DNA from: Shigella phage Sf22
Sequence record: MF158045
Reading direction: 5' to 3' (one strand)
DNA length: 64,000 bases
Part shown: positions 1 through 64,000 of the stretch, one piece after another
Layout of the letters: every line of letters begins with the position of its first letter
How positions within the stretch are numbered: the first letter of the stretch is position 1
Translations under genes and position numbers: made by a program
Notes under the pieces: model-generated
What the model saw: only the letters and a program-made list of their open reading frames with translations
Databases searched by the model: none
What the model was told of the DNA's origin: nothing

Positions 1-2
1 GT

Positions 3-833
3 ACTGTAATGCCAATAAACATTAATGCTTCCGGTTTGATGAATGTTAATGGCGTTGCAACATTTGGTCGTTCAGTCACAGCCAATGGTGAATTCATTAG
101 CAAGTCTGCAAATGCTTTCAGAGCAATTAGCGGTGATTACGGATTCTTTATTCGTAATGATGCTGCTAATACCTATTTTATGCTTACTGCATCCGGTGAT
201 CAGACCGGTGGATTTAATGGATTACGTCCTTTGGCTATTAATAATGCATCTGGCCAAGTAACGATTGGTGAAGGCTTAATCATTGCCAAAGGTGCTACTA
301 TAAATTCAGGTGGTTTAACTGTTAACTCGAGAATTCGTTCTCAGGGTACTAAAGCATCTGATTTATATACCCGTGCGCCAACATCTGATACTGTAGGATT
401 CTGGTCAATCGATATTAACGATTCAGCCACTTATAACCAGTTCCCAGGTTATTTTAAAATGGTTGAAAAAACTAATGAAGTGACTGGGCTTCCATACTTA
501 GAACGTGGCGAAGAAGTTAAATCTCCTGGTACACTGACTCAGTTTGGTAACACACTTGATTCGCTTTACCAAGATTGGATTACTTATCCAACGACGCCAG
601 AAGCGCGTACCACTCGCTGGACACGTACATGGCAGAAAACCAAAAACTCTTGGTCAAGTTTTGTTCAGGTATTTGATGGAGGTAACCCTCCTCAACCATC
701 TGATATCGGTGCTTTACCATCTGATAATGCTACAATGGGGAATCTTACTATTCGTGATTTCTTACGAATTGGTAATGTTCGCATTATTCCTGACCCAGTG
801 AATAAAACGGTTAAATTTGAATGGGTTGAATAA
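3..833 (+). CDS. 34: Long tail fiber proximal subunit gp34, C-terminal fragment (5-prime end lies outside window)
   Basis: ORF open to window start with no in-frame stop upstream of the first Met; sits directly upstream of 35-36-37-38 in T4 order. Confidence 0.55.
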   Translation, partial: TVMPININASGLMNVNGVATFGRSVTANGEFISKSANAFRAISGDYGFFIRNDAANTYFMLTASGDQTGGFNGLRPLAINNASGQVTIGEGLIIAKGATINSGGLTVNSRIRSQGTKASDLYTRAPTSDTVGFWSIDINDSATYNQFPGYFKMVEKTNEVTGLPYLERGEEVKSPGTLTQFGNTLDSLYQDWITYPTTPEARTTRWTRTWQKTKNSWSSFVQVFDGGNPPQPSDIGALPSDNATMGNLTIRDFLRIGNVRIIPDPVNKTVKFEWVE

Positions 834-841
834 GAGGTATT

Positions 842-1957
842 ATGGAAAAATTTATGGCAGAGTTTGGACAAGGATATGTCCAAACGCCATTTTTATCGGA
901 AAGTAATTCAGTAAGATACAAAATAAGTATAGCGGGTTCTTGCCCGCTTTCTACAGCAGGACCATACGTTAAATTTCAGGATAATCCTGTAGGAAGTCAA
1001 ACATTTAGCGCAGGTCTTCATTTAAGAGTTTTTGACCCTTCCACCGGAGCATTAGTTGATAGTAAGTCATATGCTTTTTCGACTTCAAATGATACTACAT
1101 CAGCTGCTTTTGTTAGCTTCATGAATTCTTTGACAAATAATAGAATTGTTGCTATATTAACTAGTGGAAAGGTTAATTTTCCTCCTGAAGTAGTATCTTG
1201 GTTAAGAACCGCCGGAACGTCTGCTTTTCCATCTGATTCTATATTGTCAAGATTCGACGTATCATATGCTGCTTTTTACACTTCTTCTAAACGAGCTATT
1301 GCATTAGAACATGTTAAACTAAGTAATAGAAAAAGCACAGATGATTATCAAACTATTTTAGATGTAGTATTTGACAGTTTAGAAGATGTCGGAGCTACCG
1401 GGTTTCCAAGAAGAACGTATGAAAGCGTTGAGCAATTCATGTCAGCGGTTGGTGGAACTAATAACGAAATTGCGCGTCTACCAACTTCAGCTGCTATAAG
1501 TAAATTATCTGATTATAATTTAATTCCTGGAGATGTTCTTTATCTTAAAGCACAACTATATGCTGATGCTGATTTACTTGCTCTTGGAACTACGAATATA
1601 TCCATTCGATTTTATAATGCATCAAATGGATATATTTCCTCAACACAGGCTGAATTTACCGGGCAAGCTGGGTCATGGGAATTAAAGGAAGATTATGTAG
1701 TTGTTCCAGAAAACGCAGTAGGATTTACGATATACGCGCAGAGAACTGCTAAAGCTGGTCAAGGCGGAATGAGAAATTTAAGCTTTTCTGAAGTATCAAG
1801 AAACGGCGGTATTTCAAAACCTGCTGAATTTGGCGTCAATGGTATTCGTGTTAATTATATCTGTGAATCTGCTTCACCTCCGGATATAATGGTACTTCCT
1901 ACGCAAGCATCGTCTAAAACTGGTAAAGTGTTTGGACAAGAATTTAGAGAAGTATAA
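842..1957 (+). CDS. 35: Long tail fiber hinge connector gp35
   Basis: 371 aa (T4 gp35 about 372 aa); synteny between 34 and 36. Confidence 0.75.
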   Translation: MEKFMAEFGQGYVQTPFLSESNSVRYKISIAGSCPLSTAGPYVKFQDNPVGSQTFSAGLHLRVFDPSTGALVDSKSYAFSTSNDTTSAAFVSFMNSLTNNRIVAILTSGKVNFPPEVVSWLRTAGTSAFPSDSILSRFDVSYAAFYTSSKRAIALEHVKLSNRKSTDDYQTILDVVFDSLEDVGATGFPRRTYESVEQFMSAVGGTNNEIARLPTSAAISKLSDYNLIPGDVLYLKAQLYADADLLALGTTNISIRFYNASNGYISSTQAEFTGQAGSWELKEDYVVVPENAVGFTIYAQRTAKAGQGGMRNLSFSEVSRNGGISKPAEFGVNGIRVNYICESASPPDIMVLPTQASSKTGKVFGQEFREV

Positions 1958-1962
1958 ATTGA

Positions 1963-1986
1963 GGGAGCCTTCGGGTTCCCTTTTTC
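1963..1986 (+). terminator. Hairpin with UUCG loop plus T-run between genes 35 and 36
   Basis: GGGAGCC-TTCG-GGTTCCC followed by TTTTTC. Confidence 0.55.
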
Positions 1987-1988
1987 TA

Positions 1989-1996
1989 TATAAATA
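1989..1996 (+). promoter_or_regulatory. T4-type late promoter (TATAAATA) for gene 36
   Basis: Exact TATAAATA about 24 nt upstream of the gene 36 ATG. Confidence 0.7.
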
Positions 1997-2019
1997 CTAT
2001 TAAAATAAAGGGGCATACA

Positions 2020-2679
2020 ATGGCTGATTTAAAAGTAGGTTCAACAACTGGAGGCTCTGTCATTTGGCATCAAGGAAATTTTCCATTGAATCCAGCCGGT
2101 GACGATGTACTCTATAAATCATTTAAAATATATTCAGAATATAATAAACCACAAGCTGCTGATAACGATTTCGTTTCTAAAGCTAATGGTGGTACTTATT
2201 TAAATAAAGTAATTTTTAATAAAGGAATGACTGTTCCTGGCGCAGGGTCAGGTGACAATGGTATTTTTGCTGGTCCTGGTGATAATGCCACGTATGATAC
2301 TACAAATATGGATATTGTTTCGTGGTATGGTATTGGTTTTAAATCATCACAAGGATCAGCAGCCAGAACTGTGGTAATTAATACACGTAATGGCGATATT
2401 AGTACAAAAGGCGTTGTGTCGGCAACTGGTCAAGTAAGAAGTGATGCGGCTGCTCCTATAGCAGCGAATGACCTTACTAGAAAGGACTATGTTGATGGAG
2501 CAATAAATACTGTTACGGCAAATGCAAACTCTAGAGTGTTGCGTTCTGGCGACACTATGACAGGTAATTTAACGGCGCCAAACTTTTTCTCACAGAATCC
2601 AGCATCTCAACCTTCACATGTTCCACGATTTGACCAAATCGTGATTAAGGATTCTGTTCAAGATTTCGGCTATTATTAA
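2020..2679 (+). CDS. 36: Long tail fiber distal connector gp36
   Basis: 219 aa (T4 gp36 about 221 aa); preceded by late promoter TATAAATA; synteny. Confidence 0.8.
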   Translation: MADLKVGSTTGGSVIWHQGNFPLNPAGDDVLYKSFKIYSEYNKPQAADNDFVSKANGGTYLNKVIFNKGMTVPGAGSGDNGIFAGPGDNATYDTTNMDIVSWYGIGFKSSQGSAARTVVINTRNGDISTKGVVSATGQVRSDAAAPIAANDLTRKDYVDGAINTVTANANSRVLRSGDTMTGNLTAPNFFSQNPASQPSHVPRFDQIVIKDSVQDFGYY

Positions 2680-2687
2680 GAGGACTT

Positions 2688-5600
2688 ATGGCTACTTTAA
2701 AACAAATACAATTTAAAAGAAGCAAAACCGCAGGAGCACGTCCTGCTGCTTCAGTATTAGCCGAAGGTGAATTGGCTATAAACTTAAAAGATAGAACAAT
2801 TTTTACTAAAGATGATTCAGGAAATATCATTGATCTAGGTATTGCTAAAGGCGGTCAAATTGATGGAAATGTAACTATTGATGGAACTTTACGCGTCAAT
2901 GGACCAATAAACAACTTTGGAAATTTTTCTACAAGTGGTACTATTACGGCAAGTAATATTGTTTCTGCTACAGTATTCAGATCAACATCCGGTTCATTTT
3001 ATACAAGAGCAATAAATGATACTGCAAATGCCCATCTTTGGTTTGAAAATACGAATGGATCGGAGAGAGGGGTTTTATATTCAAAACCACAGTCTGAAAA
3101 TGAAGGCGTAATTACAATGCGCGTTCGCCAAGGAACCGCAGCAGGGGCTCAAAATTCAGAATTTCATTTCATTTCTACTGATGGCGGTATCTTCCAGGCA
3201 CGCAAATTAACTGCTTTAACTTCTATTAGTACACCAACTATTAGTGTTAATTTAATTAATCATGATTCTAAAGCCTTTGGACAATACGATTCACAATCAT
3301 TAGTTCAGTATGTTTATCCTGGAACCGGTGAAACAAATGGTGTAAACTATCTTCGTAAAGTTCGAGCTAAATCAGGTGGAACTATTTACCATGAAATTTG
3401 TACAGCTCAGACTGGGCTAGCTGATGAAGTTTCTTGGTGGACTGGTAATATACCGTTATTTAAACTATACGGTATTCGTAACGACGGTAGAATGATTATT
3501 CGCAATAGCTTGGCCATTGGTACTGTGACGGAAGGGTTTCCGTCAAGCGATTATGGAAATACTGGGGTAATGGGAGATAGGTATTTAGCTCTTGGCGATA
3601 ATGCTTCTGGACTTAAATGGGTTCGTACTGGCGTTATTGACTTAATGGCTAACGGTATTTCTGCGGCGTCTATTATTAATAATGGTATTAACAGTACTAA
3701 AAAATTAATGGTTGGTTATAGTCGAGATTCTGGTTCTACTTGGGATTTCCCAAATAACAACCAAGCAATGTTTACTGCGCGTACCGATGTTGATGGTAAT
3801 AATAACGGTGATGGTCAAACTCATATCGGTTATAGCAGTAATTCTAAAATGTATCACTATTTCCGTGGTACAGGTCGTATGTCCGTTAGTATGGGCGATG
3901 GACTTCTTGTTGAGCCTGGCATTTTAGATATTAAAACTGGTTCAAATTCATTAAATTTGCGTGCTGATGGTACTGTTGCATCTACTCAAGAAGTTAAGCT
4001 TAATAATGGGTTATTCTTTAATAGTAGTTCTTCTAACGCCGGTCTTAAATTTGGCGCTTCTTCTTCTATAAATGGAACTAAGACAATACAATGGAACGCA
4101 GGCACCCGCCCGGGTCAGAACAAAAGCTATGTGACCATGAAAGCATGGGGCAATGCATTTGAGGATAATACTAATAAAAACAGAGAAACTGTATTTGAAT
4201 TAGGCGATGGACAGGGTTGGCATTTTTATTCACAGCGCGTTGCTCCTGCAGCAGGTTCTACTGCCGGTTCTGTTGAATTTGCGATGGCCGGTAGTTTATT
4301 AACTTCTGGTTCTATTACAACAAGATCTTCCCTGAATGCTGATAATGGATTGTCTGTAAATGGACAAGCTAAATTTGGTGGAACGGCTGATGTATTAAGA
4401 ATTTGGAATGCTGAATACGGTGCTATTTTCCGTCGCTCAGAAAGTAATCTTTATATTATACCGACTCCTAAAGATGCTGGAGAATCGGGCGGTATAAGTA
4501 ATCTTAGACCATTGATAATAGAACTGAACACTGGCACAGTTAAAATGTCGCATGATGTTCATTTAGGAGATTCTGGATCTGGTACAGGACTTTTACAAGT
4601 AAGTAATAGTCTTAAAACTATTAAAATGATATGTCCAGTAACTATTAATGAACGCAATGCAGCGCTTACCCTGGATTCTCCTTCATCTTCTTCTGCTAAT
4701 TATTTACAGGGTTCTAAAGCTGGAACTAGATCATGGTACGTTGGTCTTGGCGGCGCTGGAAATGATTTATCTCTTTATAGCCAATCTTATGGACATGGTC
4801 TTGTTATAAGTGATAATTTCACGTCAATCACTAAGCCTCTTAAAGTCGGCAATGCCCAATTAGGAACTGACGGTAATATTACCAATGGTTCAGGAAACTT
4901 TGTCAACTTAAATACCACGTTAAATCGTAAAGTTAATTCTGGATTTATTACTTATGGAGCAACCTCTGGATGGTATAAGTTTGCAACAGTAACAATGCCA
5001 CAATCCACTTCGACGGTCTTCTTTAAAATAGTTGGAGGTTCTGGATTTAATAGCGGATTATTCACACAATGTAATATTGCTGAAATTGTTTTACGTACTA
5101 GTAATGAAAGACCTTCTGACTTAAATGCTGTATTATACACAAGAACAACTGGAATGTATAGCGCAGCATTTAGAAATATTGCAGTTAACAATGTCTCTGG
5201 AAATACATATGACATTTATGTTTATGCTGGAACATATTGTAATCAACTAGTTTGTGAATGGTCATGTACCGAAAATGCTACTGTTAGCGTTATTGGTATT
5301 AACTCATCTACCCAATCACCTGTGGATGCTCTTCCAGATACAGCAGTTGATGGGCAAGTTGCTAATGTTCTTAATAACTTGGTTGATCGTGGTAAAGTTA
5401 AGCGTTATGAAGCCGATTCTGAAATAGCTATTAATAGCCAAACCGGTATTCGTATCAGAAGCAATGCCGATAAAACTGGTTCTGTGGCTACAATGTTACG
5501 AAATGACGGTGGCAGTTTTTATATTCTGTTTACAGATAAAAATGCCACTGATGGCGCAGCAACTGTTAATGGTGATTGGAATAGTAAACGTCCTTTCGCA

Positions 5601-6377
5601 ATTAACTTAACAACCGGCGAAGTGATGATGAATAACGGCATAGCTGTTCGCAGCGCTGCTTTATTCTATAATAGCATAAACGTCAAAGATAATGGTTCTA
5701 TTAACTTTGATAAGTCCGGCGCTAACCCGAGAAACATGCGTATATTCCATGCAGGTGATGGCACTCGTGGTAATCGCATTGAAATTGCTGATGAAACAAA
5801 CTATATTGCTTACTTCCAAAAATTACCTGGTGGTCAAAATCAGGTTTCATTCAATAGTGCTACACTTTCTGGATTAACACAGTGTAATCAATTTGGTGTT
5901 AACACAACAAACGCACTTGGTGGAAACAGTATAACATTTGGTGATACTGATACTGGTATTAAGCAAAATGGCGATGGATTATTAGACATATATGCGAACA
6001 ACGTGCAAGTGTTCCGTTTCCAAAATGGTGATTTGTACTCATATAAAAATATAAATGCTCCAAACGTTTATATTCGTTCTGATATTCGTTTAAAATCTAA
6101 CTTCAAACCTATCGAAAATGCACTTGATAAAGTTGAAAAACTCAATGGTGTCATTTATGATAAAGCTGAATACATCGGTGGAGAGGCAATTGAAACTGAA
6201 GCGGGTATTGTAGCTCAAACGTTACAAGACGTTTTACCAGAAGCCGTCCGTGAAACAGAAGACAGCAAGGGTAATAAAATACTCACTGTTTCTTCTCAAG
6301 CCCAGATTGCTCTTCTGGTTGAAGCTGTGAAAACGCTTTCTTCTCGTGTAAAAGAACTTGAATCTAAACTTATGTAA
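2688..6377 (+). CDS. 37: Long tail fiber distal subunit gp37 (T2-type, with C-terminal chaperone-like segment)
   Basis: 1229 aa, Gly/Ser/Asn/Thr-rich fibrous composition; follows gp36; longer than T4 gp37 (1026 aa) as in T2-type fibers. Confidence 0.9.
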   Translation: MATLKQIQFKRSKTAGARPAASVLAEGELAINLKDRTIFTKDDSGNIIDLGIAKGGQIDGNVTIDGTLRVNGPINNFGNFSTSGTITASNIVSATVFRSTSGSFYTRAINDTANAHLWFENTNGSERGVLYSKPQSENEGVITMRVRQGTAAGAQNSEFHFISTDGGIFQARKLTALTSISTPTISVNLINHDSKAFGQYDSQSLVQYVYPGTGETNGVNYLRKVRAKSGGTIYHEICTAQTGLADEVSWWTGNIPLFKLYGIRNDGRMIIRNSLAIGTVTEGFPSSDYGNTGVMGDRYLALGDNASGLKWVRTGVIDLMANGISAASIINNGINSTKKLMVGYSRDSGSTWDFPNNNQAMFTARTDVDGNNNGDGQTHIGYSSNSKMYHYFRGTGRMSVSMGDGLLVEPGILDIKTGSNSLNLRADGTVASTQEVKLNNGLFFNSSSSNAGLKFGASSSINGTKTIQWNAGTRPGQNKSYVTMKAWGNAFEDNTNKNRETVFELGDGQGWHFYSQRVAPAAGSTAGSVEFAMAGSLLTSGSITTRSSLNADNGLSVNGQAKFGGTADVLRIWNAEYGAIFRRSESNLYIIPTPKDAGESGGISNLRPLIIELNTGTVKMSHDVHLGDSGSGTGLLQVSNSLKTIKMICPVTINERNAALTLDSPSSSSANYLQGSKAGTRSWYVGLGGAGNDLSLYSQSYGHGLVISDNFTSITKPLKVGNAQLGTDGNITNGSGNFVNLNTTLNRKVNSGFITYGATSGWYKFATVTMPQSTSTVFFKIVGGSGFNSGLFTQCNIAEIVLRTSNERPSDLNAVLYTRTTGMYSAAFRNIAVNNVSGNTYDIYVYAGTYCNQLVCEWSCTENATVSVIGINSSTQSPVDALPDTAVDGQVANVLNNLVDRGKVKRYEADSEIAINSQTGIRIRSNADKTGSVATMLRNDGGSFYILFTDKNATDGAATVNGDWNSKRPFAINLTTGEVMMNNGIAVRSAALFYNSINVKDNGSINFDKSGANPRNMRIFHAGDGTRGNRIEIADETNYIAYFQKLPGGQNQVSFNSATLSGLTQCNQFGVNTTNALGGNSITFGDTDTGIKQNGDGLLDIYANNVQVFRFQNGDLYSYKNINAPNVYIRSDIRLKSNFKPIENALDKVEKLNGVIYDKAEYIGGEAIETEAGIVAQTLQDVLPEAVRETEDSKGNKILTVSSQAQIALLVEAVKTLSSRVKELESKLM

Positions 6378-6379
6378 AA

Positions 6380-6407
6380 GAGGGCTTCGGCCCTCTAAGG
6401 ATTTTTA
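6380..6407 (+). terminator. Hairpin with UUCG loop between genes 37 and 38
   Basis: AGAGGGC-TTCG-GCCCTCT then T-rich run; may act as attenuator or RNA stability element. Confidence 0.5.
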
Positions 6408-7202
6408 ATGGCAATTGTAGGTGTTCCTGGCTGGATTGGTGAATCTGCCGTGAATGAAACTGGACAGCGTTGGATGGATGCTGCGATGAGAGCAGTTCGT
6501 GTTTCAGTTCCTGGTTGGATGAGCTCAATGGCTGGGCAATCTAAAGAAGTATATTATAGCATTGGTGCTAGCAATTCTTACAATAAAGACACACTAATAA
6601 ATTATCTCAAATCTCAAGGTAGTACTCCTGTTGTTGTTACTATTACTGGTAACCTAGTTTCTTCATCTGCAAGGCAACCTTGCTTAGATTTTCCTAGCTC
6701 ATTAACTAATGCTTATGTAACGCTTATTATAAATGGCGGTGTAACAGTATATGGTCGCGGAGGACGCGGCGCGCAAGCGGGAAACCAGGCGGGTGAAGCT
6801 GGTGGTACTGCAATTAACAATGGTATAGGTACTCGTCTACGAATCACTAACAATGGAGCAATCGCTGGCGGTGGTGGTGGTGGCGGCGCCCAATCAACTG
6901 ATAATGGATGGGGAGGTAAATATGTTTCTGGCGGCGGCGGCGGACGTCCTTTCGGAGCTGGTGGTAATAATGGAGCAAAAGCTCCGGGTGCATCAGCATC
7001 TTTAACATCTCCAGGCGCAGGTGGAAAAATGTATTCCGGCGTTGGATACTACGGTGGTGACGGTGGTAATGTTGGTGAACGAGGTAAGGATGCGGTTAGA
7101 TTGAACGGCTATTCGAACTCACCTGGCGCAGCAGGTAAAGCTGTTACTGGTAACGCACCAACATGGACTAAGGTTGGTACAATATATGGTTCAAGAGTAT
7201 AA
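6408..7202 (+). CDS. 38: Receptor-recognising tail fiber adhesin gp38 (T2-type, glycine-rich motifs)
   Basis: 264 aa with several poly-Gly blocks (GGGGGGGAQ, GGGGG) separated by variable segments; immediately downstream of gp37. Confidence 0.85.
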   Translation: MAIVGVPGWIGESAVNETGQRWMDAAMRAVRVSVPGWMSSMAGQSKEVYYSIGASNSYNKDTLINYLKSQGSTPVVVTITGNLVSSSARQPCLDFPSSLTNAYVTLIINGGVTVYGRGGRGAQAGNQAGEAGGTAINNGIGTRLRITNNGAIAGGGGGGGAQSTDNGWGGKYVSGGGGGRPFGAGGNNGAKAPGASASLTSPGAGGKMYSGVGYYGGDGGNVGERGKDAVRLNGYSNSPGAAGKAVTGNAPTWTKVGTIYGSRV

Positions 7203-7208
7203 TTTTTG

Positions 7209-7216
7209 AATAAATA
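7209..7216 (+). promoter_or_regulatory. Possible late-promoter-like box (AATAAATA) upstream of t
   Basis: One mismatch to TATAAATA, about 19 nt before the t ATG. Confidence 0.3.
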
Positions 7217-7234
7217 TCCTTAAAAGGAGGGTCT

Positions 7235-7891
7235 ATGGCAGCACCTAGAATATCATTTTCGCCCTCTGATATTCTATTTGGTGTTCTAGATCGCTTGTTC
7301 AAAGATAACGCTACCGGGAAAGTTCTTGCTTCCCGGGTAGCTGTCGTAATTCTTTTATTTATGATGGCGATTGTTTGGTATAGGGGAGATAGTTTCTTTG
7401 AGTACTATAAGCAATCAAAGTATGAAACATACAGTGAAATTATTGAAAAGGAAAGAAATGCACGCTTTGAATCTGTCGCCCTGGAACAACTCCAGATAGT
7501 TCATATATCATCTGAGGCAGACTTTAGTGCGGTGTATTCTTTCCGCCCTAAAAACTTAAACTATTTTGTTGATATTATAGCATACGAAGGAAGATTACCT
7601 TCAACAATAACTGAAAAATCACTTGGAGGATATCCTGTTGATAAAACTATGGATGAATATACAGTTCATTTAAATGGACGTCATTATTATTCTGACTCAA
7701 AATTTGCTTTTTTACCAACTAAAAAGCCTACTCCCGAAATAAACTACATGTACAGTTGTCCATATTTTAATTTGGATAATATCTATGCTGGAACGATAAC
7801 AATGTACTGGTATAGAAATGATCATATAAGTAATGACCGCCTTGAATCAATATGTGCCCAGGCGGCCAGAATATTAGGAAGGGCTAAATAA
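7235..7891 (+). CDS. t: Holin T (lysis, lysis-inhibition sensor)
   Basis: 218 aa; N-terminus MAAPRISFSPSDILFGVLDRLFKDNATGKV and one N-proximal TMD match T4 holin as I recall it; strong SD AAGGAGG. Confidence 0.95.
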   Translation: MAAPRISFSPSDILFGVLDRLFKDNATGKVLASRVAVVILLFMMAIVWYRGDSFFEYYKQSKYETYSEIIEKERNARFESVALEQLQIVHISSEADFSAVYSFRPKNLNYFVDIIAYEGRLPSTITEKSLGGYPVDKTMDEYTVHLNGRHYYSDSKFAFLPTKKPTPEINYMYSCPYFNLDNIYAGTITMYWYRNDHISNDRLESICAQAARILGRAK

Positions 7892-8164
7892 TTATTTGTT
7901 CGTATACATCTCTAGATATCGATATACACCCTCAAAACCCTCGTTGAATTCGTCGATGAGGGTTTTCTTATCTTCTTGAGTTAATTCAGAAACAATTTTA
8001 CGGAATGAATTCTGATTTAATTTTCTACCTTCATGCGTTACTCCAATCTCATTCAGAAATGCAATAAAATTAGCACGATTCTCAACAATATCTTCTCTGG
8101 AAAATTTAATCAAAATAGACGCAACAGTAATAATTTCACGAACTGTATCAATGTTTTTATTCAT
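7892..8164 (-). CDS. asiA: Anti-sigma70 factor AsiA
   Basis: 90 aa, MNKNIDTVREIITVASILIKFSREDIVENRANFIAF matches T4 AsiA as recalled. Confidence 0.95.
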   Translation of the reverse strand: MNKNIDTVREIITVASILIKFSREDIVENRANFIAFLNEIGVTHEGRKLNQNSFRKIVSELTQEDKKTLIDEFNEGFEGVYRYLEMYTNK

Positions 8165-8170
8165 TAACTA

Positions 8171-8329
8171 TACCACTCAATTAGTTGACTTTGTTATAAT
8201 ATCATCAGACGCTTGATTTGTAAACTGGTCTGTGTTATTTTCTTCAAAAATTTTTTCTACGAATTCTTTGAACGACTCACGTTCCTGAGCTACATTATGC
8301 TCAATTACCATTTCAAGATTATGACTCAT
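8171..8329 (-). CDS. Small hypothetical protein (52 aa)
   Basis: Manual minus-strand translation MSHNLEMVIEHNVAQERESFKEF...; start ATG overlaps arn stop (ATGA). Not in ORF track (under 60 aa). Confidence 0.4.
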
Positions 8330-8604
8330 TCGAAATAATCTTCAATTTCGTAATCATGGACATAAATCATTATAGTTTTTAATACATCATCGATACTTTT
8401 TCCTGGAGCTGGAATTACGTAAAAATATCCTGCTTTTGAGAGGTCTTTATAAGTTCCAATCAAGAAATCATTATTCTCGAGATGTAGTTCTTCAACTAAT
8501 TCATTGACAATTGAGTGGTATAAATTTGGTAGAAACTTATATAGCTTTTCTAGAATATCAATTTTGATTGTATATTGAACCACGGATTGAGAATCAATAA
8601 TCAT
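8326..8604 (-). CDS. arn: Anti-restriction nuclease Arn (McrBC inhibitor)
   Basis: 92 aa, position between asiA and motA and sequence consistent with T4 Arn. Confidence 0.85.
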   Translation of the reverse strand: MIIDSQSVVQYTIKIDILEKLYKFLPNLYHSIVNELVEELHLENNDFLIGTYKDLSKAGYFYVIPAPGKSIDDVLKTIMIYVHDYEIEDYFE

Positions 8605-8687
8605 AGACCTTCCCCTTATGTTTCTGTTTGCGATTAGATTCTTTAAACGCTTTCTTCTTATCCTTATGAACAGAAGCTTTATTAAAA

Positions 8688-8906
8688 TTATGTTTTGCGA
8701 CTAAATTGTTCATAGTGCTGAATTACCTCTCTTAAACATTTGCGTGTGAATGAAAACTTTTTAGCTACACCACATTCAAATATATGTTCTCTTAAATCAC
8801 GTGTATCGGTATATCCCATCTCAACAATAAAATGCCGTATTAAATTTTTATCTTTATCATTGAGAGAATTAAAATAGTCAGATTTTGAATTAATTTCCCT
8901 GGCCAA
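8688..8906 (-). CDS. Hypothetical protein (72 aa)
   Basis: ORF track; in arn-motA accessory cluster. Confidence 0.5.
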   Translation of the reverse strand: MAREINSKSDYFNSLNDKDKNLIRHFIVEMGYTDTRDLREHIFECGVAKKFSFTRKCLREVIQHYEQFSRKT

Positions 8907-9186
8907 ATTGAATCACCTTCAGTTGACGTTTTAATTCTTTTATCATTTCTTCGTTCATCGCAATATAAAGATCGCGTAAAGCAGGTTTTAGCATTCCATT
9001 TATTGGAGAACTAAATGGACATACATAATCTTTTCCTACGAGCTTTTTGGTGAATTCCATATTACAGAACTTAAATCCCGGTTCATTGGCATAAATTCCC
9101 CAATTAGTTGACATCATTTTATTGGCATATTCCAATGCCTGGATTTGATTCATAATTCCATCAATTTGAAACTTTTTAATATTCAT
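8890..9186 (-). CDS. Hypothetical protein (98 aa)
   Basis: ORF track; tightly packed with neighbours on minus strand. Confidence 0.5.
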   Translation of the reverse strand: MNIKKFQIDGIMNQIQALEYANKMMSTNWGIYANEPGFKFCNMEFTKKLVGKDYVCPFSSPINGMLKPALRDLYIAMNEEMIKELKRQLKVIQFGQGN

Positions 9187-9647
9187 TAGTAAAGGTCCTC
9201 AGAGTAAAGTTCTTTTTCACTACCACCGCGTTCAATACGTACTTGTCCGGCGTAAGTTGCAATAATCATTGCTTCTTCACGTGTCCAATAATTACTATAT
9301 TGGTCAATAAACCCTTGGTCATCATCACAAACTTGCTGAGTAACTAATTGAGGTTTAACTACATCTAAAACTTCTGCCATATCTTTAGAATAATGACGAG
9401 CACCTGGAATAATAAGAGTTCGTCCATCTTTTAATTTAAAACGGTTGGCTGCGCAAACAATTCGTCGTTGATATTTTTGATTTTCGTCCCAATATGCAGA
9501 CTGCCAACAGATTTCAGGAACTTCTTTCAGAATATCTTCTTCTGTGCATTTATAACCATGCGCTTTAAATTTTTCAACAAGACTTTCTGGAGTCTCACGA
9601 GATAAAGGAACATTCAACATTTTTAAACGATTAATAAATGGGTTCAT
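9186..9647 (-). CDS. Hypothetical protein (153 aa)
   Basis: ORF track; stop/start overlap with neighbours. Confidence 0.55.
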
Positions 9648-9973
9648 TTAAACCATCCTTTAATACGCTGCCACAAAGTTTTCTGTTGAGCTTTGTTAAC
9701 ACCAATTGAGCGAATAACTGGTTGAGATTCCTGGAATTCTTTATAATCAGCAAGGTAAATTTCATAAGCCGCTTGAACAAAAGTACTGATCGCTGCCATA
9801 AAGTTCTTGCGAATTCCCATAGAGGCTTCAGAACCGCCACGGATGATTAAATATTTACCAGTCTTAATCTTTACGATACTTCCAAGATAAGCTCCATGGT
9901 ACCAGATATCCCAACCCTCTTGAGTAGGTTCTGCACAACGACGAAGTTCATTGATAATTTCTAACTTGTTCAT
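9644..9973 (-). CDS. Hypothetical protein (109 aa)
   Basis: ORF track; 4-nt overlap with downstream ORF. Confidence 0.55.
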
Positions 9974-9983
9974 TATTTATTCC

Positions 9984-10619
9984 TCACAGTTCAGATGCTA
10001 CAGTGATTACAGCTTCAATGTTTTCTGCTGAACGTTTAATGTCAAGATACACATTACCGTTTTTAGCGATTTTACATGACATTCCGATATCAGTAAATTT
10101 CTGAATATGATGTTCCATCATTTTGTATCCAAAAATTCGCATATTTCCATTATTGTTAATTTCAAAATTACGAATTCCGTGAGTGCGTTTTTCTAAAATA
10201 GCGAGATAGTTACTGCGATAAGTTTCAACCTTTTTAAGAACAAATCCATTTTCATCTAAAAGTTTTAACATGAAGTCTTTATCTTCTTCCATATCAGAAG
10301 TAATCTCACGAGATTTACGAGTTGCTCGTTTTTTCAGCAGTTCCGGAGCATTTTCCTGTGCGTATAAAGTTGCTGCGTTTGAAATAATATCCTGAGCTTC
10401 ACCAGTAATGATTAATCCATCACCAGATTTCTCTACCAGGCCCTTTTTAATCAATACACCAATATTACTATTAACTACTGCGTTACCTAAATCTGGATGC
10501 ACCTCACGAACTTCTGCAGCTGTAATGAAATCTTTCTTAGCAATAGTAATTAAAATCGCAGCAGTTTTTTCATTCAGAACATCGTTAGAAGCTTTGATGA
10601 TGTAAGTTACTTTAGACAT
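9984..10619 (-). CDS. motA: Middle transcription activator MotA
   Basis: 211 aa, N-terminus MSKVTYIIKASNDVLNEKTAAILITIAKKDFITAAEVREVHPDLGN matches T4 MotA as recalled. Confidence 0.95.
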   Translation of the reverse strand: MSKVTYIIKASNDVLNEKTAAILITIAKKDFITAAEVREVHPDLGNAVVNSNIGVLIKKGLVEKSGDGLIITGEAQDIISNAATLYAQENAPELLKKRATRKSREITSDMEEDKDFMLKLLDENGFVLKKVETYRSNYLAILEKRTHGIRNFEINNNGNMRIFGYKMMEHHIQKFTDIGMSCKIAKNGNVYLDIKRSAENIEAVITVASEL

Positions 10620-10660
10620 TTTCTAATCTCCGTAATTCTGTATCAGTAGTTGATAGTTGT

Positions 10661-10690
10661 ATAGTACCACAGTATGCTTTGGTTGTAAAC
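10661..10690 (-). promoter_or_regulatory. T4-type early promoter upstream of motA
   Basis: Minus strand GTTTAC, 18-nt spacer, TACTAT. Confidence 0.65.
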
Positions 10691-10699
10691 CGTTTTGTG

Positions 10700-10739
10700 A
10701 AAAAAATTTAAAATAAAAAGGGAGAGCCGAGGCTCTCCC
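10700..10739 (-). terminator. Intrinsic terminator-like hairpin downstream of gene 52 cluster
   Basis: Minus strand GGGAGAGCC-tc-GGCTCTCCC followed by U-rich tract; lies just upstream of the motA promoter. Confidence 0.6.
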
Positions 10740-10744
10740 TAAAA

Positions 10745-10894
10745 ATTACTGCATGACTGTGATAACTGTCATGATAACACGTTGAATTCCGAACGCAAGA
10801 AGACCTCCTGCTACGGCTGGAACAACGCCTAAACCCGCCAGTAAAATGCTACCAGATACTAATGCCGCGCTTGTAATACCTATGAATGGACTCA
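10745..10894 (-). CDS. Small hydrophobic membrane peptide (50 aa), translationally coupled to gene 52
   Basis: Manual translation MSPFIGITSAALVSGSILLAGLGVVPAVAGGLLAFGIQRVIMTVITVMQ; ATG overlaps gene 52 stop (ATGA). Confidence 0.5.
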
Positions 10895-12220
10895 TTTGAT
10901 TTCCTCTAAATCTTTGGTGTATTCTGTAACTACATCAGTAGTTTTCCAATATTCGTTTTCTTCTTTTTTAGCTTTAGCTTCTTCTGCAAGTTTCTTTGCT
11001 TCGTCGGAAGTCATATGAAAAATATTCATTCCGACTAGTTTATCAACATAAGAAGAATACATCTCAATTTTAGAAAGTTCTTCAGTCAGTTCTTTACGAG
11101 TTTTACCCTGTACAACAATTTCACCTGAAATTACTTTCTTAATGAAATGTGCCTTGGCAAAGGCTAAACGAAATGCTGATTCAGTTTCTTTAATTTTGTT
11201 ATCAATTCGTTTTTGGACATAAGTTTTACGAACTTCAACAAAGTCTTTAATTAAATCAACTACGTTATCGTAAACTTGTAGCTTTCCTTTCTCATTAATG
11301 ACTGTAATATTTTGGGAACGACGCTCAATCAACCCGAAGTCTTTCATAATTTTTGCATGGCGTTCTTCTTCGTTATCGCTCAAAGAATATTCTTTACGGA
11401 ATTTAACTTTGAATCCAAACCCGTGCTCACCGCAAGCATCATCCCATGTAATGAAGCCTTTATCTTCAAGCGGGTCTAAGATTTTACTCACATAAGTTTC
11501 ACGATCATACTTATACGGAATCTCGGTGATATGCATTTGAGTTCGTGAAGTAAACTTATATGTTCCACGAATTTCATATTGCCCATCAATTTCAACGACT
11601 TCACCACGAAATTCTGGGAATTCTACCTTCGGTTTAGTTACTTTCTTTCCTTGAAGAGCTTGCAGTACAGCTTTCTTAACAGAAGAAACACTATGAGGAA
11701 GAATGTAAGTTGCATAACCAGTTGCAATACCGGAAACACCATTAAGAAGAACAGTAGGAATAATAGGCAAATAGAAAGCAGGCGGAATGTGTTCTTTATC
11801 TTGATGTACCGGAGCATATTCAGTATCTTTATATACGTTATAGAAATTTTTACTTACACGAGCAAAAATATAACGACTTGCCGCTGCCTTTTGGACAGTA
11901 CGAGAACCAAAGTTTCCTTGACCATCTAACAGAGGAAAGTTATTATTCCAAGTATTAGCCATCAAAGCACCTGCATCTTGTGCAGAGTTTTCGCCATGGT
12001 GATATCCAAGGTCCGCTACACCGCCTGCAATAGAAGCGAGTTTGTGAAACTTATCTTTATTTCCTCGTGCCAAATCAAGAGCTCGAGCAATAACAAATCG
12101 TTGAACTGGCTTAAATCCGTCAATCATATTTGGGATAGCACGATTTTCAACCGTGTACATAGCATAAGCCAGTGCTTCATTATCAATGATACTTTTTAAA
12201 TCGCGATTATTCAGTTGCAT
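10892..12220 (-). CDS. 52: DNA topoisomerase II medium subunit gp52
   Basis: 442 aa (T4 gp52 442 aa); GyrA/ParC-like N-terminus (GFKPVQRFVI). Confidence 0.95.
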   Translation of the reverse strand: MQLNNRDLKSIIDNEALAYAMYTVENRAIPNMIDGFKPVQRFVIARALDLARGNKDKFHKLASIAGGVADLGYHHGENSAQDAGALMANTWNNNFPLLDGQGNFGSRTVQKAAASRYIFARVSKNFYNVYKDTEYAPVHQDKEHIPPAFYLPIIPTVLLNGVSGIATGYATYILPHSVSSVKKAVLQALQGKKVTKPKVEFPEFRGEVVEIDGQYEIRGTYKFTSRTQMHITEIPYKYDRETYVSKILDPLEDKGFITWDDACGEHGFGFKVKFRKEYSLSDNEEERHAKIMKDFGLIERRSQNITVINEKGKLQVYDNVVDLIKDFVEVRKTYVQKRIDNKIKETESAFRLAFAKAHFIKKVISGEIVVQGKTRKELTEELSKIEMYSSYVDKLVGMNIFHMTSDEAKKLAEEAKAKKEENEYWKTTDVVTEYTKDLEEIK

Positions 12221-12357
12221 AAATTTACCATACTAGTGAATGTAGTGCCATAATAACATCAGAAATGAAAAGCACGACTTGAATTAATCCGAACATTACT
12301 CCATAATATAGTGCTACCAATAAAGTAGCAAGGGCTAATGAATAGCCCAAGATTTTC
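12221..12357 (-). CDS. Small hydrophobic peptide (about 45 aa)
   Basis: Manual translation MIKKILGYSLALATLLVALYYGVMFGLIQVVLF...; abuts the next small ORF. Confidence 0.35.
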
Positions 12358-12516
12358 TTAATCATTAGTAGATAACAACACAAATGTTAAATATGCACAC
12401 ATACCCTGGGCTAAAGCTTGTGAAAACACACTGCTAGCATCGATACAGATAGTTAAAACACATGCTACTATCCAACAAATAAATGAAATAACTCCTAATA
12501 ATTTTGCGATATTCAT
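12358..12516 (-). CDS. Small membrane protein (52 aa), paralog of adjacent ac-like ORF
   Basis: Internal Met start MNIAKLLGVISFICWIVACVLTICIDASSVFSQALAQGM preceded by SD GAGGAG; the ORF-track 62-aa start is probably artefactual. Confidence 0.5.
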   Translation of the reverse strand: MNIAKLLGVISFICWIVACVLTICIDASSVFSQALAQGMCAYLTFVLLSTND

Positions 12517-12526
12517 AATATTCTCC

Positions 12527-12682
12527 TCAACTATTTTTAGAACCAATGTACGCGAATAATGATAAAATCGCTAATACACCCTGAGCTGATGCTTGCAAAA
12601 ATACTGAAGTTTCTCCAGTTATTACTGTTCCGATGCATAAAAAGAACCAACAGAAAAAGGCTATACCGTGAACAAATTTCAT
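12527..12682 (-). CDS. ac: Small membrane protein (51 aa), ac-like by position
   Basis: Manual translation MKFVHGIAFFCWFFLCIGTVITGETSVFLQASAQGVLAILSLFAYIGSKNS; located between stp and 52 where T4 ac lies; size as I recall for T4 ac. Confidence 0.45.
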   Translation of the reverse strand: MKFVHGIAFFCWFFLCIGTVITGETSVFLQASAQGVLAILSLFAYIGSKNS

Positions 12683-12689
12683 ATTTTCC

Positions 12690-12770
12690 TCACTGGCGTC
12701 CGAAGACGCCTTTGGTTTTAAGATTGTTACGATAAAACTGCATCACATGTTCGTTATGGAAATTACTCAT
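12690..12770 (-). CDS. stp: Stp peptide (activator of host PrrC anticodon nuclease / restriction-alleviation peptide)
   Basis: Manual translation [26 protein letters not shown], 26 aa, matching T4 Stp as recalled; ATG overlaps ndd stop (TAATG). Confidence 0.9.
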
Positions 12771-13213
12771 TAATATGCCTGCAAAACAAATTTAAAGTTA
12801 TCAGCCAACATACGGTTCATTTCTTCAAGTGTTTGATACTCAGAATGATGATTACGAGTAAACGCTAAAGCTAACTGACCTTTTCCAAATCCCGTCGTCA
12901 GAGGTTTCATCTTAGAAGCAGGCAGATAAAACACCGTGTATACCATATTATTATTTGCAATAGTACGCGCAAGTTGAGACCGTCGTTGACGAATATGACT
13001 TAAAACCGCGCTGAATCCTTGCTTAGAACGCTGATTACCTACATAAAATCGTGCAGATACACATGAACCATCGAATTCACTTACTAAAAAGTAAAATCCA
13101 GGTTTAGACAAAATGTCTTTGTGTGGAGTTCCCAAAAACCACTCACCGCCCTTGATTGTACCAATAACAGTAGCGCCTGCGTTGTTCAGATCAGTAACAG
13201 CCATATATTTCAT
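12770..13213 (-). CDS. ndd: Nucleoid disruption protein Ndd
   Basis: ORF-track 163-aa frame; internal start [33 protein letters not shown] resembles T4 Ndd N-terminus, so the start was moved to 13213. Confidence 0.85.
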
Positions 13214-13273
13214 TTTAATTTCCTCTAAATTATTTTCTACTCCAAGGCCGCATGAATACATACGGCCGATAAA

Positions 13274-13489
13274 TTAATCGTCGCAGTCGACGCTCAATTC
13301 CCAAAACTCTTCTACAGTATAAGTTTCAGTATCATTTTCAATACAGAAACGTTCATTACTGTTATTTGCTAAAGTAGCGTTAACTGTCGGTTTCTCGCTA
13401 GTGCTCTTAAGAGGTGAAATACGAATTAACTGATCACCGTTATCTAAACAAAAAATTTCACCAACTTTTACATCTTTAAAACTTTTCAT
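13274..13489 (-). CDS. Hypothetical protein (71 aa)
   Basis: ORF track; in ndd-denB accessory cluster. Confidence 0.5.
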   Translation of the reverse strand: MKSFKDVKVGEIFCLDNGDQLIRISPLKSTSEKPTVNATLANNSNERFCIENDTETYTVEEFWELSVDCDD

Positions 13490-13604
13490 AATTCACCTCA
13501 AGGAGTATAAAATCCAAATGCAGTTGTTGACCATCCCATCCAATATGGGAAATTTGCACCAATGTAAAACATAAGAATATAAAACCAACCGCTCAACAAA
13601 TTCA

Positions 13605-13823
13605 TCATTTTACACCATTCCAAATTGTTTCAACTACGGATTTTAAACCATTTTGATGAATATCCATTCCGACTACCGCCATCAAATAGATTCCAACTAC
13701 AACTGAACCTAAGGCAAAAATCAGCATGAAAATGAATAAAGCCGGAAAAATATTATCGAAAAACCATTCAATAAATGTAAAAGCACTACGTTTACGCTTC
13801 ATATTTTCCTCACATAAATCCAA
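13605..13823 (-). CDS. Small membrane protein (up to 72 aa)
   Basis: ORF track; hydrophobic segment FPALFIFMLIFALGSVVVGIYLMAVVG. Confidence 0.45.
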   Translation of the reverse strand: MDLCEENMKRKRSAFTFIEWFFDNIFPALFIFMLIFALGSVVVGIYLMAVVGMDIHQNGLKSVVETIWNGVK

Positions 13824-13923
13824 AGTAAACGTTTAATACATCAATCATTAAAACGATTGGGAATATACTCAAAACTATTAGTATTATAACTACATTCCAT
13901 ATAGCTTTAATAATCTTTTTCAT
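13810..13923 (-). CDS. Small membrane peptide (37 aa)
   Basis: Internal start MKKIIKAIWNVVIILIVLSIFPIVLMIDVL with SD GGAGG; the upstream part of the ORF-track frame overlaps an early promoter. Confidence 0.45.
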   Translation of the reverse strand: MKKIIKAIWNVVIILIVLSIFPIVLMIDVLNVYFGFM

Positions 13924-13951
13924 TTTCTGTTCCTCCGTAGTTGATAGGGTA

Positions 13952-13981
13952 ATAGTACCACGGAAGAACAGTCTTGTAAAC
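13952..13981 (-). promoter_or_regulatory. T4-type early promoter upstream of small membrane peptide ORF
   Basis: Minus strand GTTTAC, 18 nt, TACTAT. Confidence 0.55.
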
Positions 13982-14166
13982 AACTTTTTTAAAAATATTC
14001 GTAATAAATGTGAATACCAACTACTACCGCTGAAACCTGTGCAACCCACCACGCGCAAGCAATAAGTACAGAATTCAAAATTTTCATAATAACCTCATTA
14101 CAAAAGTAAATGTTAAACAAATTACTGGAATACTAATTAACCAAACAAAACACCACCATAATGAAC

Positions 14167-14442
14167 TCATAGCTCAATCTCAGCGATTTTCATTTCATTA
14201 CTATTAATAGCCTCTTTAAGACTATCTGAAAGAATTACATTCCAGTGGTCATTCATATGACCATTAACTAAGCGTGTAATTTCTTCAGGAGTTGAAAAAT
14301 AAGGCTGATCAGACTCCCAATGCGATAATCCTAAGCGAGTATAAATCATGCCTTCATCATCGCTCGAATATTCAACTGACACAAACTCATCAGTTATTTT
14401 ATGTTTAGCGTAATAAAATTTAAATTTCATTTTATTCTCCAA
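14167..14442 (-). CDS. Hypothetical protein (91 aa)
   Basis: ORF track; early promoter immediately upstream. Confidence 0.55.
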   Translation of the reverse strand: MENKMKFKFYYAKHKITDEFVSVEYSSDDEGMIYTRLGLSHWESDQPYFSTPEEITRLVNGHMNDHWNVILSDSLKEAINSNEMKIAEIEL

Positions 14443-14467
14443 ATCCGTATCAGTAGTTGATAGTTGT

Positions 14468-14497
14468 ATAGTACCACGGTCCTTGTGGTATGTAAAC
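14468..14497 (-). promoter_or_regulatory. T4-type early promoter upstream of ORF 14167-14442
   Basis: Minus strand GTTTAC, 18 nt, TACTAT; same leader motif as the motA promoter. Confidence 0.6.
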
Positions 14498-14512
14498 TGT
14501 TTTGTGAAATTT

Positions 14513-15070
14513 TTAAATGGAAAGATACCATCCGCTGTAGTTGCTTTTTCTTACAACTTTACGAAGGTCTTCTCTGTCACCGATGAACTTCGGAGTGTAC
14601 TGGATGACACCTGGATGAATTTCTTTAGTGTTGAATATAATTATACAGTCAGCGACTTGATGATTTAGAATGGGCCCTAGATTTATTCCAGAACCATATG
14701 GATACTCTCCGCTGCATCCTGTTGTTACCGAAATCCAACGCGAGTCAGTTTGATGTGTCTTAACTTCTACGCGAAGCCCGCAGTATTTTGGATGCGCCAA
14801 TACATCCCATGCATATGTGTACGGATCATCGACATCTTCTTGGCCTTTATTGACATATCCGCTTAGCCAATCTGCCACAAAAAACTCTGCGTACACAGCG
14901 ATACGGCATCTTTCGATAACTTCTGCCTTATCCTGATTTGGATTTTGTTTTAAAGAGTATCTTGCTGTATCAGCAATTTTGACCTTCATTTCACTAGTCA
15001 AGTCACTGTTCGATAGGGTAAATGTCGGAATCTGAAATAGTCTCCGTAAACCCGGATTCGTTTTCTGCAT
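14513..15070 (-). CDS. denB: Endonuclease IV DenB
   Basis: 185 aa (T4 DenB 185 aa); position between ndd cluster and rIIB. Confidence 0.8.
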   Translation of the reverse strand: MQKTNPGLRRLFQIPTFTLSNSDLTSEMKVKIADTARYSLKQNPNQDKAEVIERCRIAVYAEFFVADWLSGYVNKGQEDVDDPYTYAWDVLAHPKYCGLRVEVKTHQTDSRWISVTTGCSGEYPYGSGINLGPILNHQVADCIIIFNTKEIHPGVIQYTPKFIGDREDLRKVVRKSNYSGWYLSI

Positions 15071-15099
15071 TAAACTTTCCTTTATGTCGGAATCATAAT

Positions 15100-15130
15100 T
15101 TCTCTTAAAACAAAAGGGCCGAAGCCCTTA
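15100..15130 (-). terminator. UUCG-loop hairpin downstream of the 64-aa ORF
   Basis: Minus strand AAGGGC-UUCG-GCCCUU plus U-rich tail. Confidence 0.5.
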
Positions 15131-15132
15131 TT

Positions 15133-15327
15133 TTATTTGAATTGTGCGATTCTTTTCTCTAGACACTCAGCATAAGATTTCATTGAGATGAACTGTGAAA
15201 GCAGCAGTTCTTGCTCAACTGCACTAACCGTTAGAAACTTTGTGCTTTCTAAAAATTTGCTCAGTGCATTAATTTTGAGCATTAATTGATCGTATTCTTC
15301 TTTTACTCGTGCTTGATAACCTAACAT
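15133..15327 (-). CDS. Hypothetical protein (64 aa)
   Basis: ORF track; flanked on both sides by near-identical GGGCCGAAGCCC hairpins. Confidence 0.5.
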   Translation of the reverse strand: MLGYQARVKEEYDQLMLKINALSKFLESTKFLTVSAVEQELLLSQFISMKSYAECLEKRIAQFK

Positions 15328-15346
15328 AATTTTCCTTAATATGATA

Positions 15347-15362
15347 AGGGCCGAAGCCCTTA
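15347..15362 (-). terminator. UUCG-loop hairpin downstream of rIIB
   Basis: Same AAGGGCTTCGGCCCTT element as at 15114-15129. Confidence 0.5.
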
Positions 15363-16298
15363 TTTAAATTGTTCAGTAACGTCTTCAACTACTTCGTATT
15401 GGCAGGTACGCATTTTAGCATCGTTGTAATCAATCGGAATTGATACTACATCACGCGGATGTACTTTAACTTTTACAACTCGGCTGGTTGAACTGCCAAA
15501 GTGACGAATATAAGATTTAGAACACACATGCAGACCACGAGAACAAGTTTGTGTATCATCGTCATTTACACGAGTACGTGGCATTTTAACTACTTTACCA
15601 GGACTGTTATCAAAGGTATTTGAGTGACAGTCAAAGTAATTGCTACGAACTACTTTCCAAGCATAGAAGTAACCATCTTCTGTAATTTCAATATCGTTTG
15701 CTACCAAGAAATCAAAGAGTCGAGATACCGCTTTCTGGCTTGGGTTTTCCAGCAGATTTTCCAAGAACGGAAAATAAAATTCAAAGTTTTCGCCTTTTTC
15801 CATCGAGTCAAGAATACGATCAACCAAACCAGACCGCAATTCGATATTTTGATAGAACAAGCTTCCACCTTCAATTCGAACATCGCCGGAAATATATTTT
15901 TCAACAGCGCGACGAACATTAATTTTTTGTGCCGCTTCTTCCAACTTATCTGCTACGAGCAGATTAAGAATTTCCTGGAAGTTTGAATGAGTATTAGGAG
16001 TTGCGTTATAAGTTACGCCATCAACAGTAATTGAAATGAATTTTTTAGATGCATTCCAAATAATGTCAGATTTAGCAACTGGAGCAATAACTGCATCGCT
16101 ATTAACTTTAACTGTAATATCACCGCTAATAGTAACTTTAGGGTGTTTAGCTTCTTCAGCATTTTTCAAAACACGACGGATTGTGTCAACCGATACATCC
16201 TTCCAATAAGCTAATTCCTGCTGAGTGTAATTACCACTTGAATACAGTTTAACAATTTCAGCTTGTTCGTTTTTGGTCAGGCATTTAATATTGTACAT
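15360..16298 (-). CDS. rIIB: rIIB protein
   Basis: 312 aa (T4 rIIB 312 aa); directly downstream of rIIA. Confidence 0.9.
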   Translation of the reverse strand: MYNIKCLTKNEQAEIVKLYSSGNYTQQELAYWKDVSVDTIRRVLKNAEEAKHPKVTISGDITVKVNSDAVIAPVAKSDIIWNASKKFISITVDGVTYNATPNTHSNFQEILNLLVADKLEEAAQKINVRRAVEKYISGDVRIEGGSLFYQNIELRSGLVDRILDSMEKGENFEFYFPFLENLLENPSQKAVSRLFDFLVANDIEITEDGYFYAWKVVRSNYFDCHSNTFDNSPGKVVKMPRTRVNDDDTQTCSRGLHVCSKSYIRHFGSSTSRVVKVKVHPRDVVSIPIDYNDAKMRTCQYEVVEDVTEQFK

Positions 16299-16309
16299 AA
16301 TTTTCCTTA

Positions 16310-18487
16310 TTAGGCCGCAAGGGCCTTCATAGTTTTGGCGATTTGGGAAACTTCATCATCACTTAAAGAGTTGCGATATCCGATGAAGTCGGAAACAATA
16401 CGGAATTTCTTGGTAAACTCAGCAACCATTTTATCACTATTTTTTGAAGCATTACGTGATAATTCATCAAAAAGATTAGTTACCGTCCAGATGTCATGAC
16501 CGATGGTATCTTTTCCACCATTAAAATATACACCACGCAATGAACTAACTATATTAGCGAGTCGTGTATATTCTTCAGAAACTTCATCTGTACTGAAGTA
16601 CTTCATCATAAAATCTAGTTCAGGATACTTGATAATTTTATCAATATATCGTTGAGCTGAACTTGAATAACCTACGTACTTATCATAATCTACATCATCA
16701 AAAGCATCTACATATAAATCACGCAAAGCTTCAAAAATACATTGGCACTGACCGAGTTCTTTTACCTTTTTCTGTAAAAGCGGACGAATAACATAAAATT
16801 CATTAATGCCAATAAGATTAGCCATACGAATCAAAATATTCATAGATGGATGACAAAGAGATGTAGTACCATCCATAGAGAAAATATCAGAACGATGCAT
16901 ATACGCTACATACCCAGTAATTTCATCTGCTTCTGATGTGAGCGTAAATAATTCCTCTTTTTCCCAGCGCCCGTCTTTAATTTCAAACTTAAATGCTGTA
17001 GCAGCTTTAGGACGAGGAGCTTTACTTTTAACTATCTTTGGAATATAGCTTTTAACTAAAGCTTCAATTTCTGACAAATAATGAATGTTAACTTCATCAC
17101 TTTCAAACATCGCCATAATATCAGGAAGCAAATCAATCTGCGATTCTACTTCTGGATTAATAAACAGAAGGCGTTCGTTGTGATGAATATTCAAAGTGTT
17201 ATTAAATTCACTATCATCTAGCGCATGTGCTAATCCACGGACAATATTAACACGATTTTTAATATTATCAATAACGATATTAATTTTTGTTGTATTAATA
17301 CCAAACAGACGATAACTTGACGCAACGGCTGATGTTTCATGACTTTGCTTAATGCGTTTCAGTCGAGGGTCAAGATTTACTTCATACACAACTCCTGCAT
17401 TGCATAACTTACTGTCAGGTTCAAACATGCTCTGCATCTTTTTATATGACAGATTTTTAGTCGTGAATTTGACTGAATTACTAATCATATAATCTCGAGC
17501 AGAATACCCCATCTTCATTAATTCGCGATATGCGTGACGAGGAGATGTAGATTCTTTAAATCGTTTTACATCTTCATTAAATGCTTTCTCACTGAGTTCT
17601 TTAACTCGTTCAATGATATTTTTACGAGTGCGATCATCTAGTGAAAGAGCCTCGCGAGATGGAGCAATATCAAGTGAACCCATTGGAAACTTAATGTAAT
17701 TCACTTCATTGCGAATGCTTAGCCAGTTACGGTCTCTAATAACACCATCGATAGGATAAACAATACCGCCATAGATAGCATATAATCCACCACGATCAGG
17801 CCAGTATCTTTCTGGATTTACACCATAATAATCATCAAAATCAGGAAAATAATCAATTTCGCGGTCAAGACCATTAATGATAGCCAAATCTTTGAACGGT
17901 CGCATGATATAAGAAACTTCATAAGCAAAGTTTCTAAAGTCTTTTTCTTCAACTGGAACTACGATTTCAATACCAGTTTTATCATCTGGACCCATTTCTT
18001 TTACGAATGTAGGTTTAATCTGTGGGCCATCACCATCCATGTAAGCTACATAACCACGAATTTCACCTTTATGATACGAAGTAATACTAAACGTATCAGT
18101 ATAACTAAACGGAGATTTAGAACCTAAACCAAATCCGCCAATAAAGTCATTAGATTCAGCCTTAGATGAACTGAAGTATGAATTATACAGCCCAGGAGAA
18201 TTATCATCACCCTGAATATCAAAATCACTCATACCCGGACCAAAATCTCGACAAACAAATCGTGGATCTAATCGTCCTGGAACTTGAATGATAAATTTTT
18301 CAGGATTTCCATTAAGTGCATGAGCATCAATCATGTTAGTAATCAATTCACGGACTACTGCGCGAATCTTGTTTGTATACAAATCAGATGACAGAATTTT
18401 AAATACTTTAGGATTTGCTGCGATGCTAAATGCTTTTGATTTAGAACCATTGCCAAGAATTGTTTCTTTTTCAGTGGTGATAATCAT
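16310..18487 (-). CDS. rIIA: rIIA protein
   Basis: 725 aa (T4 rIIA 725 aa); ATPase-like N-terminal region; synteny. Confidence 0.9.
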
Positions 18488-18497
18488 AATTTCCTCA

Positions 18498-18701
18498 TTA
18501 ATTCATATTACGTTTAATAACTTCAGCAACTTCTAGTAGTTCATCTTTAGTTGCGGTGTCGGATTGAATTTTATCTCTAATATCTTTAAAGCGGTTTTTA
18601 AATTCTTCGGCTTCTCCCATATCGAAAAAGCGTTGAATGATTCTATATTCTCGATGAACTGCTTTATCAAAAAGTTCTAAATTTACTCTATATGATTTCA
18701 T
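18498..18701 (-). CDS. rIIA.1-like small protein (67 aa)
   Basis: ORF track; strong consensus early promoter upstream. Confidence 0.6.
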
Positions 18702-18727
18702 TTCAATATCCTCATTTGCCCAATTAA

Positions 18728-18756
18728 TTATACCACATCCTTGTGGTAAAGTAAAC
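18728..18756 (-). promoter_or_regulatory. T4-type early promoter upstream of rIIA.1
   Basis: Minus strand GTTTAC, 17 nt, TGgTATAAT (perfect extended -10). Confidence 0.75.
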
Positions 18757-20576
18757 TACTGGCTCATCCATTCTTTACGAAGGTCAGCATTATCTCCCAT
18801 GAGCATTTCAAAAAGCTCTTTCCAATTCTCAGGAAGTTTAACAACATCATATACTGGATTTTGAATCATCTCACGATATTCAGATTTTTCCAAAGAGCCA
18901 AGTCCCTTAATATAACGGATGCTATGTTTAGGTAGAGCATCTTTGGCACTCTCATATTCAGCGACTGTATAAAACCATTCTTGTTTTTTACCGACCTGAG
19001 CGATGATTACAGGAGTTTTGACAAAGCGAATTCGTCCTTGCTCAAACAATTCTGGCCAATTACTAAAAAATCCGAGCAGAGAAGGATAAATGCTTCCTAA
19101 ACCATCATGGTCAGCATCAGTCATAATAGCAATATTATGATAATTCAAGTTTTCAGCTTTTTCACCGAGAACTAGACCAGTGATTGCGCAAATATCAAAT
19201 AATTCTTTGTTTTTAAGCATATCTGCATAAGACATACCCCAACTGTTGAGAACTTTACCACGCAATGGATAACCACCGTGAAGTTCTTTATCACGAACAT
19301 CAATAAGATATCCGATAGCCGAATCACCCTCAGTCAAGAAAAGAGTAGTATCAGCATCTTTACCGCAAAGATTCGCTTTGATATGTTTATGAACTTTAGC
19401 TTTAGAAGCCTTTTTAGCTGCTTTAGTTTCAGCTGCTTTTTCTGCTGCCAATTTACGGGCCAAGGCAGCTTCAATAATCGGCATTAAAATTGCTTCATTA
19501 TTTAGAATAGCGCGTGAAATCTTTTTAGCATCAAGCTGAATATGACTACGAATTTCGCCAAATGGAGAAGTCAAACGCTCTTTAGTTTGAGAATCAAATC
19601 GCATGTTTTTCATATCACGGACAAACATAACGATAGTCAAACATTCTTTGACACGTGCTTTAGTTACATCAATTTTGAACTTACGTTTGATTTGTGGAAT
19701 AAGGTCTTCACAAATATCATCCATAACACAGTCAATGTGATGGCCACCATTCTTAGTGTGAATGTTATTCACATAAGTTAATTGGCGAAATCCATCCGGT
19801 GAACGACCAACCGCAATAGAACAATTTTCTTGTTCTTGAACAATAGCATGTTCATCATACTGTCGTGCATATTTCTTAAAATTGCCCTGAACCTTTTTAC
19901 CATTAAAGGTAAATTGAATATCAGGATAAACTACTGCAAGTGTCTGGAGACGATCCAGTGTAATGTCAAGATAAACTTGGGACAGCTCATTAGTTTCAAA
20001 TGACATAAAATCTGGAATGAAAGTAACACGAGTTCCTTTCCATTTTCCAGGAATAGTTTCCCAGGATTTATTTTCCATGCCATTTGAACAACGAACTACA
20101 ATATTATTTTGACCATCGCCAGTTTCACCGACAAACATCACAGAAAAAATGTTAGTTAAACTAGAACCAACACCATTCATACCACCGGTGACACGTTCTT
20201 TATCATCACCAAAGTTACCACCCGCTTTTGGAATAGTCCAAGCAGCAACTGGACCAGGAATTTCTTCACCGGTAGGTGTTTTAACCATCGCTTGTGGAAT
20301 ACCACGACCGTTATCTTCAACTGTTACTTGATTGTTTTTGATAGTAACATTAATTTTATTTGCGAATTTAAACTTAGTACGAATACCTTCATCTACTGAG
20401 TTATCGATAATTTCATCAATAAGCTTAACAAGACCAGGTACATACTGAACACTTTCCCATTTACCAAACAGAAAGCGCTCATGCATTTCATTAGCAGAAG
20501 AGCCAATATACATGCCGCTACGCTTTTTGATATGTTCAATATCGCTCAGAATTTTAATTTCATTCTTAATCATCAC
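18756..20576 (-). CDS. 39: DNA topoisomerase II large (ATPase) subunit, uninterrupted gp39/gp60 equivalent
   Basis: 606 aa, GHKL ATPase plus Toprim-like regions in one frame; T4 splits this into gp39 and gp60. Confidence 0.9.
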   Translation of the reverse strand: MMIKNEIKILSDIEHIKKRSGMYIGSSANEMHERFLFGKWESVQYVPGLVKLIDEIIDNSVDEGIRTKFKFANKINVTIKNNQVTVEDNGRGIPQAMVKTPTGEEIPGPVAAWTIPKAGGNFGDDKERVTGGMNGVGSSLTNIFSVMFVGETGDGQNNIVVRCSNGMENKSWETIPGKWKGTRVTFIPDFMSFETNELSQVYLDITLDRLQTLAVVYPDIQFTFNGKKVQGNFKKYARQYDEHAIVQEQENCSIAVGRSPDGFRQLTYVNNIHTKNGGHHIDCVMDDICEDLIPQIKRKFKIDVTKARVKECLTIVMFVRDMKNMRFDSQTKERLTSPFGEIRSHIQLDAKKISRAILNNEAILMPIIEAALARKLAAEKAAETKAAKKASKAKVHKHIKANLCGKDADTTLFLTEGDSAIGYLIDVRDKELHGGYPLRGKVLNSWGMSYADMLKNKELFDICAITGLVLGEKAENLNYHNIAIMTDADHDGLGSIYPSLLGFFSNWPELFEQGRIRFVKTPVIIAQVGKKQEWFYTVAEYESAKDALPKHSIRYIKGLGSLEKSEYREMIQNPVYDVVKLPENWKELFEMLMGDNADLRKEWMSQ

Positions 20577-20600
20577 TTATCCTCGTTTGGTTTCGGGAAT

Positions 20601-20625
20601 ATTATACTCCGGTAATCATAAAGCT
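20601..20625 (-). promoter_or_regulatory. Possible middle/early promoter upstream of gene 39
   Basis: Minus strand imperfect MotA box AGCTTTA, 12 nt, TATAAT. Confidence 0.35.
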
Positions 20626-20641
20626 AAAGGCCCGAAGGCCT
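20622..20641 (-). terminator. UUCG-loop hairpin downstream of lipoprotein ORF, upstream of gene 39
   Basis: AAAGGCC-TTCG-GGCCTTT (minus-strand reading). Confidence 0.45.
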
Positions 20642-20642
20642 T

Positions 20643-20912
20643 TTATTTAAAACGAATAGTTGAATCCTTAAAGAACAGCCCAGAACATACTGTTCCTTCT
20701 ACTTTCTGCCCAGTAGGTCCAACAGCACGAAATCCAGTATGTTGGAAATCATTTTCAGAGCAACCAAACCAATTATATCCAGTGATTTCAATATTAGTAA
20801 AACCGCTTGATGACAAAATTTTGGTTGCATTATCAGCATCAGTACATCCTGCTAAAGACACTGCTAATACTAATGCTGCGATAGAACGATTAATATATTT
20901 CATAATTTTCAC
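20643..20912 (-). CDS. Putative lipoprotein (89 aa)
   Basis: Signal peptide with lipobox LAGC (AALVLAVSLAGCTD). Confidence 0.55.
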   Translation of the reverse strand: MKIMKYINRSIAALVLAVSLAGCTDADNATKILSSSGFTNIEITGYNWFGCSENDFQHTGFRAVGPTGQKVEGTVCSGLFFKDSTIRFK

Positions 20913-21280
20913 TTAAATTTAATGGCTTGAAGAAGACTAATAATTCTCAAGCGACTTCTTTCATCTTTAACTGTAAAAGAAAGAGGGTCACCAGATTTCA
21001 TAGTAATAGTACATTCAAAATCAAAATCTTCGGAAACTTCTTTGAAGAAGTCAAATTCTTCATCATAAATTAGAACATTACTCTGACAACTATGAAGAAT
21101 TTTTCCATCATTTCCGGATGCTGTACTAATCATTGTAACATTATGACCTTTCATATCTTCAACGATAAATTCGCTTGTAGATATTACAGCATTAATAGAA
21201 CCATTCCTATAAATAGCAGACATTAGATATTTCTTTTCTTCGCCTTTGCGAATACGATACTTCTTACCGATTTTAAACAT
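20909..21280 (-). CDS. Hypothetical protein (123 aa)
   Basis: ORF track. Confidence 0.5.
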   Translation of the reverse strand: MFKIGKKYRIRKGEEKKYLMSAIYRNGSINAVISTSEFIVEDMKGHNVTMISTASGNDGKILHSCQSNVLIYDEEFDFFKEVSEDFDFECTITMKSGDPLSFTVKDERSRLRIISLLQAIKFK

Positions 21281-21282
21281 AA

Positions 21283-21459
21283 TTATCCTTTAAGTAAGTC
21301 GTAAAATCCACCATTCACATGCTTAGGAGCAGAAGGCCGACGAATAGACAGACGATGACATTTAGGGCAAACATCATTTTCTCGTTCAGAAATCTTTTTA
21401 ATTTTTTCATATTCATGCCCGCAATCTTCGGATTGGCATTTATAATCATACATTGGCAT
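21283..21459 (-). CDS. Small zinc-ribbon protein (58 aa)
   Basis: Manual translation MPMYDYKCQSEDCGHEYEKIKKISERENDVCPKCHRL... with CxxxxC...CxxC spacing. Confidence 0.45.
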   Translation of the reverse strand: MPMYDYKCQSEDCGHEYEKIKKISERENDVCPKCHRLSIRRPSAPKHVNGGFYDLLKG

Positions 21460-21461
21460 AA

Positions 21462-21887
21462 TTATTCCTTAAAGTGAGCTTTCAACATCTGATACAAGGA
21501 CCATGCCTGTTCATTATTTTCAATAGTAACTTTCATGACTGGGAATTCTGTGAAATCTTCTATTTGTTCTTGCTCTTTCTCTTCCTGCTCTTGCTCTTCA
21601 ACTGCCTGATATGGATTTTCCACTTCATCAAAGAACTCGGCTTCGTTAGTAGAGAGCCAGATAAAGTTTTCGTCAAGGATATCACCATGTGTTGCATATC
21701 CAATTGTGCCAGTAAATGACATAATTTTAGTAGGACGACCAAGATGGTCAACATCTAAAATTTTAAAAGGATGCATACCTAAACGTCGTGCATAAATTCC
21801 ATTATCAGTATGGTCTTTAATAAAAGCTTCTTGAGCTTGTTTATTTTTAAATTGATACCATTTATTAACTTCAAATTTAATAGCCAT
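21462..21887 (-). CDS. Hypothetical protein (141 aa) with acidic [11 protein letters not shown] tract
   Basis: ORF track. Confidence 0.5.
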
Positions 21888-22102
21888 TAATAAATTTCCT
21901 TCCAGTAAGTTGTGCCATCTTCAGTAATTTCACGAAATACACCGTAAATTGGTTGTTTATCACCAACCTTTTCATACACATAAACCGAAGTCAAGTGAGT
22001 AAACTTAACGGTATGTTCCTTTTGAACCACTACCAAATCTGGATCAAATAATACATCTTCAAATTCGTCATTAGTGCAATTCTGAACAATTTTACGTTTC
22101 AT
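21887..22102 (-). CDS. Hypothetical protein (71 aa)
   Basis: ORF track; stop/start overlap with upstream ORF. Confidence 0.5.
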
Positions 22103-22208
22103 TACAATTTCCTCATTAATTAAACATTGGAGCGATACGTTTCAGAAGAGTAGCAGCACCTTTAGCGAATTTTACATCATGAAAAACAGTTTCTTCTTCT
22201 GTAACAAC

Positions 22209-22397
22209 TCAAACTTTAATATTTTCACAATCCCAATTTTTACGAACAATCTTCAAAAGCTGCAGTAAATCTTTACATTCAGCAATATCGATAACACATC
22301 CACGAGAATCTTCCATTATCGCACGATAACCGTAAGCCATACCATAATCATTAAAAGATTGCTCGATGATAATTAAGTTTTCCATTTTATTCTCCAA
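22209..22397 (-). CDS. Hypothetical protein (62 aa)
   Basis: ORF track; leader contains a 13-bp inverted repeat. Confidence 0.45.
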   Translation of the reverse strand: MENKMENLIIIEQSFNDYGMAYGYRAIMEDSRGCVIDIAECKDLLQLLKIVRKNWDCENIKV

Positions 22398-22408
22398 GTT
22401 GTTTTCTG

Positions 22409-22451
22409 TATCAGTAGTTGATATTGATATAGTACCATAATCAACTACTGA
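22409..22451. repeat. 13-bp perfect inverted repeat with 17-nt loop
   Basis: ATCAGTAGTTGAT at 22409-22421 and ATCAACTACTGAT at 22439-22451. Confidence 0.85.
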
Positions 22452-22482
22452 TGTATATAGTTTTATGAAAAAATTTTAAACT

Positions 22483-22974
22483 TTATGCATAGCGAGCTTT
22501 GCTGTAGTGTTTAATCCAACTTTCAGGAATGACTTTGTATGTTCCTAAAAATACCGCGTTGTATAACTTAACGCCATCTTCTACCCATTGATCAGTAATG
22601 TATGCACACATAGCGCGAGTACGGTTAACAACACCTTCCTCACCTTCAGTAAATTCAAACTCATAAGGAGCAACGAACTTGATAGCTTGACCGAGTTTCC
22701 ACTTAAAGTCTACACCTACATGCGAAGTATCAATCGTTTCAATTCCTTTAGCGGGAACAGCTTTCAAAAACGCAGGCTCAAGAAATTTCCATCGAACATA
22801 ACCAAACTGAGGTTTAGACATTCCATCTTTAGGAATGATACGCACTTTTACTTCAGAATCTTCATCTTTAACACCATGTTTAAGCTGAATGCTTACGACT
22901 TCAACCAATTTTCCTGCTGCCTTAGAACGGGATTTATCAGATACACGAGCAATTTCACCGATATTAATATTCAT
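22483..22974 (-). CDS. Hypothetical protein (163 aa), possibly MotB-like by position and size
   Basis: ORF track; consensus early promoter upstream; C-terminal domain shared with the neighbouring 145-aa ORF. Confidence 0.5.
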   Translation of the reverse strand: MNINIGEIARVSDKSRSKAAGKLVEVVSIQLKHGVKDEDSEVKVRIIPKDGMSKPQFGYVRWKFLEPAFLKAVPAKGIETIDTSHVGVDFKWKLGQAIKFVAPYEFEFTEGEEGVVNRTRAMCAYITDQWVEDGVKLYNAVFLGTYKVIPESWIKHYSKARYA

Positions 22975-23018
22975 AATTATCTCTCACTTGTTAAAAAGAT
23001 TTTATACTCCACGGGACC

Positions 23019-23048
23019 ATTATACTCTGGTCCCAAGAGTTTGTAAAC
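23019..23048 (-). promoter_or_regulatory. T4-type early promoter upstream of ORF 22483-22974, -10 inside an inverted repeat
   Basis: Minus strand GTTTAC, 18 nt, TATAAT; TATAAT lies in the loop of GGGACCA/TGGTCCC (23013-23034). Confidence 0.65.
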
Positions 23049-23485
23049 TAGCTTACACGAACATTAATCACTGCGCTGCGAGGAACTACAGAGTACTCTC
23101 CAGCATGAACTACGTTCAGAAGTTCAACACCATCTTCAATCCACTGATCAGTCACCCATCCACCCACAGGATTCGCGAATGGACGACGAATATAAACTGC
23201 CTTACACAGCAGATCAGTTGGATCTTCAGGTTTTTCAATTTCTGTCAATAGACTAAAATCTTTTTCATAAATAATAAGCGGTGATACCATTCCATAATAG
23301 TTTCTAATTTCAATATACATCATACCGATAAGAATTCCGCTATTAACACTAATAACAGTAAAAGGATATCCGCCAGTTAAACCAAGAAGTTCACAAAACT
23401 TATTATGAGCTGTATTAGACAGTACCGAAAAATTCTTAATTTCATCAAATTTTTTCAATTGATAAACAGCATTATTTTTAATCAT
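23048..23485 (-). CDS. Hypothetical protein (145 aa), paralog of 22483-22974
   Basis: Shared C-terminal motif VTDQWIEDGVELLNVVHAGEYSVVP vs ITDQWVEDGVKLYNAVFLGTYKVIP. Confidence 0.5.
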   Translation of the reverse strand: MIKNNAVYQLKKFDEIKNFSVLSNTAHNKFCELLGLTGGYPFTVISVNSGILIGMMYIEIRNYYGMVSPLIIYEKDFSLLTEIEKPEDPTDLLCKAVYIRRPFANPVGGWVTDQWIEDGVELLNVVHAGEYSVVPRSAVINVRVS

Positions 23486-23495
23486 AATTTTCTCT

Positions 23496-24038
23496 TTAAT
23501 CTAAGGTAATAAAGCCTTTTAATTCGGCATGGGATTTACGGAACATTACTTGGTGCCCGCCAATGATAACTTGATCATCTGGAACTTCGTATACAGCGAG
23601 ATAAAATCCTTTAGAAGATAATTCTTCACGCTCTTCTCGTGTGAACCATCTCATCATATCATATTCGCTAGCGAAAGCAAAATGATAAAGAGCTATAAAC
23701 CATCCTGGAATATAGTGATCTACGCCTACATATTCTTCTTTCTCAAAATTAGTATTAATTGCTATATTAGCATTTTTAACTAATAATTTGTCTTCGTGTG
23801 GAAGAGGAATTCTTTTATTATCATTACTATGATGCATAAAATTAGGTCTGTCATAACCTACGTGTAATAACCACTCTTCGCTCCATGAATCTATTATACT
23901 CCTGTATGGCGTTATTTGAACACAAAGATCTCGACGTATTGTTATAGCATCTTCATAATTAAGAATACTAAACGATGATTCAACACGATAAATTTTCATT
24001 TTATTATCCTCAGTAGCTATGGTGTTATAATACCACAA
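23496..24038 (-). CDS. Hypothetical protein (180 aa)
   Basis: ORF track; early promoter upstream. Confidence 0.5.
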   Translation of the reverse strand: MWYYNTIATEDNKMKIYRVESSFSILNYEDAITIRRDLCVQITPYRSIIDSWSEEWLLHVGYDRPNFMHHSNDNKRIPLPHEDKLLVKNANIAINTNFEKEEYVGVDHYIPGWFIALYHFAFASEYDMMRWFTREEREELSSKGFYLAVYEVPDDQVIIGGHQVMFRKSHAELKGFITLD

Positions 24039-24056
24039 CTAACCGAGGAAGTAAAC
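24027..24056 (-). promoter_or_regulatory. T4-type early promoter upstream of ORF 23496-24038
   Basis: Minus strand GTTTAC, 18 nt, TATTAT. Confidence 0.6.
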
Positions 24057-24062
24057 AACTTT

Positions 24063-24746
24063 TTATCGTTTAGTTGGAAGAGATAGAGGATCGCATTCTT
24101 CCTCTGACGGAGCATCTTCAAGACCCATAGCATATCGCAAAGCATACTTCATCATCAGGATGTCTTTCGCACAGTCATGAATAGAATCATGTGCAACGAA
24201 TCCATCTAAAGTTCCTTTTGGAAGAGGACACGTGGTCATATCACGAACAAGCAGAAGTGCTTCAATTCTGGTACGAATATCACGCTGATTCCAGAATTTA
24301 CATGGTTCTAACTTAAATGTATCAAGCTCATTCTCGGAAACGCCATTAAGACGTTGAATATCGCGAATGAGATCGACTAAAATTGGAAAATCAAACGACA
24401 TTCCACGGCACCAGCCTTGAGATTTCCAAGGATCGATATTATGTGCATTGATGTAATCGTTGAATTTTGCAATACCATCAATGGTGCTTACATCTTCATC
24501 GGATGGTGCAATATTTTTTCGAGCTTCAGGAGACTGATTTTTCCACCATTCGATAGTGCTTTTAGTAAAAAGACGATGTCCTTTTTGGCTTTTTAAATCA
24601 AATTTGATTTTAATGCCACGTGAAACTAGTTCATCGAATGATTCAACTACTTCTGGGTTAGGGTCAAAAGCAATTACAGCCAAATCAATAACAGCTGCTT
24701 TTTCACCGCTTCCCATTGTTTCAAAATCTATAATAAAATCAAACAT
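24063..24746 (-). CDS. dexA: Exonuclease A DexA (DnaQ-like 3-prime to 5-prime exonuclease)
   Basis: 227 aa (T4 DexA 227 aa); N-terminal DFETMG-type exonuclease motif; adjacent to dda. Confidence 0.85.
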   Translation of the reverse strand: MFDFIIDFETMGSGEKAAVIDLAVIAFDPNPEVVESFDELVSRGIKIKFDLKSQKGHRLFTKSTIEWWKNQSPEARKNIAPSDEDVSTIDGIAKFNDYINAHNIDPWKSQGWCRGMSFDFPILVDLIRDIQRLNGVSENELDTFKLEPCKFWNQRDIRTRIEALLLVRDMTTCPLPKGTLDGFVAHDSIHDCAKDILMMKYALRYAMGLEDAPSEEECDPLSLPTKR

Positions 24747-25003
24747 TAAATTTTCCTCGCTAAATCACGAATTTGGCCTACAGTATAGTCTTGAATATAA
24801 ACTTTATTAATAGGCTCATCAATAAATTTTGCCATAGATTCAATATCTTTTTGTATCTCTTCAAGACTGTATACTATCTTTAAAGCTTTTTCGCGAATAG
24901 TAACATTATCAGGTCCTGAATTTTCTTGAATGACAGCTTTAACATTTGCCATAAGAGATTTAAACTGGTACCAACTTAATTCAATCATTAATAATCGCCT
25001 CAT
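24746..25003 (-). CDS. Hypothetical protein (85 aa), member of tandem paralog trio
   Basis: ORF track; shares a LEEIxxDI ... VxIxDYxxGxI pattern with the next ORF. Confidence 0.5.
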   Translation of the reverse strand: MRRLLMIELSWYQFKSLMANVKAVIQENSGPDNVTIREKALKIVYSLEEIQKDIESMAKFIDEPINKVYIQDYTVGQIRDLARKI

Positions 25004-25241
25004 AAAGATAGCTAATTTCGCCTAAAACGTAATCATTGATTGTAACAGTTTTCACTTCACCACAAAAGAATTCTAACGCAATTAAATCTCGTTCAATTTC
25101 TTCTAATTGAAGCATCAACTTACTAGATTCAATTTTTACAGTTTCACGATTTTTACCATGAGCAATTTCATAAATTTCGCTAACTTTATCCTGAAGAAGA
25201 TAAAACTGATCTTTAGTTATTTCCACGAATAGCTTCCTCAA
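24981..25241 (-). CDS. Hypothetical protein (86 aa), member of tandem paralog trio
   Basis: ORF track; similarity to neighbours. Confidence 0.5.
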   Translation of the reverse strand: MRKLFVEITKDQFYLLQDKVSEIYEIAHGKNRETVKIESSKLMLQLEEIERDLIALEFFCGEVKTVTINDYVLGEISYLYEAIIND

Positions 25242-25473
25242 ATTTAATTAGTAATTTACAGACACTTTCATCTAGTGTAATTACCGTATCTGTATTACTG
25301 TGATATGATTGTTTTTCAATTCGTTTAATTGCTAATATAGTATCACTTATAAGATAAAGCTTATGAAGGAGCTCAGCTCCTGTTACCATAACATTAAGAT
25401 TATCTTGCTTATTAGTATGCTTCCTTATACCATCTATTAGACGATTTAAATATTTTGAATTGATGTTAATCAT
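25213..25473 (-). CDS. Hypothetical protein (86 aa), probable third paralog
   Basis: ORF track; same size class and weaker similarity. Confidence 0.45.
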   Translation of the reverse strand: MININSKYLNRLIDGIRKHTNKQDNLNVMVTGAELLHKLYLISDTILAIKRIEKQSYHSNTDTVITLDESVCKLLIKFEEAIRGNN

Positions 25474-25479
25474 ATATCC

Positions 25480-26799
25480 TCACACATAAAACACATCATA
25501 ACGACCACGAGTGACACCTACATAAAGAAGTTGCTGAGCTAATTCAGCATCTGCATAATGAATACAAGGCGTATAAATGAAAGCACGGTCTACAGACATA
25601 CCCTGAGCTTTATGGAATGTTGATGCAGGAAGTGCTTTCACTTTACTGAACTGTGATTTAGCATCCCAAAAATCACTCCATGGAGCTTTTCCGCCTTTGT
25701 TCCAATTTTTATAAGTTTCTGCCGTTTTACCTAAAAATAGGTTAAACTTATATAGCTCTTCATCAGATGAAATTATTTTAATCTTTTCACGATAATATTC
25801 ATCATCGCCGTAAGTTTCTACTGTTAAATCCCAATGACGAATTAAGTATTCTCCAGGAACACCACGAGCTTTAACAAACGTTGATGTATACTCTGCTTCT
25901 ATAATACGAACTAATTGTCCATTATTAAAAATAATTTCTGATACAGGCTTTCCATCAATTTTATATGTTTTAATTAATGGTTCCTGCATTACAATAATTT
26001 CACCGACAATAAAATCTTTATCAGTTTCAAAAATCTTTTTACGAATAATGCTATTTAACTTGTCAACAGATTTATTCGTAAATGCCATTACGCGATTTTC
26101 AAACAAATCATCTAGAGATTTGACGATTGAAAAATAATTTACCATAAAATCGCGTAAAGCGGTATCACCAGTAAATCCACGTACTCCATGCCCGTCAACA
26201 ACTTTATCATAAATCCACTTACCGTTGCGAACATCAGTAGCTACATCAATAATAGGAGCATTACTGCGTTTAACTTCAGTGAGTTCACACTGATAAAAAT
26301 CTTTATGTGTAAAGAATGGACTGATATAAGCAGTGTTTTCTCCTGGGTCAACAGGTCTAATTTGCTTATTATCGCCTATTCCAATTATAGTACACCACGG
26401 TGGGATAGTTGAAAGCAAAATTTTGAAGAGCTTTCTATCATACATTGACACTTCGTCGCAGATTAATACCCTGCATTTAGCTAAATCTGGTACTTCTTTT
26501 TGTTCAAAAAGAACGTTTTCTTCATACGTAACTGGGTTAATTTTAAGAATACTGTGAATAGTACTCGCTTCTTTCCCCGACAGTTTTGAAAGAATCTTTT
26601 TAGCTGCATGAGTAGGAGCTGCTAAAATAATACCAGTTTCACCCGTAGATATTAAAGCTTCAATGATGAATTTTGTAAGAGTAGTCTTACCAGTACCAGC
26701 AGGTCCATTAATAGTTACATGATGTTTCTTTTCTTTAATAGCCCTCATAACGATGTTAAAGGCATTTTTTTGGCCTTCTGTCAAATCATCAAATGTCAT
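25480..26799 (-). CDS. dda: DNA helicase Dda (SF1B)
   Basis: 439 aa (T4 Dda 439 aa); Walker A GPAGTGKTT. Confidence 0.95.
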   Translation of the reverse strand: MTFDDLTEGQKNAFNIVMRAIKEKKHHVTINGPAGTGKTTLTKFIIEALISTGETGIILAAPTHAAKKILSKLSGKEASTIHSILKINPVTYEENVLFEQKEVPDLAKCRVLICDEVSMYDRKLFKILLSTIPPWCTIIGIGDNKQIRPVDPGENTAYISPFFTHKDFYQCELTEVKRSNAPIIDVATDVRNGKWIYDKVVDGHGVRGFTGDTALRDFMVNYFSIVKSLDDLFENRVMAFTNKSVDKLNSIIRKKIFETDKDFIVGEIIVMQEPLIKTYKIDGKPVSEIIFNNGQLVRIIEAEYTSTFVKARGVPGEYLIRHWDLTVETYGDDEYYREKIKIISSDEELYKFNLFLGKTAETYKNWNKGGKAPWSDFWDAKSQFSKVKALPASTFHKAQGMSVDRAFIYTPCIHYADAELAQQLLYVGVTRGRYDVFYV

Positions 26800-27107
26800 C
26801 GGAAAGTCCCTGCAATTGGAATACTAACAATACGCCCAGTATCTAGAATTCGTTGATATAATCTTTGTGTATCTACATCAGGCTTAACATGTTTAACTTC
26901 TATTTTATTAAACCAAAACTTGCGTGGAGTCTCAACTAATCTTGGAATTCCTTTACCTAAAGCTAATCGATACTGCTCTTTAAGAGTAGTAAATACTTTA
27001 TCAGCAATATTCCATTCAAAAAATACAGCAGGACGATGTTCATCAAGCGGAACTGGCGCCGTAAATCCGTCTTTGTCTCGGTAAACTATCGCATATACAT
27101 AAACCAT
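26796..27107 (-). CDS. Hypothetical protein (103 aa), dda.1-like by position
   Basis: ORF track; overlaps dda start. Confidence 0.5.
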   Translation of the reverse strand: MVYVYAIVYRDKDGFTAPVPLDEHRPAVFFEWNIADKVFTTLKEQYRLALGKGIPRLVETPRKFWFNKIEVKHVKPDVDTQRLYQRILDTGRIVSIPIAGTFR

Positions 27108-27108
27108 A

Positions 27109-27855
27109 TTATCCTCGGATAAGTTTAAAAATTGAACAATTCAGCGGATATCCTCTTTTCAGTTTAAGTTTATCAATAAAAGACAAGTTTTGATACCGCT
27201 CTACACCTTGAATAATTTTATCACACATATCATATTGCATTTCTGCTTCTGACAACTTTTTCACAGTTTTCCAATCCGAGCCTTTAAGAAGAACGTTCAG
27301 TTTAACAACTTCAGCGCCTTCTGCTATGCGAGAACCATCAATACGAGCTTTAAGTGCTATAATTCTTAGCTTAATGTCAGAGGTCTGTTTTGATTTAGAA
27401 AGCTGAGAAATGTGTTCAATTCGGTTTTCACGTTTTTTCTGTATAGCTTTAATTTGATTATAAGTCTTTTTGATTTTAGCCCATTTCTTTTCATCTAAAT
27501 TTAGTTTATGAACTTTTTTCGCAGATGAACGACCAATTCGCAAAGCAAATAAATCACGCTTTTCAATCAACTCTTCTAAAGTATAATCAGAACGAAATGT
27601 ATTATACTTTTTCTTTACTGCAATAACATTCCCTTTAATGTATCCAACGTTATTATCAAAACGTTCTAATGATAATTTCTCTCCTTCAATACGATTATCA
27701 AAAGGTTCTCCCGAGTAAGCGCAAACTTTCTGATCTAAAATGTTCTTAATGTAATTGAAGTCTAAGTTAAAATCTTTAGAACGTCTTTTTGCAGATGCCT
27801 GAGTATGCTCTAAACGACGTTTAATTTTACGAATTTGATTATTAGACAGTTTCAT
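27109..27855 (-). CDS. srd: Srd-position protein (248 aa), lysine-rich, with degenerate HNH/EndoVII-like motif
   Basis: Position between dda and modA as for T4 srd; segment CAYSGEPF...LSLERFDNNVGYIKGNVIAVKKKYNTFRSD resembles an HNH core lacking the Cys ligands. Confidence 0.45.
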   Translation of the reverse strand: MKLSNNQIRKIKRRLEHTQASAKRRSKDFNLDFNYIKNILDQKVCAYSGEPFDNRIEGEKLSLERFDNNVGYIKGNVIAVKKKYNTFRSDYTLEELIEKRDLFALRIGRSSAKKVHKLNLDEKKWAKIKKTYNQIKAIQKKRENRIEHISQLSKSKQTSDIKLRIIALKARIDGSRIAEGAEVVKLNVLLKGSDWKTVKKLSEAEMQYDMCDKIIQGVERYQNLSFIDKLKLKRGYPLNCSIFKLIRG

Positions 27856-27890
27856 ATTTTTCTCACATCTTACGGACGATTGACTACTAT

Positions 27891-27920
27891 ACTATAACAT
27901 TTTTACTTTAACTTGTAAAC
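27891..27920 (-). promoter_or_regulatory. T4-type early promoter upstream of srd-position ORF
   Basis: Minus strand GTTTAC, 18 nt, TATAGT. Confidence 0.55.
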
Positions 27921-27933
27921 AACTTTATGTAAA

Positions 27934-27960
27934 AATGCTTTAAAAATTTCATGGTATAAT
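27934..27960 (+). promoter_or_regulatory. Plus-strand MotA-box plus extended -10 promoter-like element, antisense to modA
   Basis: Plus strand AATGCTTTA (MotA box), 12 nt, TGgTATAAT. Confidence 0.4.
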
Positions 27961-27977
27961 GAATCTAAGTCCTTCCA

Positions 27978-28580
27978 TTATAGATTAAATCCTTCAAAAT
28001 CAAGAGTATAGATAGTGTATGTTGAATACTTTTTGTACTCATATCTATCTGCAATTTTAAATACACTTCCAGCTGGTATCATTACTTCTTGTTCATCTGA
28101 AACTAATTCCATATTACGATAACGATGGCTATCCGGAAACTTAAAGTTTGGATTGTATTCTTTACAGCGTAGAGCTTTTATAGCATACTCCTGGAAATTG
28201 AATACCATAGGAGCTTTGAATTCAAAAATAACTTGTGTGTTATACTCTAAACCGGAAGCAAAATGTAGAGCTATATTTTTATCATATGAAGCTGATACTA
28301 CTTTATCAAATGTAATAATATCAATTCCTTGATTTAATATTTGTTTAGTCTCAACTGGAACACCTCTCCAAAGAGGTTTATCGTTTGGAACCAAACGAGA
28401 TTTGATTATTTCATTTAACCAAGTATGGTCATCTGGCTTATTAGTAATACAATGAATTAAAAGTTCAATTTCAGATAAATTAAACCCTTCAGAAAGTAAT
28501 TCTTCACGAATAGAAGCACGCACCGATGCATCCATTGATTTTATTTTAAAATCTTTTAGTTGCATTACTGAGTATTTCAT
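27978..28580 (-). CDS. modA: ADP-ribosyltransferase ModA
   Basis: 200 aa (T4 ModA 200 aa); ART-like R...S...E-x-E pattern (LWRG, QEVMIPAG). Confidence 0.8.
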   Translation of the reverse strand: MKYSVMQLKDFKIKSMDASVRASIREELLSEGFNLSEIELLIHCITNKPDDHTWLNEIIKSRLVPNDKPLWRGVPVETKQILNQGIDIITFDKVVSASYDKNIALHFASGLEYNTQVIFEFKAPMVFNFQEYAIKALRCKEYNPNFKFPDSHRYRNMELVSDEQEVMIPAGSVFKIADRYEYKKYSTYTIYTLDFEGFNL

Positions 28581-29200
28581 TCAACTACCTCAATATCATA
28601 AACTTTAAATGTTCCAAATGAATCGTGTAATTTTTCTTTTGAAATAGAAGTTATTTTATACTTTCCAATTGGAATCATCCATTCTTGTTCATGTACAATC
28701 ATCATTAAGTTATCAGTACGCTCTGAATCTAATCCATCAGTATCTTCATACGTGTACTTAAACTCAGTATTAGGAGAAGAAAGTATAATATCGCTGATAT
28801 GGTCAGAGTAATTAAAAGCTTTATCAGTTTTTAAACGAAGTATTGTTTCAGTGAAATATTCAGCATAAGAAAAAGAACACGCTGTATGCAAACTAGTAGT
28901 AAATGAATCTACCCTGTTCGTTGAAAACACTTCTCCAACTTGTAAATCTTTAATAAGTTCTTTTGTCGATTTTGATATACCACGATATAACTGATAAGGC
29001 GATTTAGTTAAATGCTTTTTAATGATTTTATTCAATTGCCGATGAAGAGCTTCATTCTTTTTAGCTTCCATACATTGCCAAAGAACAGACTGCTCAAAAT
29101 CAGTAAATTTTTCACAGACCTTTTTATACATATCATATTGAAAATCAACGCTTTCAGCTTTTATAGATAACTGTTCAACATCTGCAAGATTAATAATCAT
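28577..29200 (-). CDS. modB: ADP-ribosyltransferase ModB
   Basis: 207 aa (T4 ModB 207 aa); paralog of modA (LYRGIS, QEWMIPIG); early promoter upstream. Confidence 0.8.
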   Translation of the reverse strand: MIINLADVEQLSIKAESVDFQYDMYKKVCEKFTDFEQSVLWQCMEAKKNEALHRQLNKIIKKHLTKSPYQLYRGISKSTKELIKDLQVGEVFSTNRVDSFTTSLHTACSFSYAEYFTETILRLKTDKAFNYSDHISDIILSSPNTEFKYTYEDTDGLDSERTDNLMMIVHEQEWMIPIGKYKITSISKEKLHDSFGTFKVYDIEVVE

Positions 29201-29226
29201 GATAGCCTCCGTATACTTCAGAAGCT

Positions 29227-29256
29227 ATCATATCATCGTTAGAAAGGAAAGTAAAC
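29227..29256 (-). promoter_or_regulatory. T4-type early promoter upstream of modB
   Basis: Minus strand GTTTAC, 18 nt, TATGAT. Confidence 0.6.
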
Positions 29257-29267
29257 AACTTTTTGAA

Positions 29268-29450
29268 TTATTTTGCCCAGGGAGCCCAGGGCGGAGGGTC
29301 AAGATGGTATGAAGCTAGTTCTTCTAGAAGAGCATCTGGGGCTTCAATTCCATAATTCTGTAATACTATACGGTACTCTTTCTTATAATCACTAGAATCA
29401 TTCTGGATATTCGTAGAATGATTATCTTCTAACATCTCAAATAAATCCAT
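29268..29450 (-). CDS. Hypothetical protein (60 aa)
   Basis: ORF track. Confidence 0.45.
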   Translation of the reverse strand: MDLFEMLEDNHSTNIQNDSSDYKKEYRIVLQNYGIEAPDALLEELASYHLDPPPWAPWAK

Positions 29451-29458
29451 ATTAATTC

Positions 29459-29929
29459 CTAGCGATAAAAACCAAAGTGACGATTAGCTTCAACAATCTT
29501 TCTTTCTTCTTCAGACATTCTCCAGCGTAGTCCAACATCAAAATGAGCCCAGACCATCTTAACAAATGCGTTTATATCTTTAATATCTTCAATAATGAAT
29601 GTTTTACTTTTAGAAGGTTGACTCGCTAATTTAACTTTATCGTCTTCAAACATGTCAAAAAGACCATATTCATGAGCTCTTTTATAGCCTTTAATAGTTA
29701 AAGCTTCAGAAGAAGAAAATGGTGAATCTGTATTCTGCAAAATATCTTCAGTATGCTTTATAATTAGAATAACATTTTCTGGATATTTTCTTTCTTTTAT
29801 ATCTTTAATTAAAATATCCGGATTTTCTGCTAAAGGAATAATTAACGAGCATTTTTTATCAAGTGTATTTACTGATTTACCTTCTTTAGACATAAATTCT
29901 ATTGAATATAATTTTGCTACTTCAATCAT
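29459..29929 (-). CDS. Hypothetical protein (156 aa)
   Basis: ORF track. Confidence 0.5.
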
Positions 29930-30082
29930 GTGATTTCCTTTTGCCTACTAATGGACCGTCAGGAATTTTGTTTTCCTGAATGTATTTCTCATTTTCTTCC
30001 ATCATTTTACTACCGATTTTAAGAAGCAAATCTAAGGCTTCATTTGCTTTAGCTTTAGCCTCTTCTAACGTCATGTTCTTGT

Positions 30083-30286
30083 TCATGATTTATCCCCATA
30101 GATATCTCTCATCAATTTAAGTGCTGAGCGTTCTAATTTCTTTTCTTTCTCAGCACTAATCATTGATTTCATCCATTCTTCCGATTCGTTCTGCATTTCT
30201 TTATTTGCCTGTTCAACCCAACCATCGTCAATATACATTGAGTTTGGTCTACTGAACCATTCAAGCATCTTCTTCAGAACTTTCAT
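30083..30286 (-). CDS. Hypothetical protein (67 aa)
   Basis: ORF track. Confidence 0.45.
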
Positions 30287-30746
30287 TTGTTTTACCTAAA
30301 ACAATAGTAGGAGCATCGTCAAATTCATGAATTTTTAGCAATTTTGGATTTAAATTATTCCATACATAATAAATAAAGTATGATAAAGCATCTTCACTCG
30401 CAATTATAAATTTATTTCCTTCATTTATTTTCCAGTCATATACTGAATCGTACGAATAAAAAGATAAAGGATTACCATTATATTGTTCTGCGCTAACATT
30501 AATGTATTCGGATTTAGTAAATGCTTCAATTGCTCTAAACGGACTATTTGGCACAGTTTCAATAATTCCGATCTTTTTAAGTTTTATTTCAACATCTTCT
30601 GGAACTGGCATTGAAACGAAATTTTCTACGAGATACATAGGGTTACAATAACCCTTATCAATCACTACGGCTACAGTAATTGGAACATCTTTAGCAAACG
30701 ACATGCTATTACTGCTAATATACATTTCAAACAAAATCGCTTCCAT
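30261..30746 (-). CDS. Hypothetical protein (161 aa)
   Basis: ORF track. Confidence 0.5.
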
Positions 30747-30754
30747 AATTTTCC

Positions 30755-31249
30755 TCAGTCACAAGATGTAGATGAACAACCAGAATCACAAGAACTTCCA
30801 CATGAATCACCAGTCCAAGAACTAACAGCCGTGACTGTTATAATAGGAGCGGTATCGATATAGCTTTCTGAACGTCTTGAATCTAAATGTTCTTTTAACT
30901 TTTTAGAATTCAATGGAAGCGCACCTGCACCAACATTACCAGCTTTTTCTGGTTGACGAATAATTTCTTCCATCGTATCGTCGCTCGCATAAACATTAGT
31001 ATCATATGAATCAGAACTAGACTGTGTATTAGATGATGTAGTAGGTACTGACCAGCGCCAAGGATTTTTATAATATTCTTGGGCTTCTTCATAAGTCATA
31101 GTAACTGCTTCTACTGTTCCATCTCCCATATAAACATATTCAACTACAGTTAAAGGAAGATAGTCATTTGAAATAGGAACTACACCTTCTCCCGGAGTTG
31201 TAGAGAAAAAATCTGTAAAGAAATTTTTAAACCAATTAAAGATAAACAT
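30755..31249 (-). CDS. Hypothetical protein (164 aa) with Cys/Ser-rich C-terminal tail
   Basis: ORF track; C-terminus [17 protein letters not shown]. Confidence 0.5.
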
Positions 31250-31455
31250 TACAAAAAGCCTCTTTTGAATTCGACCTGCTTCTCACCATAATCATATCGA
31301 ATCTCTGCGTTAAATTCAACAGAACCATCTGCGTACATCATAAATGAATGCACAACAACTTCTGTAGACCATGGTTGCAATTCATATTTCTTCATTACAT
31401 GCCGTGAAATGATAATATCTAAATCTTCATTTGGTTTAATCCAACGATTTAACAT
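31249..31455 (-). CDS. Hypothetical protein (68 aa)
   Basis: ORF track; consensus early promoter and UUCG hairpin upstream. Confidence 0.5.
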   Translation of the reverse strand: MLNRWIKPNEDLDIIISRHVMKKYELQPWSTEVVVHSFMMYADGSVEFNAEIRYDYGEKQVEFKRGFL

Positions 31456-31481
31456 AGTGCTCTCCTCTATAAGATAATTCT

Positions 31482-31511
31482 ATTATACCATACTCATTTT
31501 GATATGTAAAC
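31482..31511 (-). promoter_or_regulatory. T4-type early promoter upstream of ORF 31249-31455
   Basis: Minus strand GTTTAC, 18 nt, TGgTATAAT. Confidence 0.7.
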
Positions 31512-31520
31512 CATTTAAAT

Positions 31521-31545
31521 GAAAAAGGACTCCCGAAGGAGTCCT
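31521..31545 (-). terminator. UUCG-loop hairpin downstream of soc
   Basis: Minus strand GGACUCC-UUCG-GGAGUCC then U-rich tail; followed by an early promoter. Confidence 0.55.
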
Positions 31546-31553
31546 TAAATTAT

Positions 31554-31811
31554 TTAACCACCTACACCTGGTGTAGGTGTAACAGTCCAAAGACCTTCAT
31601 TAGCAGTGATCCATTCAGTACGCTGATTTTCTTCATATACTGTAGAATATGCTGCTTTTTCAGAAGGGAATGTCTGATAATGAGCACCAGAAATTTTGTG
31701 AACATCAGAATAAAGAGGGAAAGCTACAGAAATTTCTTTACCCTGAATTGTACCACCATCAACTGCTTGGTCAAATGTTTTGATATTAACATAACCGCGA
31801 GTACTAGCCAT
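31554..31811 (-). CDS. soc: Small outer capsid protein Soc
   Basis: 85 aa, MASTRGYVNIKTF...KEISVAFPLYSDVHKISGAHYQTFPSEKAAYSTVYEENQRTEW matches T4 Soc as recalled; late promoter TATAAATA upstream. Confidence 0.9.
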   Translation of the reverse strand: MASTRGYVNIKTFDQAVDGGTIQGKEISVAFPLYSDVHKISGAHYQTFPSEKAAYSTVYEENQRTEWITANEGLWTVTPTPGVGG

Positions 31812-31827
31812 GTAATTCTCCTTTTAT

Positions 31828-32037
31828 TTAAATTACATGATTATTTATAATAAATTCTCGCGGAACGTTAAAATACCCGATTTTAGTTAATATAACAACA
31901 TCACCGTTAATAATTACCGGAGAATAATCTTCTGGAGCATTAAATTTCCAATGGGCTCTAATATTATATCCATCAGAACCAAATGCTCGAGTAGCCGGTC
32001 TCCCGGCTTTTTGCCACGCGTAGAAATCAAATTTCAT
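31828..32037 (-). CDS. Hypothetical protein (69 aa)
   Basis: ORF track. Confidence 0.45.
   Translation of the reverse strand: MKFDFYAWQKAGRPATRAFGSDGYNIRAHWKFNAPEDYSPVIINGDVVILTKIGYFNVPREFIINNHVI
31842..31849 (-). promoter_or_regulatory. T4-type late promoter (TATAAATA) for soc
   Basis: Exact TATAAATA on minus strand about 30 nt upstream of the soc ATG. Confidence 0.7.
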
Positions 32038-32228
32038 TTTGAATGCTCTATAATTAATTTTAAAGCTTCTTCACTGACAAAAATTTCGTCAGGACCTTCT
32101 ATAACTTCAACCATACGAAGTTGATTAGTTAAGAGCTCACATACGAGCTCCTTGTTATAATCTTTAAATAGCTGGTCAATACGTTTCTTGTGGGCTTTCT
32201 TAAGCTGGCGTTTATTTAAACGAGCCAT
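32034..32228 (-). CDS. Hypothetical protein (64 aa)
   Basis: ORF track; stop/start overlaps on both sides. Confidence 0.45.
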   Translation of the reverse strand: MARLNKRQLKKAHKKRIDQLFKDYNKELVCELLTNQLRMVEVIEGPDEIFVSEEALKLIIEHSK

Positions 32229-32746
32229 TAATAACCTCGGTCTTGACGAGCGAAGTTTTCAGCATTTTTCAGATAATAAAGTTTAAAGATTTCTTCAGCC
32301 GTAAGACCGAGACCTTGGAACATGTTCAGAACGAAATGAAGAATATCAATCATTTCGAATTTAATTTCCAACTGGTCTTGTGGAGACAAATCAGTAATTA
32401 AAGTTTCACGACGTTCACCATGTTGAGCTTTCCAAGGCTTCCATACAGCAGATGCATCTTTTTCGCCATTGCTCATACCACCAAGAGAAGTCAATAGTTC
32501 GCGGAATTCATCATCAATATAATCTTTCTGATTACGCAGCCAATCAACAACTTCACCCGCAGTAGCCAAATCATCAGGATGACGGTTATATTCAGGTTTA
32601 TCTTTAGCTAAACGAACCTGAAGAGATTTCTGCATATCAAGCATAACTTGCAGCGGGTCTTTTTCATCACCGAGAATATCCCAGTATTCATTTTGAGCTT
32701 TATCAGCGCCTTCAATCAGTTGTGAACATTCATTAAAGTATGCCAT
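32228..32746 (-). CDS. 56: dCTP pyrophosphatase gp56 (MazG-like)
   Basis: Internal start MAYFNECSQLIEG gives 172 aa (T4 gp56 171 aa); the ORF-track 5-prime extension is unlikely. Confidence 0.8.
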   Translation of the reverse strand: MAYFNECSQLIEGADKAQNEYWDILGDEKDPLQVMLDMQKSLQVRLAKDKPEYNRHPDDLATAGEVVDWLRNQKDYIDDEFRELLTSLGGMSNGEKDASAVWKPWKAQHGERRETLITDLSPQDQLEIKFEMIDILHFVLNMFQGLGLTAEEIFKLYYLKNAENFARQDRGY

Positions 32747-32817
32747 TATTTTTCCTTTCAATTCATGGGTTAGTAGATTAATTATACAATAAATATATAA
32801 AGCAATAAGGAGGACAT

Positions 32818-33018
32818 ATGGTACAAAAATTAATGGCACTTGTTAATGCCATAAAAGGTAATAAAAAACGTATAGCTTTTACTATTTCTGCTATGGTAGG
32901 AATTTTACTCTGGAACTTTATTCTATCACCTGTTGCAATTGCGCATGGTATTAATATTCCAGTAGTTACTCTTGATACATTTGTAGATTTAGCATTTGCT
33001 TTAGTTGGGTTGATTTAA
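32818..33018 (+). CDS. Small membrane protein (66 aa) on plus strand
   Basis: Strong SD AAGGAGG 6 nt before ATG; two predicted hydrophobic helices; only plus-strand ORF with a good RBS in the early region. Confidence 0.5.
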   Translation: MVQKLMALVNAIKGNKKRIAFTISAMVGILLWNFILSPVAIAHGINIPVVTLDTFVDLAFALVGLI

Positions 33019-34043
33019 ATCTTAGCATATTTAGATAGCCGCATTTTAGCCATCAACCCTTGGGCAATATTATTTTTCATATATTCCATAATTTGTTTAG
33101 GGGTTGCACCTTCCTTTCTAATCATATCATTGACATCTTTTGATTTCCAGGGAGATTTATCCCAAAACATAACCCTTTCTCCTGCATCAACTAATTTAGT
33201 CATTCGCTTAATAGTGTCAGGATGACGAGGTTCATTATCTAAAACCCACACACGTCTATCTTTAAATGGAACAACTTCTAGGTCTAATTGACCACCCGTA
33301 ATAGCTATACCATTTTCAATAAAAAGTGAATCTATAGGTCCTTCTAGAACATATACATCACCATCTTTAACTCGTTCGACTCCATAGATTTTTGTTGCTT
33401 CAGGATAAGCTTTGATGGTGATATATTTTTGAGGAGCATCTTTCTTTAATGCACGTCCTTGAAAAGACTCAGCTTTTCCATTAGCATTATAAATTGGAAT
33501 AACAAGACGAGGCTCAGAAATTTCCTTTTTGTATGTTCCTGGTGCTATGCTATTAACTAATTTAGGCCATTCGGTTGTAAACCAAAGATATTTCCATTTA
33601 TCCTTTGGAATACAACGAGCTTTTACATATTTTATAATTGCATGGTCTTCCGCCAGTTTATCTAATCGAACACATGACGGAAGAGATTTAATTATTTTCT
33701 TCTCAGGTTGTTTAGGAAGTTCTTTAGGTTTTTCTACTGGACGACTTTTACCTTTTTCTTTTCTTATTTCAAAGATATACTCACGATATAAATCAGGTTC
33801 AAACTCCTTTAAATATATTCCGATTGGTGCATGATAGTTACAGTTATAACAATGAATATTTCCTTCATTATTATCACCATAATACCATCCACGAGCTTTA
33901 TTCTGGTCGGTTTTTGAATCTCCACAAACAGGACATCTAAACCGTAATTTAAAAGTTGAACTATTATTTACTTGTGTGAATTTAGGTAAATGAGCTAATG
34001 CACGGTATGCAAACTCATTATCAATCCAAGGTATTGATGACAT
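33015..34043 (-). CDS. 61: DNA primase gp61
   Basis: 342 aa (T4 gp61 342 aa); N-terminal zinc ribbon CPVCGDS...CYNCNYH. Confidence 0.9.
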   Translation of the reverse strand: MSSIPWIDNEFAYRALAHLPKFTQVNNSSTFKLRFRCPVCGDSKTDQNKARGWYYGDNNEGNIHCYNCNYHAPIGIYLKEFEPDLYREYIFEIRKEKGKSRPVEKPKELPKQPEKKIIKSLPSCVRLDKLAEDHAIIKYVKARCIPKDKWKYLWFTTEWPKLVNSIAPGTYKKEISEPRLVIPIYNANGKAESFQGRALKKDAPQKYITIKAYPEATKIYGVERVKDGDVYVLEGPIDSLFIENGIAITGGQLDLEVVPFKDRRVWVLDNEPRHPDTIKRMTKLVDAGERVMFWDKSPWKSKDVNDMIRKEGATPKQIMEYMKNNIAQGLMAKMRLSKYAKI

Positions 34044-34046
34044 TTT

Positions 34047-34211
34047 TACTCTTCTTTTTCTTTAGATTCCTCTTTTTTCTTTTTAGGAATCTGCTCAGGG
34101 CCTTTATTTACTACAGCGCCTGACGTTGTTCCAGTAGAGATATTTTCAGGATTACCACCTGAATCTCCAGCGACCATATCTTCTTTAATAAATTCTTTAT
34201 ATGTTTTCATA
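34047..34211 (-). CDS. Small hypothetical protein (54 aa), Lys/Glu-rich C-terminus
   Basis: Manual translation MKTYKEFIKEDMVAGDSGGNPENISTG... Confidence 0.35.
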
Positions 34212-34256
34212 TTAACCTCTATTCATAAAAGCATTAAAAATTTGGTCATCAATAGA
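34211..34256. repeat. 46-bp direct repeat, copy 1 (3-prime end of 61.1-like ORF)
   Basis: ATTAACCTCTATTCATAAAAGCATTAAAAATTTGGTCATCAATAGA, one mismatch to the copy at 34569-34614. Confidence 0.9.
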
Positions 34257-34568
34257 TGGAATAGCAACCTTTTCGGCATCATTTAGCAAATCATTAATTT
34301 CATCAGATAGCATAACACATGTGCCTTTATTTCCTGTAATTGTTACTGCACAATTACGAACGTTTTCTTTATCAAATTTTAGGTTAATATTTTCGTAGTG
34401 AAAATCCTTTAATGCCGAATATATCTTTAAAATGAAATTGTCTTTTACTACAATAAACCCAACTTCACTATTAAAACGTGGTTCATGGAAACTGTAATAA
34501 ACCTTTTCATCTATAAAATCGTATGAAATTTTTTCCATTTTTAAATATGAAAATTCAGAACTATACAT
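34212..34568 (-). CDS. Hypothetical protein (118 aa), 61.1-like
   Basis: ORF track; C-terminus SIDDQIFNAFMNRG shared with the next ORF. Confidence 0.5.
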   Translation of the reverse strand: MYSSEFSYLKMEKISYDFIDEKVYYSFHEPRFNSEVGFIVVKDNFILKIYSALKDFHYENINLKFDKENVRNCAVTITGNKGTCVMLSDEINDLLNDAEKVAIPSIDDQIFNAFMNRG

Positions 34569-34614
34569 ATTAACCTTTATTCATAAAAGCATTAAAAATT
34601 TGGTCATCAATAGA
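34569..34614. repeat. 46-bp direct repeat, copy 2 (3-prime end of 61.2-like ORF)
   Basis: Near-identical to 34211-34256. Confidence 0.9.
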
Positions 34615-35196
34615 AACATTTACTTTAGACTGTTTTTCAGATGGCAATTCATATCCACATATTACAATTTTATGATCAATATTAAAATACACAGAAGCAA
34701 TATGATTAATGATATTTTCAGTGAAGTCTAAATCGACATCAATATCTTTTTGACCAAAGCCCAAAGGATAAATAATGCGAGTAATTCGATTATCTTTAAC
34801 AAAGATTCCACCGACATACTCTGTACTGCGTTTAAAGTCTACACGCCGACGAAATGAAAAATATTCAGGCTCTCTATGAGCTCGGCTCATAGGACACAAC
34901 GAGTAACTAGAATAAGAGATGTCAAATCCTACACCTTCGATATGAGCCAAAGTGTTATGATTAAACCAATTATAATCGTACGCCAAATCCATTAGATTAT
35001 AATATGTAAAAGGCACCGGATTAACATCATTAGTCACAAGCATGTAATTAGCAACTGCTATAATTTCATTGTTTTTAACGAATACAAACCGTGATTGATG
35101 CGAATGACCTGGACCCGCGTTTTCACGATTAATGATATAACACTGGGCACCTTTATATTTGTATGTATCTTTGCACTTGTGCATTTGATAGAGCAT
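34570..35196 (-). CDS. Hypothetical protein (208 aa), 61.2-like
   Basis: ORF track; C-terminus SIDDQIFNAFMNKG shared with the previous ORF. Confidence 0.55.
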   Translation of the reverse strand: MLYQMHKCKDTYKYKGAQCYIINRENAGPGHSHQSRFVFVKNNEIIAVANYMLVTNDVNPVPFTYYNLMDLAYDYNWFNHNTLAHIEGVGFDISYSSYSLCPMSRAHREPEYFSFRRRVDFKRSTEYVGGIFVKDNRITRIIYPLGFGQKDIDVDLDFTENIINHIASVYFNIDHKIVICGYELPSEKQSKVNVSIDDQIFNAFMNKG

Positions 35197-35489
35197 TATT
35201 CACCTACCACTTCAGCGATGATATTTTTGTTATTAAAGTTTTTATCGCAATACAGAACATAATTATACTGCATTACACCACCAGACTTAAGTTGTTTTTG
35301 CACTTCAGCTTTCATTTCAGGACGATCACGCTCAACGATATTCATAATATCCGCTTCAATTTGAGTTTCAACTTCAGTCTGATCCGCAGTCATAGACCAT
35401 TCGCACAAATCTTTATCATAACCTGCCATAGCAGGCTGAGCAGCACAAGAAGCTAAAGCAAAAATTGTGGCAAAGATAAATTTTTTCAT
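35196..35489 (-). CDS. sp: Spackle periplasmic protein (superinfection exclusion, gp5 lysozyme inhibitor)
   Basis: 97 aa with signal peptide MKKFIFATIFALASCAAQPAMA; position between 61 and 41; T4 Sp is 97 aa. Confidence 0.75.
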   Translation of the reverse strand: MKKFIFATIFALASCAAQPAMAGYDKDLCEWSMTADQTEVETQIEADIMNIVERDRPEMKAEVQKQLKSGGVMQYNYVLYCDKNFNNKNIIAEVVGE

Positions 35490-35549
35490 GATAATCTCCT
35501 CAGTAGTTTATGTTTATATAGTATCTCAATTTCCAACAAAAATAAACAG

Positions 35550-35849
35550 TTATTTTAAAACTTCTGCGTAATCACATGTTACAAACTGTTTCTCTAGCTT
35601 AACGATCTTACGAAAATACCTTTTACACTGACGAATCTGTCGCTTCGTAGGACGTACAGCAAACTTAATAAATTCCACTAGACCAAATGGAGGACTTTCT
35701 TCTGCTGGAATATCTAACACCAATTCCCACGTATCTGCAATAAGTGCTTTGAATTGCGTATTTTTCCTGACGTTATACGGAGTAGGTTTAAATAAAACAA
35801 TATGCATATTATCCTCGGCAATCCACTTCGCACACTTTCTTGTCATCAA
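35550..35849 (-). CDS. Hypothetical protein (99 aa), 61.4-like
   Basis: ORF track; position. Confidence 0.5.
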   Translation of the reverse strand: MMTRKCAKWIAEDNMHIVLFKPTPYNVRKNTQFKALIADTWELVLDIPAEESPPFGLVEFIKFAVRPTKRQIRQCKRYFRKIVKLEKQFVTCDYAEVLK

Positions 35850-35991
35850 TGAAAGCTTTAACTAATGCTTTATTAACTTCAGCATACTGAGTAGTAGCCC
35901 ATTGAACGTCATCTTTCATCATTGTGGTTTCTTTAGTAAACATGCTTTCATTCTTAAACCACCCCATAAAAACTACCTTTACCAATTCCAT
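35809..35991 (-). CDS. dmd: Dmd antitoxin (inhibitor of host RnlA/LsoA toxins)
   Basis: 60 aa, MELVKVVFMGWFKNESMFTKE...; size and position adjacent to gene 41 match T4 Dmd. Confidence 0.8.
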   Translation of the reverse strand: MELVKVVFMGWFKNESMFTKETTMMKDDVQWATTQYAEVNKALVKAFIDDKKVCEVDCRG

Positions 35992-36049
35992 AACAATCTC
36001 CTCATTTAACCAACAAGACTACTATACCATAGTCTCGTCAGCTTGTAAA

Positions 36050-37477
36050 CTAAAATTTTAATTCATTCGCCAAAGCATCTAACTGAGCTCGAGTCGATTC
36101 GTTTCTTTGATAGCGATTCTGTTCAGCCTGAATCTGTTGTGAACCTGCTACCTCACTCACTTCAGTTGGAGTAGAATCTTGTTCAATTTCTACCCATTTC
36201 TGATTTCCCTTTTGAACACCCATCAAAAACTTATTCCACTTATTCTTATCGCCATATCGTGATTTGATTTGCTTAATGAGTTGTTGTTCAGCAGCTGCTA
36301 GCTCCTCGGTTTCAATGACCGCAAGCATAAAATCAGCTGTTGCTGGAAGACCAGCAGATTCTGCAATATCGCTCATGTTAACATCAGAAGAGTCCCAAGC
36401 TTGTTTACCGACCTGTGCTGCAGTCCAAAGAACAGTTTCGGTTTCAACAGCCAGAGCACGCAATTCCTCTGCGATAGCTTTAACAGTTGTGTAACTATTT
36501 TCTGAATAAACTCGGATGCGACAAGATTTACAAATACCCAGATAGTCGACAATAATGATTGTTGGAACAAAATTCTTTTTGAGCTTTAATTCATTTAAAA
36601 GTGATCGAAATGTATTAGCATCTGCTCCACCAGTAGGGTACTGTTTAACGATTAAACGACCAAGAGTAGATTTCTCACGCCATTTTTCCATTTTTCCTTT
36701 ATACTCGGCGTAAGAAATATGTCCATCATCAATATCGTCAAGAGAAACATCGAGCATATTAGCATCAATACGTTTAGCGCAGACTTCTTCTGCCATTTCC
36801 ATGGAGATATAAAGAACGTTATGACCAAGCTGCAAATAATCTGCTGCTAATGAACAAAGTCCTAATGATTTACCAACGTTAACGCCAGCCATTAAAACGT
36901 TCAGTGTTCCAGTCTCAGCTCCGCCTTTAGTAATTTTGTTTAGAATTCTGAGTTTAAATGGAACCTTACGAGCTTTATTCATATAAGATAGCCAACGCGC
37001 TTCGTAGTCATCCATCCAATCATGACCAACGTAACTATCAAATGAAATTGATAATGCTTGGCGCATGATGTCAGGAATAGCACCAACATCCGGCATTTTC
37101 TTATTTCGTTTTTCCGGAGGAAGTTCAGCATTAGTTTGAATTTCGATTATTTTAGACGTAGCATTAAACATCGCCCTTTGCTGAACATATTTTTCTGTTT
37201 CTTTTACTAACCAACTGTGGTCTTCCGGAGAATCAGCTAGTTTTGAAATAAGTGTTTTTACACCAGAATATTCTGTTTCAGTAAATGAACTATTTTCTAA
37301 TGCAACATTTAACGCATTAATAGATGGAACGCTATGGTACTCATTAACATGAGATTTAATTAATTTGAATGTATTTTTAGCTGGACCACTTTCAAAATAT
37401 TCTGAATCCATATATGGCCAAACTTTTGAAAAATAAGCTTGATCAAATATAAGATGAGAAAGAATAATTTCTACCAC
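36050..37477 (-). CDS. 41: Replicative DNA helicase gp41 (DnaB-like)
   Basis: 475 aa (T4 gp41 475 aa); Walker A GVNVGKS. Confidence 0.95.
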   Translation of the reverse strand: MVEIILSHLIFDQAYFSKVWPYMDSEYFESGPAKNTFKLIKSHVNEYHSVPSINALNVALENSSFTETEYSGVKTLISKLADSPEDHSWLVKETEKYVQQRAMFNATSKIIEIQTNAELPPEKRNKKMPDVGAIPDIMRQALSISFDSYVGHDWMDDYEARWLSYMNKARKVPFKLRILNKITKGGAETGTLNVLMAGVNVGKSLGLCSLAADYLQLGHNVLYISMEMAEEVCAKRIDANMLDVSLDDIDDGHISYAEYKGKMEKWREKSTLGRLIVKQYPTGGADANTFRSLLNELKLKKNFVPTIIIVDYLGICKSCRIRVYSENSYTTVKAIAEELRALAVETETVLWTAAQVGKQAWDSSDVNMSDIAESAGLPATADFMLAVIETEELAAAEQQLIKQIKSRYGDKNKWNKFLMGVQKGNQKWVEIEQDSTPTEVSEVAGSQQIQAEQNRYQRNESTRAQLDALANELKF

Positions 37478-37486
37478 ACTTACTCC

Positions 37487-37849
37487 TTAAAAGAATTTAA
37501 ACTTTTTCTTTGACCTTTTATTAAATGCATCTTGTAGTTGCATTGTAATACATTTTTCTACATGAGGAGCTAACTCAGCTTTTCTTTCTTGGTCAAGAAC
37601 AGCAAAGTCCATTACAACCTTTCCATCAACCCAATCCAGTTTAGTTACATACACTATATGTGTAGAACCATCTTCTAGTTTAATGACAATCTCCTGGATA
37701 ACATTTTCCATGGCAGATTTAATTATCTTAAGAGATTCATTAAAAAGACGTTCTTTTCTTTCTTCTTCCCCCTCCGAAGAGGGGGATTCATCGATAATTT
37801 CTAGATCTAAATCTAAATCATCTTTATTCATTAAATTCTTCCATATCAC
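37487..37849 (-). CDS. 40: gp40-like protein (head vertex assembly chaperone) by position
   Basis: 120 aa between 41 and uvsX. Confidence 0.6.
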   Translation of the reverse strand: MIWKNLMNKDDLDLDLEIIDESPSSEGEEERKERLFNESLKIIKSAMENVIQEIVIKLEDGSTHIVYVTKLDWVDGKVVMDFAVLDQERKAELAPHVEKCITMQLQDAFNKRSKKKFKFF

Positions 37850-39005
37850 TTAACTGCTCGAGGTCAGTTTCTAAATCAGCTGCTGATTTACTTTTACTTT
37901 CTGGAGATTTAAATTTTTCAACCTTTGAGTTAATCAATTCATCAACTTCCGCTTCAACAATTTCATTACTATCAATAGCACCTAACTGATAAGCACGCTT
38001 AATAGCATCTCGGAATGGTTGATGCTTAAATAAAGGACCCCAGAATGTAGTGCAGTTAGTATCTTTTGCACGCCAAGATTTTTCTTCGCGAATCATCTCG
38101 CCAGTTTCTTCGTCAAGAAATTCACGCGCATACCAACCATTTTTAGGTTTTACTACAAATCCTAATTCTAGAGCCATATCTAACAATCCAGAATAAGGAT
38201 CGATACCACCGTCAAATTTAACATCAATAAAGAATTTACTTTTTTCTTTAACGGTACGAGATTTTTCTACATTTAGAACAAATTGATACCCCTGAAGATC
38301 AGAACCATCTTTAATCTGACGCTTACCGATAATGAATACAGTATCAGCCGAATACATTACGCCTGTACCACCTGTCATCACGGTTTTACTAAACATTTCA
38401 ATTGTTTCAATTGTATGGTTAACCGCAACACATGGAATATTTTTAATGCTAAAATAAGGAGTAACAATACGGAATAATGACTTCAGTGATTTAGCACGAG
38501 TCATATCTGCCACAGATTTTTCATTCAAGGCATCTTCAGTTTCTTTCTTAGAAGCCATATTACCGATTGAGTCGATGAATACAATAACTTTTTCACCGCG
38601 CTCAATAGCTTCAAGCTGATTCACCATATCAATTTTCAGCTGTTCAACTGACTGGATTGGCGTATGAATTACTCGTTCCGGGTCAACTCCCATGGATCGC
38701 AAATAAGCTGGAGTAATACCAAATTCGCTATCATAGAATAGACAAACCGCGTCAGGATATTTGTTCAAATACGCCGCAACCATAGTCAAAGACATATTTG
38801 ATTTAAAGTGTTTAGAAGGACCTGCAAAAATAGTTAAACCAGACTGCATGCCGCCATCAATCGCACCAGAAATAGCAATATTAAGCATTGGGATTTTTGT
38901 ACGGATTACATCCTTTTCATTAAAGAATTTAGATGTAGTCAGTTCAGCAGTCATTTTAGAAGTGGAAGCTTTAATCAAACGGGATTTTAAATCTGCAATA
39001 GACAT
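37824..39005 (-). CDS. uvsX: Recombinase UvsX (RecA-like)
   Basis: 393 aa; RecA-fold nucleotide-binding loop (GPSKHFKS); synteny. Confidence 0.95.
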   Translation of the reverse strand: MSIADLKSRLIKASTSKMTAELTTSKFFNEKDVIRTKIPMLNIAISGAIDGGMQSGLTIFAGPSKHFKSNMSLTMVAAYLNKYPDAVCLFYDSEFGITPAYLRSMGVDPERVIHTPIQSVEQLKIDMVNQLEAIERGEKVIVFIDSIGNMASKKETEDALNEKSVADMTRAKSLKSLFRIVTPYFSIKNIPCVAVNHTIETIEMFSKTVMTGGTGVMYSADTVFIIGKRQIKDGSDLQGYQFVLNVEKSRTVKEKSKFFIDVKFDGGIDPYSGLLDMALELGFVVKPKNGWYAREFLDEETGEMIREEKSWRAKDTNCTTFWGPLFKHQPFRDAIKRAYQLGAIDSNEIVEAEVDELINSKVEKFKSPESKSKSAADLETDLEQLSDMEEFNE

Positions 39006-39082
39006 TCATTTTTTCCATAGGCATCATTATATTTTCCTCACTGGTTAAAGATAGAGTAATTATAACACAATAAATTTAGGCA

Positions 39083-39931
39083 TTAATCAACTGCTATTGG
39101 ATGAATAGCATTAAACTTATGAAATGCTTCTGATTTTTCTTTACGCGAAACACACATGCGAAGAACCTTTAATGGCTCGTCTTCTTCACCCAACGATTTT
39201 CGTTTTTCAATATTAGAAGTTTTCCAACGAGCTTGCTCTGGAAACTCTCTATTGATTTGCTCAAGCGCTCTATTATGTTTAGAATTACTACGAATTGAAC
39301 TGCACCCGCCAGGAGCTTGTGCTTTTCCAGATACAACCAGATATTTGAACAAGGCCAAATGCGGATAACCTTGATTAATTAAATTGAGAAATGCATACAT
39401 ATCTTCGCACAAATCAATTTTTCCATACCCAATTTGTTCTGTCGTAAGTTTTCCGAGGTCATACCATGTATTCGTGAATCCATATGAATTTTCACGATAA
39501 TTACCCCAAGATGAAGTAATTTTAAAAATAGGTAGACGAGCATGGCCATGATAATACCCACAATCCATGGCATCCTCAACATATTGAATCAATTCATAGA
39601 ACTGTTCACGGGTTAATTGATTGACTTTATCTACACAACGACGGTCATCTCTTTTTCGCATTGAACTCATACGAATAGTAGTATCATCGTCAATCATCCA
39701 GATTCGTTGACCTGTATACATATCAGTAATTGCTTTACGAGTACCGGCAATTCCGTTTACATCATCAGGAATAGTTATAATTTTAGCTCTAGACCCATAA
39801 GCGTCATGATAAGCTTTTTCTTCATGTTCACGCACTACAATATGGGGTTCATAATCAGTCGGAAACATATTAAGGGCAGAAACTGCCCCTACACGCTGAT
39901 AACTTGGAATTACGAATTGAATCATTTCCAC
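39083..39931 (-). CDS. Putative glycosyltransferase at the beta-gt locus (candidate beta-glucosyl-HMC alpha-glucosyltransferase of T2/T6 type)
   Basis: 282 aa; DxD-like motif IWMIDDDTTI; occupies the uvsX-42 interval but does not resemble T4 beta-gt (351 aa). Confidence 0.5.
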   Translation of the reverse strand: MEMIQFVIPSYQRVGAVSALNMFPTDYEPHIVVREHEEKAYHDAYGSRAKIITIPDDVNGIAGTRKAITDMYTGQRIWMIDDDTTIRMSSMRKRDDRRCVDKVNQLTREQFYELIQYVEDAMDCGYYHGHARLPIFKITSSWGNYRENSYGFTNTWYDLGKLTTEQIGYGKIDLCEDMYAFLNLINQGYPHLALFKYLVVSGKAQAPGGCSSIRSNSKHNRALEQINREFPEQARWKTSNIEKRKSLGEEDEPLKVLRMCVSRKEKSEAFHKFNAIHPIAVD

Positions 39932-40662
39932 TCACCGTTATAATCTTTTTTCACAATATGAGTTTCGCCAGTATTCCACCAATGATCAACCAAGTAAAAA
40001 TGACGAGAATATACATGAAGACTTCCAACATTCCATATAATAGAACCCGCTTTATACTGACGAGTTGAATCGCCTGCATTCAAATCAGATACTAATTTAT
40101 CTAATACGTATTTTTGCCATGCATAATCATTACGGAATCCGAAGACCACGTCATTTGAGCGCATGCTTACTACTGCATTGACTTTCTTATCACGAATCAG
40201 GTACTGTACTGTATTAGTACACATGAAATCTGACATACCATCTTTATTGTAGTCAAATTGCATGGATGGACGAGTATAAATCATGATACCACGTCGAGAA
40301 TCAGGATTTTGACCAAGTTCAGCTAAACACATATCATACTGGGCATAGTTATCTTCTGACCAAATAGCCCAACCATAGTTCGAGTTAATTTCGCCTTTAG
40401 AAGATGCTACTTGTTGCCAAATCTTCGGTGTTTCACCTGGAATATCTTTAACAAACAAGCTCTTAGATTTATACCATTCAAGTTCACGCTGAATGTATTC
40501 ATCATTAAGAGCGCCAAAAATAAAGGGTTCATCTGCTACAAATGATGCGCCAATAATTTCAATAGTTTTAACGCCAGTTTTATCAACTACGAAATCTTTT
40601 TCTTTTAATGCAAGCCCCAAATGAAGACGGATTTCTTCAACTGTCATAGAGTCACTAATCAT
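39922..40662 (-). CDS. 42: dCMP hydroxymethylase gp42
   Basis: 246 aa (T4 gp42 246 aa); synteny. Confidence 0.9.
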   Translation of the reverse strand: MISDSMTVEEIRLHLGLALKEKDFVVDKTGVKTIEIIGASFVADEPFIFGALNDEYIQRELEWYKSKSLFVKDIPGETPKIWQQVASSKGEINSNYGWAIWSEDNYAQYDMCLAELGQNPDSRRGIMIYTRPSMQFDYNKDGMSDFMCTNTVQYLIRDKKVNAVVSMRSNDVVFGFRNDYAWQKYVLDKLVSDLNAGDSTRQYKAGSIIWNVGSLHVYSRHFYLVDHWWNTGETHIVKKDYNGEWK

Positions 40663-40667
40663 TTAAA

Positions 40668-40817
40668 CCTCAATTGATACATTCATATTTAAATTGTAAC
40701 AGTAATAAACCCCACCCTATGATAAGAGTTGGAATCATAGCAGGAACTGTTACGCTATAGTATATACTTATTATAACCATCAAGATTAAAAGCAACACTG
40801 TTATAATTTTGCTTTTC
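40668..40817 (-). CDS. Small membrane peptide (about 49 aa)
   Basis: Manual translation MKSKIITVLLLILMVIISIYYSVTVPAMIPTLIIGWG... Confidence 0.35.
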
Positions 40818-41067
40818 ATTCTTTCTCTCTGATGATAATTACCTGATTTGGCTGTGCAGACTTTTTAGTTTCACCAGCAATTGACCAAATAAATGTAATA
40901 AACCAACCAATAATTGACCAGTTAAACAGTAAAGATGTGAAAAAGATTCCTACTGTCGATTTTGACCCACGCATCAAGGCGATAAACCATGGAAGCATGT
41001 ATATAATAATAGCCAACACACCTGAAACTAAAACCATAAAAATTGAACCTGCTACTAAAGTTTCCAT
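40816..41067 (-). CDS. imm: Immunity protein Imm (superinfection exclusion membrane protein)
   Basis: 83 aa, two TMDs; T4 Imm is 83 aa; position between 42 and 43. Confidence 0.8.
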   Translation of the reverse strand: METLVAGSIFMVLVSGVLAIIIYMLPWFIALMRGSKSTVGIFFTSLLFNWSIIGWFITFIWSIAGETKKSAQPNQVIIIREKE

Positions 41068-41074
41068 GTTTTCC

Positions 41075-41446
41075 TCACTTAGTCAAATTTTTTACACATG
41101 AATTATAAGAATTCACTACATACTCCATCGGAGCATTTTTACCAGTACGCCATTGGTAATTATTAGCCCAAATTTCGGCGCAGTAGTTTTCAATTTTTTC
41201 TTCGCGTGTAATTACATCAGAATTACGATATGCTTGAGCAGATTCATCTGGACGAATAGCTTCGTCAAAATTCGCCTGCATTTGTTCGACTGTTTGCTTT
41301 GGAGCTTCTTTATAACACTTGACATTAGGATTATAAAATTTGCTTGAACAGTTTACAATTTTTCCTACATCAGACTGATTTACTACCGGTCCTTGAGCTA
41401 CACAACCAGTAAGACCTAATGCAATAACCAAAATAGCGATTTTCAT
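41075..41446 (-). CDS. Putative lipoprotein (123 aa), imm.1-like
   Basis: Signal peptide with lipobox LTGC (MKIAILVIALGLTGCVAQ). Confidence 0.55.
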   Translation of the reverse strand: MKIAILVIALGLTGCVAQGPVVNQSDVGKIVNCSSKFYNPNVKCYKEAPKQTVEQMQANFDEAIRPDESAQAYRNSDVITREEKIENYCAEIWANNYQWRTGKNAPMEYVVNSYNSCVKNLTK

Positions 41447-41456
41447 AATAATTTCC

Positions 41457-41705
41457 TCAAATGCAAGTAGTAATTACTCCAGTAGTGCTTATGCAGGTAT
41501 TACCCATTTGCACACCTAAAGATCCATTTGTATTCACATGAAGATTATCATCAATTTTAACTGATATTTTACCATTAGTGTGAATAACGGTGCTAGATTC
41601 AATCACAGGTTGAGTATCATTTTCAACACTAACAAATGGAACTGCTGCTAATGCAACTAAACAAACTGCTAAGCATCCCATAACAATTTTCATTTTATTC
41701 TCCAA
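41457..41705 (-). CDS. Putative secreted/membrane protein (82 aa)
   Basis: N-terminal signal-like segment MKIVMGCLAVCLVALAAVPFV; early promoter upstream. Confidence 0.5.
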   Translation of the reverse strand: MENKMKIVMGCLAVCLVALAAVPFVSVENDTQPVIESSTVIHTNGKISVKIDDNLHVNTNGSLGVQMGNTCISTTGVITTCI

Positions 41706-41727
41706 ATCCGTATTAGTTGATAGTTGT

Positions 41728-41757
41728 ATAGTACCATGGAAGAACAGTCTTGTAAAC
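41728..41757 (-). promoter_or_regulatory. T4-type early promoter upstream of ORF 41457-41705
   Basis: Minus strand GTTTAC, 18 nt, TACTAT. Confidence 0.6.
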
Positions 41758-41844
41758 AGTTTTGTGAAAATTTTTTAGGGAATTCTAAAGGTCCAGAATC
41801 ATCTGTTTTTCATAAGTATAGATTTATATTACTTGTATGAAAAA

Positions 41845-41860
41845 GGGACCCGGAGGTCCC
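41845..41860 (-). terminator. Hairpin downstream of gene 43
   Basis: GGGACC-tccg-GGTCCC (minus-strand reading). Confidence 0.45.
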
Positions 41861-41873
41861 CAGATTTATTCTA

Positions 41874-44570
41874 TCAGCCAAACAGGAAGTCTAACGAAGC
41901 TTTTTCTTCATAGTCCATACCAGCCGATTCACACATACCCGCAAGCGGTTTAACAAACGATTTTTGGAACAAAGTTGAGTAGTCAATCCAAGACAGTACG
42001 TCAGAACGAATTTCTTTTGGAAGTTCTGTGCCCGACGGCCAAGCAATACACTTGTCACCAAATGGATTTCCTTCACGTAATGGAAGAACCATTACTTTAT
42101 TTCCATCCAAAATTGGAGCTACACCCAGACCATTAACAGCTCGACGATAAGTTAGCACACCACGAATATGGAACGGGCATTTAAATCCTGGCCAACCTTT
42201 ATCATCATATTTCGCTATATCGTTCGCAGTTTTTACTTCAGCAATAACTTTATAGTCAAGTTGACGATATTCTTTCTCGAAGTTCTTGTAATATTCTTGG
42301 ACAGACTCTTCACCTTCCTGAAGAATACGACGAATACTTTCTTCGAGAGCTTCTTGCACTGCTTTTGGTGTTGAACTCTGCTGAGTTTCCATACCCATGA
42401 TTTTTAGATGCGGTTCAGCAAATCGCTTATCTTCCATATCATAAACGTTCAGAGCATAACGCTTTTTCGCTTTCCAAAATCCGCCAACGCCTTTTGAACC
42501 AAGTGGAGGGCAAGAAATAGCTTCACGGTCCATATGCATCAGATGCTCGCGGTTATTCATATAATCACATAACTCACGATATGCAACATCAATCATAGGT
42601 TCCATCTTTTTCTTACCGAACTGATTCATGAATTCAACTAAATCGTTCTGCTCTTTGAATCGGTCAAGACCAACTTTTTCAATAACTTTATCTACACAAA
42701 CATATACCGAATCAGTATCACCTGCTGCGATGAAATCTTCGCCATTAGTTCCACATACTTTATTCAGATACTCATTAATTTTACGAGCAATCCACTGAAT
42801 ACCGACTTGACCAAAAATTGTAATAGCAGTAGCATTTCGCAAATCATAGTAGCGGAAATGAATATTACCAAGAGCACCGTAAAGGCTGTTAATAAGAATT
42901 TTACGGTTCAGCTGATTTGTATTAGCAAGTGTAGCCGCTTTTTCACATTCTTCAATCAAACTATTGAGAACAGATTCAGTATAATTCGATAGTTCATTTA
43001 AGAAATCATCACTGAACTTAACATATCGTTCAACTTCAGGTTTAGTTGAACAAGACCCTGCGCCTTTCATAATAATCTTTTTAATAGCTTCGGCATTCAT
43101 TTCTTCAGCGAACATTTTCTTTTTCCAATCTTTACGCTGGAAAAATACTTTAGCGATTTCCTTTGGAATGATACCTTCTTGATGCTTATCATACATCCAT
43201 CCATTCGGAGAACAAGAATATTCATCACTCGGTTTAGGAGCTGTTCCTGCGATATATTCATGAATTGGATGAACTTTAAACTGCCCACGAATAGTCTCAG
43301 GACTAATGTTAACCTGACGAATAATGCTCGGATACAGAGACGTCAAGTCAAAACTCATAATATATCGACGAGCAATTGGTTTAGGTTCAAACACAAATGC
43401 ACCCGGAAAACTCTGTTTAACATGCGAACCTTGTTGAGGAATAACCTTATGTTCACCTTTCAATGAGTTAAAAATAATAGCATCCCAGGTTTTAATAGGA
43501 CTCATTACACCGGAAAAAGGCATTTTAGCGTAATAAGACATACTTAAAACTAGATCGATAAACCCGCGAATTTTATCAATTGCTTGAACTGATTCTACGT
43601 CAATGATGTTATAACTAATGTATCGTTGATGATTAGTCTCACGAAGTTTATTAATAGGACCGTCGTATGGTAATTTACCTTTTTTGGTTTCATGTTGAGC
43701 AACTGATTCCAAAGAGAATGACGGCAAATTAGTAAAAGCGAATTTCTTGTACAAATCTAAATAATCAAGAATAGATACGCCATCAATAGAATAAATTTCT
43801 TTGCTACCGTACATATTTTGAATTAATTTAGATTTTACTCGACCGATTGGAGAGAAGCGTTTCATACTACGTTCACCGAGAACCATTTTAACGCGATTCA
43901 TGATATACGGAACGTCAAATCCCTCAATATTCCAACCGGTAAAAATAGCAGGTCGTTTCTGTTCCCAAAGATTAATATATTCCATGAGCATATCACGCTC
44001 ATTATCGAATGGCATATAAATTACTCGGTCAAGAATTTCTTGAGGAACTTCATCACCACCTTCACAGTCAAGCTTAGCAGCTAACTTTGCATCCCATTTT
44101 GATACTGAACCATACATTGAATTCAAAAGGTCGAAAACATAAAAACGATCATCAATTGAATCGTAATGAGTGATAGCATCAATTTCATATTCAGCTTTCA
44201 TTGGGTCAGGAAATTTATCACCAGTAACCTCAATGTCACAGTTAGCTACACGAACAAATTTTCGGTCATAAACAATTTCTGAACCGTATGTATCACTGAT
44301 ATAAGCGAGTTTAAAATCGTTCATACCGAGAGCTTCGAGACCGATGTCTTCCATTCGTTTCATCCAATCTCGAGCATCTTTCATTGATGAAAATTTTTGA
44401 GGAGCGCAATTTTTACCATAGATGTCTTTGTACTTTGACTCTTCCTTACAATGCCTAAACATAGTCGGAAGATATTCTACTTCACGAGTACGTTCCTTTC
44501 CGTTTTCATCAATATAACGTTCAACAATGTTATTTCCGACTGTTTCGATAGAGATATAAAATTCTTTCAT
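41874..44570 (-). CDS. 43: DNA polymerase gp43 (family B)
   Basis: 898 aa (T4 gp43 898 aa); polymerase motifs SLYGALG and AAGDTDSVYV. Confidence 0.97.
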   Translation of the reverse strand: MKEFYISIETVGNNIVERYIDENGKERTREVEYLPTMFRHCKEESKYKDIYGKNCAPQKFSSMKDARDWMKRMEDIGLEALGMNDFKLAYISDTYGSEIVYDRKFVRVANCDIEVTGDKFPDPMKAEYEIDAITHYDSIDDRFYVFDLLNSMYGSVSKWDAKLAAKLDCEGGDEVPQEILDRVIYMPFDNERDMLMEYINLWEQKRPAIFTGWNIEGFDVPYIMNRVKMVLGERSMKRFSPIGRVKSKLIQNMYGSKEIYSIDGVSILDYLDLYKKFAFTNLPSFSLESVAQHETKKGKLPYDGPINKLRETNHQRYISYNIIDVESVQAIDKIRGFIDLVLSMSYYAKMPFSGVMSPIKTWDAIIFNSLKGEHKVIPQQGSHVKQSFPGAFVFEPKPIARRYIMSFDLTSLYPSIIRQVNISPETIRGQFKVHPIHEYIAGTAPKPSDEYSCSPNGWMYDKHQEGIIPKEIAKVFFQRKDWKKKMFAEEMNAEAIKKIIMKGAGSCSTKPEVERYVKFSDDFLNELSNYTESVLNSLIEECEKAATLANTNQLNRKILINSLYGALGNIHFRYYDLRNATAITIFGQVGIQWIARKINEYLNKVCGTNGEDFIAAGDTDSVYVCVDKVIEKVGLDRFKEQNDLVEFMNQFGKKKMEPMIDVAYRELCDYMNNREHLMHMDREAISCPPLGSKGVGGFWKAKKRYALNVYDMEDKRFAEPHLKIMGMETQQSSTPKAVQEALEESIRRILQEGEESVQEYYKNFEKEYRQLDYKVIAEVKTANDIAKYDDKGWPGFKCPFHIRGVLTYRRAVNGLGVAPILDGNKVMVLPLREGNPFGDKCIAWPSGTELPKEIRSDVLSWIDYSTLFQKSFVKPLAGMCESAGMDYEEKASLDFLFG

Positions 44571-44630
44571 AGATATTCCTTAGTTTATAGCCCGAGTTAT
44601 TAGGCTCTTGATATATTATACTCCAAATAA

Positions 44631-44645
44631 GGGGCCGAAGCCCCT
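44631..44645 (-). promoter_or_regulatory. UUCG-loop hairpin in regA-43 intergenic leader
   Basis: GGGGC-TTCG-GCCCC (minus strand) just upstream of a TATAAT and the gene 43 RBS. Confidence 0.4.
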
Positions 44646-44648
44646 TGC

Positions 44649-45017
44649 TTAATTACCAATCGTATATTTAGGAACGAGTTTCCATTCATGTTTTTGTTTA
44701 AAAGAAATAACTCGGAAGTTATTAGTTAAATCTTTCATAAAAGTTCTTTGACCAGGAACGATTTCAATCAGTCCCCAATCTTCTAACAACCATGCAATCG
44801 AATCACGACGAACTTCATCTTCTTCTGTCATTTCAACTTGACGGCCATCCATACGAAGCATTTCTTTAAAATGAACGATATAGTATAGTCCTTTTTTCTG
44901 AAGAATATGACAGGACTGATACAGAACTTTATCTTTATTATTAGCAATTCCCATACGAGTCAAAGTTTCTTTTACTTTCAGAAAATCTTCAGGTTTTTTA
45001 AGAGTAATTTCAATCAT
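44649..45017 (-). CDS. regA: Translational repressor RegA
   Basis: 122 aa (T4 RegA 122 aa); synteny 43-regA-62. Confidence 0.9.
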   Translation of the reverse strand: MIEITLKKPEDFLKVKETLTRMGIANNKDKVLYQSCHILQKKGLYYIVHFKEMLRMDGRQVEMTEEDEVRRDSIAWLLEDWGLIEIVPGQRTFMKDLTNNFRVISFKQKHEWKLVPKYTIGN

Positions 45018-45018
45018 T

Positions 45019-45582
45019 TTACCATTCCAATGCTAGTTTTTTGAGTTGTTTCTGTTCTTTTACGTTCTTAGTCACTTCTTTCAAAAAATCATCCGTGACT
45101 AATCCTTTAAGTTCTTTTAATACTAAAGGTAGTTTTCCATTTTTAGTAAGAATTGATTTATAGTTAATTGCATCATTTGTATTAACTTGATACCGCTTAG
45201 CAAGTAACTTAATAATCAATACTTCGGTGGAATCTTCGACCAGTTTTGCCCATTTACCATATCTTTTACCACGAGGAACTGCAGCCATCAGATAATTAAA
45301 ATGGGCTTCATCACTTAAACCTGATCCAATTAAATTCATAGCATATACAGCTGGCATGCACTCTGGAAATTGTGATAATGCATTTTCGACCATGAATTTT
45401 GAATAATCTTTTTGAGCAATAGAGCATTTAGTTTTATTATTAATAGCTCCAATTATTTCAAAAAATTCATTTTCAGCTTTTTCTTTAAAAGAATCAGCAG
45501 CGGATTGGACAGCTGTCCAATCTTTTGAATACCAAGCAACTTGATGCTCGTTTAATTGAATATCATCTTCAAATAAGCTCAT
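45019..45582 (-). CDS. 62: Clamp loader small subunit gp62
   Basis: 187 aa; synteny. Confidence 0.9.
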
Positions 45583-45583
45583 A

Positions 45584-46558
45584 TCACTTCCACTGCATTT
45601 CGCATGCTAATTGAATGAAAAGATAAACTAAATGTAATTCAGTGTTAGCTGCAATTCCATGATACTGATTATTTTCACCAACAATTTCGTACATACGAAT
45701 AATACTTTGTGGAGTTACACGTGAATAGATTTCTTCGGCAAGTTTACCCACGAACCACGAATAATCAGCTGCATATTTTGGTGCTAAAGCTCTGAGTTGT
45801 TTAACATCTTTATTTTTGAGAGACTCAAGAACATCATCAATAGCACCACGATCGTTAGTAACCAGTGATAAAATACCAGCATCCAAAACACCTTTAGATG
45901 AATAACTATCGAGCTCGCCAATAGTTTTACGAAAATCAGGAAAATTCTTTTTAACCAAAGCTGCTACAACTTTCATATCAGCTATAGCAATACCTTCATG
46001 TTTACAGATTTCAGTCAATCGACGAATCATCTGCTTCATCATTTCAATTTTATCTTCATCGGTCGGTTGACCGAACGTAATAACTCGGCAGCGTGACTGA
46101 AGTGGTTTAATAATACCATCAATATTGTTAGCAGTAATAATAATACTACAGTTCGAACTATAAGCTTCCATAAAGGAACGAAGATGTCGCTGAGACTCTG
46201 CTAGCCCTGAACGGTCAAATTCATCAATAACGATTACTTTTTGACGACCATCAAATGAAGCTGCACTAGCAAAATTAGTCAAAGGACCACGAACGAAATC
46301 AATTTTACAGTCTGATCCATTCACAAACATCATATCAGCATTTACATCATGACACAATGCTTTTGCTACAGTTGTTTTACCTGTTCCTGGAGAAGGAGAA
46401 TGAAGAATAATATGTGGAATTTTACCTTTACTTGTAATAGATTTAAAGGTTTCTTTATCAAAGGCGGGAAGAATACATTCATCGATAGTAGATGGACGAT
46501 ATTTCTGTTCAAGAATGTGTTCTTTTTCATTTACGGTAATCATAATTTCCTCATTCAA
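45584..46558 (-). CDS. 44: Clamp loader ATPase subunit gp44 (AAA+)
   Basis: 324 aa; Walker [11 protein letters not shown]. Confidence 0.95.
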
Positions 46559-46577
46559 GTTTTAGTGTAAATTATAA

Positions 46578-46591
46578 AGGGCCGAAGCCCT
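46578..46591 (-). terminator. UUCG-loop hairpin between genes 45 and 44
   Basis: AGGGC-TTCG-GCCCT (minus-strand reading). Confidence 0.4.
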
Positions 46592-46594
46592 CTA

Positions 46595-47281
46595 TTAAAA
46601 ATCGTGGGTAGAATCAGCTTCAAGAGCTACTACATAATTCGCGTGTTCACCTTCAAATTTAGCAGCACCTTGTTTACCTTTTGCCCAGAGCAGAAGTTTA
46701 TAATTTCCTGGTTGCATTTTCATATTTGCCATATTGATAATGAAATTAAATGTATTTTCACCATCATAATCACCAAGAGTCAAAGAATATTTAACACGGG
46801 TAAGAGCAGAATCTTCTACTTTATTAAAACCGTTAATTACGATTTTACCTTCTTTTACCGTGATAGCAATTGTATCAATCTGCAGACCACGAGATACACG
46901 CAACAGCTGTTGAAGGTCTTCAGCTTTAATTTCAGTAACAACAGATGCTACCGGGAATGGAATTGGTTTATTAGGAGCAACTACTGTACTCGGATCGGCT
47001 GCTGGCCAAAAAATTGTTGAACGGGCATCAGCAATTTTAATATTACCATCTTCTGACTGGGAAATTTCTGCATCGTCATTAACTAGAGACAGAATACCGA
47101 GAAAACCGTTCAAATCGTAAATCGCTACATCAAAATCAATAGTGTCAGAAATATTTGCTTCCGCATAAGTTGTACCATTAACTGCGCGAGTCATAATAAA
47201 TTGACCGGATTTAAGCATAATACCAGAGTTAATAGTAGCGAAATTTTTAAGCAGAGCAGTAGTATCTTTAGACAGTTTCAT
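46595..47281 (-). CDS. 45: Sliding clamp gp45
   Basis: 228 aa (T4 gp45 228 aa); MotA-box middle promoter upstream. Confidence 0.9.
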   Translation of the reverse strand: MKLSKDTTALLKNFATINSGIMLKSGQFIMTRAVNGTTYAEANISDTIDFDVAIYDLNGFLGILSLVNDDAEISQSEDGNIKIADARSTIFWPAADPSTVVAPNKPIPFPVASVVTEIKAEDLQQLLRVSRGLQIDTIAITVKEGKIVINGFNKVEDSALTRVKYSLTLGDYDGENTFNFIINMANMKMQPGNYKLLLWAKGKQGAAKFEGEHANYVVALEADSTHDF

Positions 47282-47310
47282 GTAATTTCCTTCAATTCAA
47301 ATGAGATTTA

Positions 47311-47335
47311 ATTTTATAACTAATTTAATAAAGCA
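47311..47335 (-). promoter_or_regulatory. MotA-dependent middle promoter upstream of gene 45
   Basis: Minus strand MotA box TGCTTTA, 12-nt spacer, TAAAAT. Confidence 0.65.
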
Positions 47336-47336
47336 A

Positions 47337-47726
47337 TTAACGATTAAAATCAGCCGCAATTGTTTCCGCAACAATTTGTGCAGCAACAATTAGGCGTTCA
47401 TCTGCATTACCGCAATAATCATCTTCAAGGCGTTCACCACATGAAGTCATAATAAATTTAGCACCGGCGTTTAGAGATTCTGTAGTATGTTTGCGCATTA
47501 GTTCAATCCATTTATTACTTACTTCACGATCGATAGCTTCATAATACGCATGACGAGCAGGTGCAGATTTAATTTTGTTCTGAATAACTTCCATTGCGTT
47601 ATCAGAAAGAGACAAAACCCATGCTCGACGGATTTTATTTTGGTTTTGTGGATTTGATTCAGAACGCACGTGTTTTGGCTGAATATCTTTTACATCAACA
47701 GTATAATTCACAGTAATTTTAGTCAT
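47337..47726 (-). CDS. rpbA: RNA polymerase binding protein RpbA
   Basis: 129 aa; position between 45 and 46. Confidence 0.8.
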
Positions 47727-47735
47727 AATACACCT

Positions 47736-47924
47736 TTAGTCATAATAATCAGTAACAGTCCAAGCTTCATTTCTATTGGACATTATTTTTGTATATTCTG
47801 CTTTAAATGCATTCCTAAGCATATATTCAGTAACTATATGCTCTTCATTAGAAAAATTATTTCTCAGAATATATCGTTTTATTTCAGGAATAGTTAATAG
47901 ATGCTGTCCAGTTGAATATTCCAT
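47736..47924 (-). CDS. Hypothetical protein (62 aa), 45.2-like
   Basis: ORF track; position. Confidence 0.5.
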   Translation of the reverse strand: MEYSTGQHLLTIPEIKRYILRNNFSNEEHIVTEYMLRNAFKAEYTKIMSNRNEAWTVTDYYD

Positions 47925-47979
47925 GTTTTTCCTCCATAGAGATTATACTCTAATAAATTAAAGCATAATCTCTTATAAA

Positions 47980-49662
47980 TTAAACCATTACAGTAAATCG
48001 ACCAACTTTCTTCATTTGAAGATGCTGACCGTATGCTTGCGGGTCATGGTCTCTATGTGAAATAACAAAAACATTAGTATTTTTTAAACTATCTAAAATA
48101 GTTGAAATAGCTTTTACACCTTCAACGTCGGTCGCTGAATCAAAAACTTCATCAAGAATTAGTGTGTTTATTTTAACACCTGAAACTTTTTCAGCAATAT
48201 CACGCCAAGTAAATAAAAGAGCAATATCAATTCGTGCTTTTTCACCTTGACTAAATGAAGCATAACTAAAATCTTCACGACCACGGGATTTAATTGTCTC
48301 ATTAAATTCTTCATCTAATGTAAACACATAATCCGCTTCCATTATTTTAAGATAATGGTTAATCTGCTTATTAAATAATGGAATGTACTTTTTAATAATA
48401 GCACCTTTAATACCAGAATCTTTGAGCATGTCAGTCAAAATTCCTCTGTGGTATTTTTCCATTACTAAATTAGTTTTTGTCTTAACAATTTTATCAAGTT
48501 CTTCTTGAAGCAGTGCTATTTCATCAGCATGGTCAATAAACTCGGATGATGCTTTTTCTATAGCTGCTTTAACTTTTTTAGCTTTATCTACCGTCGTGAT
48601 TAGAGATTGCTTTTTATTGCAAATATCATTTGCCAACGTCTGCTGGGTTTTAATATTATCTCGGTATTCATCAACAAGAACTTTTAAATTATCACGATGT
48701 GTTGAAAGCTGTTCAAATGAATGCGTGCATTCAGAAACTTTATCTTTAATTTTAGAAACAACTTTATCACCGGAACTTAATTGTGACAAACAGGTTGGAC
48801 ATAATCCACCTTCGTGATACATATTAATGACTTTATTATACGAATCAATTTTTGATTTAATTAAAAATGCTTCTTGACCGATTTTATTAAATGCATCAGT
48901 CGGGTCTTCATCCAAAACAATATTAACTAATCTTTCGTTAGCTTCTTCTATTTCCGATTTTAGCGTTCTAGCTTCTTTTGCCAAATCATCATACATATTT
49001 TGAAGACGTGTAAGGTTGTCACCCGTTAATTTTTTCTGGCGTTCAACGTTATCATTATATATTTTAATTTGTTGGATAATACTATCTTTTTTAACATCAA
49101 GCACTTGGTTTTGTGAATTTAATTCACGTATTAGTGCTTTATTAAGCTTATCCATTTCAGCTAATGTTCCTACCTCAAGCAGGTCTTCCACAAGCTTTCT
49201 TCGCGCAGGGGTCGACAAACCCATGAAAGGGGTATACCCTGCTGTACCAAGGACAACAATCTGCTTGAAACTGGCATATGACATTCCGATAAGCTGTTCA
49301 AATTCTGCTTGGAAATCTTTACTGCTGGCAGATTCATTAAGACGTGTACCGTTAACGGTGATTTCGAAAACGTTTGGTTTTTGTCCTCTTTTGATATAGT
49401 ACTTTTTCTCATCATATTCCATCCACAGTTCAACTAAAAGTTCTTTCTTATTTGTGCTGTTTATTAATTGACCTTTCTTTACATCACGAAATGGCTTACC
49501 AAAAAGCCCAAATGTGATGGCTTCTAGCATAGTAGACTTACCACCGCCATTTCGTCCAGTAATAAGAGTTTTTTGAACCTTATCTAGTTGAATGTCAATA
49601 GGATTTCCACCTACTGACATTATATTTTGATACCTAACTCGGTTTAGTTTAAAATTCTTCAC
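47980..49662 (-). CDS. 46: Recombination nuclease subunit gp46 (SbcC/Rad50-like)
   Basis: 560 aa (T4 gp46 560 aa); Walker A GRNGGGKST; coiled-coil middle. Confidence 0.9.
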   Translation of the reverse strand: MKNFKLNRVRYQNIMSVGGNPIDIQLDKVQKTLITGRNGGGKSTMLEAITFGLFGKPFRDVKKGQLINSTNKKELLVELWMEYDEKKYYIKRGQKPNVFEITVNGTRLNESASSKDFQAEFEQLIGMSYASFKQIVVLGTAGYTPFMGLSTPARRKLVEDLLEVGTLAEMDKLNKALIRELNSQNQVLDVKKDSIIQQIKIYNDNVERQKKLTGDNLTRLQNMYDDLAKEARTLKSEIEEANERLVNIVLDEDPTDAFNKIGQEAFLIKSKIDSYNKVINMYHEGGLCPTCLSQLSSGDKVVSKIKDKVSECTHSFEQLSTHRDNLKVLVDEYRDNIKTQQTLANDICNKKQSLITTVDKAKKVKAAIEKASSEFIDHADEIALLQEELDKIVKTKTNLVMEKYHRGILTDMLKDSGIKGAIIKKYIPLFNKQINHYLKIMEADYVFTLDEEFNETIKSRGREDFSYASFSQGEKARIDIALLFTWRDIAEKVSGVKINTLILDEVFDSATDVEGVKAISTILDSLKNTNVFVISHRDHDPQAYGQHLQMKKVGRFTVMV

Positions 49663-49922
49663 AAAAGATTCCTTTTAATGTATCTTTTAGACCATTCTAT
49701 CATATCATCATAATCTAAAAAGTATTCATCAAATTCAGCCATGCAAACAACGCCTTGTGCTGTTTTTGATGTGATATAAATTATTCCAACATATCTAGAA
49801 TCTTCTTCGGTATAATCAATGTTTGCTATGAATTCATCATTAATGTCAAATGTCGAAAACTTCACAGTATGCATCCTTAATACAAGATACAGCCATATCT
49901 TGTAATGATTTAGGTGTGTCAT
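49659..49922 (-). CDS. Hypothetical protein (up to 87 aa), 46.1-like
   Basis: ORF track; overlaps the next ORF in another frame, so the true start is probably internal. Confidence 0.4.
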   Translation of the reverse strand: MTHLNHYKIWLYLVLRMHTVKFSTFDINDEFIANIDYTEEDSRYVGIIYITSKTAQGVVCMAEFDEYFLDYDDMIEWSKRYIKRNLL

Positions 49923-50109
49923 TATCTAAAATGTTGAAGTTAAAAGATACAGCCCAGTCAGTGCAGACTGTAACCTTTTTAATACAATTATCTTCAACCT
50001 CTAACGGTTCAAACCAATATTCAATAATTTCTTTATGACCAATATCATCTTTTACTTCGCATTCAAAATGCTGACTCATCATAACATTTTTAAATTCATC
50101 AAAAGTCAT
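49846..50109 (-). CDS. Hypothetical protein (87 aa), 46.2-like
   Basis: ORF track; 4-nt overlap with gene 47. Confidence 0.5.
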   Translation of the reverse strand: MTFDEFKNVMMSQHFECEVKDDIGHKEIIEYWFEPLEVEDNCIKKVTVCTDWAVSFNFNILDNDTPKSLQDMAVSCIKDAYCEVFDI

Positions 50110-51125
50110 TGCGTTGCCTCTACATATAACTGATTTGCATATTGAATAAGTGCTTCGCGGTCAGAATCAGTGATGTCTGGAATTGCATTAATGTATTCTT
50201 CCATCAACGTCTGAAGAGATTGAACTTCAACTTCTTCACTGTCATCTGACTCGACAGAGTTATCAATCTTTGACACAACTCGTAACGAATGCACAACTTT
50301 TTCTAGTTCAGATTCGAACTTCGTTAGATTTTTGTCTACTTCAGTTACTATAACACGTACTGATAGATTTGTAAAATCTTTATAGTCAATTTTTCCTTTA
50401 AATGGATAATGAATTCTACGATGCCAGGTAGTGTTGTTTGGAATAAATTCCATTCGTTCTGTTTCTGTATCAAACATCCAGAACCCACGAGGGTCATTCT
50501 CGTCACCTGCAGTTAGTGTCCATGGTGTCCCAATATATCTGACGTTTGCAGCCTCAGAAATAGTATGGAAGTGACCAGACCACACCTCTTTATAAGTCTT
50601 AAGGAAATCAGGTTCAAGACCGTGAGATTTCATTCCTTTATAAAAATAAAATCCATTCAGTTCCCAGTGACCAACACAAAAAGAAGCAGAAGAAGTTTTT
50701 ATGTGCTCGAGAATTTCACCAGTATTTTCTTCACACATCCAAGGAATTAAATCAATTAAACATCCGTCAAAATCTACTGTAGTAGGCTTATCATATACTT
50801 TAACATTAGGATATTTAGCCAAAAGCTCAGTAGAGGCATTTGGAGTTAAAGTATTTTTAAAGTGCATATCATGGTTTCCTACAACAGTATGCAGGGTAAT
50901 ACCAGCATCATCAAGCATTTGAACTATTTCACGAGCGAACTCCATAGTTTTATGTGTGATTGCTTTTCGCACATCAAAAATATCGCCGTATTGAATCCAT
51001 GTAGTAATTCCATTTTTCTTAGAATATTCTATTGCTTGTTTAATTCCATCTAACTGAATGGATTGAACCCACTCATCATCGGCTTTAACGCCTAAATGCC
51101 AATCACCTAAATTTAAAATTTTCAT
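50106..51125 (-). CDS. 47: Recombination nuclease subunit gp47 (Mre11/SbcD-like)
   Basis: 339 aa (T4 gp47 339 aa); N-terminal phosphoesterase motif LGDWHLG. Confidence 0.9.
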   Translation of the reverse strand: MKILNLGDWHLGVKADDEWVQSIQLDGIKQAIEYSKKNGITTWIQYGDIFDVRKAITHKTMEFAREIVQMLDDAGITLHTVVGNHDMHFKNTLTPNASTELLAKYPNVKVYDKPTTVDFDGCLIDLIPWMCEENTGEILEHIKTSSASFCVGHWELNGFYFYKGMKSHGLEPDFLKTYKEVWSGHFHTISEAANVRYIGTPWTLTAGDENDPRGFWMFDTETERMEFIPNNTTWHRRIHYPFKGKIDYKDFTNLSVRVIVTEVDKNLTKFESELEKVVHSLRVVSKIDNSVESDDSEEVEVQSLQTLMEEYINAIPDITDSDREALIQYANQLYVEATQ

Positions 51126-51287
51126 ATATCAAGAACCGTCATTGAAATGCAAAATAAAATTATTGAAATAAATCCATCTGGAGTGCTAAAGAACCCAATC
51201 CAGCATGCTCTAGTGAATAGATAAAATGCAAGAAAAAGTATCACATATCCAAGAAATATCATTATATCAAACTCCGTATAAAGCTAA

Positions 51288-51303
51288 AGGGCCGAAGCCC
51301 TTT
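51288..51303 (-). terminator. UUCG-loop hairpin at 3-prime end of a-gt
   Basis: AAGGGC-TTCG-GCCCTT overlapping the a-gt stop codon. Confidence 0.45.
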
Positions 51304-52504
51304 ATTTTGTAATAATGTCAAACTGTTCTTTAAAGCAGAAGCTTGAATCTTGATGCTGATACAAAAATTCATATGCTTTTTCTCGCTCACGGTCATAAAG
51401 AGCTCGGTCAGATGACAGTTCTTTAATACGCTCGAATGTTGATTCCATATCATTTTCATCAAACCAAACGATACCGCTATCATGCGAAATTAGCGGAGTA
51501 TTATCAACACGGAATTTTAAATTTTCGCCAGTAGATTTCCAAAATACCGGAATTGTTCCACATGCACCAAGCTCGAGATGAGTATATTCTAAAGAGCGCT
51601 GTAGATATTTTTTATCCAACTTACTCAGCTGATAACCAAAACCGGATTTACTCATACGTTCAAGCATTTCGCTATTTACATAACGGTCAAGAATTTGCGT
51701 TGGCAAATTAGGAGCAATTTTAATTTGGTCTACTTGATGAAGACGATAATACTCGTATGGAATTCCTTTTTCTTTAATAGGAATGAACGCTGGAGAACGT
51801 TCCAGACCTTCCATAATAGTACTTAGTCCTGCAGGTTTAAGATGTTTTTCATGAAAATCAAACATCTGATAAAAACCTTTCCATGTAGTCGTACGACCAA
51901 TCCAACGGTTGATATTCATGTTAATTTCAGAAACATCTTTCCAGTAAGTTGACCGAACCTTCGCAATATCCATAGGAGGCTGAAAGTTATATACTGTCGG
52001 TGCTTCTTCAATATCATCAAACAGAGAAACAGTTTCTGGATACCATTCTTTCATCAGAACTTTATTAAAATCACCATTATCAGAATGGCTAAAAATAACA
52101 TCAGCTCGACGAACAGTTTCTTCTAATCCCAAATTTCGACGCAAAGAAAGAGAAGAATGGTCATGCTGATAAACTACAACACGAACCGAAGGTTTAATGT
52201 TATCAATAATTTTTTTATAGTTATTAATAGTGTCTTCTTCAACCGAAGTAGCAGGAACTGAATTGATAATTAGAATATCACAATCATTTACCAGCTTAAG
52301 TGTTTTATCATATTCTTTTGCCAATAAAACCGGAATTGAAAATGATTTATAATCATGCGCGCAATTACGAGTAAATGATTTATCTTTAGCATAAACCAAA
52401 GTCACTTCATGACCATTTTTAATAAACCAATCACGTTGCTCGAGTGAGAATTTTGTTACACCACAACCTTCAAGACCTCGAGCCATAAAAATACATACTT
52501 TCAT
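51302..52504 (-). CDS. a-gt: Alpha-glucosyltransferase (HMC-DNA alpha-glucosylation)
   Basis: 400 aa; N-terminus CIFMARGLEGCGVTKFSLEQRDWFIKNGHEV matches T4 AGT as recalled. Confidence 0.9.
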   Translation of the reverse strand: MKVCIFMARGLEGCGVTKFSLEQRDWFIKNGHEVTLVYAKDKSFTRNCAHDYKSFSIPVLLAKEYDKTLKLVNDCDILIINSVPATSVEEDTINNYKKIIDNIKPSVRVVVYQHDHSSLSLRRNLGLEETVRRADVIFSHSDNGDFNKVLMKEWYPETVSLFDDIEEAPTVYNFQPPMDIAKVRSTYWKDVSEINMNINRWIGRTTTWKGFYQMFDFHEKHLKPAGLSTIMEGLERSPAFIPIKEKGIPYEYYRLHQVDQIKIAPNLPTQILDRYVNSEMLERMSKSGFGYQLSKLDKKYLQRSLEYTHLELGACGTIPVFWKSTGENLKFRVDNTPLISHDSGIVWFDENDMESTFERIKELSSDRALYDREREKAYEFLYQHQDSSFCFKEQFDIITK

Positions 52505-52528
52505 TTAATATCCTCTTTGTTTTGGTTT

Positions 52529-52552
52529 ATTTTACCAAAAATTTATAAAGCA
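52529..52552 (-). promoter_or_regulatory. MotA-dependent middle promoter upstream of a-gt
   Basis: Minus strand TTGCTTTA, 11 nt, TAAAAT. Confidence 0.55.
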
Positions 52553-52557
52553 ATATA

Positions 52558-52571
52558 GGAGCCGAAGCTCC
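52558..52571 (-). terminator. UUCG-loop hairpin upstream of a-gt middle promoter
   Basis: GGAGC-TTCG-GCTCC (minus-strand reading). Confidence 0.4.
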
Positions 52572-52747
52572 TATCCGCATAATACGCCATACAGAGGCTC
52601 GTTAGAACTTTTAAATTTTATGCGCTTATATTTTATAGTTCCTTCTGCTTTAGCTTTATCATGAGACTCTTTAAAGCGTCTCATCATTTCCTCTTTAGAG
52701 GAACGAATTTTATTATAATCTATTTCAGAAGTCTGGGTGTTCATCTT

Positions 52748-52954
52748 TCATAGTTGCCACCATTTTTTGACTTGATAGGAATCAACCCACACTTTCATAT
52801 TAGGGTCTGCTCTTACAATAGGAGGATTAACTTCTTTAATTGAACTATCATGGTATTCTTTTTCAGAAATTTTCACACAAAGATGACCATTCAAAGATTC
52901 AGTAAATCCTGCATTAATTTTAAGACGCTTGAATTTTACGTGTGTAAGCATCAA
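52748..52954 (-). CDS. Hypothetical protein (68 aa)
   Basis: ORF track. Confidence 0.45.
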   Translation of the reverse strand: MMLTHVKFKRLKINAGFTESLNGHLCVKISEKEYHDSSIKEVNPPIVRADPNMKVWVDSYQVKKWWQL

Positions 52955-53237
52955 TCATATCCTCAATTTGCGATCTAGTAGTCTTCCAAAGAATACTGAT
53001 GAGTTCATCGTTATATGGCTGTTTTAGAATATCCCGACTTTTCTTGATAGCATATTCGTATTGAGCAAAATTATTGTTTTCAGCTGCGATCTGAGCGTGC
53101 TTATAAAGACGATTCAGTTCGCGTTTGTTTTTAGACAATAACTTATTTGCTTTTCTTTCTGCTTCAAGACGGTTCTTTTCTTCAATAGAAGAAATAAGCT
53201 TTTCCACTTCATCATTAATTTCGGGTTTATCAGTCAT
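52920..53237 (-). CDS. Hypothetical protein (105 aa)
   Basis: ORF track. Confidence 0.5.
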   Translation of the reverse strand: MTDKPEINDEVEKLISSIEEKNRLEAERKANKLLSKNKRELNRLYKHAQIAAENNNFAQYEYAIKKSRDILKQPYNDELISILWKTTRSQIEDMIDAYTRKIQAS

Positions 53238-53238
53238 A

Positions 53239-53457
53239 TTATTTCTCTAATATAAAATAAAAATCATCATCTGTTAAATGATACCGATAGTTTAATTCTA
53301 CACCATTAGATTTAAAAGCGGTATCATACGGATTTTCTGGATCAATATCAATGTCAAGAGCTAAAACTTCCCTGAGATACATTTTAAGTAAATAGGGAAT
53401 AGCTTCAACTTCAGGTATTTCTTCCAAGAATCCGGAGAGGTTAATCGTTAGCCTCAT
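53239..53457 (-). CDS. Hypothetical protein (72 aa)
   Basis: ORF track. Confidence 0.5.
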
Positions 53458-53998
53458 ATAAAAAATCCAAACTAGGAGAATCGTCTACAACACTTTTCTT
53501 TTCAGCCCCCGGTGTTCTATAGGTTGATTCTTCGTAATGCGTCATTTTATCGTAGATGTCTTGAATAAAAGTTTCATCTACTAACGCAACCATATCGTCG
53601 TCACGACTGTCATAGACATTGTGAACGAAGTAACTGTATTTCTTTGCAACTTCCTTACGTTCTTTTTTAATACGTTGGACGAATGCATTAAAACAAGCTT
53701 GAGTTATATATGCATGTGGGTTTTTATATTTCGTTTCATCAAAATTATGAAGCCCCTTAATAGAAGCTTCTATACCATCTGCAATCATTTCTTGTTTCCA
53801 GGATTGGGTGTATCCTGAAAAGTTGAAACGTTTAGATAAGCCTTCTGCGATAAGCATAATGGCCAATCCGATAGTATCATTCTGACGAACTACTTTATTT
53901 GGGTCTTTATTATTTGCTAATTCTGTTTTCCAATCAATAATAGCTTGTAAAAGCTCTTTATTGTTTACGTAATTATATTTAGGCTTAGTTTCTGACAT
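53441..53998 (-). CDS. 55: Late-transcription sigma factor gp55
   Basis: [24 protein letters not shown] matches T4 gp55 N-terminus as recalled; start set at second Met (185 aa). Confidence 0.9.
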
Positions 53999-54076
53999 TT
54001 TCACCTCTTAGCTCAATTCATAGATCTATTATATCATAATATTTGAAGATCTATCTTAAAGCATAGAGGATATCAG

Positions 54077-54346
54077 TTATCTAAGTAAGCAGTATGCTTG
54101 GAATACTTTCTCCATCATCTTTTTAAATTCATGAATATCTATATAATGACTAGTTAAATCAGCATGATATAAAAAGTCTAAAAACTTTTCATGTGTGCTA
54201 GCATATTCACTTTCATTTAATTCAGAAACATGGCTTTCCCAATATCCAACACCAGTCTTATTTGGGAAAAATGAAATTTTCATGTATTGGTCAACATAGA
54301 AAATGCCATAATTTTCAATAGTAATAGAAATATTAATAAATTTCAT
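54077..54346 (-). CDS. Hypothetical protein (89 aa)
   Basis: ORF track. Confidence 0.5.
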   Translation of the reverse strand: MKFINISITIENYGIFYVDQYMKISFFPNKTGVGYWESHVSELNESEYASTHEKFLDFLYHADLTSHYIDIHEFKKMMEKVFQAYCLLR

Positions 54347-54558
54347 ACATTCATCAACTTAGCCGCTTCAAGAGCTGCATCTAATGAATCAAATTGATCA
54401 ACATATTCAATCAATTCGCCGTAATTGGCATATAACCACCATTGGCTAAATTCATACTCAAGGATGAATCCGTTTCCTTCAATTTGAGTTAAACCAATGC
54501 CATTTGTATTTACTTCATACCCAGCAAGACGTAAATCGTTAATAAGAGCTTCGTTCAT
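54343..54558 (-). CDS. Hypothetical protein (71 aa)
   Basis: ORF track. Confidence 0.5.
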   Translation of the reverse strand: MNEALINDLRLAGYEVNTNGIGLTQIEGNGFILEYEFSQWWLYANYGELIEYVDQFDSLDAALEAAKLMNV

Positions 54559-54560
54559 AA

Positions 54561-54887
54561 TTATACCTTAGTAATTTTCAGGTCTGCAAATTTTTTCTTG
54601 CGTTGATTTTTCATGCGACGAATAGTTTTATCGGAAATTTCATGCTTTTGATAAGCTTTAGATTCTACGCCAAAAGCTTTAACATCAAATTCCGACAAGA
54701 TATATTGAACCAGCAATTCACGGACAGTATTACGTCCAATCTTCTGATCATTCTGTTTCATCGTCTGATGAAGCTCTTTTTCCCATTTATCCAAAATTTG
54801 AGGAGTTACAATATCGCCTTTTTCTAGCAAAGAAACTACTTTATCATATGCGTAAGAATTAATGACGTTTTTAATTTGAATAGTCAT
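54561..54887 (-). CDS. Hypothetical protein (108 aa)
   Basis: ORF track. Confidence 0.5.
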   Translation of the reverse strand: MTIQIKNVINSYAYDKVVSLLEKGDIVTPQILDKWEKELHQTMKQNDQKIGRNTVRELLVQYILSEFDVKAFGVESKAYQKHEISDKTIRRMKNQRKKKFADLKITKV

Positions 54888-54926
54888 ACATTATCCTCAA
54901 TTACGTTAAAATTTTATTATCCAAAA

Positions 54927-54942
54927 AGGGCCGAAGCCCTTA
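54927..54942 (-). terminator. UUCG-loop hairpin between ORFs 54940-55140 and 54561-54887
   Basis: AAGGGC-TTCG-GCCCTT. Confidence 0.4.
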
Positions 54943-55140
54943 GCTAAACTTTTTGGCGCCCTTCCAGCCTTCATACATCATTGCGGCTGATATTAATATT
55001 GCTCCTGAGCAACTTGAATATTTGTGATTCCAAAACCAGTTTAGAAAAACTTCGTCATCAATACCTTGTGCTATCATATTTTCAAAGAACTGACGACGAG
55101 CTTCGGCAATTCGCTGCGATAATTTAGATTCAGGATTCAT
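54940..55140 (-). CDS. Hypothetical protein (66 aa)
   Basis: ORF track; UUCG hairpin upstream. Confidence 0.45.
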   Translation of the reverse strand: MNPESKLSQRIAEARRQFFENMIAQGIDDEVFLNWFWNHKYSSCSGAILISAAMMYEGWKGAKKFS

Positions 55141-55272
55141 TTAAATTTCCCAATTACCATTTTCATCAATGAATTTAATCCAGTCATTTACTGACCACTT
55201 AGTTGTATCGCCTTTTGGAGTAACATTTAAAGTATATAGCCCTTGCTTAAAAAGCATTCGTTTGATATTCAT
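55141..55272 (-). CDS. Small hypothetical protein (about 43 aa)
   Basis: Internal start MNIKRMLFKQGLY with SD GAGGAA; the ORF-track 71-aa frame overlaps its neighbour. Confidence 0.35.
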   Translation of the reverse strand: MNIKRMLFKQGLYTLNVTPKGDTTKWSVNDWIKFIDENGNWEI

Positions 55273-55279
55273 AATTTCC

Positions 55280-55573
55280 TCAGCTGTAACGATAACACTC
55301 GTTTGATTTACGTTTAGCAACTCGTTGAGAAGTATTATAATCAAAATCATCGTCAATGTAAACTGATTTTTTCAACTTTCTTACTTCACCACGTAATTGG
55401 CGATTTAGCTCATCTTTAACTTCTGAATCAATACCTTTCATTCTACGCCATTTATCTGAGCGAAAAATGTTTTCAACCATATCTTTATGACTTACCCCAT
55501 CAGGAGCTTTACGCTTTCCGAAATAGTCATAATCACGAACTTTCAAGTCTTTACGACGATACGTTTTACCCAT
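55280..55573 (-). CDS. Small basic protein (about 97 aa)
   Basis: Internal start MGKTYRRKDLKVRDYDYFGKRK; highly basic. Confidence 0.4.
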   Translation of the reverse strand: MGKTYRRKDLKVRDYDYFGKRKAPDGVSHKDMVENIFRSDKWRRMKGIDSEVKDELNRQLRGEVRKLKKSVYIDDDFDYNTSQRVAKRKSNECYRYS

Positions 55574-55748
55574 GGAGTTTAATTTCCTTAGCAACTGAAC
55601 TAAATGCAGCACGATCGCAAATCATGCGTTTATGTAACTTGAGTATAATATAGCAAACTTCAAAACTATTTACATGAGTAACACGAACAGCATTACCATT
55701 AATGAGATAATACTGTCCCTTTTTAATTTCTTTATCAACCACAACCAT
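55566..55748 (-). CDS. Hypothetical protein (60 aa)
   Basis: ORF track; consensus early promoter upstream. Confidence 0.5.
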   Translation of the reverse strand: MVVVDKEIKKGQYYLINGNAVRVTHVNSFEVCYIILKLHKRMICDRAAFSSVAKEIKLHG

Positions 55749-55777
55749 ATCAATTCCTCAAAAGTAATTCATATGTT

Positions 55778-55807
55778 AATAATACCATGGTTTGAACTTG
55801 TTGTAAA
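55778..55807 (-). promoter_or_regulatory. T4-type early promoter upstream of ORF 55566-55748
   Basis: Minus strand GTTTACA, 18 nt, TGgTATTAT. Confidence 0.6.
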
Positions 55808-55905
55808 CAACTTTGTGAAAATATTTTAGGGAATGACAAGAAGGGAACGATAGCTTAGAATGGTAATATACAGAATGCGAGAAAGAAAGGCCCAGAGGGC
55901 CCGTC

Positions 55906-56214
55906 TTAATCTTCTATGATATCTCTATCATATCCAAGTGAAATGAGAGTTTCTTTGAAGTGTTTAATGTTCTTTTGCCTAGAATCATTAATGAAAATGA
56001 CCGGATACCGAATATTAAGAGATGTGAATCCGGCGCGTTTGGCAAGAGATACAATCAGTGGACGATCATACTCAATCTTACCATTATTAGTAAGAACTTT
56101 ATAGAAAGTAAAAGGAGCATTGAGCTCCTTTAGAAGTTTTGTAACTGATTGACATCCAGGACAACGACCTACTTCATCTGGAATTCCATAGACTTCAATC
56201 TTATTTTGTTTCAC
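55906..56214 (-). CDS. nrdH: Glutaredoxin-like protein NrdH
   Basis: 102 aa with redox motif CPGC near the N-terminus; adjacent to nrdG/nrdD. Confidence 0.7.
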   Translation of the reverse strand: MKQNKIEVYGIPDEVGRCPGCQSVTKLLKELNAPFTFYKVLTNNGKIEYDRPLIVSLAKRAGFTSLNIRYPVIFINDSRQKNIKHFKETLISLGYDRDIIED

Positions 56215-56216
56215 AA

Positions 56217-56429
56217 CTATTCCTTACTAAGAGCAGCATTCAGCTTGTTAGTAATTTTATCCAGACGCTCATTGAACTCACTAGAAGATAAGCCCTTTTC
56301 TGGAGAAATTAAACTAATCACGAAAAATATAGCAATAAAAGGAATAAGGAAAATAGCTCCAACTGCCATAAACAGAAAGAATGTTACAGTTGTAAGAAAA
56401 TCAGCTAAACCTTTACGAAATTTATACAT
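56217..56429 (-). CDS. Small membrane protein (70 aa)
   Basis: ORF track; two hydrophobic helices. Confidence 0.45.
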   Translation of the reverse strand: MYKFRKGLADFLTTVTFFLFMAVGAIFLIPFIAIFFVISLISPEKGLSSSEFNERLDKITNKLNAALSKE

Positions 56430-56544
56430 ATTTTACCCTTAATTGATTAACCAAGCATTGATAAGCACTAAACTATATTGCGAATAAAATTCTGGACCAA
56501 AATGAAAAATCATATCATTTATAGTATCCATAATGTAATTCAAT

Positions 56545-57015
56545 TTAATCATGTGTCCACACCCCATCGGTATTTGACCAAAGTCGCTGATTATCTGATC
56601 CTCGCCACAGCTTTTTGGTCGGAAGATTTTTCTCATACTTCCCATCAATAATAACATCAACATATTTAAGCATTTCTAGTTGTTTAATATCTTCAAACTT
56701 ATATCCTGTCCACAACCAAATGCTTTTACTGGGATAAAGATTTTTTACTGTTTGAACGATGCAATGAATAACATCTCGGTTATCAGGATAGAGAGGGTCT
56801 CCTCCAGTTATAGTTAATCCTTCTATATAATCATTATTCAAACATTCAATTAATTGCTCTAGTGTTTCACCAGTGAATGGAATACCATTTCTAGCATTCC
56901 ATGTTGATTTATTATAACACCCTTCACATTTATGCAAACAACCTGTAACGAAAAGAACGACCCTGCAACCAGGGCCATTCACAAAATCACAGGGATAAAA
57001 TCTATCGTAATTCAT
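56545..57015 (-). CDS. nrdG: Anaerobic ribonucleotide reductase activating protein NrdG (radical SAM)
   Basis: 156 aa; radical SAM cluster motif CLHKCEGC; overlaps nrdD stop. Confidence 0.9.
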   Translation of the reverse strand: MNYDRFYPCDFVNGPGCRVVLFVTGCLHKCEGCYNKSTWNARNGIPFTGETLEQLIECLNNDYIEGLTITGGDPLYPDNRDVIHCIVQTVKNLYPSKSIWLWTGYKFEDIKQLEMLKYVDVIIDGKYEKNLPTKKLWRGSDNQRLWSNTDGVWTHD

Positions 57016-58829
57016 TGGTGTTTAACCCTATGCATGATTTCTTTATTTTTACCGAGATTAAATCCGCGCTCGTTCGGATTTCCCAAATAACCACATGTTC
57101 TTCTTATGGTATTCATCTTTTTAGGATCAGTTTCTCCACAAATAGAACAAACAAATCCGTTTTCAGTAGGAGTCATTTCATGGGTACTTCCACATGTAAA
57201 ACATTTATCTACTGGCATATTAACACCAAAATAATCTAAATGTTGTGCAGCATAATCCCATACGGCCTCAAGACCTTTTAAGTTATTTTTCATATCAGGA
57301 AGTTCAACATAAGAAATGTGACCACCTGTCGCAATGAAATGATATGGCGCTTCACGAGAAATCTTTTCAAACGGAGTAATATTTTCTTCTACTGAAACAT
57401 GGAAACTGTTAGTGTACCAGCCTTTATCGGTAACATCTTTTACACTTCCATATTTTTCTGTATCAAGTTTACAGAAGCGATAACAAAGGTTTTCAGCAGG
57501 AGTCGAATATAAACTAAAAGCAAATCCAGTTCTTTCAGTCCACTGTTTAAGATGAGCATTCATTTTAGTTAAAATTTCTCGTCCAATATCACGACCGACA
57601 AGAATATTCAATTCGTGAATACCAATGTATCCTAAAGACACTGAACTTCTACCGTTTTTAAATAACTCAATTATGTCGTCATCAGGTTTAAGACGAACCC
57701 CGAATGCACCTTCTTGGTAAAGAATAGGAGCAACAGTAGCTTTAACTCCTTTTAAGGAACTAATTCTACACATCAAAGCTTCAAAACATAAATCCATTCG
57801 TTCATTGAATAATTCAGCAAATTTCTGTTCATTGAACTGTGTTCCAATATAAGAATCTAACGCGATGCGAGGAAGATTCAGTGTTACAACACCAAGATTA
57901 TTACGTCCATCAAGAATTTCATTACCAGTCGAATCTTTCCATACGCTCAAGAAACTACGGCATCCCATCGGAGAAACAGGAACAGATGAACCAGTGATAG
58001 CTTTATTGTTCTTAGCTGAAATAATATCAGGATACATCCTTTTGCTTGCACACTCTAGAGCAAGTTGCTTAATGTCGTAATTCGGATCGTCTTTATAAAG
58101 ATTAACGCCTTCTTCAACGAACATAACAAGCTTAGGGAAAATAGGAGTTATTCCATCACGACCAAGACCTTTAATACGATTTTTCAGAATTGCTTTCTGA
58201 ATCATTCGTTCAGTCCAGTCAGTTCCCGTACCAAATGTAATTGTTACAAAAGGCGTTTGTCCGTTTGAACTAAAGAGAGTATTTACTTCATATTCATAAG
58301 CTTGGAATGCATCGTATACGTCTTTTTCTGTTTTAGATTGAGCATAATTCAACGCATCAGCGATTTGCCATTTTTCTGCATCCTCAATATGTTTTGCATA
58401 GGTGCGTTTAACATAAGGAGAAAGTACTTTATCTACATTCGCAAAAGTCGTTCCGCCATATTGATGGGAAGCAACTTGCGCAGTAATTTGTGCCATAATT
58501 GCAGTAGCAACGCCAATTGATTTAGGAGTTTCAATCTGTGCATTACCAAGCTTAAATCCGTTCTCAAGCATTCCTTTTAAATCTACTAAACAGCAATTAG
58601 TAAATGGAAGAGCAGGGGAATAATCAATATCATGGAAATGAATAATTCCGCTTTCATGCGCTTTCATAATAAAAGACGGGACCATATTTTTGGCAATGTG
58701 TTTAGACACAATACCAGCCATAAGGTCCCGTTGAGTTGGAAAAACACGAGAATCTTTATTAGCATTCTCGTTTAAAAGGTCTTTATTAGTTTTATGAATC
58801 AATCCTTCAATTTCTTTTTCAATTGTCAT
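57012..58829 (-). CDS. nrdD: Anaerobic ribonucleoside-triphosphate reductase NrdD (uninterrupted)
   Basis: 605 aa; C-terminal glycyl-radical motif RTCGYLG and zinc ribbon CFTCG...CSICG; single continuous frame. Confidence 0.95.
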   Translation of the reverse strand: MTIEKEIEGLIHKTNKDLLNENANKDSRVFPTQRDLMAGIVSKHIAKNMVPSFIMKAHESGIIHFHDIDYSPALPFTNCCLVDLKGMLENGFKLGNAQIETPKSIGVATAIMAQITAQVASHQYGGTTFANVDKVLSPYVKRTYAKHIEDAEKWQIADALNYAQSKTEKDVYDAFQAYEYEVNTLFSSNGQTPFVTITFGTGTDWTERMIQKAILKNRIKGLGRDGITPIFPKLVMFVEEGVNLYKDDPNYDIKQLALECASKRMYPDIISAKNNKAITGSSVPVSPMGCRSFLSVWKDSTGNEILDGRNNLGVVTLNLPRIALDSYIGTQFNEQKFAELFNERMDLCFEALMCRISSLKGVKATVAPILYQEGAFGVRLKPDDDIIELFKNGRSSVSLGYIGIHELNILVGRDIGREILTKMNAHLKQWTERTGFAFSLYSTPAENLCYRFCKLDTEKYGSVKDVTDKGWYTNSFHVSVEENITPFEKISREAPYHFIATGGHISYVELPDMKNNLKGLEAVWDYAAQHLDYFGVNMPVDKCFTCGSTHEMTPTENGFVCSICGETDPKKMNTIRRTCGYLGNPNERGFNLGKNKEIMHRVKHQ

Positions 58830-59299
58830 TTTAAACTCTTTCTAAGCTGCTTCTTAAATGAAGCTATTAATTGTGTTTTAGTGTCAGATTCATTATATTC
58901 AAATCCTCTTTGAAGCATCTCAGCCATCATTTCCTCTTTTCCTAAACGAGAAAATTCCTTTGATTTATCTCCAACGAAGTTAGGGTGAATATTATTTTGG
59001 GTGTAATCGGATTTTAAATAAGTAAGTAAATTTTCTAGCCATTCAAGATAATCAACGCCTTGTCCCTTTAAGCCAGAACGATTAAATTTATGCTTCATTT
59101 GACCTTCCGCAGCATTGCAGAGATTACAGAGCAATCCACGTACCTTTCCTGCTTTTGGTCCATTTAATTCATGGTCATGGTCAAGGTGATTAGCTTGAAC
59201 ATCAGGATTTAGTTCTCGTTGGCAAATTAAGCATTTACCGTTTTGTGCATTATAAAATTTTTGTTTTTCTTCTTTATATAATTTGCCAGTCAATAACAT
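58826..59299 (-). CDS. 49: Recombination endonuclease VII gp49
   Basis: 157 aa; MLLTGKLYKEEKQKF...CLICQ...HLDHDH...LCNLCN matches T4 EndoVII as recalled. Confidence 0.9.
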   Translation of the reverse strand: MLLTGKLYKEEKQKFYNAQNGKCLICQRELNPDVQANHLDHDHELNGPKAGKVRGLLCNLCNAAEGQMKHKFNRSGLKGQGVDYLEWLENLLTYLKSDYTQNNIHPNFVGDKSKEFSRLGKEEMMAEMLQRGFEYNESDTKTQLIASFKKQLRKSLK

Positions 59300-59348
59300 A
59301 ATAAAACCCTTACCTTAAATAGATAAGGGTATTTATTATTTTCAAGTA

Positions 59349-59813
59349 TTAAAACGCTCGGTCAGAAAAAGAAATTTGAGTTTCAAGCCATTCAATATAT
59401 TCTGCCGCGGCTTGCATTAAATTTCCTTCATAATCATCAATATCTTTTTTCAACGCCGATTTAGATAATGCATATGAAATTCGTTCACCCTGAAATCCAG
59501 CTTTAGGTTTATGAAGAACTTGATCAATTCGTTCTACAACTTCTTCAATTTCGCCATTTTCTGCGGATTCAGTATTCCACAAGCACCAATACGTAATTGG
59601 CTTATCATAGATGTTAATAATCTTTCCATCAGAAAGTTCAATTTCAATAATTCCAGTATCAGGTTCTATATCATCTTCGCATTCTTTTGCAAGTTCACGA
59701 ACTTTAAAGACAGTACCTGCACTAAGTTCCGGCCAGTAATTACACAGCCCTTTATCAGCACGATTAATTCTAAACCACTTATCTACTGCAATCATGTCCC
59801 ATCTCCATATCAA
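59349..59813 (-). CDS. Hypothetical protein (154 aa), possibly Pin-like by position
   Basis: ORF track; downstream of gene 49 where T4 has pin. Confidence 0.4.
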   Translation of the reverse strand: MIWRWDMIAVDKWFRINRADKGLCNYWPELSAGTVFKVRELAKECEDDIEPDTGIIEIELSDGKIINIYDKPITYWCLWNTESAENGEIEEVVERIDQVLHKPKAGFQGERISYALSKSALKKDIDDYEGNLMQAAAEYIEWLETQISFSDRAF

Positions 59814-59918
59814 TTAAGTCATTTATTGTTGGTTCATTATATACTGTTTCTTCATCAGTGTAAACCGGTTCTTCCGGCTCTGGCTCTACAGTTTCCCATC
59901 TAGCCGCCCACCAGGGTT

Positions 59919-60239
59919 TTATAGCGTAATCCATTCTCGTACTGTCTGAGTTACTACACGTTCATGGGGCTCGACTAGTTCAACAGTCGGAACTGCATAA
60001 TACCAGTCAGAATGATAAGAACCTGACCGAGATTCATTTACAGCCACATGTACATTATGTTTTGGACTAAAGTAAACACACTGACGATATTGACATTTAC
60101 CATCTTGCACCCAGTCTTCTATTTCGACAGGTTTAAGATAATCGGAAAAATCGAAATCATAGTTTTCCGAAAATGCATCATGGTCTTCAATGATTTCGCT
60201 CAGAACTGCATCAACATCTAATTTATTTTCAATAGTCAT
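59919..60239 (-). CDS. Hypothetical protein (106 aa)
   Basis: ORF track. Confidence 0.5.
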   Translation of the reverse strand: MTIENKLDVDAVLSEIIEDHDAFSENYDFDFSDYLKPVEIEDWVQDGKCQYRQCVYFSPKHNVHVAVNESRSGSYHSDWYYAVPTVELVEPHERVVTQTVREWITL

Positions 60240-60422
60240 TTTTCACCAATTAATTTCGCAATTTATTAAGTTCTTCATCATCAATCCAGGATTCTAGTCC
60301 TGATGGCAGGGCACATTCAATTTCCCAAAGAAGTTCTTCAATTTTCTGAAGACGTTCTAGTTCTTCGGCTGGAATAGCAACCATTGACGGAGCTCGTGAT
60401 ACATTAATATCGTAAATCATAT

Positions 60423-60638
60423 TTACCCCAATTTAACCATACAATCGCCGTATTTCCACTTAGAAATAGACTTTTCACCATTAGAATAATAAACTTCGAG
60501 TTTAGCACGATTATTTTTAATTTGAATAACCTTTGCTGTCATCAAAGTTCCATACCCATAATAAACTGCAACTTCATCACCTACATATACCGCGCTTCCA
60601 CGATAATCATGGATATAATCAGTTCCTTCGAACATCAT
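60423..60638 (-). CDS. Hypothetical protein (71 aa)
   Basis: ORF track; 4-nt overlap with nrdC. Confidence 0.5.
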   Translation of the reverse strand: MMFEGTDYIHDYRGSAVYVGDEVAVYYGYGTLMTAKVIQIKNNRAKLEVYYSNGEKSISKWKYGDCMVKLG

Positions 60639-60898
60639 TTAAAGTATTCTCGCAGTTGGTCAAATCCACCAATATGACTTCCATCAGGAGCAAATACCTG
60701 AGGCATTGTCAAGCCGATTTGAGTATCACGACCTAGTTTAGTCAGAAGCTCAGCGATTTTCTCATCATCAAAAACACCTTTTTCCGGCATAATGTTGATA
60801 AATTCAAACGGCTGTTTCTTCACAGTCAAAAGACGTTTTGCATTATCGCAATACACGCATTTATGAATGTTGCTATCATAACCATATACTTTAAACAT
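60635..60898 (-). CDS. nrdC: Thioredoxin/glutaredoxin NrdC
   Basis: 87 aa; redox motif CVYC; matches T4 NrdC as recalled. Confidence 0.85.
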   Translation of the reverse strand: MFKVYGYDSNIHKCVYCDNAKRLLTVKKQPFEFINIMPEKGVFDDEKIAELLTKLGRDTQIGLTMPQVFAPDGSHIGGFDQLREYFK

Positions 60899-60899
60899 A

Positions 60900-61142
60900 T
60901 TATTCCTTAATTCCTAGTACTTGTTTAAAAGTCTCGTCGTAATCAAGACTTTGGCCCGTTTGTTCTTTATGTTTGTATATAATATCACTTACTTCTGATA
61001 GCATATTTTTATATGAACGAGTTAAAGCAGATTTAAGCACGCTGTATCTATCAGGAAATTTACCATGTTCATTATAATAAGCTATTGCTAATTCACGGAC
61101 TGCCTTTTCAGCAGTCTCCATATATTCTTTACGCTTGGTCAT
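60900..61142 (-). CDS. Hypothetical protein (about 80 aa)
   Basis: Internal start [18 protein letters not shown]; the ORF-track 133-aa frame overlaps the upstream ORF. Confidence 0.4.
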
Positions 61143-61446
61143 TTTCTTCTCGGTCAAATCGGTGTTTACAATGGCGACATTTATAACGAAGATTATTAGT
61201 CTGCCAATGGACCAATTGCACCTGTTCAGTTCCACATTCAGGGCAATTAGGAACGTTTTTAGAAGCCCTTTCGCGACGTTCAACCATAGCCATAATAGCA
61301 TCCCATGCTGGAGGTTTAAAGTCTAAATCATCACAACCATGAATCTTTCCACGCATTTCCAGATCGTCTTCTTCACCAGCCATAATAATTTTAATTAGAC
61401 TGGAATTACTTGAAGCTGCAATATCTTCTAATAGACGCTTTTTCAT
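61129..61446 (-). CDS. Zinc-ribbon protein (105 aa)
   Basis: ORF track; C-terminal CPECG...CRHCKH four-Cys pattern. Confidence 0.5.
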
Positions 61447-62372
61447 TTCAATACCTCAATAGCATTACGTAAACCATTTGCTTTTGCATTAAGAGCTTTT
61501 AACAATTTGGTGTGTTCGGCAATCTGGGCTTCAACTTCAATCAAACGGGCATTGAGATATTCACGTTCTTCACTCAGATTATCAACCTTTTCTACTTTAG
61601 GTTCTTTTACAACTGTCTTATATGTATTAGGGTTCTTCAGTTTAATTAGAATGCGTGAACTGTATAACATTGAACCATTATCTTCGGTTTCGTCATACAT
61701 TTCCACTACGTCCATAATTTTTAACATCATGCGGAGTTTATAAGACAACGAACGAATAGTTTTGTTGTGCTTATTAATTTCTTTAGCTGTCATGGTGCCA
61801 AGATTACGTGAGTAATAATAAGGAACCTGGATATTAATTAATACTGATGAACCACCTGGCTTGTGTGTTACTTCATCAGCAATAACCCAGTCCTTAACAT
61901 GAACTGTATTTGTACGGTCATCGCCCGCGGTAAATAGTTTGCGAGCATGCTTAAAAAGCATATTCACTTGGTCATTGAATTGACAAGCAAATTTATCAGC
62001 AAATTTAGTTTCAGGAATGGTAGAAAACCAATCAGCCAAATGAGTCTTTTTAACATCATTAACAATAGTAAATTCAACCAAATCGGTTATAGATGTCTCA
62101 GATTTAATAAAGCTCGGCTTCATAAAGTTTTTAATGTTCTCATGAGCTACAGTAGAAGATAACATACGAGAACGTTTAAACCATTCAAGCAAATTGCCTA
62201 ACGAATGAGAATAAGCGTTTTGAGTATCTTTACAGATATGATTTTCCTGACCAACATATTGAAGGAAATCACGAAGAATATTATTGATTACTGCTCTGTG
62301 CCCGATCTGATAATTACGGTGTTTAGTAATAAGACTGTCAAAATAATCAATATAATGTTTACGAGTTTTCAT
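61443..62372 (-). CDS. Hypothetical protein (309 aa) with C-terminal coiled-coil
   Basis: ORF track; heptad-like C-terminus; nrdC-distal region. Confidence 0.55.
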   Translation of the reverse strand: MKTRKHYIDYFDSLITKHRNYQIGHRAVINNILRDFLQYVGQENHICKDTQNAYSHSLGNLLEWFKRSRMLSSTVAHENIKNFMKPSFIKSETSITDLVEFTIVNDVKKTHLADWFSTIPETKFADKFACQFNDQVNMLFKHARKLFTAGDDRTNTVHVKDWVIADEVTHKPGGSSVLINIQVPYYYSRNLGTMTAKEINKHNKTIRSLSYKLRMMLKIMDVVEMYDETEDNGSMLYSSRILIKLKNPNTYKTVVKEPKVEKVDNLSEEREYLNARLIEVEAQIAEHTKLLKALNAKANGLRNAIEVLK

Positions 62373-62424
62373 ATTCTTCTCACTTGGTTAATGGTTTATA
62401 CTCCGAGCCATCCTTGGCTTTAAA

Positions 62425-63426
62425 TTACTTAATTAACTGTAAAGCTTGTTCAAGACGATCAAGACGATTAACGGATTCTTCCCAAATCTTTTTAGCCTGC
62501 TCATATTCTTTCTGCGCTTTATTAGAAATTTCTAGAACTTCTTTATAAGCTTTTTCTAATGCAATAACTTCTGGACGAATTTCTACCGGTTCAGGTGAAT
62601 CATCAAGACATTCCATTAGTTCCTCAAGGGTAGTTTCTTCTTTAGGAGTATTCACAATTTCATCACATTTTTGTTGGTAAATTTCTTTACTAGTAGGTGA
62701 ATAAGCACATTTCACTTCACGAAGACTAATTACAATTTTATATCCTTCCCATCCGCATATATTCTTAAAAGGATATGTATGAATATTTTCTACTGTTTCC
62801 ATACAAAGTAATGCAGTCTCTAACTGACGAGTTATAGTGCTAGCAATTGAGAAAAATTTATTAATATTCTTTTGGTTAGCGTTTGGTGTAAAAAATCCAT
62901 AATTCACAAAAATAGCTACTTTATTTTCATCAAGCTCATATTCTTTTACGATAATCATATCAGAAGCCAAAGGATGAATTTGACGATAATCGCCATAACA
63001 TAATTTAGAAGCTGATTTTAGAATTTGTCCTTTGAAAAGTCTGAAATTACTAATCCAACGACGAGTAAAAATATTCTCAGGGTCTTCTTTATTATTAAGA
63101 TGATAAGAATTAACATCACCGAACCAATTATATCCTACTACATCTTTGGTTCGTTTAATTTCTTTCCCAAAATTACCAAGAATATCCCGATTAACCAAAT
63201 ATGAAAGAAGACGAGACTCTTTAAAAGTTTTCTTGATAACATCTTTATCTACACGGCTAGAAATTTTACGAATTTCATGAATAAATTTAGTAGAAGAAAC
63301 AATACTTGCATCAACACTATTGAGCCATTGATTGATAATAGAAAGAACGATATTTTGACCAAACATCGGTATAGCTTTATCATCAATAACGCTATTGAAT
63401 GATTTGATATATTCGTTACGAGTCAT
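62425..63426 (-). CDS. Hypothetical protein (333 aa)
   Basis: Start at MTRNEYIKSF preceded by SD GAGGAG and a consensus early promoter; the ORF-track 5-prime extension runs through the promoter. Confidence 0.55.
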   Translation of the reverse strand: MTRNEYIKSFNSVIDDKAIPMFGQNIVLSIINQWLNSVDASIVSSTKFIHEIRKISSRVDKDVIKKTFKESRLLSYLVNRDILGNFGKEIKRTKDVVGYNWFGDVNSYHLNNKEDPENIFTRRWISNFRLFKGQILKSASKLCYGDYRQIHPLASDMIIVKEYELDENKVAIFVNYGFFTPNANQKNINKFFSIASTITRQLETALLCMETVENIHTYPFKNICGWEGYKIVISLREVKCAYSPTSKEIYQQKCDEIVNTPKEETTLEELMECLDDSPEPVEIRPEVIALEKAYKEVLEISNKAQKEYEQAKKIWEESVNRLDRLEQALQLIK

Positions 63427-63454
63427 ATTAATCTCCTCAGTAGAAAGTAAGAAC

Positions 63455-63484
63455 ATTATACCACATCCTTGTGGCAAAGTAAAC
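63455..63484 (-). promoter_or_regulatory. T4-type early promoter upstream of ORF 62425-63426
   Basis: Minus strand GTTTAC, 18 nt, TGgTATAAT; nearly identical to the promoter at 18728-18756. Confidence 0.75.
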
Positions 63485-63948
63485 TAGTTCAGTGCATTTA
63501 GTGCATTGTTCAGTTTAGAACGTTGCTTCGTGAGATTTTTGACTTTTTCTTGTGCTTTTTCTAGCATCTTTTCAGCTTCTAACACTTCATTGGTCGCTTT
63601 AACGAGTTCATCATCTACTGCCTTAAGGGACTTCTCAATCGCATCCGCGTGCCATTTTTCAACAGGTTTAAGACTCGGATTTTCAATAGGAAGAAAATTC
63701 ACTTTATTGAATTTCCATGCATCTTTATTACCTGAACTATACATCCAAAATTTAGGATCATTTGACGAGTAATTAGATAAATTTAAGTTATCTTGCACTT
63801 CCTGCTTTTTCTCTTGCGGGACTTCGTCCTTTCTCAAAAAATCGTATTTAAATGAAACGATCATATCAAGTTCATATGTTGTCGTATCTAATTTAAATCG
63901 TTCGAAATGCGGCGAAATCTTAGATTGAACAGCAGCAACAACATCCAT
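63484..63948 (-). CDS. Hypothetical protein (154 aa) with coiled-coil C-terminus
   Basis: ORF track; in-frame stop upstream of the Met, so it is complete within the window. Confidence 0.5.
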   Translation of the reverse strand: MDVVAAVQSKISPHFERFKLDTTTYELDMIVSFKYDFLRKDEVPQEKKQEVQDNLNLSNYSSNDPKFWMYSSGNKDAWKFNKVNFLPIENPSLKPVEKWHADAIEKSLKAVDDELVKATNEVLEAEKMLEKAQEKVKNLTKQRSKLNNALNALN

Positions 63949-64000
63949 ATACTTAAATGCTTCTGTCAGCTGTGATTTAAGACATTCACAAATTGAAAGA

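What the first reader, a model, noticed from the sequence alone, without database searches (positions are those of the whole stretch)
27109..27855. Srd-position protein carries a degenerate HNH/EndoVII-like core
The segment CAYSGEPFDNRIEGEKLSLERFDNNVGYIKGNVIAVKKKYNTFRSD follows the layout of HNH nuclease cores (C-x-Y-C-G ... L-D-R-I-D-N ... G-Y ... N-V ... C-x-x-C-N) but the second Cys of each pair is replaced (CAYSG, KKKYN). This could be an inactivated nuclease fold reused as a nucleic-acid or protein-binding module. I recognised the pattern by eye; it is not a computed hit.
Basis: inference. Interest (0 to 1): 0.4.

Follow-up and report, generated by a model that had tools for sequence, protein, structure and literature searches.

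The report
T4 Srd carries PacI-type nuclease domain
The phage T4 protein Srd, known only as a booster of the host RNA-cutting enzyme RNase E and still labelled "anti-sigma factor", has at its front end a zinc-free copy of the unusual tyrosine-type HNH nuclease fold of the restriction enzyme PacI, and every catalytic-type residue is still in place, so Srd may be a working enzyme and not only an adaptor.

Summary
The ORF at 27109-27855 (-) is Srd, 247/248 identical to T4 Srd.

- **Homology.** The Srd N-terminal profile finds 11,540 cluster representatives with no Pfam model. A few keep the full C-x-Y-C-G ... D-R-x-D-N ... G-Y ... N-V ... C-x-x-C-N layout (hhalign 99.2%). These link to restriction enzyme PacI (hhalign 91%; the only PDB sequence hit).
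- **EndoVII.** There is no relation to T4 endonuclease VII, which lies in the same window.
- **"Degenerate/inactivated" is not supported.** Only three of the four zinc ligands are lost (S48, K81, Y84). PacI itself lacks the catalytic His and uses a tyrosine after a D-R motif. Srd keeps E64-R65, Y72, N76 and N85 at identical spacing, and these are invariant in 74/74 Srd-architecture representatives.

Best reading: a zinc-less PacI-type ββα-metal domain with an intact active site, fused to a helical C-terminal half, working with RNase E. Catalysis is inferred, not shown. The "anti-sigma" label finds no support.

The parts
27109..27855 (-). srd gene (248 codons plus stop), encoding T4 Srd
   Evidence: ORF list. 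phrog_1400 E=2.9e-108. 247/248 identical to T4 Srd. 98-99% DNA identity to many Tequatrovirus records.
27556..27846 (-). N-terminal PacI-type ββα-metal (His-Me finger) domain, residues 4-100
27736..27843 (-). Helical hairpin before the core (residues 5-40), carrying the conserved S-A-x-x-R-x-x-x-F-x-L motif
   Evidence: Model helices 5-24 and 33-40, pLDDT above 90. Conservation of S21, A22, R25, F29 and L31. PacI has an N-terminal HTH-like part (PMC5714182).
27709..27723 (-). Vestigial zinc knuckle C45-A-Y-S48-G, equivalent to PacI C63-G-Y-C66-G
   Evidence: Alignments to zinc-bearing relatives and to PacI. C45 is present in 335 of 336 domains and S/T48 in most.
27592..27675 (-). ββα-metal core, residues 61-88: strand LSLER, loop with G71-Y72, strand VIAVK, helix KKYNTFR
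   Evidence: Secondary structure of the model. Gapless alignment to PacI 89-116.
27661..27666 (-). E64-R65, equivalent to the PacI D92-R93 'DR' motif (Asp is a metal ligand in PacI)
   Evidence: E/D64 and R65 are conserved in 215 and 214 of 216 domains, and E-R in 74/74 Srd-type proteins. PacI residue roles from PMC4081073 and PMC11529989.
27640..27642 (-). Y72, equivalent to PacI Y100, the loop tyrosine that replaces the catalytic His
   Evidence: The spacing from R to Y is 7 and from Y to N is 13 in both proteins. Y is present in 215/216 domains. Y100 is the only Tyr between the DR and CxxCN motifs in PacI, and the literature places the catalytic Tyr in that loop (PMC5714182, PMC11529989).
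27628..27630 (-). N76, the central Asn of the H-N-H layout (PacI N104)
   Evidence: Invariant in 216/216 domains.
27601..27615 (-). K81-K-K-Y84-N85, equivalent to PacI C109-F-I-C112-N113: two zinc ligands lost, the metal-binding Asn kept
   Evidence: N85 is present in 212/216 domains. Zinc-bearing relatives have C-x-x-C-N here.
27112..27525 (-). Srd-specific helical C-terminal half (residues 111-248), ending in the conserved tail NLSFIDKLKLKRGYPLNCSIFKLIRG
27891..27919 (-). Promoter-like site TTTACA-17-TATAGT with an upstream TG, about 35 nt before the srd start codon
   Evidence: Consensus scan, 10 of 12 matches. The number of such sites in the region is not above the shuffled expectation, so this is only consistent with early expression.

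Best explanation
Srd is a two-part protein.

**N-terminal domain (shown by computation).** Residues about 4-100 are a zinc-less member of a very large, mostly viral, un-curated family of tyrosine-type ββα-metal (His-Me finger/HNH) nuclease domains. The only solved relative of this family is the restriction enzyme PacI.

**State of the active site (shown by alignment).** The domain is not a decayed nuclease.
- It has lost three of the four cysteines of the structural zinc knuckle.
- It keeps the whole PacI-type active-site set: E64 and N85 at the metal-ligand positions, R65 at the PacI R93 position of the 'DR' motif, Y72 in the loop in place of the missing His, and the structural N76.

**C-terminal half (inferred).** Residues 111-248 form long helices found only in Srd-type proteins. 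I infer that they make the reported contact with the catalytic half of RNase E, or a dimer contact.

**Mechanism (inferred).** Srd uses the conserved site to grip the phosphodiester backbone of nucleic acid with one metal ion. The substrate is most plausibly host RNA, handled together with RNase E. Srd is probably still able to cut it.

The confidence figure of 0.55 is for the whole statement. For the fold and homology alone it is about 0.9. For real catalytic activity it is about 0.45.
For: **Identity.** phrog_1400 at E=2.9e-108; 247/248 identical to T4 Srd.

**Family.** 11,540 cluster representatives, none with a Pfam domain.

**Homology chain.**
- Srd-only profile against zinc-bearing relatives: hhalign 99.2%, E=1.9e-19.
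- Those relatives against PacI residues 61-119: 91.4%, E=9e-7.
- P0143 alone finds PacI as its only PDB hit, E=0.016.
- The 56-sequence family profile has PacI as its top PDB hit.

**Fold.**
- Models have pLDDT 88.6 (full length) and 82.1 (N-domain).
- Foldseek: probability 0.99 for Gme HNH and for PacI.

**Active site.**
- The alignment to PacI D92-R93 / Y100 / N104 / N113 / K116 is gapless.
- C45, R65, Y72, N76 and N85 are conserved in 98-100% of 216 domains.
- They are conserved in 100% of 74 Srd-architecture representatives, which share at most 50% identity.
- PacI chemistry: Tyr replaces His, and Asp plus Asn bind the metal (PMC5714182, PMC4081073, PMC11529989).

**Relatives look like nucleases.** Several have tandem domains with HTH or zinc-ribbon modules, an architecture typical of homing endonucleases.

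**Biology.** Srd binds the N-terminal catalytic half of RNase E and speeds host mRNA decay (Qi et al. 2015, as cited in PMC4980113, PMC7430671, PMC13232886).
Against: - No enzymatic test exists, and no model coordinates could be inspected. The geometry of E64, Y72 and N85 is therefore inferred from the alignment only.
- The zinc site is gone. One paper states that zinc is needed for PacI cleavage (PMC11529989).
- The metal-ligand position is always Glu in Srd-type proteins. PacI and about half of the other relatives have Asp there.
- By my recollection of Qi et al. 2015 (the paper is not held in the library), Srd no longer destabilised mRNAs in RNase E-defective cells. One 5'-triphosphate test RNA also still needed RppH. 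Both points argue against Srd acting as an independent RNase.
- The direct Srd-family to PacI sequence scores are weak on their own: E=0.31 and hhalign 56%.
- The polar residues could be conserved for binding and not for chemistry.
Confidence: 0.55

Rival explanations
1. Pseudo-nuclease adaptor. The fold is PacI-like, but Srd no longer cuts anything. The domain serves only as a binding surface for RNA or for the RNase E catalytic domain, and activates RNase E by protein-protein contact as RapZ does.
For: - Three of the four zinc ligands are lost.
- Glu is fixed at the Asp position.
- The literature treats Srd as an RNase E-binding activator (PMC7430671, PMC4980113, PMC13232886).
- The RNase E dependence of the Srd effect (Qi et al. 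2015, from memory) fits an adaptor.
- The His-Me finger superfamily has precedents for binding-only domains, namely SMAD MH1 and Enpp (PMC5714182).
Against: - Known inactive His-Me fingers have lost the His/Tyr and the metal ligands (PMC5714182).
- Srd-type proteins keep every one of them in 74/74 representatives sharing at most 50% identity.
- Most relatives with nuclease-like architectures also lack the zinc ligands, so zinc loss alone does not mark inactivity.
Confidence: 0.33
2. DNA endonuclease. Srd is a PacI-like DNA nicking or cutting enzyme, directed at host cytosine DNA or acting like a homing enzyme. Its effect on mRNA stability is secondary.
For: - PacI and all the structural neighbours are DNases.
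- Relatives carry HTH and zinc-ribbon DNA-binding modules in homing-endonuclease-like arrangements.
- Sibling PHROG families are labelled endonuclease.
Against: - The Srd architecture has no extra DNA-binding module, only helices.
- The reported phenotype is RNA decay that depends on RNase E, plus physical binding to RNase E (PMC4980113, PMC13232886).
- By established T4 genetics (my own knowledge), host DNA breakdown is accounted for by EndoII, EndoIV and gp46/47.
Confidence: 0.08
3. Anti-sigma factor or decoy of sigma70/sigmaS, as written in GenBank and PHROG annotations.
For: Only the annotation strings, which go back to a weak similarity to rpoD.
Against: - No sigma-factor Pfam family appears even at E<=10.
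- The conserved part of the protein is the nuclease-like domain.
Confidence: 0.03
4. Endonuclease VII-like junction resolvase relative, or a chance resemblance with no HNH relationship.
For: - phrog_1035 is labelled 'endonuclease VII'.
- One relative has a faint Pfam Endonuclease_7 hit, E=0.15.
Against: - hhalign against T4 gp49 gives probability 0.3%, and BLASTP finds nothing.
- Chance is excluded by E-values of 1e-16 to 1e-19 and by the two fold searches.
Confidence: 0.01

Closest known systems
Restriction endonuclease PacI (PDB 3LDY/3M7K); group 20 of the His-Me finger classification of Jablonska et al. 2017
   Same: - Same N-terminal helices followed by a ββα-metal core.
- Same unusual active-site layout without the canonical His: [D/E]-R, then Tyr 7 residues later in the loop, Asn 4 further on, Asn 9 further on in the helix, and a basic residue 3 further on.
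   Different: - PacI has two Cys4 zinc sites; Srd keeps one cysteine of one site.
- PacI has Asp where Srd has Glu.
- PacI is 142 aa with no helical C-terminal half.
- PacI cuts TTAATTAA in DNA, whereas Srd's reported role is stimulating RNase E on host mRNA.
- Direct sequence similarity is only detectable through intermediates.
Phage families phrog_3322 'endonuclease', phrog_3118 'HNH endonuclease', phrog_1035 'endonuclease VII' and phrog_4592 'decoy of host sigma70'
   Same: All contain the same domain as the Srd N-terminus: E-values of 1e-18 to 9e-8 for Srd itself and cross-hits for eight relatives.
   Different: - They lack the Srd helical half.
- Many have two tandem domains or HTH/zinc-ribbon modules.
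- The names are automatic labels; none is backed by a Pfam model.
Canonical HNH nucleases with a CxxC...CxxC zinc knuckle (T4 endonuclease VII, McrA, Hpy99I, Cas9 HNH domain)
   Different: - They use His as the general base; Srd has Arg at that position and a loop Tyr.
- There is no detectable sequence relation to gp49.
RapZ and CsrD, host adaptor proteins that activate RNase E through its N-terminal domain
   Same: The reported mode of action: binding to the catalytic half of RNase E and stimulation of cleavage (PMC7430671, PMC13232886).
   Different: The fold is unrelated. This is a comparison of function only, taken from the literature and not tested here.

Membership tests
T4 Srd orthologue group (phrog_1400) | Full-length sequence match and conserved position between dda.1 and modA | tested here: met
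   E=2.9e-108 over residues 4-248. 247/248 identical to T4 Srd. Gene order confirmed.
His-Me finger / ββα-metal (HNH) superfamily | β-hairpin followed by an α-helix, with structural similarity to solved members | tested here: met
   [not shown]
His-Me finger / ββα-metal (HNH) superfamily | Catalytic His at the end of the first strand | tested here: not met
   The position is R65 in Srd and Arg in 214/216 relatives. PacI also has Arg here, R93.
His-Me finger / ββα-metal (HNH) superfamily | Metal-binding Asn/His in the helix and a structural Asn before the second strand | tested here: met
   N85 is present in 212/216 domains and N76 in 216/216. They align with PacI N113 and N104.
PacI group (tyrosine-type His-Me finger) | 'DR' motif plus a tyrosine in the loop that takes over the role of His | tested here: met
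   E64-R65 and Y72 have the same spacing as PacI D92-R93 and Y100. The Asp is conservatively replaced by Glu. Residue roles come from PMC5714182, PMC4081073 and PMC11529989.
PacI group (tyrosine-type His-Me finger) | Two Cys4 structural zinc sites | tested here: not met
   Of the knuckle C63/C66/C109/C112, Srd keeps only C45 (with S48, K81, Y84). The whole N-domain contains a single cysteine.
PacI group (tyrosine-type His-Me finger) | Statistically significant sequence homology | tested here: met
   Transitive chain: Srd profile to zinc-bearing relatives 99.2%, those to PacI 91.4%. The direct comparison gives only E=0.31 and 56%.
PacI group (tyrosine-type His-Me finger) | Metal-dependent sequence-specific DNA cleavage as a homodimer | not testable with these tools
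   Needs biochemistry.
Endonuclease VII (Pfam PF02945) | Profile or sequence match to gp49 and the H-x-D-H-D-H ... C-x-x-C-N motif | tested here: not met
   No Pfam hit. hhalign against gp49 gives 0.3%. BLASTP finds nothing.
Anti-sigma factor / sigma70 decoy | Similarity to sigma70 regions or to known anti-sigma folds | tested here: not met
   [not shown]
RNase E activators (functional class) | Binding to the RNase E N-terminal half and stimulation of cleavage | not testable with these tools
   Reported for T4 Srd by Qi et al. 2015, cited in PMC4980113, PMC7430671 and PMC13232886. The window protein differs from T4 Srd by one residue.

The most novel reading that the evidence does not exclude
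Srd is itself a metal-dependent, tyrosine-type endonuclease acting on RNA (or on RNA-DNA hybrids or transcribed DNA) while docked on RNase E. On this reading the reported "stimulation of RNase E" is really a two-nuclease relay. Srd makes first cuts that leave 5'-phosphate ends or otherwise open up host transcripts, and RNase E finishes the job. This would be the first RNA-directed member of the PacI-type His-Me finger group. It would also give a function to a family of more than 11,000 uncharacterised protein clusters, most of those examined being viral.
Probability: 0.15. Interest if true: 0.8.

Novelty: new variant of a known kind. Interest (0 to 1): 0.5.

Why it matters
- **Annotation.** Srd is one of only a few proteins known to bind the catalytic half of RNase E, and it drives the shut-down of host mRNA early in T4 infection. 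Its sequence has carried an "anti-sigma factor" label with no domain assignment.
- **Testable hypothesis.** If its most conserved part is a PacI-type nuclease domain with an intact active site, the mechanism can be tested with four point mutants: E64A, R65A, Y72F and N85A. That experiment decides between "adaptor" and "enzyme".
- **Databases.** The anti-sigma annotation propagated through more than 600 phage records (654 records match the query region) should be revised.
- **Family size.** PacI was regarded as a small, giant-virus-centred group of 88 sequences in the 2017 classification. It turns out to be the solved representative of a very large, mostly zinc-less family with no Pfam model.

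Tried and rejected
**Searches that found nothing**
- Pfam and NCBIfam scans of Srd gave no significant hit.
- Srd alone, and the Srd-only profile, found nothing meaningful among PDB sequences.
- A search of the large protein collection with a 55-residue PacI fragment found no candidates. I therefore could not build a PacI-family profile or see the whole PacI sequence.
- Cluster look-ups of 10 relatives gave almost no names.
- The PacI paper (PMC2886031), Qi et al. 2015 (PMC4649665) and the T4 genome review (PMC150520) are not held. The supplement of the His-Me finger classification is not held either.
- Three literature searches for Srd together with HNH or nuclease found no paper making the link.

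**Readings tested and rejected**
- Endonuclease VII relation: rejected.
- A scan of all six-frame ORFs of the window with the family profile found no second copy of the domain.

**Superseded or uninformative**
- The first PacI alignment placed C45 on PacI C66. The alignment through zinc-bearing relatives places C45 on C63 and S48 on C66, and I adopted it because C-x-Y-C-G matches C-G-Y-C-G.
- The promoter scan gives a good early-type site upstream of srd, but the site count is not above the shuffled expectation.

Full report
**1. What is at the coordinates**

The window is a Tequatrovirus (T4-type) genome segment. The ORF at 27109-27855 on the minus strand encodes 248 residues. Its neighbours are dda (25480-26799), dda.1 (26796-27107), modA (27978-28580) and modB (28577-29200), which is the order in T4.

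The protein matches the PHROG family 'Srd anti-sigma factor' at E=2.9e-108 over its whole length. It is 247/248 identical to T4 Srd. The DNA is 98-99% identical to many T4-like phages. A promoter-like site, TTTACA-17-TATAGT with an upstream TG, lies about 35 nt upstream (27919-27891). It fits early expression, but the scan finds no more such sites than shuffled sequence gives.

**2. Is the HNH-like pattern real?**

Curated libraries do not see it. Pfam and NCBIfam give nothing significant, and Srd alone finds nothing among PDB sequences.

Phage family profiles do see it. Residues about 4-100 (up to 158 for phrog_3118) match phrog_3322 'endonuclease' (1e-18), phrog_3118 'HNH endonuclease' (1e-16), phrog_4592 'decoy of host sigma70' (4e-13) and phrog_1035 'endonuclease VII' (9e-8).

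I aligned 17 Srd orthologues sharing down to 31% identity (A1). Of the 32 invariant columns, 29 lie between residues 21 and 96, so the N-terminal part is the constrained part of the protein.

A profile of 11 Srd N-terminal domains (A2) was scored against 1.84 billion cluster representatives. It found 11,540 proteins at E<=1e-3 and 787 at E<=1e-10. About 74 of the listed proteins also carry the Srd-type C-terminal half. The rest carry the domain alone, behind an N-terminal extension, or twice in tandem. One dinoflagellate protein has four copies. None of the relatives examined has a Pfam domain or an informative name.

**3. The conserved signature**

In the best 216 domains the conservation is as follows:

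| Srd position | Residue | Count |
|---|---|---|
| 45 | C | 216/216 |
| 64 | E or D | 215/216 |
| 65 | R | 214/216 |
| 67 | D or N | 214/216 |
| 71 | G | 208/216 |
| 72 | Y | 215/216 |
| 76 | N | 216/216 |
| 85 | N | 212/216 |
| 88 | R or K | 181/216 |

The consensus is C-x-Y-[ST]-G ... [ST]-x-[ED]-R-[IV]-[DN]-N-x-x-G-Y-x-x-G-N-V ... N-x-x-[KR].

Five of 336 domains (in P0143, P0172 and P0259) carry a full zinc knuckle. They read C-x-Y-C-G ... The Srd-only profile aligns to these with hhalign probability 99.2%, E=1.9e-19. CAYSG falls on C-x-Y-C-G, and V-K-K-K-Y-N falls on C-C-x-x-C-N.

C45 is kept and S48 replaces the second Cys of the first pair. Both Cys of the second pair are replaced, by K81 and Y84. 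Loss of these ligands is common in the family: 201 of 336 domains keep only C45.

**4. Fold**

AlphaFold2 models are confident: full length pLDDT 88.6, with the N-domain blocks above 90, and the N-domain alone 82.1. The predicted elements are:
- helices 5-24 and 33-40;
- a small hairpin around CAYSGE;
- strand 61-65 (LSLER);
- a loop containing G71-Y72;
- strand 77-81 (VIAVK);
- helix 82-88, containing N85.

This is a ββα-metal unit.

**5. Sequence link to PacI**

- A 56-sequence family profile (A3) has PacI as its top PDB sequence hit. The E-value of 0.31 is weak, but the core alignment is gapless.
- hhalign of A3 against the PacI fragment gives 56%, P=1e-4.
- The zinc-bearing relative P0143 finds PacI as its only PDB hit at E=0.016.
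- The alignment of zinc-bearing domains (A4) matches PacI residues 61-119 at 91.4%, E=9e-7.

The resulting equivalences are:

| Srd | PacI |
|---|---|
| C45 | C63 |
| S48 | C66 |
| E64-R65 | D92-R93 |
| D67 | D95 |
| G71-Y72 | G99-Y100 |
| N76 | N104 |
| K81 | C109 |
| Y84 | C112 |
| N85 | N113 |
| R88 | K116 |

**6. Why "inactivated" does not follow**

PacI is the known exception among HNH enzymes.
- The catalytic His is absent, and a tyrosine in the loop between the strands takes its role (PMC5714182; PMC3384342).
- The single metal ion is held by one Asp and one Asn, with Tyr positioned as the base (PMC4081073).
- The catalytic residues are summarised as 'H, DR and CxxCN', with the tyrosine following the DR motif (PMC11529989).

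In the PacI stretch seen here, the only tyrosine between DR and CxxCN is Y100. Srd has the same set at the same spacing.

In the 74 representatives with Srd architecture, each from a different 50%-identity cluster, the following are invariant: C45, Y47, E64, R65, G71, Y72, G75, N76, V77, V80 and N85. R88 is present in 72 of 74. His-Me finger domains known to be inactive (SMAD MH1, Enpp) have lost these residues (PMC5714182).

What Srd has lost is the structural zinc knuckle. One paper states that PacI needs it for cleavage (PMC11529989). Against that, most relatives also lack it, including those with homing-endonuclease-like architectures. The sequence therefore points to a preserved site and not a decayed one. 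Whether it still cuts is not shown.

**7. Endonuclease VII and sigma**

**8. The rest of the protein and the known biology**

According to the literature, Srd binds the N-terminal catalytic half of RNase E and accelerates host mRNA decay (Qi et al. 2015, as cited in PMC4980113, PMC7430671, PMC13232886 and PMC9409239). No paper in the library connects Srd with an HNH or His-Me finger fold.

From my own memory of Qi et al. 2015, the effect needed functional RNase E, and one 5'-triphosphate test RNA still needed RppH. Both points weigh against Srd being an autonomous RNase.

**9. Mechanism**

- **Shown by computation:** the fold, the homology to the PacI type, loss of the zinc ligands, and retention and strict conservation of the PacI-type active-site residues.
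- **Inferred:** the site is functional. It would hold a metal ion through E64 and N85 and contact the backbone phosphate, with R65 at the position of PacI R93 and Y72 as base or nucleophile. The substrate would be nucleic acid, most plausibly host RNA presented to or shared with RNase E. The helical half would provide the RNase E contact or a dimer contact.
- **Probabilities:** about 0.9 for the fold and homology, about 0.45 for real catalysis, and about 0.33 for a binding-only pseudo-nuclease.
- **Most novel reading not excluded:** a two-nuclease relay in which Srd makes the first cuts. I give it 0.15.

**10. Relatives elsewhere**

tblastn with a stand-alone relative finds the domain in 1,441 phage records, among them Escherichia, Klebsiella, Shigella, Acinetobacter, Pseudomonas and Vibrio phages. 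Annotations range from 'anti-sigma factor' to 'HNH endonuclease'. Two metagenomic homologues lie among small unannotated genes on contigs of 215 and 402 kb. One of them abuts an ADP-ribosylglycohydrolase gene.

**11. Verdict**

The HNH-fold interpretation is supported, with PacI and not endonuclease VII as the relative. The "inactivated" part is not supported.

Srd fails one defining PacI feature, the zinc sites. It also belongs to a large family without a curated model. I therefore class it as a new variant of a known kind.

Interest is moderate at 0.5. It would not overturn anything. It does replace a wrong annotation, and it gives a well-studied T4 host-takeover factor a concrete hypothesis that point mutants can test.

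Noticed in passing
window 58826-59299 (-) and 57012-58829 (-): T4 endonuclease VII (gp49, 157 aa, with the canonical HLDHDH ... CNLCN HNH motif) and nrdD lie in the same window. gp49 served as an internal negative control for the EndoVII idea.
   Followed up: yes
L001 6001-6570 and 6564-7493: On a 402-kb metagenomic contig, a 189-aa homologue of the Srd N-domain (P0206) overlaps by 7 nt the start of an ADP-ribosylglycohydrolase gene. In T4, srd sits next to the ADP-ribosyltransferase genes modA and modB. This may be coincidence or a recurring host-takeover neighbourhood.
   Followed up: no
protein P0042 (Polarella glacialis CAE8651769.1): A dinoflagellate protein of 852 aa carries four copies of the Srd/PacI-type domain (C-x-Y-S-G ... 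S-L-E-R-x-N-N ... G-Y ... N-C). The family therefore reaches eukaryotes, or their viruses or integrated viral DNA.
   Followed up: partly
window 27721-27723 (-), codon C45: The single cysteine left from the zinc knuckle is present in 335 of 336 related domains, although the other three ligands are absent in 201 of them. A lone invariant Cys with no partners is unexplained. It could be a structural packing residue, a redox sensor or a catalytic helper.
   Followed up: partly
window 27112-27189 (-), residues 223-248: The C-terminal tail NLSFIDKLKLKRGYPLNCSIFKLIRG is conserved in orthologues down to 31% identity. G235 is invariant, and L232, P237 and L245 nearly so. It is a candidate docking motif, for example for RNase E or the membrane.
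   Followed up: no
[not shown]
   Followed up: no
window 27264-27266 (-), residue 197: The only difference from reference T4 Srd is T197 here against I197 in T4, in the third long helix.
   Followed up: yes
window 27107-27109: The dda.1 start codon ends at 27107 and the srd stop codon begins at 27109, so the two genes are separated by a single base. This is typical T4 gene packing and suggests co-transcription, and possibly translational coupling, of srd and dda.1.
   Followed up: no

What the first reader, a model, noticed from the sequence alone, without database searches (positions are those of the whole stretch)
27934..27960. Plus-strand MotA-box promoter-like element pointing antisense into modA
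In the srd-modA spacer the plus strand reads AATGCTTTA, 12 nt, TGgTATAAT. That is a good MotA box at the right spacing from an extended -10. Transcription from it would run antisense through modA and modB, both encoding ADP-ribosyltransferases that can be toxic. An antisense RNA could temper their expression.
Basis: seen in the sequence. Interest (0 to 1): 0.5.

Follow-up and report, generated by a model that had tools for sequence, protein, structure and literature searches.

The report
Conserved antisense MotA promoter behind modA
Just downstream of the toxic modA gene of a T4-type phage sits a near-perfect, strongly conserved middle-phase promoter that points backwards into modA; it closely matches the promoter of the T4 replication origin oriF and is absent from the list of mapped T4 promoters I could read.

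Summary
The motif is real: + strand AAATGCTTTA (27933-27942), 12 nt, TATAAT (27955-27960), with TGg before it. Shuffles predict 0.04 such sites per window.

A matrix built from the 58 mapped T4 middle promoters ranks the T4 copy second of all sites on both strands of T4, above every mapped promoter. It is not in that list of 58. Its RB69 counterpart appears only in a 2006 supplementary table of predictions.

The box, the spacing and the -10 hold in at least 11 genera that carry MotA, although ModA itself drops to about 30% identity. The element always lies 3' of the ADP-ribosylation gene and points into it. It is missing from the one RB49-type genome examined; RB49 itself lacks motA.

From -15 to +6 it is identical to T4 PuvsY, the oriF promoter. 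The shared "-10 plus start region" signature marks four T4 sites: two mapped sense promoters and two unmapped antisense ones.

Best reading: a working MotA/AsiA promoter that drives antisense transcription into modA-modB. Its purpose is inferred. Shut-off of these genes is favoured; an R-loop origin role is the main rival. No transcript data could be read.

The parts
27933..27942 (+). MotA box AAATGCTTTA, centred near -30 of the predicted start
   Evidence: 10 of 10 match to (a/t)(a/t)(a/t)TGCTT(t/c)A. TGCTTT is invariant or nearly so in 11 genera.
27943..27954 (+). 12-nt spacer AAAATTTCATGG; its last three bases TGG (27952-27954) provide the extended -10 TGn
   Evidence: Spacing of 12 (13 in most other genera, 14 in Minot) fits 12 +/- 1. 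The only two variable columns among 17 Tequatrovirus copies, 27946 and 27951, fall here.
27955..27960 (+). Sigma-70 -10 hexamer TATAAT
   Evidence: Perfect consensus and invariant in all genera examined (2.0 bits per column).
27961..27976 (+). Bases between -10 and start (GAATCT), predicted start A at 27967, and conserved first transcribed bases AAGTCCTTCC
   Evidence: 27952-27972 is identical to T4 PuvsY from -15 to +6, whose start is mapped at T4 115371. A matrix of the 14 nt after the -10, built from uvsY promoters of other genera, scores this site at 10.3-11.9 bits, against 1.2 or less for 30 ordinary mapped promoters.
27978..28580 (-). modA, the first gene entered by the predicted antisense transcript; its stop codon is 11 nt from the predicted start
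   Evidence: ORF and T4 annotation. No intrinsic terminator lies between the start and the gene.
28577..29200 (-). modB, upstream partner of modA in the same early transcription unit; second possible antisense target
   Evidence: A predicted early promoter for the unit lies at 29227-29255 on the minus strand.
27891..27920 (-). Early promoter of srd: GTTTACA, 17 nt, TGtTATAGT. It lies back to back with the + strand element, whose MotA box falls at about -50 to -58 of this promoter
   Evidence: Annotated as a predicted early promoter in phages fPS-90 and Lutter. Its position relative to the element is not conserved across genera.
27109..27855 (-). srd, the gene on the other side of the spacer
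9984..10619 (-). motA, the activator that would recognise the box
   Evidence: 211-aa ORF. tblastn hits are annotated MotA in T4-type phages.
7892..8164 (-). asiA, the co-activator needed for sigma appropriation
   Evidence: 90-aa ORF found by a six-frame search. It matches T4 AsiA as I recalled the sequence, 90 of 90. T4 asiA is annotated at the corresponding position.

Best explanation
This is a working MotA/AsiA-dependent middle promoter, placed tail to tail with modA and firing on the + strand from about 27967 into modA and then modB.

Mechanism:
- After early proteins accumulate, AsiA remodels region 4 of sigma-70. MotA then binds AAATGCTTTA at about -30, while sigma-70 reads TGgTATAAT.
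- The contacts from -15 to +6 are base for base those of PuvsY, a listed mapped middle promoter. The site should therefore switch on at the early-to-middle transition.
- Polymerases leaving it run head-on into polymerases coming from the early modB-modA promoter about 1.25 kb away. They also produce RNA complementary to the 3' part of that mRNA.
- The expected result is a MotA-timed shut-off of two ADP-ribosyltransferase genes whose products are harmful if made for too long, and less read-through into the next gene.

Shown: the sequence match, the rank in the genome scan, the conservation pattern, the fixed position and orientation, and the co-occurrence with motA in the genomes examined.

Inferred: that it is transcribed, that it depends on MotA, and what the transcript does.

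My estimates: about 0.85 that it is an active promoter in vivo, and about 0.45 that shut-off of modA/modB is its main purpose.
For: Match and rank:
- Consensus box, 12-nt spacing, TGn and a perfect -10.
- Chance expectation is 0.043 per window, or 0.003 with TGn.
- The T4 copy is the top matrix hit in T4 1-50 kb and second in the whole genome on both strands, above all 58 mapped promoters.

Required factors: motA and asiA are both in the window.

Conservation:
- Within Tequatrovirus, the box and -10 are invariant in 17 aligned copies. 503 of 548 records match a 48-nt query at 95% or better.
- Across genera, TGCTTT, 12-13 nt, TATAAT is kept on the antisense strand in Mosig-, Gapriver-, Dhaka-, Kanagawa-, Karam-, Winkler-, Gelderland- and Jiaodavirus, in Klebsiella phage Clarke, and with 14 nt in Acinetobacter phage Minot. 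The spacer and flanks are not conserved.
- ModA protein falls to about 28-35% identity between these genera.

Position:
- The element always lies 3' of the ADP-ribosylation gene and points into it. This holds in Clarke, where dmd is inserted between modA and srd.
- It holds in 10 of 10 IMG/VR loci found in this gene context.
- It holds wherever the srd early promoter lies.

Link to MotA: the element is missing from the one Krischvirus genome examined. RB49, of that genus, lacks motA and middle promoters (PMC1524935).

Link to a mapped promoter: 21 nt are identical to PuvsY from -15 to +6, and 25 of 26 through +11.

Reach: no intrinsic terminator lies between the start and modA.

Motive: ModA synthesis is highly toxic to E. 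coli, and Hinton 2010 says other, as yet unknown strategies stop early transcription.
Against: - No transcript evidence was available. The site is not among the 58 mapped T4 middle promoters.
- As I recall the abstract of Stoskiene et al. 2007, some good consensus matches give no transcript. I could not check whether this site was tested.
- No conserved terminator or RNA structure defines a discrete antisense RNA. The first 154 nt fold no better than shuffles (z = +0.58).
- In Acinetobacter phage Minot a strong terminator at +130 would stop the transcript before the upstream gene.
- The shared downstream signature also marks ordinary sense promoters (PnrdC.7, PuvsY) and an antisense site next to late genes 3 and 2, which have no obvious toxicity link. 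The promoter class is therefore not specific to shut-off of toxic genes.
- Deleting modA does not change the decline of early transcription, so the importance of precise modA timing is not established.
Confidence: 0.45

Rival explanations
1. Origin-type promoter. Like oriF (PuvsY) and oriG (P34i), the transcript forms a persistent R-loop in the A+T-rich DNA just downstream and primes leading-strand DNA synthesis, here rightwards. Antisense orientation would then be incidental, as it is at oriG.
For: - It is identical to the oriF promoter from -15 to +6 and shares the downstream signature of uvsY promoters in many genera.
- The T4 record notes that the oriG primer RNA runs opposite to gene 34 and the oriE primer is the complement of the gene 5 transcript, so antisense primers are normal in T4.
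- The minimal oriF and oriG are a middle promoter plus an A+T-rich unwinding element (PMC3016281).
- The first 100 nt downstream are 72% A+T, near the 90th percentile of low duplex stability.
- modA toxicity could have kept this fragment out of the plasmid screens that found oriF and oriG (my inference).
Against: - Genome-wide mapping reported five early origins (A, C, E, F, G). The nearest, oriA, is placed near soc and is annotated at T4 16763, which is 3.5-5 kb away.
- All four T4 origins whose record notes I read (A, E, F, G) prime in the minus direction. This site would send a fork head-on into early and middle transcription.
- The duplex-stability measure does not separate known origins from ordinary promoters, so that test is uninformative.
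- The signature is also carried by PnrdC.7 and by a sense promoter in an EcS1-like genome, which are not known origins.
Confidence: 0.17
2. Boundary or roadblock element. The conserved role is local. A stable MotA/AsiA-polymerase complex, and its head-on transcription, stop early read-through from the modB-modA unit into the next gene (srd or dmd), or compete with the neighbouring srd early promoter. The antisense RNA itself does nothing.
For: - The element always sits in the spacer between the ADP-ribosylation gene and the next co-directional gene. The second antisense class member sits likewise between genes 2 and 3.
- In T4-type genomes the box overlaps the -50 to -58 UP-element region of the srd early promoter. 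In CC31, X20, Melville and pKp20 the two promoters face each other with nearly coincident starts and would exclude each other.
- No intrinsic terminator was found in the modA-srd spacer.
Against: - The geometry relative to the srd early promoter is not conserved: upstream at variable distance, downstream, or separated by the whole dmd gene in Clarke. Promoter competition therefore cannot be the conserved function.
- The roadblock idea is hard to separate from the favoured explanation, since both rely on convergent transcription.
Confidence: 0.12
3. Promoter of a functional non-coding RNA whose conserved 5' end (AAGUCCUUCC-like) matters, rather than its overlap with modA.
For: - The first 8-10 transcribed bases are conserved across genera and across four T4 sites.
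- In Minot the promoter is followed by a roughly 135-nt region with GC-rich hairpins, one with a UUCG loop on this strand, and a strong terminator (z = -2.3).
Against: - No terminator or structure is conserved in Tevenvirinae, and the window RNA folds no better than shuffles.
- No Rfam family matches.
- The same 5' bases head ordinary mRNAs such as uvsY and nrdC.7.
Confidence: 0.08
4. Silent consensus match. The site is not used in vivo, for example because it is occluded by early-promoter complexes or by DNA modification context. It is conserved for another reason, such as a recombination cassette shared with the uvsY promoter.
For: - It is not in the list of 58 mapped promoters.
- As I recall, Stoskiene et al. 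2007 reported good matches that give no transcript.
- Hinton 2010 notes potential promoters with an excellent -10 that are inactive.
- The 21-nt identity with PuvsY within T4 could reflect gene conversion.
Against: - Only the positions that polymerase and MotA contact are conserved. Spacer and flanks drift over 11 genera, and the neighbouring protein is at about 30% identity. That is the pattern expected of a promoter in use.
- It is absent from the one genome examined of a genus whose type phage lacks motA.
- Mapping by primer extension with gene-sense primers would not have detected an antisense start (my inference).
Confidence: 0.1

Closest known systems
T4 PuvsY, the middle promoter of uvsY that is also replication origin oriF (start at T4 115371)
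   Same: It has a MotA box, TGG, TATAAT, GAATCT and AAGTCC. It is identical over 21 nt from -15 to +6, and over 25 of 26 nt through +11. The same downstream signature recurs in uvsY promoters of many genera.
   Different: PuvsY is on the coding strand of the gene it serves and is a proven origin. This site has a better box (TGCTTTA against TGCTTCA) at 12 rather than 13 nt, has no gene downstream on its strand, and has no mapped transcript or origin activity.
T4 P34i, the oriG promoter (start at T4 153011)
   Same: It is a mapped MotA-type promoter that lies antisense to the gene containing it. It shows that antisense middle promoters exist and are used in T4.
   Different: P34i lies inside a late gene and primes replication. 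Its match to the shared downstream signature is weak (2.5 bits). The present site is intergenic and faces early genes.
RB69 predicted middle promoter 'Pm:12081' (Nolan et al. 2006, PMC1524935, Additional file 4)
   Same: It is the ortholog, with the same position and strand in the RB69 modA-srd spacer: AAATGCTTTA, 13 nt, TATAAT.
   Different: It appears only as a line in a supplementary table of computational hits (score 7.9). The word 'antisense' does not occur in the paper's main text, and I found no discussion of conservation or function there.
Lambda activator-dependent antisense promoters (paQ and PRE, which depend on CII) and the OOP antisense RNA opposite the 3' end of cII
   Same: From my own knowledge of these systems: a phage activator made in one phase binds in place of a -35 element and switches on a promoter that transcribes against an earlier gene, lowering its expression. 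OOP likewise starts just beyond the 3' end of its target.
   Different: The activator and phage family are different. OOP is a short terminated RNA, whereas no conserved terminator is present here. The regulatory effect is demonstrated in lambda and only inferred here.

Membership tests
T4-type MotA/AsiA-dependent middle promoter | MotA box (a/t)(a/t)(a/t)TGCTT(t/c)A centred near -30 | tested here: met
   AAATGCTTTA at 27933-27942 matches 10 of 10. Consensus taken from PMC2988021.
T4-type MotA/AsiA-dependent middle promoter | Sigma-70 -10 element TAtaaT placed 12 +/- 1 bp downstream of the box | tested here: met
   TATAAT lies 12 bp downstream, preceded by TGn. The spacing is 12-13 in 10 genera and 14 in Minot.
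T4-type MotA/AsiA-dependent middle promoter | Overall similarity to experimentally mapped members | tested here: met
   22.7 bits with the 58-promoter matrix. It ranks 2nd in the genome and above all mapped members. Leave-one-out scores of 30 mapped promoters range from 0.7 to 20.2.
T4-type MotA/AsiA-dependent middle promoter | The phage encodes MotA and AsiA | tested here: met
   motA lies at 9984-10619 and asiA at 7892-8164, both on the minus strand. The element is absent from the one Krischvirus genome examined; RB49 lacks motA.
T4-type MotA/AsiA-dependent middle promoter | A primary transcript that starts about 7 nt after the -10 and depends on MotA and AsiA in vivo or in vitro | not testable with these tools
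   The site is not in the list of 58 mapped promoters. A T4 differential RNA-seq study reports 22 antisense starts, but its table is not held.
T4 R-loop replication origin (oriF/oriG type) | A middle-mode promoter within the minimal element | tested here: met
   As above. In addition it is identical to the oriF promoter from -15 to +6.
T4 R-loop replication origin (oriF/oriG type) | A+T-rich DNA unwinding element immediately downstream | tested here: inconclusive
   Positions +1 to +100 are 72% A+T and fall near the 90th percentile of low stability. The same measure does not set oriF or oriG apart from ordinary promoters.
T4 R-loop replication origin (oriF/oriG type) | Origin activity at the locus: a nascent-DNA peak, plasmid replication or a persistent R-loop | not testable with these tools
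   The reviews list origins A, C, E, F and G. The nearest, oriA, is near soc and annotated at T4 16763, not at 11.9 kb. The primary mapping papers are not held.
Cis-antisense RNA regulator of a phage gene (lambda OOP / paQ type) | A promoter on the opposite strand, within or just beyond the 3' end of the target, whose transcript overlaps the target mRNA | tested here: met
   The predicted start at 27967 is 11 nt from the modA stop codon and no intrinsic terminator intervenes. This is a sequence-level test only.
Cis-antisense RNA regulator of a phage gene (lambda OOP / paQ type) | A discrete, terminated antisense RNA | tested here: not met
   No conserved terminator was found within 1.1 kb in 10 Tevenvirinae genomes. 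Only weak hairpins occur at 28362-28398.
Cis-antisense RNA regulator of a phage gene (lambda OOP / paQ type) | A measurable effect on expression of the target gene | not testable with these tools
   This needs a promoter mutant and strand-specific RNA and protein measurements.

The most novel reading that the evidence does not exclude
T4-type phages carry a small, deeply conserved class of maximal-consensus MotA promoters: TGGTATAAT, then G-n-n-TCTAAG-y-CC across the start. At least two members (3' of modA, and between genes 3 and 2) are dedicated antisense promoters that have escaped mapping. Together they would form a MotA-timed system of convergent transcription, or a set of unrecognised rightward R-loop origins, acting on genes whose mistimed expression is harmful.
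Probability: 0.3. Interest if true: 0.75.

Novelty: new member of a known kind. Interest (0 to 1): 0.6.

Why it matters
T4 middle transcription is the textbook case of sigma appropriation, and 58 of its promoters have been mapped. Even so, two of the three best consensus sites in the genome are antisense, unmapped and conserved across genera.

If this site fires, it would give T4 a defined activator-timed antisense promoter aimed at early genes; I found none described in the T4 reviews and papers I could read. It would offer a concrete mechanism for switching off toxic ADP-ribosyltransferase genes, where the review notes that the means of stopping early transcription are unknown.

It would also provide a natural partner to oriF for asking which features turn a middle promoter into a replication origin. 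The site lies in non-coding DNA, so it can be mutated without touching any protein. A published differential RNA-seq data set could settle within minutes whether it fires.

Tried and rejected
- Chance match: rejected by shuffles and by the matrix rank.
- A sense-strand reading of the conserved block (terminator, late promoter, RegB site): none fits. The conserved positions are exactly the box, the spacing and the -10.
- Competition with the srd early promoter as the conserved function: rejected, because the relative position flips and varies, and in Clarke the dmd gene lies between them.
- A palindromic operator across the start (GGnnCTnAGnnCC): rejected. The class scores 3.26 inverted-repeat matches, against 3.11 for other promoters and 3.05 for shuffles.
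- A structured small RNA in the window: no Rfam hit, and folding is no better than shuffles.
- A conserved terminator for a short antisense RNA: none found in Tevenvirinae.
- The unwinding-element test by nearest-neighbour stability: it does not separate known origins from other promoters.
- Identity with oriA: oriA is annotated at T4 16763, on the minus strand.
- Literature: four searches found no report of antisense RNA at modA. Miller 2003, Tiemann 1999 and 2004, and Brister 2007 and 2008 are not held. The transcription-start table of the T4 differential RNA-seq preprint is not held.
- The first search of viral contigs with Srd gave only six close relatives. The first search with gp3 gave only close or very distant ones.

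Full report
**What the window is.** The window comes from a Tequatrovirus; the 1.2 kb around the finding is 99.5% identical to Shigella phage KRT47. Around the finding the minus strand carries dda (25480-26799), dda.1, srd (27109-27855), modA (27978-28580) and modB (28577-29200). In T4 every annotated feature between 1 and 50 kb is on this strand. The window also encodes MotA (9984-10619) and AsiA (7892-8164).

**The observation.** The + strand reads AAATGCTTTA at 27933-27942, then 12 nt, then TATAAT at 27955-27960. The last three spacer bases, TGG, supply an extended -10. The published consensus is (a/t)(a/t)(a/t)TGCTTtA placed 12 +/- 1 bp from TAtaaT (PMC2988021).

The strict pattern occurs once on + and twice on - in the window. 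Dinucleotide shuffles give 0.043 hits per window, or 0.003 with TGn.

On the minus strand the spacer holds a standard T4 early promoter for srd: GTTTACA, 17 nt, TGtTATAGT at 27920-27891. Two related phages annotate it as such. The two promoters are back to back. The MotA box lies at about -50 to -58 of the early promoter.

**How good a promoter is it?** I took the 58 mapped T4 middle promoters from Hinton 2010, Table 1. I read their sequences from AF158101 and built a two-block matrix: box, variable spacer, extended -10.
- In T4 1-50 kb the T4 copy (+ strand 11863-11890) is the best site on either strand.
- In the whole genome it is second at 22.7 bits. It sits between another unmapped + strand site (22.9 bits) and PuvsY (22.5 bits), and above every mapped promoter, even though those were scored with themselves in the model.

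The site is not in the list of 58. The nearest entry is Pdda.1 at T4 11138.

**Conservation.**
- Among 17 Tequatrovirus copies, including T4 and T2, the box and -10 never vary. The only variable columns within the element (box to -10) are spacer positions 27946 and 27951.
- A 48-nt query matches 503 of 548 phage records at 95% or better.
- The modA-srd arrangement extends to other genera, where the spacer cannot be aligned. The antisense strand still carries TGCTTT(a), 12-13 nt, (G)GTATAATG in Mosigvirus, Gaprivervirus, Dhakavirus, Kanagawavirus, Karamvirus, Winklervirus, Gelderlandvirus and Jiaodavirus. It is also present in Klebsiella phage Clarke and, with 14 nt and TGt, in Acinetobacter phage Minot.
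- Information content is 2.0 bits at GCTTT, at all six -10 positions and at the G after the -10. It is 0.0-1.3 bits in the spacer and 0.1-1.0 bits in the 20 nt upstream.
- ModA protein is only about 28-35% identical between these genera.
- The one Krischvirus genome examined keeps the gene order but lacks the element. Searches for motA and middle promoters in RB49, of that genus, failed (PMC1524935).

**Position.** The element is tied to the ADP-ribosylation gene and not to srd.
- In Clarke, dmd is inserted between modA and srd, and the element stays next to modA.
- Relative to the srd early promoter, it lies upstream at variable distance in five genera. In four others it lies downstream, face to face with nearly coincident starts.
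- In Minot the upstream gene encodes a Macro domain protein.
- Ten further IMG/VR loci with this gene context show the same orientation.

**Prior art.** The RB69 ortholog is listed as "Pm:12081", + strand, score 7.9, in a supplementary table of computed middle promoters. The word "antisense" does not occur in that paper's main text. No paper I could search reports antisense transcription at modA. A preprint reports T4 differential RNA-seq with 150 starts, 22 of them antisense, but its table is not held.

**An unexpected relative.** A pattern search that included the bases after the -10 also returned uvsY promoters.
- In T4 the site and PuvsY, the promoter of origin oriF, are identical over 21 nt (TGGTATAATGAATCTAAGTCC, -15 to +6), and over 25 of 26 nt through +11. 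By this identity the predicted start is the A at window 27967.
- A matrix of the 14 nt after the -10, built from uvsY promoters of diverse genera, scores all 11 modA-side elements positively (1.3-15.9 bits). The 30 other mapped T4 promoters score 1.2 or less, with a median near -10.
- With Tequatrovirus left out of that model, the top four sites in T4 are PnrdC.7 (mapped, sense), + strand 75965 (unmapped), this site, and PuvsY.
- The + strand 75965 site lies between genes 3 and 2 and points antisense into gene 2. It is conserved in several genera.

T4 therefore has a four-member promoter class sharing TGGTATAAT and G-n-n-TCTAAG-y-CC. Two members are mapped sense promoters and two are unmapped antisense sites.

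**What it does.** The contacts made by sigma-70, AsiA and MotA lie between about -35 and the start. Here they are either identical to PuvsY, which is a listed mapped middle promoter, or closer to consensus. I therefore expect an active promoter that depends on MotA (about 0.85).

Its transcript enters modA after 11 nt with no terminator in the way. It opposes the early modB-modA unit, whose predicted promoter is at 29227-29255.

The reading that best fits the fixed position and orientation is a MotA-timed shut-off of these genes, through convergent transcription and antisense pairing. ModA is reported to be highly toxic to E. coli.

Three points argue against it. There is no conserved terminator or RNA structure. 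In Minot the transcript would stop before the upstream gene. The promoter class also includes sites with no link to toxicity.

**The origin alternative.** T4 oriF and oriG each consist of a middle promoter plus an A+T-rich unwinding element. The oriG primer is antisense to gene 34. The likeness to oriF therefore makes an R-loop origin a serious rival.

Several observations count against it:
- Mapped origins are A, C, E, F and G, with oriA 3.5-5 kb away.
- The four origins whose record notes I read (A, E, F, G) prime in the minus direction.
- The stability test is uninformative.
- The signature is not specific to origins.

**Verdict.** The promoter interpretation is strongly supported by sequence and comparison. 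The regulatory purpose is plausible but unproven. The site is a new, unmapped member of a known kind of promoter, with an unusual orientation and an unusual relative.

Noticed in passing
T4 (AF158101) + strand 75965-75993, outside the window; related loci L201-L215 and L052: A second unmapped antisense consensus MotA promoter: TAATGCTTTA, 13 nt, TATAAT | GGGTCTAAGTCCC. It is the highest-scoring site in the whole T4 genome (22.9 bits). It lies in the spacer between genes 3 and 2, points into gene 2, and is conserved in several T4-type genera.
   Followed up: partly
T4 minus strand 53359 (PnrdC.7) and 115406 (PuvsY); window 27952-27976: Four T4 sites share the signature TGGTATAAT, G-n-n-TCTAAG-y-CC across the start. 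Ordinary middle promoters lack it. What the conserved first transcribed bases do is unexplained; a palindromic operator was tested and rejected.
   Followed up: partly
window 27866-27878, minus strand: The hairpin-like motif CGTCCGTAAGATG lies just upstream of the srd ribosome binding site. It recurs in Mosig-, Gapriver- and Dhakavirus. In Jiaodavirus pKp20 it lies inside the spacer of the antisense promoter.
   Followed up: no
window 27898-27937: An imperfect 40-nt palindrome, CATTTTTAC..TTGTAAACAA..GTAAAAATG, is centred on the -35 of the srd early promoter. It showed up as a self reverse match at 80% identity in most Tequatrovirus copies.
   Followed up: no
L028 (Acinetobacter phage Minot), about 780-930, antisense to the genes: Downstream of the Minot copy of the promoter lies a roughly 135-nt region with GC-rich hairpins, one with a UUCG loop on this strand, and a strong bidirectional terminator (dG -13.8). 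It is a possible small RNA. Folding gives z = -2.3 and there is no Rfam match.
   Followed up: partly
L046 (EcS1-like contig IMGVR_UViG_2974737508_000001), motif at 737-767 on the reverse-complement strand of the locus: The same extended promoter (TTGCTTTA, 13 nt, TATAAT | GAATCAAGGTC) occurs in sense orientation upstream of a 348-aa gene that has a weak, below-threshold match to DUF7235 (23.2 bits against a cut-off of 30). The class therefore also drives ordinary genes in other genera.
   Followed up: partly
window 28362-28398, + strand: Two adjacent terminator-like hairpins lie on the antisense strand inside modA, about 400 nt from the predicted start. They overlap the codons for the conserved PLWRG motif, have weak T tails, and are not conserved as terminators in other genera.
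   Followed up: partly
T4 minus strand 46476 (PnrdD) and 156 (PrIIB2): Two mapped middle promoters share part of the bases after the -10 (TATAATGAATCTG and TAAAATGGTTGCTGAG) but score low on the full downstream signature. They may be intermediate forms.
   Followed up: no

Follow-up and report, generated by a model that had tools for sequence, protein, structure and literature searches.

The region located between modB and soc in Shigella phage Sf22 (MF158045) very probably represents a set of T4-type early genes of Tequatrovirus, mrh.2–mrh.1–mrh–srh–modA.4–modA.3–modA.2, with a proposed role in host takeover. The window, i.e., the whole stretch of 64,000 nucleotides that was analyzed, carries this block at positions 29268–31455 on the minus strand, on which all features described below are also located. 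Sequence comparison showed that all seven open reading frames (ORFs) are orthologues of named T4 genes, with the T4 order kept. The genes of the block have already been catalogued in T4 and are not surprising as a discovery.

Gene content and distribution of the block

The six minus-strand ORFs of 60, 156, 67, 161, 164 and 68 aa listed in an earlier note on this DNA were all recovered at the same positions. A seventh gene, modA.4 (29922–30086, 54 aa), had been overlooked. In that note, the ORFs were regarded as unrecognised and free of recognisable motifs. However, Pfam assigns two of them to T4_MRH (E 3.5e-38 and 5e-42) and one to DUF7206 (E 2.4e-34), and each of the seven falls into a PHROG family, among them ‘Mrh transcription modulator’ and ‘decoy of host sigma32’; the ORFs have names in T4 and belong to curated families. 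What is left of the original description is that five of the seven genes have no defined function, although every ORF can be assigned to a T4 protein.

The order, strand, overlaps and flanking genes (modB and soc) of the corresponding T4 genes (NC_000866, T4p022–T4p028) are as in the window. Gene order and strand between modB and soc are also the same in Shigella phage KRT47, as indicated by the annotation and, for T4, by a collinear BLAST alignment. Genes within the block overlap by 1, 26, 4 and 8 nt, and the rest is tightly packed. For six of the seven genes, the T4 proteins share 79–99% identity with those of the window, with only 79% for Mrh; the exception is mrh.1. Purifying selection acts on the six genes that were compared with T4 in this respect, with dN/dS ratios of 0.02–0.48; mrh.1 was left out because its length differs from that in T4. 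The adjacent locus has been swapped, with segF in T4 and soc.1/soc.2-like ORFs in the window.

The distribution was determined with a 2.8-kb query (29100–31900 of the window, flanks included). Its closest DNA match is KRT47, with 97.3% identity over the full query. In KRT47, Shigella phage Sf24 and Yersinia phage fPS-90, all belonging to Tequatrovirus, the whole block is found in a single aligned piece at 96–97% DNA identity, differing by point changes only. The presence/absence comparison proposed in the earlier note did not reveal an island: at least 80% of the query is covered in 493 of the 544 matching phage records, the block being whole and collinear in nearly all of them. For modA.2, mrh.1 and mrh.2 alike, about 500 records contain a close copy, and more distant homologues are found in other T4-like phages. 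Since about 500 sequenced T4 relatives contain it, the block is ordinary. Its G+C content (0.28–0.375) is the same as that of the flanks.

In view of these data, a reading of the block as an accessory island exchanged horizontally, such as a cassette for anti-defence or host range gained and lost among related phages, is very unlikely. Such an exchange would be in agreement with the internal structure of the block, which, judged from its alignment with T4, is mosaic. The T4 copies of modA.4, srh and mrh show a high synonymous divergence from those of the window (dS of 0.33–0.51), in contrast to srd, modA, modB, modA.2 and modA.3 (0.03–0.07), and nucleotide identity to T4 drops to 77–87% across 30369–30768. 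In addition to this divergent segment of three genes, mrh.1 contains 180 bp that are rarely found in the genus, with ≥99% identity in only seven phage records. The exchanged neighbouring locus would also fit, and so would the view of the earlier note that these are accessory early genes, which is upheld by published work: the region has been called dispensable under laboratory conditions (PMC6070864), and T4 remains viable with mrh.2 deletions that reach 526 bp (PMC8262927). Of the proposed horizontal exchange, the mosaicism inside the block can thus be retained, but not the patchy presence and atypical composition expected of an island. PADLOC gave no match above threshold for the block (one 12-bit chance hit), and NCBIfam gave sub-threshold matches only. 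No anti-defence role has been assigned to the block genes in the literature searched, where modA.2, modA.3, modA.4, mrh.1, mrh.2 and their UniProt-style Y01x names returned only irrelevant papers; the block genes are also absent from the main text of the CRISPRi-ART and HIDEN-SEQ papers.

Mrh.1 and its C-terminal tail

The mrh.1 gene (30755–31249) encodes a long form of 164 aa. Its product scores 118.6 bits with PF23836 (DUF7206), for which the cut-off is 25.6; the match is split in two by an inserted segment. T4 Mrh.1, with 113 aa, is shorter because T4 lacks this middle segment (30812–30991), which is visible as a gap in the BLAST comparison with T4 and in the protein alignment. In this 167-column alignment, 103 positions are identical; the shared parts match, and the mismatch corresponds to the extra segment. 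The segment encodes the common middle part of the Mrh.1 family, including an IDTxPI motif, and is 70–81% identical in the mrh.1 genes of IME08/JS98-type phages. It is present at 100% identity in Sf24, and the mrh.1 homologue of KRT47, annotated with a length of 494 bp, is also the long form.

The protein ends in a Ser/Asp/Cys-rich tail (residues 145–164, encoded by 30758–30817), defined by its sequence and by the family alignment. The Cys/Ser-rich end described in the earlier note is thus confirmed: the only cysteines of Mrh.1 are found at positions 150, 154, 158 and 163, with a C-x3-C-x3-C-x4-C spacing. Residues W145, G147, D148, S149, S156, S159, S162, C163 and D164 are invariant in the family. 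In other genera, the tail reads DSSYSSYDSGSCDSSSSSCD and contains two cysteines, leaving C163 as the sole invariant one.

The same note had suggested metal binding or lipidation of this tail, which would make Mrh.1 a Cys4 zinc or Fe–S protein, or a lipid-anchored one. The regular spacing of the four cysteines, the presence of the same tail in T4 Mrh.1 and the invariant final -SCD would be compatible with this suggestion. A Cys4 site would, however, require that all four cysteines be conserved across the family, and other genera have only two. Bacterial lipidation requires an N-terminal signal peptide with a lipobox cysteine, and Mrh.1 has no such lipobox, its cysteines all lying within the last 15 residues. 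The best 19-aa hydropathy window scores 0.84, and none is of transmembrane grade. The tail, a Ser/Asp stretch of low complexity, is modelled as disordered, with a pLDDT below 50. Both variants are, therefore, highly improbable.

The AF2 model of the complete protein has a mean pLDDT of 49.9, too poor for a fold search; only a helix (3–14), a hairpin (34–52) and a second helix (53–61) are modelled. With a net charge of −13, Mrh.1 is predicted to be acidic and mostly disordered. A sequence search of the PDB with its profile gave no relative.

There is a negligible probability that the tail forms the core of a lanthipeptide-like peptide, made by ribosomes and modified after translation: residues 144–160, in a tail rich in Ser, Thr and Cys, weakly match NCBIfam TIGR04363, ‘FxLD family lanthipeptide’ (E 0.016), but the 15.2 bits are half of the curated cut-off (30 bits) and are explained by composition, the number of cysteines is not conserved, and the gene annotation of the T4 and KRT47 stretches that were inspected includes no lanthipeptide synthetase-like gene. 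Both this reading and that of a lipoprotein were dropped, owing to the sub-threshold score and to the location of the cysteines only near the C-terminus, respectively.

Small proteins, Srh and the T4_MRH family

Four genes of the block encode small proteins of 60, 54, 67 and 68 aa. ModA.2 (29268–29450, 60 aa) is identical to its T4 counterpart at 59 of 60 positions and belongs to phrog_1647 (E 2.4e-31); 991 phage records contain a homologue, some of them from Klebsiella and Enterobacter phages. Its dN/dS ratio of 0.24 compared to T4 says little because only two nucleotide positions differ. ModA.4 shares 52 of 54 residues with T4 ModA.4 and matches phrog_2681 (E 2.8e-37); the gene shares 4 nt with srh and 8 nt with modA.3, and has a dN/dS of 0.04 at a dS of 0.51 against T4. 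Mrh.2 (31249–31455, 68 aa; 67/68 identical to T4; phrog_1873, E 1.2e-36) has homologues in 741 phage records, and its gene shows a dN/dS of 0.04 against T4 at appreciable dS. ModA.2, ModA.4 and Mrh.2 have no relative in the PDB according to a sequence search.

In Pfam, nothing useful was found for the four small proteins at E ≤ 10, and their short length without a Pfam domain could indicate that some of these ORFs arose by chance and are not genes. As far as sequence evidence goes, this explanation is refuted and can be disregarded: each ORF matches a PHROG family, with E values from 1e-31 to 1e-41, dN/dS is 0.02–0.04 at appreciable dS for modA.4, srh and mrh.2, homologues at 36–68% identity are kept in other T4-like phages, and the overlapping start and stop codons of the block are typical of coupled genes.

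The fourth small protein, Srh (30083–30286, 67 aa), is identical to T4 Srh at 66 of 67 positions (phrog_2441, E 1.2e-40). Its gene overlaps the 3′ end of mrh by 26 nt and has a dN/dS of 0.02 at a dS of 0.34 against T4. Srh is annotated as a decoy of sigma-32, a function postulated in annotation and reviews. Residues 23–60 align by BLASTP with residues 244–279 of E. coli RpoH (12/38 identities, E 7e-4), and none of 3000 shuffles reached the score of this alignment. The likeness is thus a local pairwise one to region 4.2 of sigma-32, and Srh, with only 67 aa, is without the other sigma regions. None of the Pfam models for sigma-70 region 4 is matched by Srh, even when hits with E ≤ 10 are admitted; hhalign gave a probability of 12% for the pair, on another patch (RpoH 213–224); and a sequence search of the PDB yielded no relative of Srh. 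At the sequence level, the similarity is a resemblance and not a family membership.

Mrh (30261–30746, 161 aa) and ModA.3 (29459–29929, 156 aa) both belong to Pfam T4_MRH (PF24070), with 143.6 and 131.1 bits, respectively, against a cut-off of 24.4, covering positions 1–143 of the 144 in the model. The two proteins are paralogues, sharing 25% identity within the window; 127 of 161 and 149 of 156 residues, respectively, are identical to those in T4. This family is very narrow, as a profile HMM of Mrh/ModA.3 found only 13 representative clusters among 1.84 billion representative proteins. The AF2 model of Mrh has a pLDDT of 84. The T4_MRH fold had no match among solved structures, and a sequence search with the Mrh profile found no relative in the PDB. 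In published work, Mrh modulates late transcription at high temperature and in rpoH mutants (PMC6070864, PMC8076793). It was purified as a very large complex (PMC8076793), and a cryo-EM structure of Mrh is referred to in that paper as ‘data not shown’. T4 genetics attributes to both mrh and srh an influence on late transcription at 42 °C, under heat shock and in rpoH (sigma-32) mutants (PMC6070864). The link of Mrh and Srh with sigma-32 comes from this old genetics and from a postulate, and is putative in biochemical terms.

Block boundaries and proposed role in host takeover

Just upstream of the block, the stop codon of soc is directly followed by a UUCG-tetraloop hairpin with a U run (31525–31546), an intrinsic-terminator-like boundary element. 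It has a dG of −15.7 kcal/mol (z −4.7), and none of 200 shuffled sequences folds as well. Between this hairpin and mrh.2, an early promoter-like site of the sigma-70 type with an extended −10 (TTTACA-17-TGGTATAAT, 31482–31510) was found, with 11 of 12 matches and the TG. At the downstream boundary, a weaker promoter-like site (TTTACT-17-TATGAT, with TG; 29227–29255) is located upstream of modB. Three T4 early promoters have been named Pe11.5, Pe12.8 and Pe15.0 (PMC6024815). Based on the spacing between sites, the one upstream of mrh.2 probably corresponds to Pe15.0 and the one upstream of modB to Pe12.8.

A strong hairpin with a 7-nt loop (29192–29237; dG −20.8 kcal/mol, z −6.8) is also present at this downstream end. 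Its 3′ arm contains the GGAGG and ATG of modB, i.e., the ribosome-binding site and start codon, and this hairpin may control the translation of modB. The earlier note had placed early promoters and UUCG hairpins at the boundaries of the block. Promoter-like sites are indeed found at both ends, but the UUCG hairpin after soc is the only one within 27000–32300. An Rfam search over 27000–33500 gave no match at E ≤ 1.

The sequence suggests that the block would be transcribed leftward immediately after infection by the host sigma-70 RNA polymerase, starting from the promoter at 31510–31482, and that transcription probably continues into modB and modA. Most likely, the products of the genes are small modulators of host takeover that target the transcription and heat-shock machinery of the host. 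Srh could act as a 67-aa helical peptide which, by resembling sigma-32 region 4.2, competes with sigma-32 for a partner such as the RNA polymerase core. Mrh might assemble into a large homo-oligomer with an effect on the sigma-32 pathway, and a related activity is probable for its paralogue ModA.3. Mrh.1 would combine a conserved N-terminal amphipathic helix and a β-hairpin with the conserved Ser/Asp-rich tail ending in -SCD. Its action is most likely exerted by binding to a host protein rather than through a Cys4 metal site or as a lipoprotein. For ModA.2, ModA.4, Mrh.1 and Mrh.2, the tie to transcription is their position in the gene block alone.

A more specific version, in which the block is a dedicated anti-heat-shock module, is considered unlikely. 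Srh would then mimic sigma-32 region 4, Mrh and ModA.3 would form megadalton assemblies that trap sigma-32 or its chaperones, and the invariant -SCD tail of Mrh.1, acidic and rich in Ser, would be a functional element, either redox-responsive or mimicking protein or DNA. If this were true, the rare long Mrh.1 would be an evolutionary intermediate between an ancestral 110-aa form and the 113-aa form of T4.

The occurrence of a long Mrh.1 and of a divergent stretch with modA.4, srh and mrh shows that alleles of these genes, putatively involved in host takeover, are exchanged among T-even phages. The value of the block is small as a discovery and lies in the pointers it may provide for the study of T4 proteins without an assigned function.

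Gene content between modB and soc

The DNA between modB and soc in phage Sf22 carries a known early block of phage T4, modA.2 to mrh.2. The earlier note had described an island of six unrecognised ORFs. A listing of ORFs over 27500–33500 agrees with those six, all on the minus strand: modA.2 (29268–29450, 60 aa), modA.3 (29459–29929, 156 aa), srh (30083–30286, 67 aa), mrh (30261–30746, 161 aa), mrh.1 (30755–31249, 164 aa) and mrh.2 (31249–31455, 68 aa). A seventh, modA.4 (29922–30086, 54 aa), located between the 156-aa and 67-aa ORFs, had been overlooked. No plus-strand ORF longer than 52 aa was listed in the block region, and its G+C content (0.28–0.375) does not differ from that of the flanks.

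In the T4 reference and in Shigella phage KRT47, the annotated order on the same strand is modB, modA.2, modA.3, modA.4, srh, mrh, mrh.1, mrh.2 and soc. Identity to the T4 proteins is 59/60 for ModA.2, 149/156 for ModA.3, 52/54 for ModA.4, 66/67 for Srh, 127/161 for Mrh and 67/68 for Mrh.2; Mrh.1 shares 103 identities over 167 alignment columns (164 aa against 113 aa in T4). Among the flanking proteins, Srd (27109–27855, minus strand, 248 aa, adjoining modA) is identical at 247/248 positions, ModA at 195/200 and ModB at 203/207, and Soc also adjoins. All seven proteins match PHROG families, with labels including “Mrh transcription modulator under heat shock” and “decoy of host sigma32”. Three match Pfam: ModA.3 and Mrh belong to PF24070 (T4_MRH; E-values of 3.5e-38 and 5.1e-42), and Mrh.1 to PF23836 (DUF7206; 2.4e-34). 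The description of these ORFs as unrecognised and without recognisable motifs is therefore wrong.

Two annotations deserve mention. Homologues of modA.2, modA.3 and modA.4 are labelled in GenBank as [quoted passage not shown] (e.g., SHBML-50-1, Aplg8, bov9_1 and mogra), which looks like an error that spread after the phage name was mistaken for that of E. coli modA. Database records call Srd an anti-sigma decoy; judging by a 2015 title of Qi et al., cited in PMC9697503, it reportedly stimulates RNase E instead.

Coding evidence came from dN/dS against T4 in every gene but mrh.1, which was omitted because its length differs. The values (dS in brackets) are 0.02 for srh (0.34), 0.04 for modA.4 (0.51), 0.04 for mrh.2 (0.17), 0.24 for modA.2 (0.03), 0.31 for mrh (0.41) and 0.48 for modA.3 (0.05). 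Starts and stops overlap by 1 nt (mrh.2/mrh.1), 26 nt (mrh/srh), 4 nt (srh/modA.4) and 8 nt (modA.4/modA.3), an arrangement typical of early genes that phages translate together.

Promoter-like sites and hairpins

After the soc stop codon, a UUCG-loop hairpin with a 9-bp stem is followed by a U run (31546–31525, minus strand; dG −15.7 kcal/mol, z −4.7). On its 3' side, upstream of mrh.2, lies a promoter-like site, TTTACA-17-TGGTATAAT (31510–31482, minus strand), matching at 11/12 positions, and the mrh.2 ribosome-binding site, GAGGAG, comes next. Downstream of modA.2, a weaker promoter-like site (29255–29227, minus strand) is found with a strong hairpin (29237–29192, minus strand; dG −20.8 kcal/mol, z −6.8). 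The loop of the latter has 7 nt and only one UUCG hairpin is present within 27000–32300; the claim of UUCG hairpins at both ends is not supported. A third promoter-like site lies upstream of srd (27919–27891). The three sites are ~2.2 and ~1.3 kb apart, and from this spacing they would correspond to Pe15.0, Pe12.8 and Pe11.5, early promoters of T4 as named in PMC6024815.

The 3' arm of the strong hairpin holds the GGAGG and ATG of modB, and there is overlap between its 5' arm and the −10 element (TATGAT) of the proximal early promoter-like site (29192–29255, minus strand); the choice of promoter could therefore set the exposure of the modB start. This start could be hidden in transcripts that read through from the mrh.2 promoter, and would be exposed in proximal-promoter transcripts, which would lack the 5' arm. 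T4 controls some other genes in this way, e and soc among them. Inside mrh (30366–30390, minus strand), a MotA-box-like TGCTTTA has TATTAT 12 nt downstream, a possible middle promoter for srh and the modA.x genes. A late-promoter motif, TATAAATA, is located upstream of soc (31849–31842).

Mrh.1, Mrh and Srh

A search of 5.8 billion proteins gave 28 clusters of the Mrh.1 family, which does not extend beyond T-even-type phages. Its consensus opens with an amphipathic helix at the N-terminus (MIxWLKNFFK, hydrophobic moment 0.8), continues with the motif PGEGVVPI, the β-hairpin EYVYMGDG…EV and a middle part, and closes with a Ser/Asp-rich tail that has an SCD end. Instead of the middle part, T4 Mrh.1 has a T4-group-specific insert (…SSSDSYDTN). 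The Sf22 protein holds both and so looks, from the alignment, like an intermediate between the two forms. The extra segment (30812–30991, 180 bp) is at least 99% identical in seven phage records only, and shows 70–81% identity to mrh.1 of IME08/JS98/JS10-type phages.

The Cys/Ser tail, for which metal binding or lipidation had been suggested, is the same in T4. Its four Cys are T4-group-specific, whereas other genera have DSSYSSYDSGSCDSSSSSCD, with two. C163 is the only invariant Cys, along with W145, G147, D148, S149, S156, S159, S162 and D164. All Cys fall within residues 150–163, and no transmembrane-grade hydrophobic window was found in the protein. A weak match of the tail to an FxLD lanthipeptide model, at 15.2 bits where the cut-off is 30, is compositional. 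There is thus no support for a conserved Cys4 metal site, for lipidation or for a modified-peptide core. Run on the family alignment, AlphaFold2 gave a mean pLDDT of 49.9, modelling only a helix (3–14), a hairpin (34–52) and a second helix (53–61), and the net charge is −13. What is conserved on this mostly disordered protein is a Ser-rich, acidic tail with -SCD at its end, which would fit a role in protein binding or mimicry.

Mrh and ModA.3 are paralogues (25% identical), and a profile run against 1.84 billion representative proteins gave only 13 relatives. AlphaFold2 models Mrh with confidence (pLDDT 84.3, pTM 0.76); among viral models, this one matches only enterobacterial-phage proteins at E <= 0.001, one of them named Mrh. 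Mrh is absent from the PDB. According to PMC8076793, the recombinant protein elutes in the form of a very large complex; the paper refers, as “data not shown”, to a cryo-EM structure at 3.3 Å. A passage in PMC6070864, citing work of 1998 and Frazier & Mosig 1990, attributes to mrh and srh an effect on late transcription under heat shock and in rpoH mutants and describes the region as dispensable, and a review table lists both proteins as sigma-32 decoys (PMC3594737). Deletions of 35–526 bp in mrh.2 are tolerated (PMC8262927).

Residues 23–60 of Srh align by BLASTP with E. coli RpoH 244–279, in region 4.2 (12/38 identities, E-value of 7e-4), a score reached by none of 3000 shuffles. Srh has no match among the Pfam models of sigma region 4, and hhalign pairs another patch, DDGWVEQA with DDNWEEQA at RpoH 213–224, at 12% probability. 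Every Srh homologue belongs to one narrow group of phages and has at least 66% identity to the query, which left no basis for a deeper profile. The resemblance to sigma-32 is real yet short, and is compatible with the decoy idea without being proof of it.

Mosaicism of the block

A 2.8-kb query that covers the block has matches in 544 phage records, nearly all of Escherichia, Shigella, Yersinia and Salmonella phages, with KRT47 (Tequatrovirus) as the top match at 97.3%. At least 80% of the query is covered in 493 of them. ModA.2 has homologues in 991 phage records (500 with >=95% identity and 491 with <60%, Klebsiella and Enterobacter phages among them), Mrh.2 in 741 and Mrh.1 in 569. The presence/absence comparison proposed in the earlier note thus speaks against an island; what stands of its horizontal exchange is allelic mosaicism inside the block.

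Neighbouring loci also differ from T4. In place of the homing endonuclease gene segF, Sf22 carries two small ORFs (31828–32228, minus strand; 69 and 64 aa), annotated in KRT47 as soc.1/soc.2-like, of T2 type, an exchanged locus. Soc (31554–31811, minus strand) has 85 aa, ending in …WTVTPTPGVGG, against 80 aa in T4, and also differs at residues ~14–24. Between gene 56 (32228–32746 from its ATG) and the gene 61 primase (33015–34043), where T4 has dam, there is no dam methyltransferase gene; the gap (32747–33018) holds only a plus-strand 66-aa ORF with hydrophobic stretches (32818–33018).

Within the block and beside it, nucleotide identity to T4 is 93–100% across most of 27070–30368 and 77–87% across 30369–30768. 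Likewise, modA.4, srh and mrh have a dS of 0.33–0.51, compared with 0.03–0.07 in modA.3, modA.2, modB, modA and srd, and Mrh identity ranges from 75 to 100% among phages that are otherwise very similar. This divergence marks 29970–30770 (modA.4–srh–mrh) as a patch that came by recombination from a T-even lineage at a greater distance; the block is no island by presence or absence, but a mosaic by allele.

Follow-up and report, generated by a model that had tools for sequence, protein, structure and literature searches.

The stretch of DNA analysed here, referred to as the window, comprises 64,000 nt of Shigella phage Sf22 (MF158045), a close relative of T4 within the genus Tequatrovirus. Gene 56, which encodes dCTPase/dUTPase and was identified from its open reading frame, its translation and the annotation of its equivalent in PP925840.1, occupies positions 32228..32746 on the minus strand, and gene 61, which encodes DNA primase and shares 97.8% nucleotide identity with T4 by blastn, occupies positions 33015..34043 on the same strand, with its stop codon at 33015..33017. 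The gap between the gene 56 start and the gene 61 stop measures 268 bp (32747-33014), in agreement with the roughly 270 bp given in an earlier account of this DNA that was made from the letters alone (hereafter, the sequence-only reading). Because the real ATG of gene 56 lies at 32746..32744 (-), read as CAT at 32744-32746, we rejected a GTG-started version of this gene that reaches 32839 and is an artefact of the mechanical ORF list. On the plus strand, the interval holds a 66-aa ORF at 32818..33018, with similarity to T4 dam.1 and phrog_2024, whose ATG follows by 4 nt a Shine-Dalgarno sequence, AAGGAGG, at 32807..32813 (+); this is the near-perfect site that had already been noticed. The start codons of gene 56 and dam.1 are 71 bp apart. 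At its other end, dam.1 converges on gene 61, and the stops of the two genes overlap within the palindrome ATTTAAAT (33013..33020), with the TAA of dam.1 at 33016-33018 and the TAA of gene 61 at 33017..33015.

Gene 56 itself is a diverged, non-T4 allele, with 77% nucleotide identity to T4 gene 56 by blastn, against 96-98% DNA identity to T4 for the genes that flank it, and segF is absent after gene 56 in the window. The allele is of the SegF-sensitive type known from T2 x T4 marker exclusion. Between gene 56 and soc, the segment 31828-32228 contains two small ORFs (64 and 69 aa) that are apparently soc.1/soc.2-like. Beyond gene 61, adjacent ORFs of 118 and 208 aa at 34212-35196 (-) both end in ...SIDDQIFNAFMN(R/K)G, and the pair looks like a partial gene 61.2 duplication, comparable to the RB32 product annotated as 'similar to gp61.2'.

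Directly upstream of gene 56, the minus strand carries a predicted MotA-dependent middle promoter (32781..32807, -), whose T4 homologue is P56/69, the promoter of the oriA primer. Its elements are a MotA box, TATTGCTTTA (32807..32798), a spacer of 11 nt, and a -10 element, TATAAT, at 32786..32781, with a predicted start near 32774. A MotA box has the published consensus (a/t)(a/t)(a/t)TGCTTtA and lies 12+/-1 bp from a -10 element TAtaaT (PMC2988021), and both the box and the spacing in the window fit this description. In T4, the start site of P56/69 has been placed at 16813, reading away from gene 61, and this position is found exactly 7 nt beyond the homologous TATAAT in the direction of transcription; the resulting transcript is annotated in T4 as the oriA primer RNA. 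By analogy, we infer that the element would act as the middle promoter of gene 56 in this phage as well. A search of Rfam with positions 32500-33300 returned only a sub-threshold, chance snoRNA match.

At 35% GC, a given frame stays open for 66 codons by chance with p of about 0.008, and the protein is encoded in 691 phage records according to tblastn, 501 of them at an identity of at least 90% and 190 below 60%. Residues 2-66 of the 66-aa protein match phrog_2024 with an E-value of 1.4e-31. Among ten Tequatrovirus alleles, pairwise dN/dS values range from 0.09 to 0.29, a signature of purifying selection, and variable sites are distributed 9/3/15 over the three codon positions. In Mosigvirus (RB69ORF029w type) and Gaprivervirus, orthologues about 50% identical occupy the same position, clockwise between genes 56 and 61; across genera, 25 residues are invariant and the only indel is one codon long. 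The overlap with the gene 61 stop recurs in T4, T6, RB32 and the Mosigvirus orthologues; VR26 carries two tandem paralogues of dam.1, the second of which overlaps the gene 61 stop. This paralogue pair is found at 2495-2901 of locus L010 in VR26 (Gaprivervirus) and at about 2495-2900 of locus L011 in TH40, where the second paralogue appears to be interrupted by stops or a frameshift. Given the conserved frame, the low dN/dS and the cross-genus orthologues, sequence comparison indicates that the plus-strand ORF is a genuine protein-coding gene, as the sequence-only reading had supposed, and that it is the orthologue of T4 dam.1, RB69ORF029w, RB32ORF030w and phrog_2024.

The alternative to a coding role is that the ORF is untranslated and that only a regulatory role of the DNA keeps the interval conserved, the frame being incidental. 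Candidates for such a function can be named, namely the end of the gene 61 transcript, the dam/56 promoters and oriA, and the interval does contain the middle promoter described above, although the promoter elements are confined to 32774-32807, outside the ORF. A terminator-like minus-strand hairpin lies inside the ORF at 32852..32833, but it is kept only within Tequatrovirus and not in Mosigvirus or Gaprivervirus. That many spurious short ORFs arise in AT-rich genomes, and that this one is unannotated in the T4 reference record, would also fit an incidental frame, whereas the low dN/dS with its excess of third-position changes, and the conservation of amino acids across genera at about 50% identity, where the indel stays in frame and the length is kept, are difficult to reconcile with it. 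We regard the regulatory-DNA explanation as very improbable. The hairpin itself consists of ATGGCATTAACAAGTGCCAT followed by TAATTTTTGT on the minus strand (32833-32852), within codons 6-12 of dam.1; from the gene 61 stop it is about 165 nt downstream. It looked like a possible terminator of gene 61, but as it is unconserved outside Tequatrovirus, we did not include it in the feature.

The gene is already catalogued and is widely annotated as a hypothetical protein, and it is missing from RefSeq T4. The T4 protein is 98.5% identical to that of the window (65/66 residues), and its coding sequence lies at 17738-17938 of NC_000866.4 (locus L002 3239-3439), between the dam start and the gene 61 stop, where this record has no CDS for dam.1. 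Other records do include it: dam.1 is annotated in T4T, HM137666.1 (ADJ39749.1), and in another recent T4 assembly, the UniRef entry 'Uncharacterized protein dam.1' shares its 90% cluster with the window protein, RB32 lists it as RB32ORF030w, 'similar to RB69ORF029w', and PP925840.1 annotates the counterpart as a CDS, as do most modern records. In T6 (AP018814.1, locus L012 2501), ATA replaces the ATG of dam.1 and annotation of the CDS begins at Met6; in this phage, codons 1-5 may thus be dispensable, or the gene may be weakened. In the same T6 record, product names look shifted or wrong: gp56, for instance, is called 'ferredoxin', and small ORFs near soc are called 'terminase'. Our search of the literature on T4 ribosome profiling, start-site maps, proteomics and functional genomics found nothing on dam.1 in any phage.

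Hydropathy and structural modeling make a small inner-membrane protein the most likely product of dam.1. Kyte-Doolittle hydropathy with a 19-residue span peaks at 2.0 (residues 19-41) and 1.86 (residues 47-66), and an AlphaFold2 model built from a 12-sequence alignment (mean pLDDT 79) places helices at residues 2-12, 16-42 and 52-63. One clear transmembrane helix, about residues 16-42, is predicted, and it is preceded by the basic cluster KGNKKR (K13, K16, K17, R18), from which a cytoplasmic N-terminus is predicted. The most conserved stretch is C-terminal, HG..P.V.LDT.VDLAFA..GL, with D53 and D57 invariant. The topology of this second segment is uncertain, because both invariant Asp residues lie in it and the model makes only 12 of its residues helical; the best reading is an acidic, hydrophobic C-terminal helix that would either lie at the periplasmic face or re-enter the membrane. 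Of the two membrane helices proposed at first sight, both are thus recovered as hydrophobic helices, and only the first has a clearly membrane-spanning length.

Database searches placed the protein in a narrow family. Pfam, NCBIfam and PADLOC gave no match to the 66-aa protein, and an exhaustive HMMER profile scan of 1.84 billion representatives returned only 7 proteins, comprising family members, their fragments and chimeras, and one 1,822-aa protein lacking any matched stretch. A word-indexed protein search recovered close relatives only, and an IMG/VR search yielded just 5 loci. When the model was compared with viral models using Foldseek, all matches had E-values of at least 2 beyond the close relatives and two weak matches, which correspond to a probable Karamvirus homologue (33% identity, E 0.09) and a 63-aa entry (E 0.16).

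One homologue, from OE5505, is labelled 'Holin' in UniRef and BFVD, which raises the question of whether dam.1 encodes a holin or another lysis protein. A small, hydrophobic and probably late protein would suit this role. The label, however, is an automatic name carried by a single one of hundreds of 'hypothetical protein' entries, and matches to the folds of characterised holins are non-significant, with E-values above 7. In addition, a T-type holin is already encoded by gene t of this phage at about 7235, with a late promoter at 7209, its spanins and antiholins are encoded elsewhere, and dam.1 adjoins no lysis gene. We consider a holin or lysis function highly unlikely, and the 'Holin' and 'head morphogenesis' labels on single homologue entries were set aside as annotation noise. 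With low confidence, we suggest that the protein could be a non-essential late accessory of the envelope or of lysis timing.

In T4, dam (780 bp) sits between genes 56 and 61, as the sequence-only reading had stated. That account also noted that no dam-like gene is present here, and our searches with T4 Dam (NP_049647) bear this out: tblastn found no homologue in the 64-kb window (best E 0.65) or in the complete 167-kb genome PP925840.1 (best E 0.96), which is locally the closest complete genome, being 99.7% identical over the interval and about 96-97% over the remaining window. Its further statement that T4 carries gene 69 in the same interval finds no support in the current annotation of NC_000866.4, where dam alone lies between genes 56 and 61. 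Gene 69 presumably denotes what is now the segF region, across gene 56 from this interval. The 899 bp that T4 has in addition (dam and its upstream region) correspond to positions 32787..32806 of the window, 20 nt left unaligned to T4 by BLAST between two blocks of homology (L001 1570-2088 = 32265-32786 and L001 2988-4439 = 32807-34256); by eye, the homology with the gene 56 side of T4 extends to the MotA box (...aagcaat).

When the interval was compared across related phages, the dam-less state proved widespread and dam.1 was kept. The dam-less junction is matched contiguously in 318 phage records, Dam is found at an identity of at least 90% in about 182, and together these amount to roughly the 501 records with a close dam.1. 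Phages without dam in the 56-61 slot include T6 and RB32, which resemble the window arrangement, PP01, SYGD1, F26, and the Mosigvirus and Gaprivervirus relatives. SYGD1 and F26 have segF without dam, so that segF and dam are independent traits. It could be argued that a missing dam marks a biologically unusual phage, for instance one with an unmethylated genome and a different strategy of restriction evasion, as neither the window nor the nearest complete genome holds a Dam-like gene. Yet the excess of dam-less junctions over Dam-bearing records (about 318 against about 182) shows that absence is the norm, and its occurrence in T6, RB32, PP01, SYGD1, F26, Mosigvirus and Gaprivervirus makes such singularity quite unlikely. 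Judging from these records, the absence of dam is a common presence/absence polymorphism and the majority state among close T4 relatives. We also rejected the idea that dam.1 fills the space of dam, since T4 itself has dam.1 beside dam; dam.1 is therefore no replacement, and it stays behind when dam is missing.

A third state of the slot was observed in the Tequatrovirus genome IMGVR_UViG_2974787500_000001 (locus L007 1062-2401), where dam is accompanied by a translationally coupled 186-aa gene located just upstream, with its stop overlapping the dam start. The 186-aa gene belongs to phrog_8706 and has a weak, sub-threshold Pfam match to the restriction endonuclease DpnII (E 0.0045, 16.8 bits vs a cut-off of 23), and the sequence match suggests that the pair may be a GATC restriction-modification system in a T-even phage. 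The 56-61 slot can thus be described as a small variable cargo site that is empty, holds dam, or holds dam together with a faintly DpnII-like 186-aa protein.

The sequence-only reading had stated that a gene on the opposite strand would need its own promoter, which our analysis supports; the neighbouring early and middle genes all lie on the strand opposite to dam.1. It had found no clearly identifiable promoter. On this second point our analysis differs, as a candidate is present at 32788..32795 (+): the sequence AATAAATA, a predicted gp55-type late promoter box with A at -13, a predicted start near 32801, and a distance of 22 nt to the dam.1 ATG, has an equivalent in every lineage examined. 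Late promoters of T4 have the consensus TATAAATA at -13 to -6 and no -35 element; among the 50 listed for T4, 32 are perfect and nine have A(-13), the commonest variant, and T(-13) is poorly conserved in the late promoters of related phages (PMC1524935). The box upstream of dam.1 is never a perfect TATAAATA in the lineages examined, where the base at -13 is A, G or C, a point that speaks against the assignment; the form in the window, with A(-13), is the commonest accepted variant.

Conservation of the box was evaluated in five differently arranged lineages, in which nATAAATA occurs 16-22 nt upstream of the dam.1 ATG within flanks that are otherwise unalignable. The window type has AATAAATA at 22 nt, the T4 type GATAAATA at 21 nt, Mosigvirus AATAAATA at 21 nt, and Gaprivervirus (VR26 and TH40) CATAAATA at 16 nt. 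With respect to the opposite promoter, the box lies inside the spacer in the window; Mosigvirus and VR26 have it past the MotA box, and in T4 a distance of 0.9 kb separates the two. The box thus tracks dam.1 and not gene 56, because its position relative to the opposite promoter varies and the homologous spacer of T4 is boxless. The motif is also rare: the 64-kb, 35%-GC window contains just 12 copies of ATAAATA on its two strands together, and four copies besides this one precede a Shine-Dalgarno sequence and ATG, at genes 36, t, soc and 49. These four genes we take to be known T4 late transcription units. Perfect TATAAATA sites are depleted in the window, with 3 seen against 10.6+/-2.6 expected from shuffles, which is consistent with selection against stray late promoters; two of the three precede the late genes 36 (1989, +) and soc (31849, -).

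The orientation of the gene points in the same direction. T4 early and middle transcripts are all counter-clockwise, and in PP925840.1 the first 157 CDSs, which span 75.7 kb, include a single one on the plus strand, the dam.1 counterpart. For a clockwise gene in a counter-clockwise early/middle block, a late promoter is the only known route of expression, and the clockwise polarity accordingly fits late transcription alone. The other sole clockwise CDSs of the early region are two tiny ORFs between denB and rIIB, at 165727-166098 of PP925840.1 (L022). Based on the spacing of the box, its variable placement and its rarity in the window, we consider the late-promoter assignment fairly strong, and AATAAATA at 32788-32795 is probably a variant T4 late promoter of dam.1.

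A real gene could nevertheless be driven otherwise, by a sigma-70-type promoter, by read-through from a distant clockwise late unit, or at another time of infection. The departure of the box from the consensus at -13 in every lineage leaves some room for this. In opposition to it, a consensus scan for sigma-70 sites detected none on the plus strand upstream of dam.1, the promoter/terminator scan remaining at chance level, no clockwise genes exist for tens of kb upstream from which transcription could read through, the distance from box to ATG is fixed in non-homologous contexts, and T4 early and middle transcription is exclusively counter-clockwise. Expression by such other means is, in our view, unlikely, and the late promoter remains the preferred source of the dam.1 transcript.

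In the window, the predicted late box of dam.1 is wholly enclosed by the spacer of the opposite-strand promoter of gene 56, and the dam.1 Shine-Dalgarno sequence abuts the MotA box. This nesting results from the absence of the 0.9-kb dam cassette, which in T4 stands between the two promoters. Downstream, a terminator scan found no plus-strand terminator-like site within 1.3 kb after dam.1, and the dam.1 transcript therefore probably runs antisense into gene 61. It is conceivable, though doubtful, that the nested promoters of dam-less T-even phages act as a temporal switch, in which the late gp55-polymerase would shut off gene 56/oriA, make antisense primase RNA and turn on a late membrane protein.

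Taken together, the locus is probably best explained as a dam-less T-even arrangement that contains the dam.1 orthologue, a late-expressed small membrane protein. According to this model, dam.1 would be transcribed late by the gp55/gp33/gp45-modified RNA polymerase from AATAAATA, and the resulting leader of about 17 nt would carry the strong Shine-Dalgarno sequence. The protein would have a basic amphipathic N-terminal helix facing the cytoplasm, one transmembrane helix, and then the conserved acidic, hydrophobic C-terminal helix (LDTxVDLAFAxxGL). Its gene is conserved in T-even-type phages, where it always stands tail-to-tail with gene 61, the stops overlapping.

What this analysis adds is the late-promoter assignment, the layout of a promoter within a promoter, and the omission of the gene from RefSeq T4; in other respects, the finding is accurate but ordinary. 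The late-promoter assignment would make dam.1 the lone clockwise late gene in a block of roughly 75 kb of early and middle genes. Since NC_000866.4 lacks dam.1, screens built on its annotation, such as knock-down libraries aimed at every annotated coding sequence, may miss the gene. Dam-less T-even phages should lack phage-directed GATC methylation, which is relevant to the choice of restriction and defence assays. Beyond annotation hygiene, the importance of these results is small, given that the gene is already annotated in RB69, RB32, T4T and hundreds of newer genomes and the dam polymorphism is visible in public records.

Compared with known systems, the middle promoter of the window resembles T4 P56/69 in that its MotA box and -10 element are homologous, collinear and directly upstream of gene 56, and differs from it in the length of the spacer, 11 nt in the window against 13 in T4, and in its content, as the window spacer carries the reverse complement of the late box and the T4 spacer (catactcaaatga, minus strand) does not. 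The predicted late unit is similar to that of the holin gene t in the same window, where AATAAATA is likewise followed by about 20 nt with AAGGAGG and by ATG, in the same clockwise orientation; the gene t box is at 7209, 18 nt from its ATG, and the dam.1 box at 32788, 22 nt from its own. Unlike t, which ends a clockwise late tail-fibre operon, dam.1 is isolated in a counter-clockwise block and converges on primase. With T4 Dam, a GATC adenine-N6 methyltransferase, the locus has only the genomic slot in common, the gene being absent from the window and from PP925840.1. The closest counterpart is T4 dam.1, which agrees with the window gene in length, strand, overlap with the gene 61 stop, Shine-Dalgarno sequence and distance from nATAAATA to ATG; in T4, however, the dam cassette stands between dam.1 and gene 56 and the box is GATAAATA, whereas in the window the box is AATAAATA and lies in the spacer of the opposite promoter.
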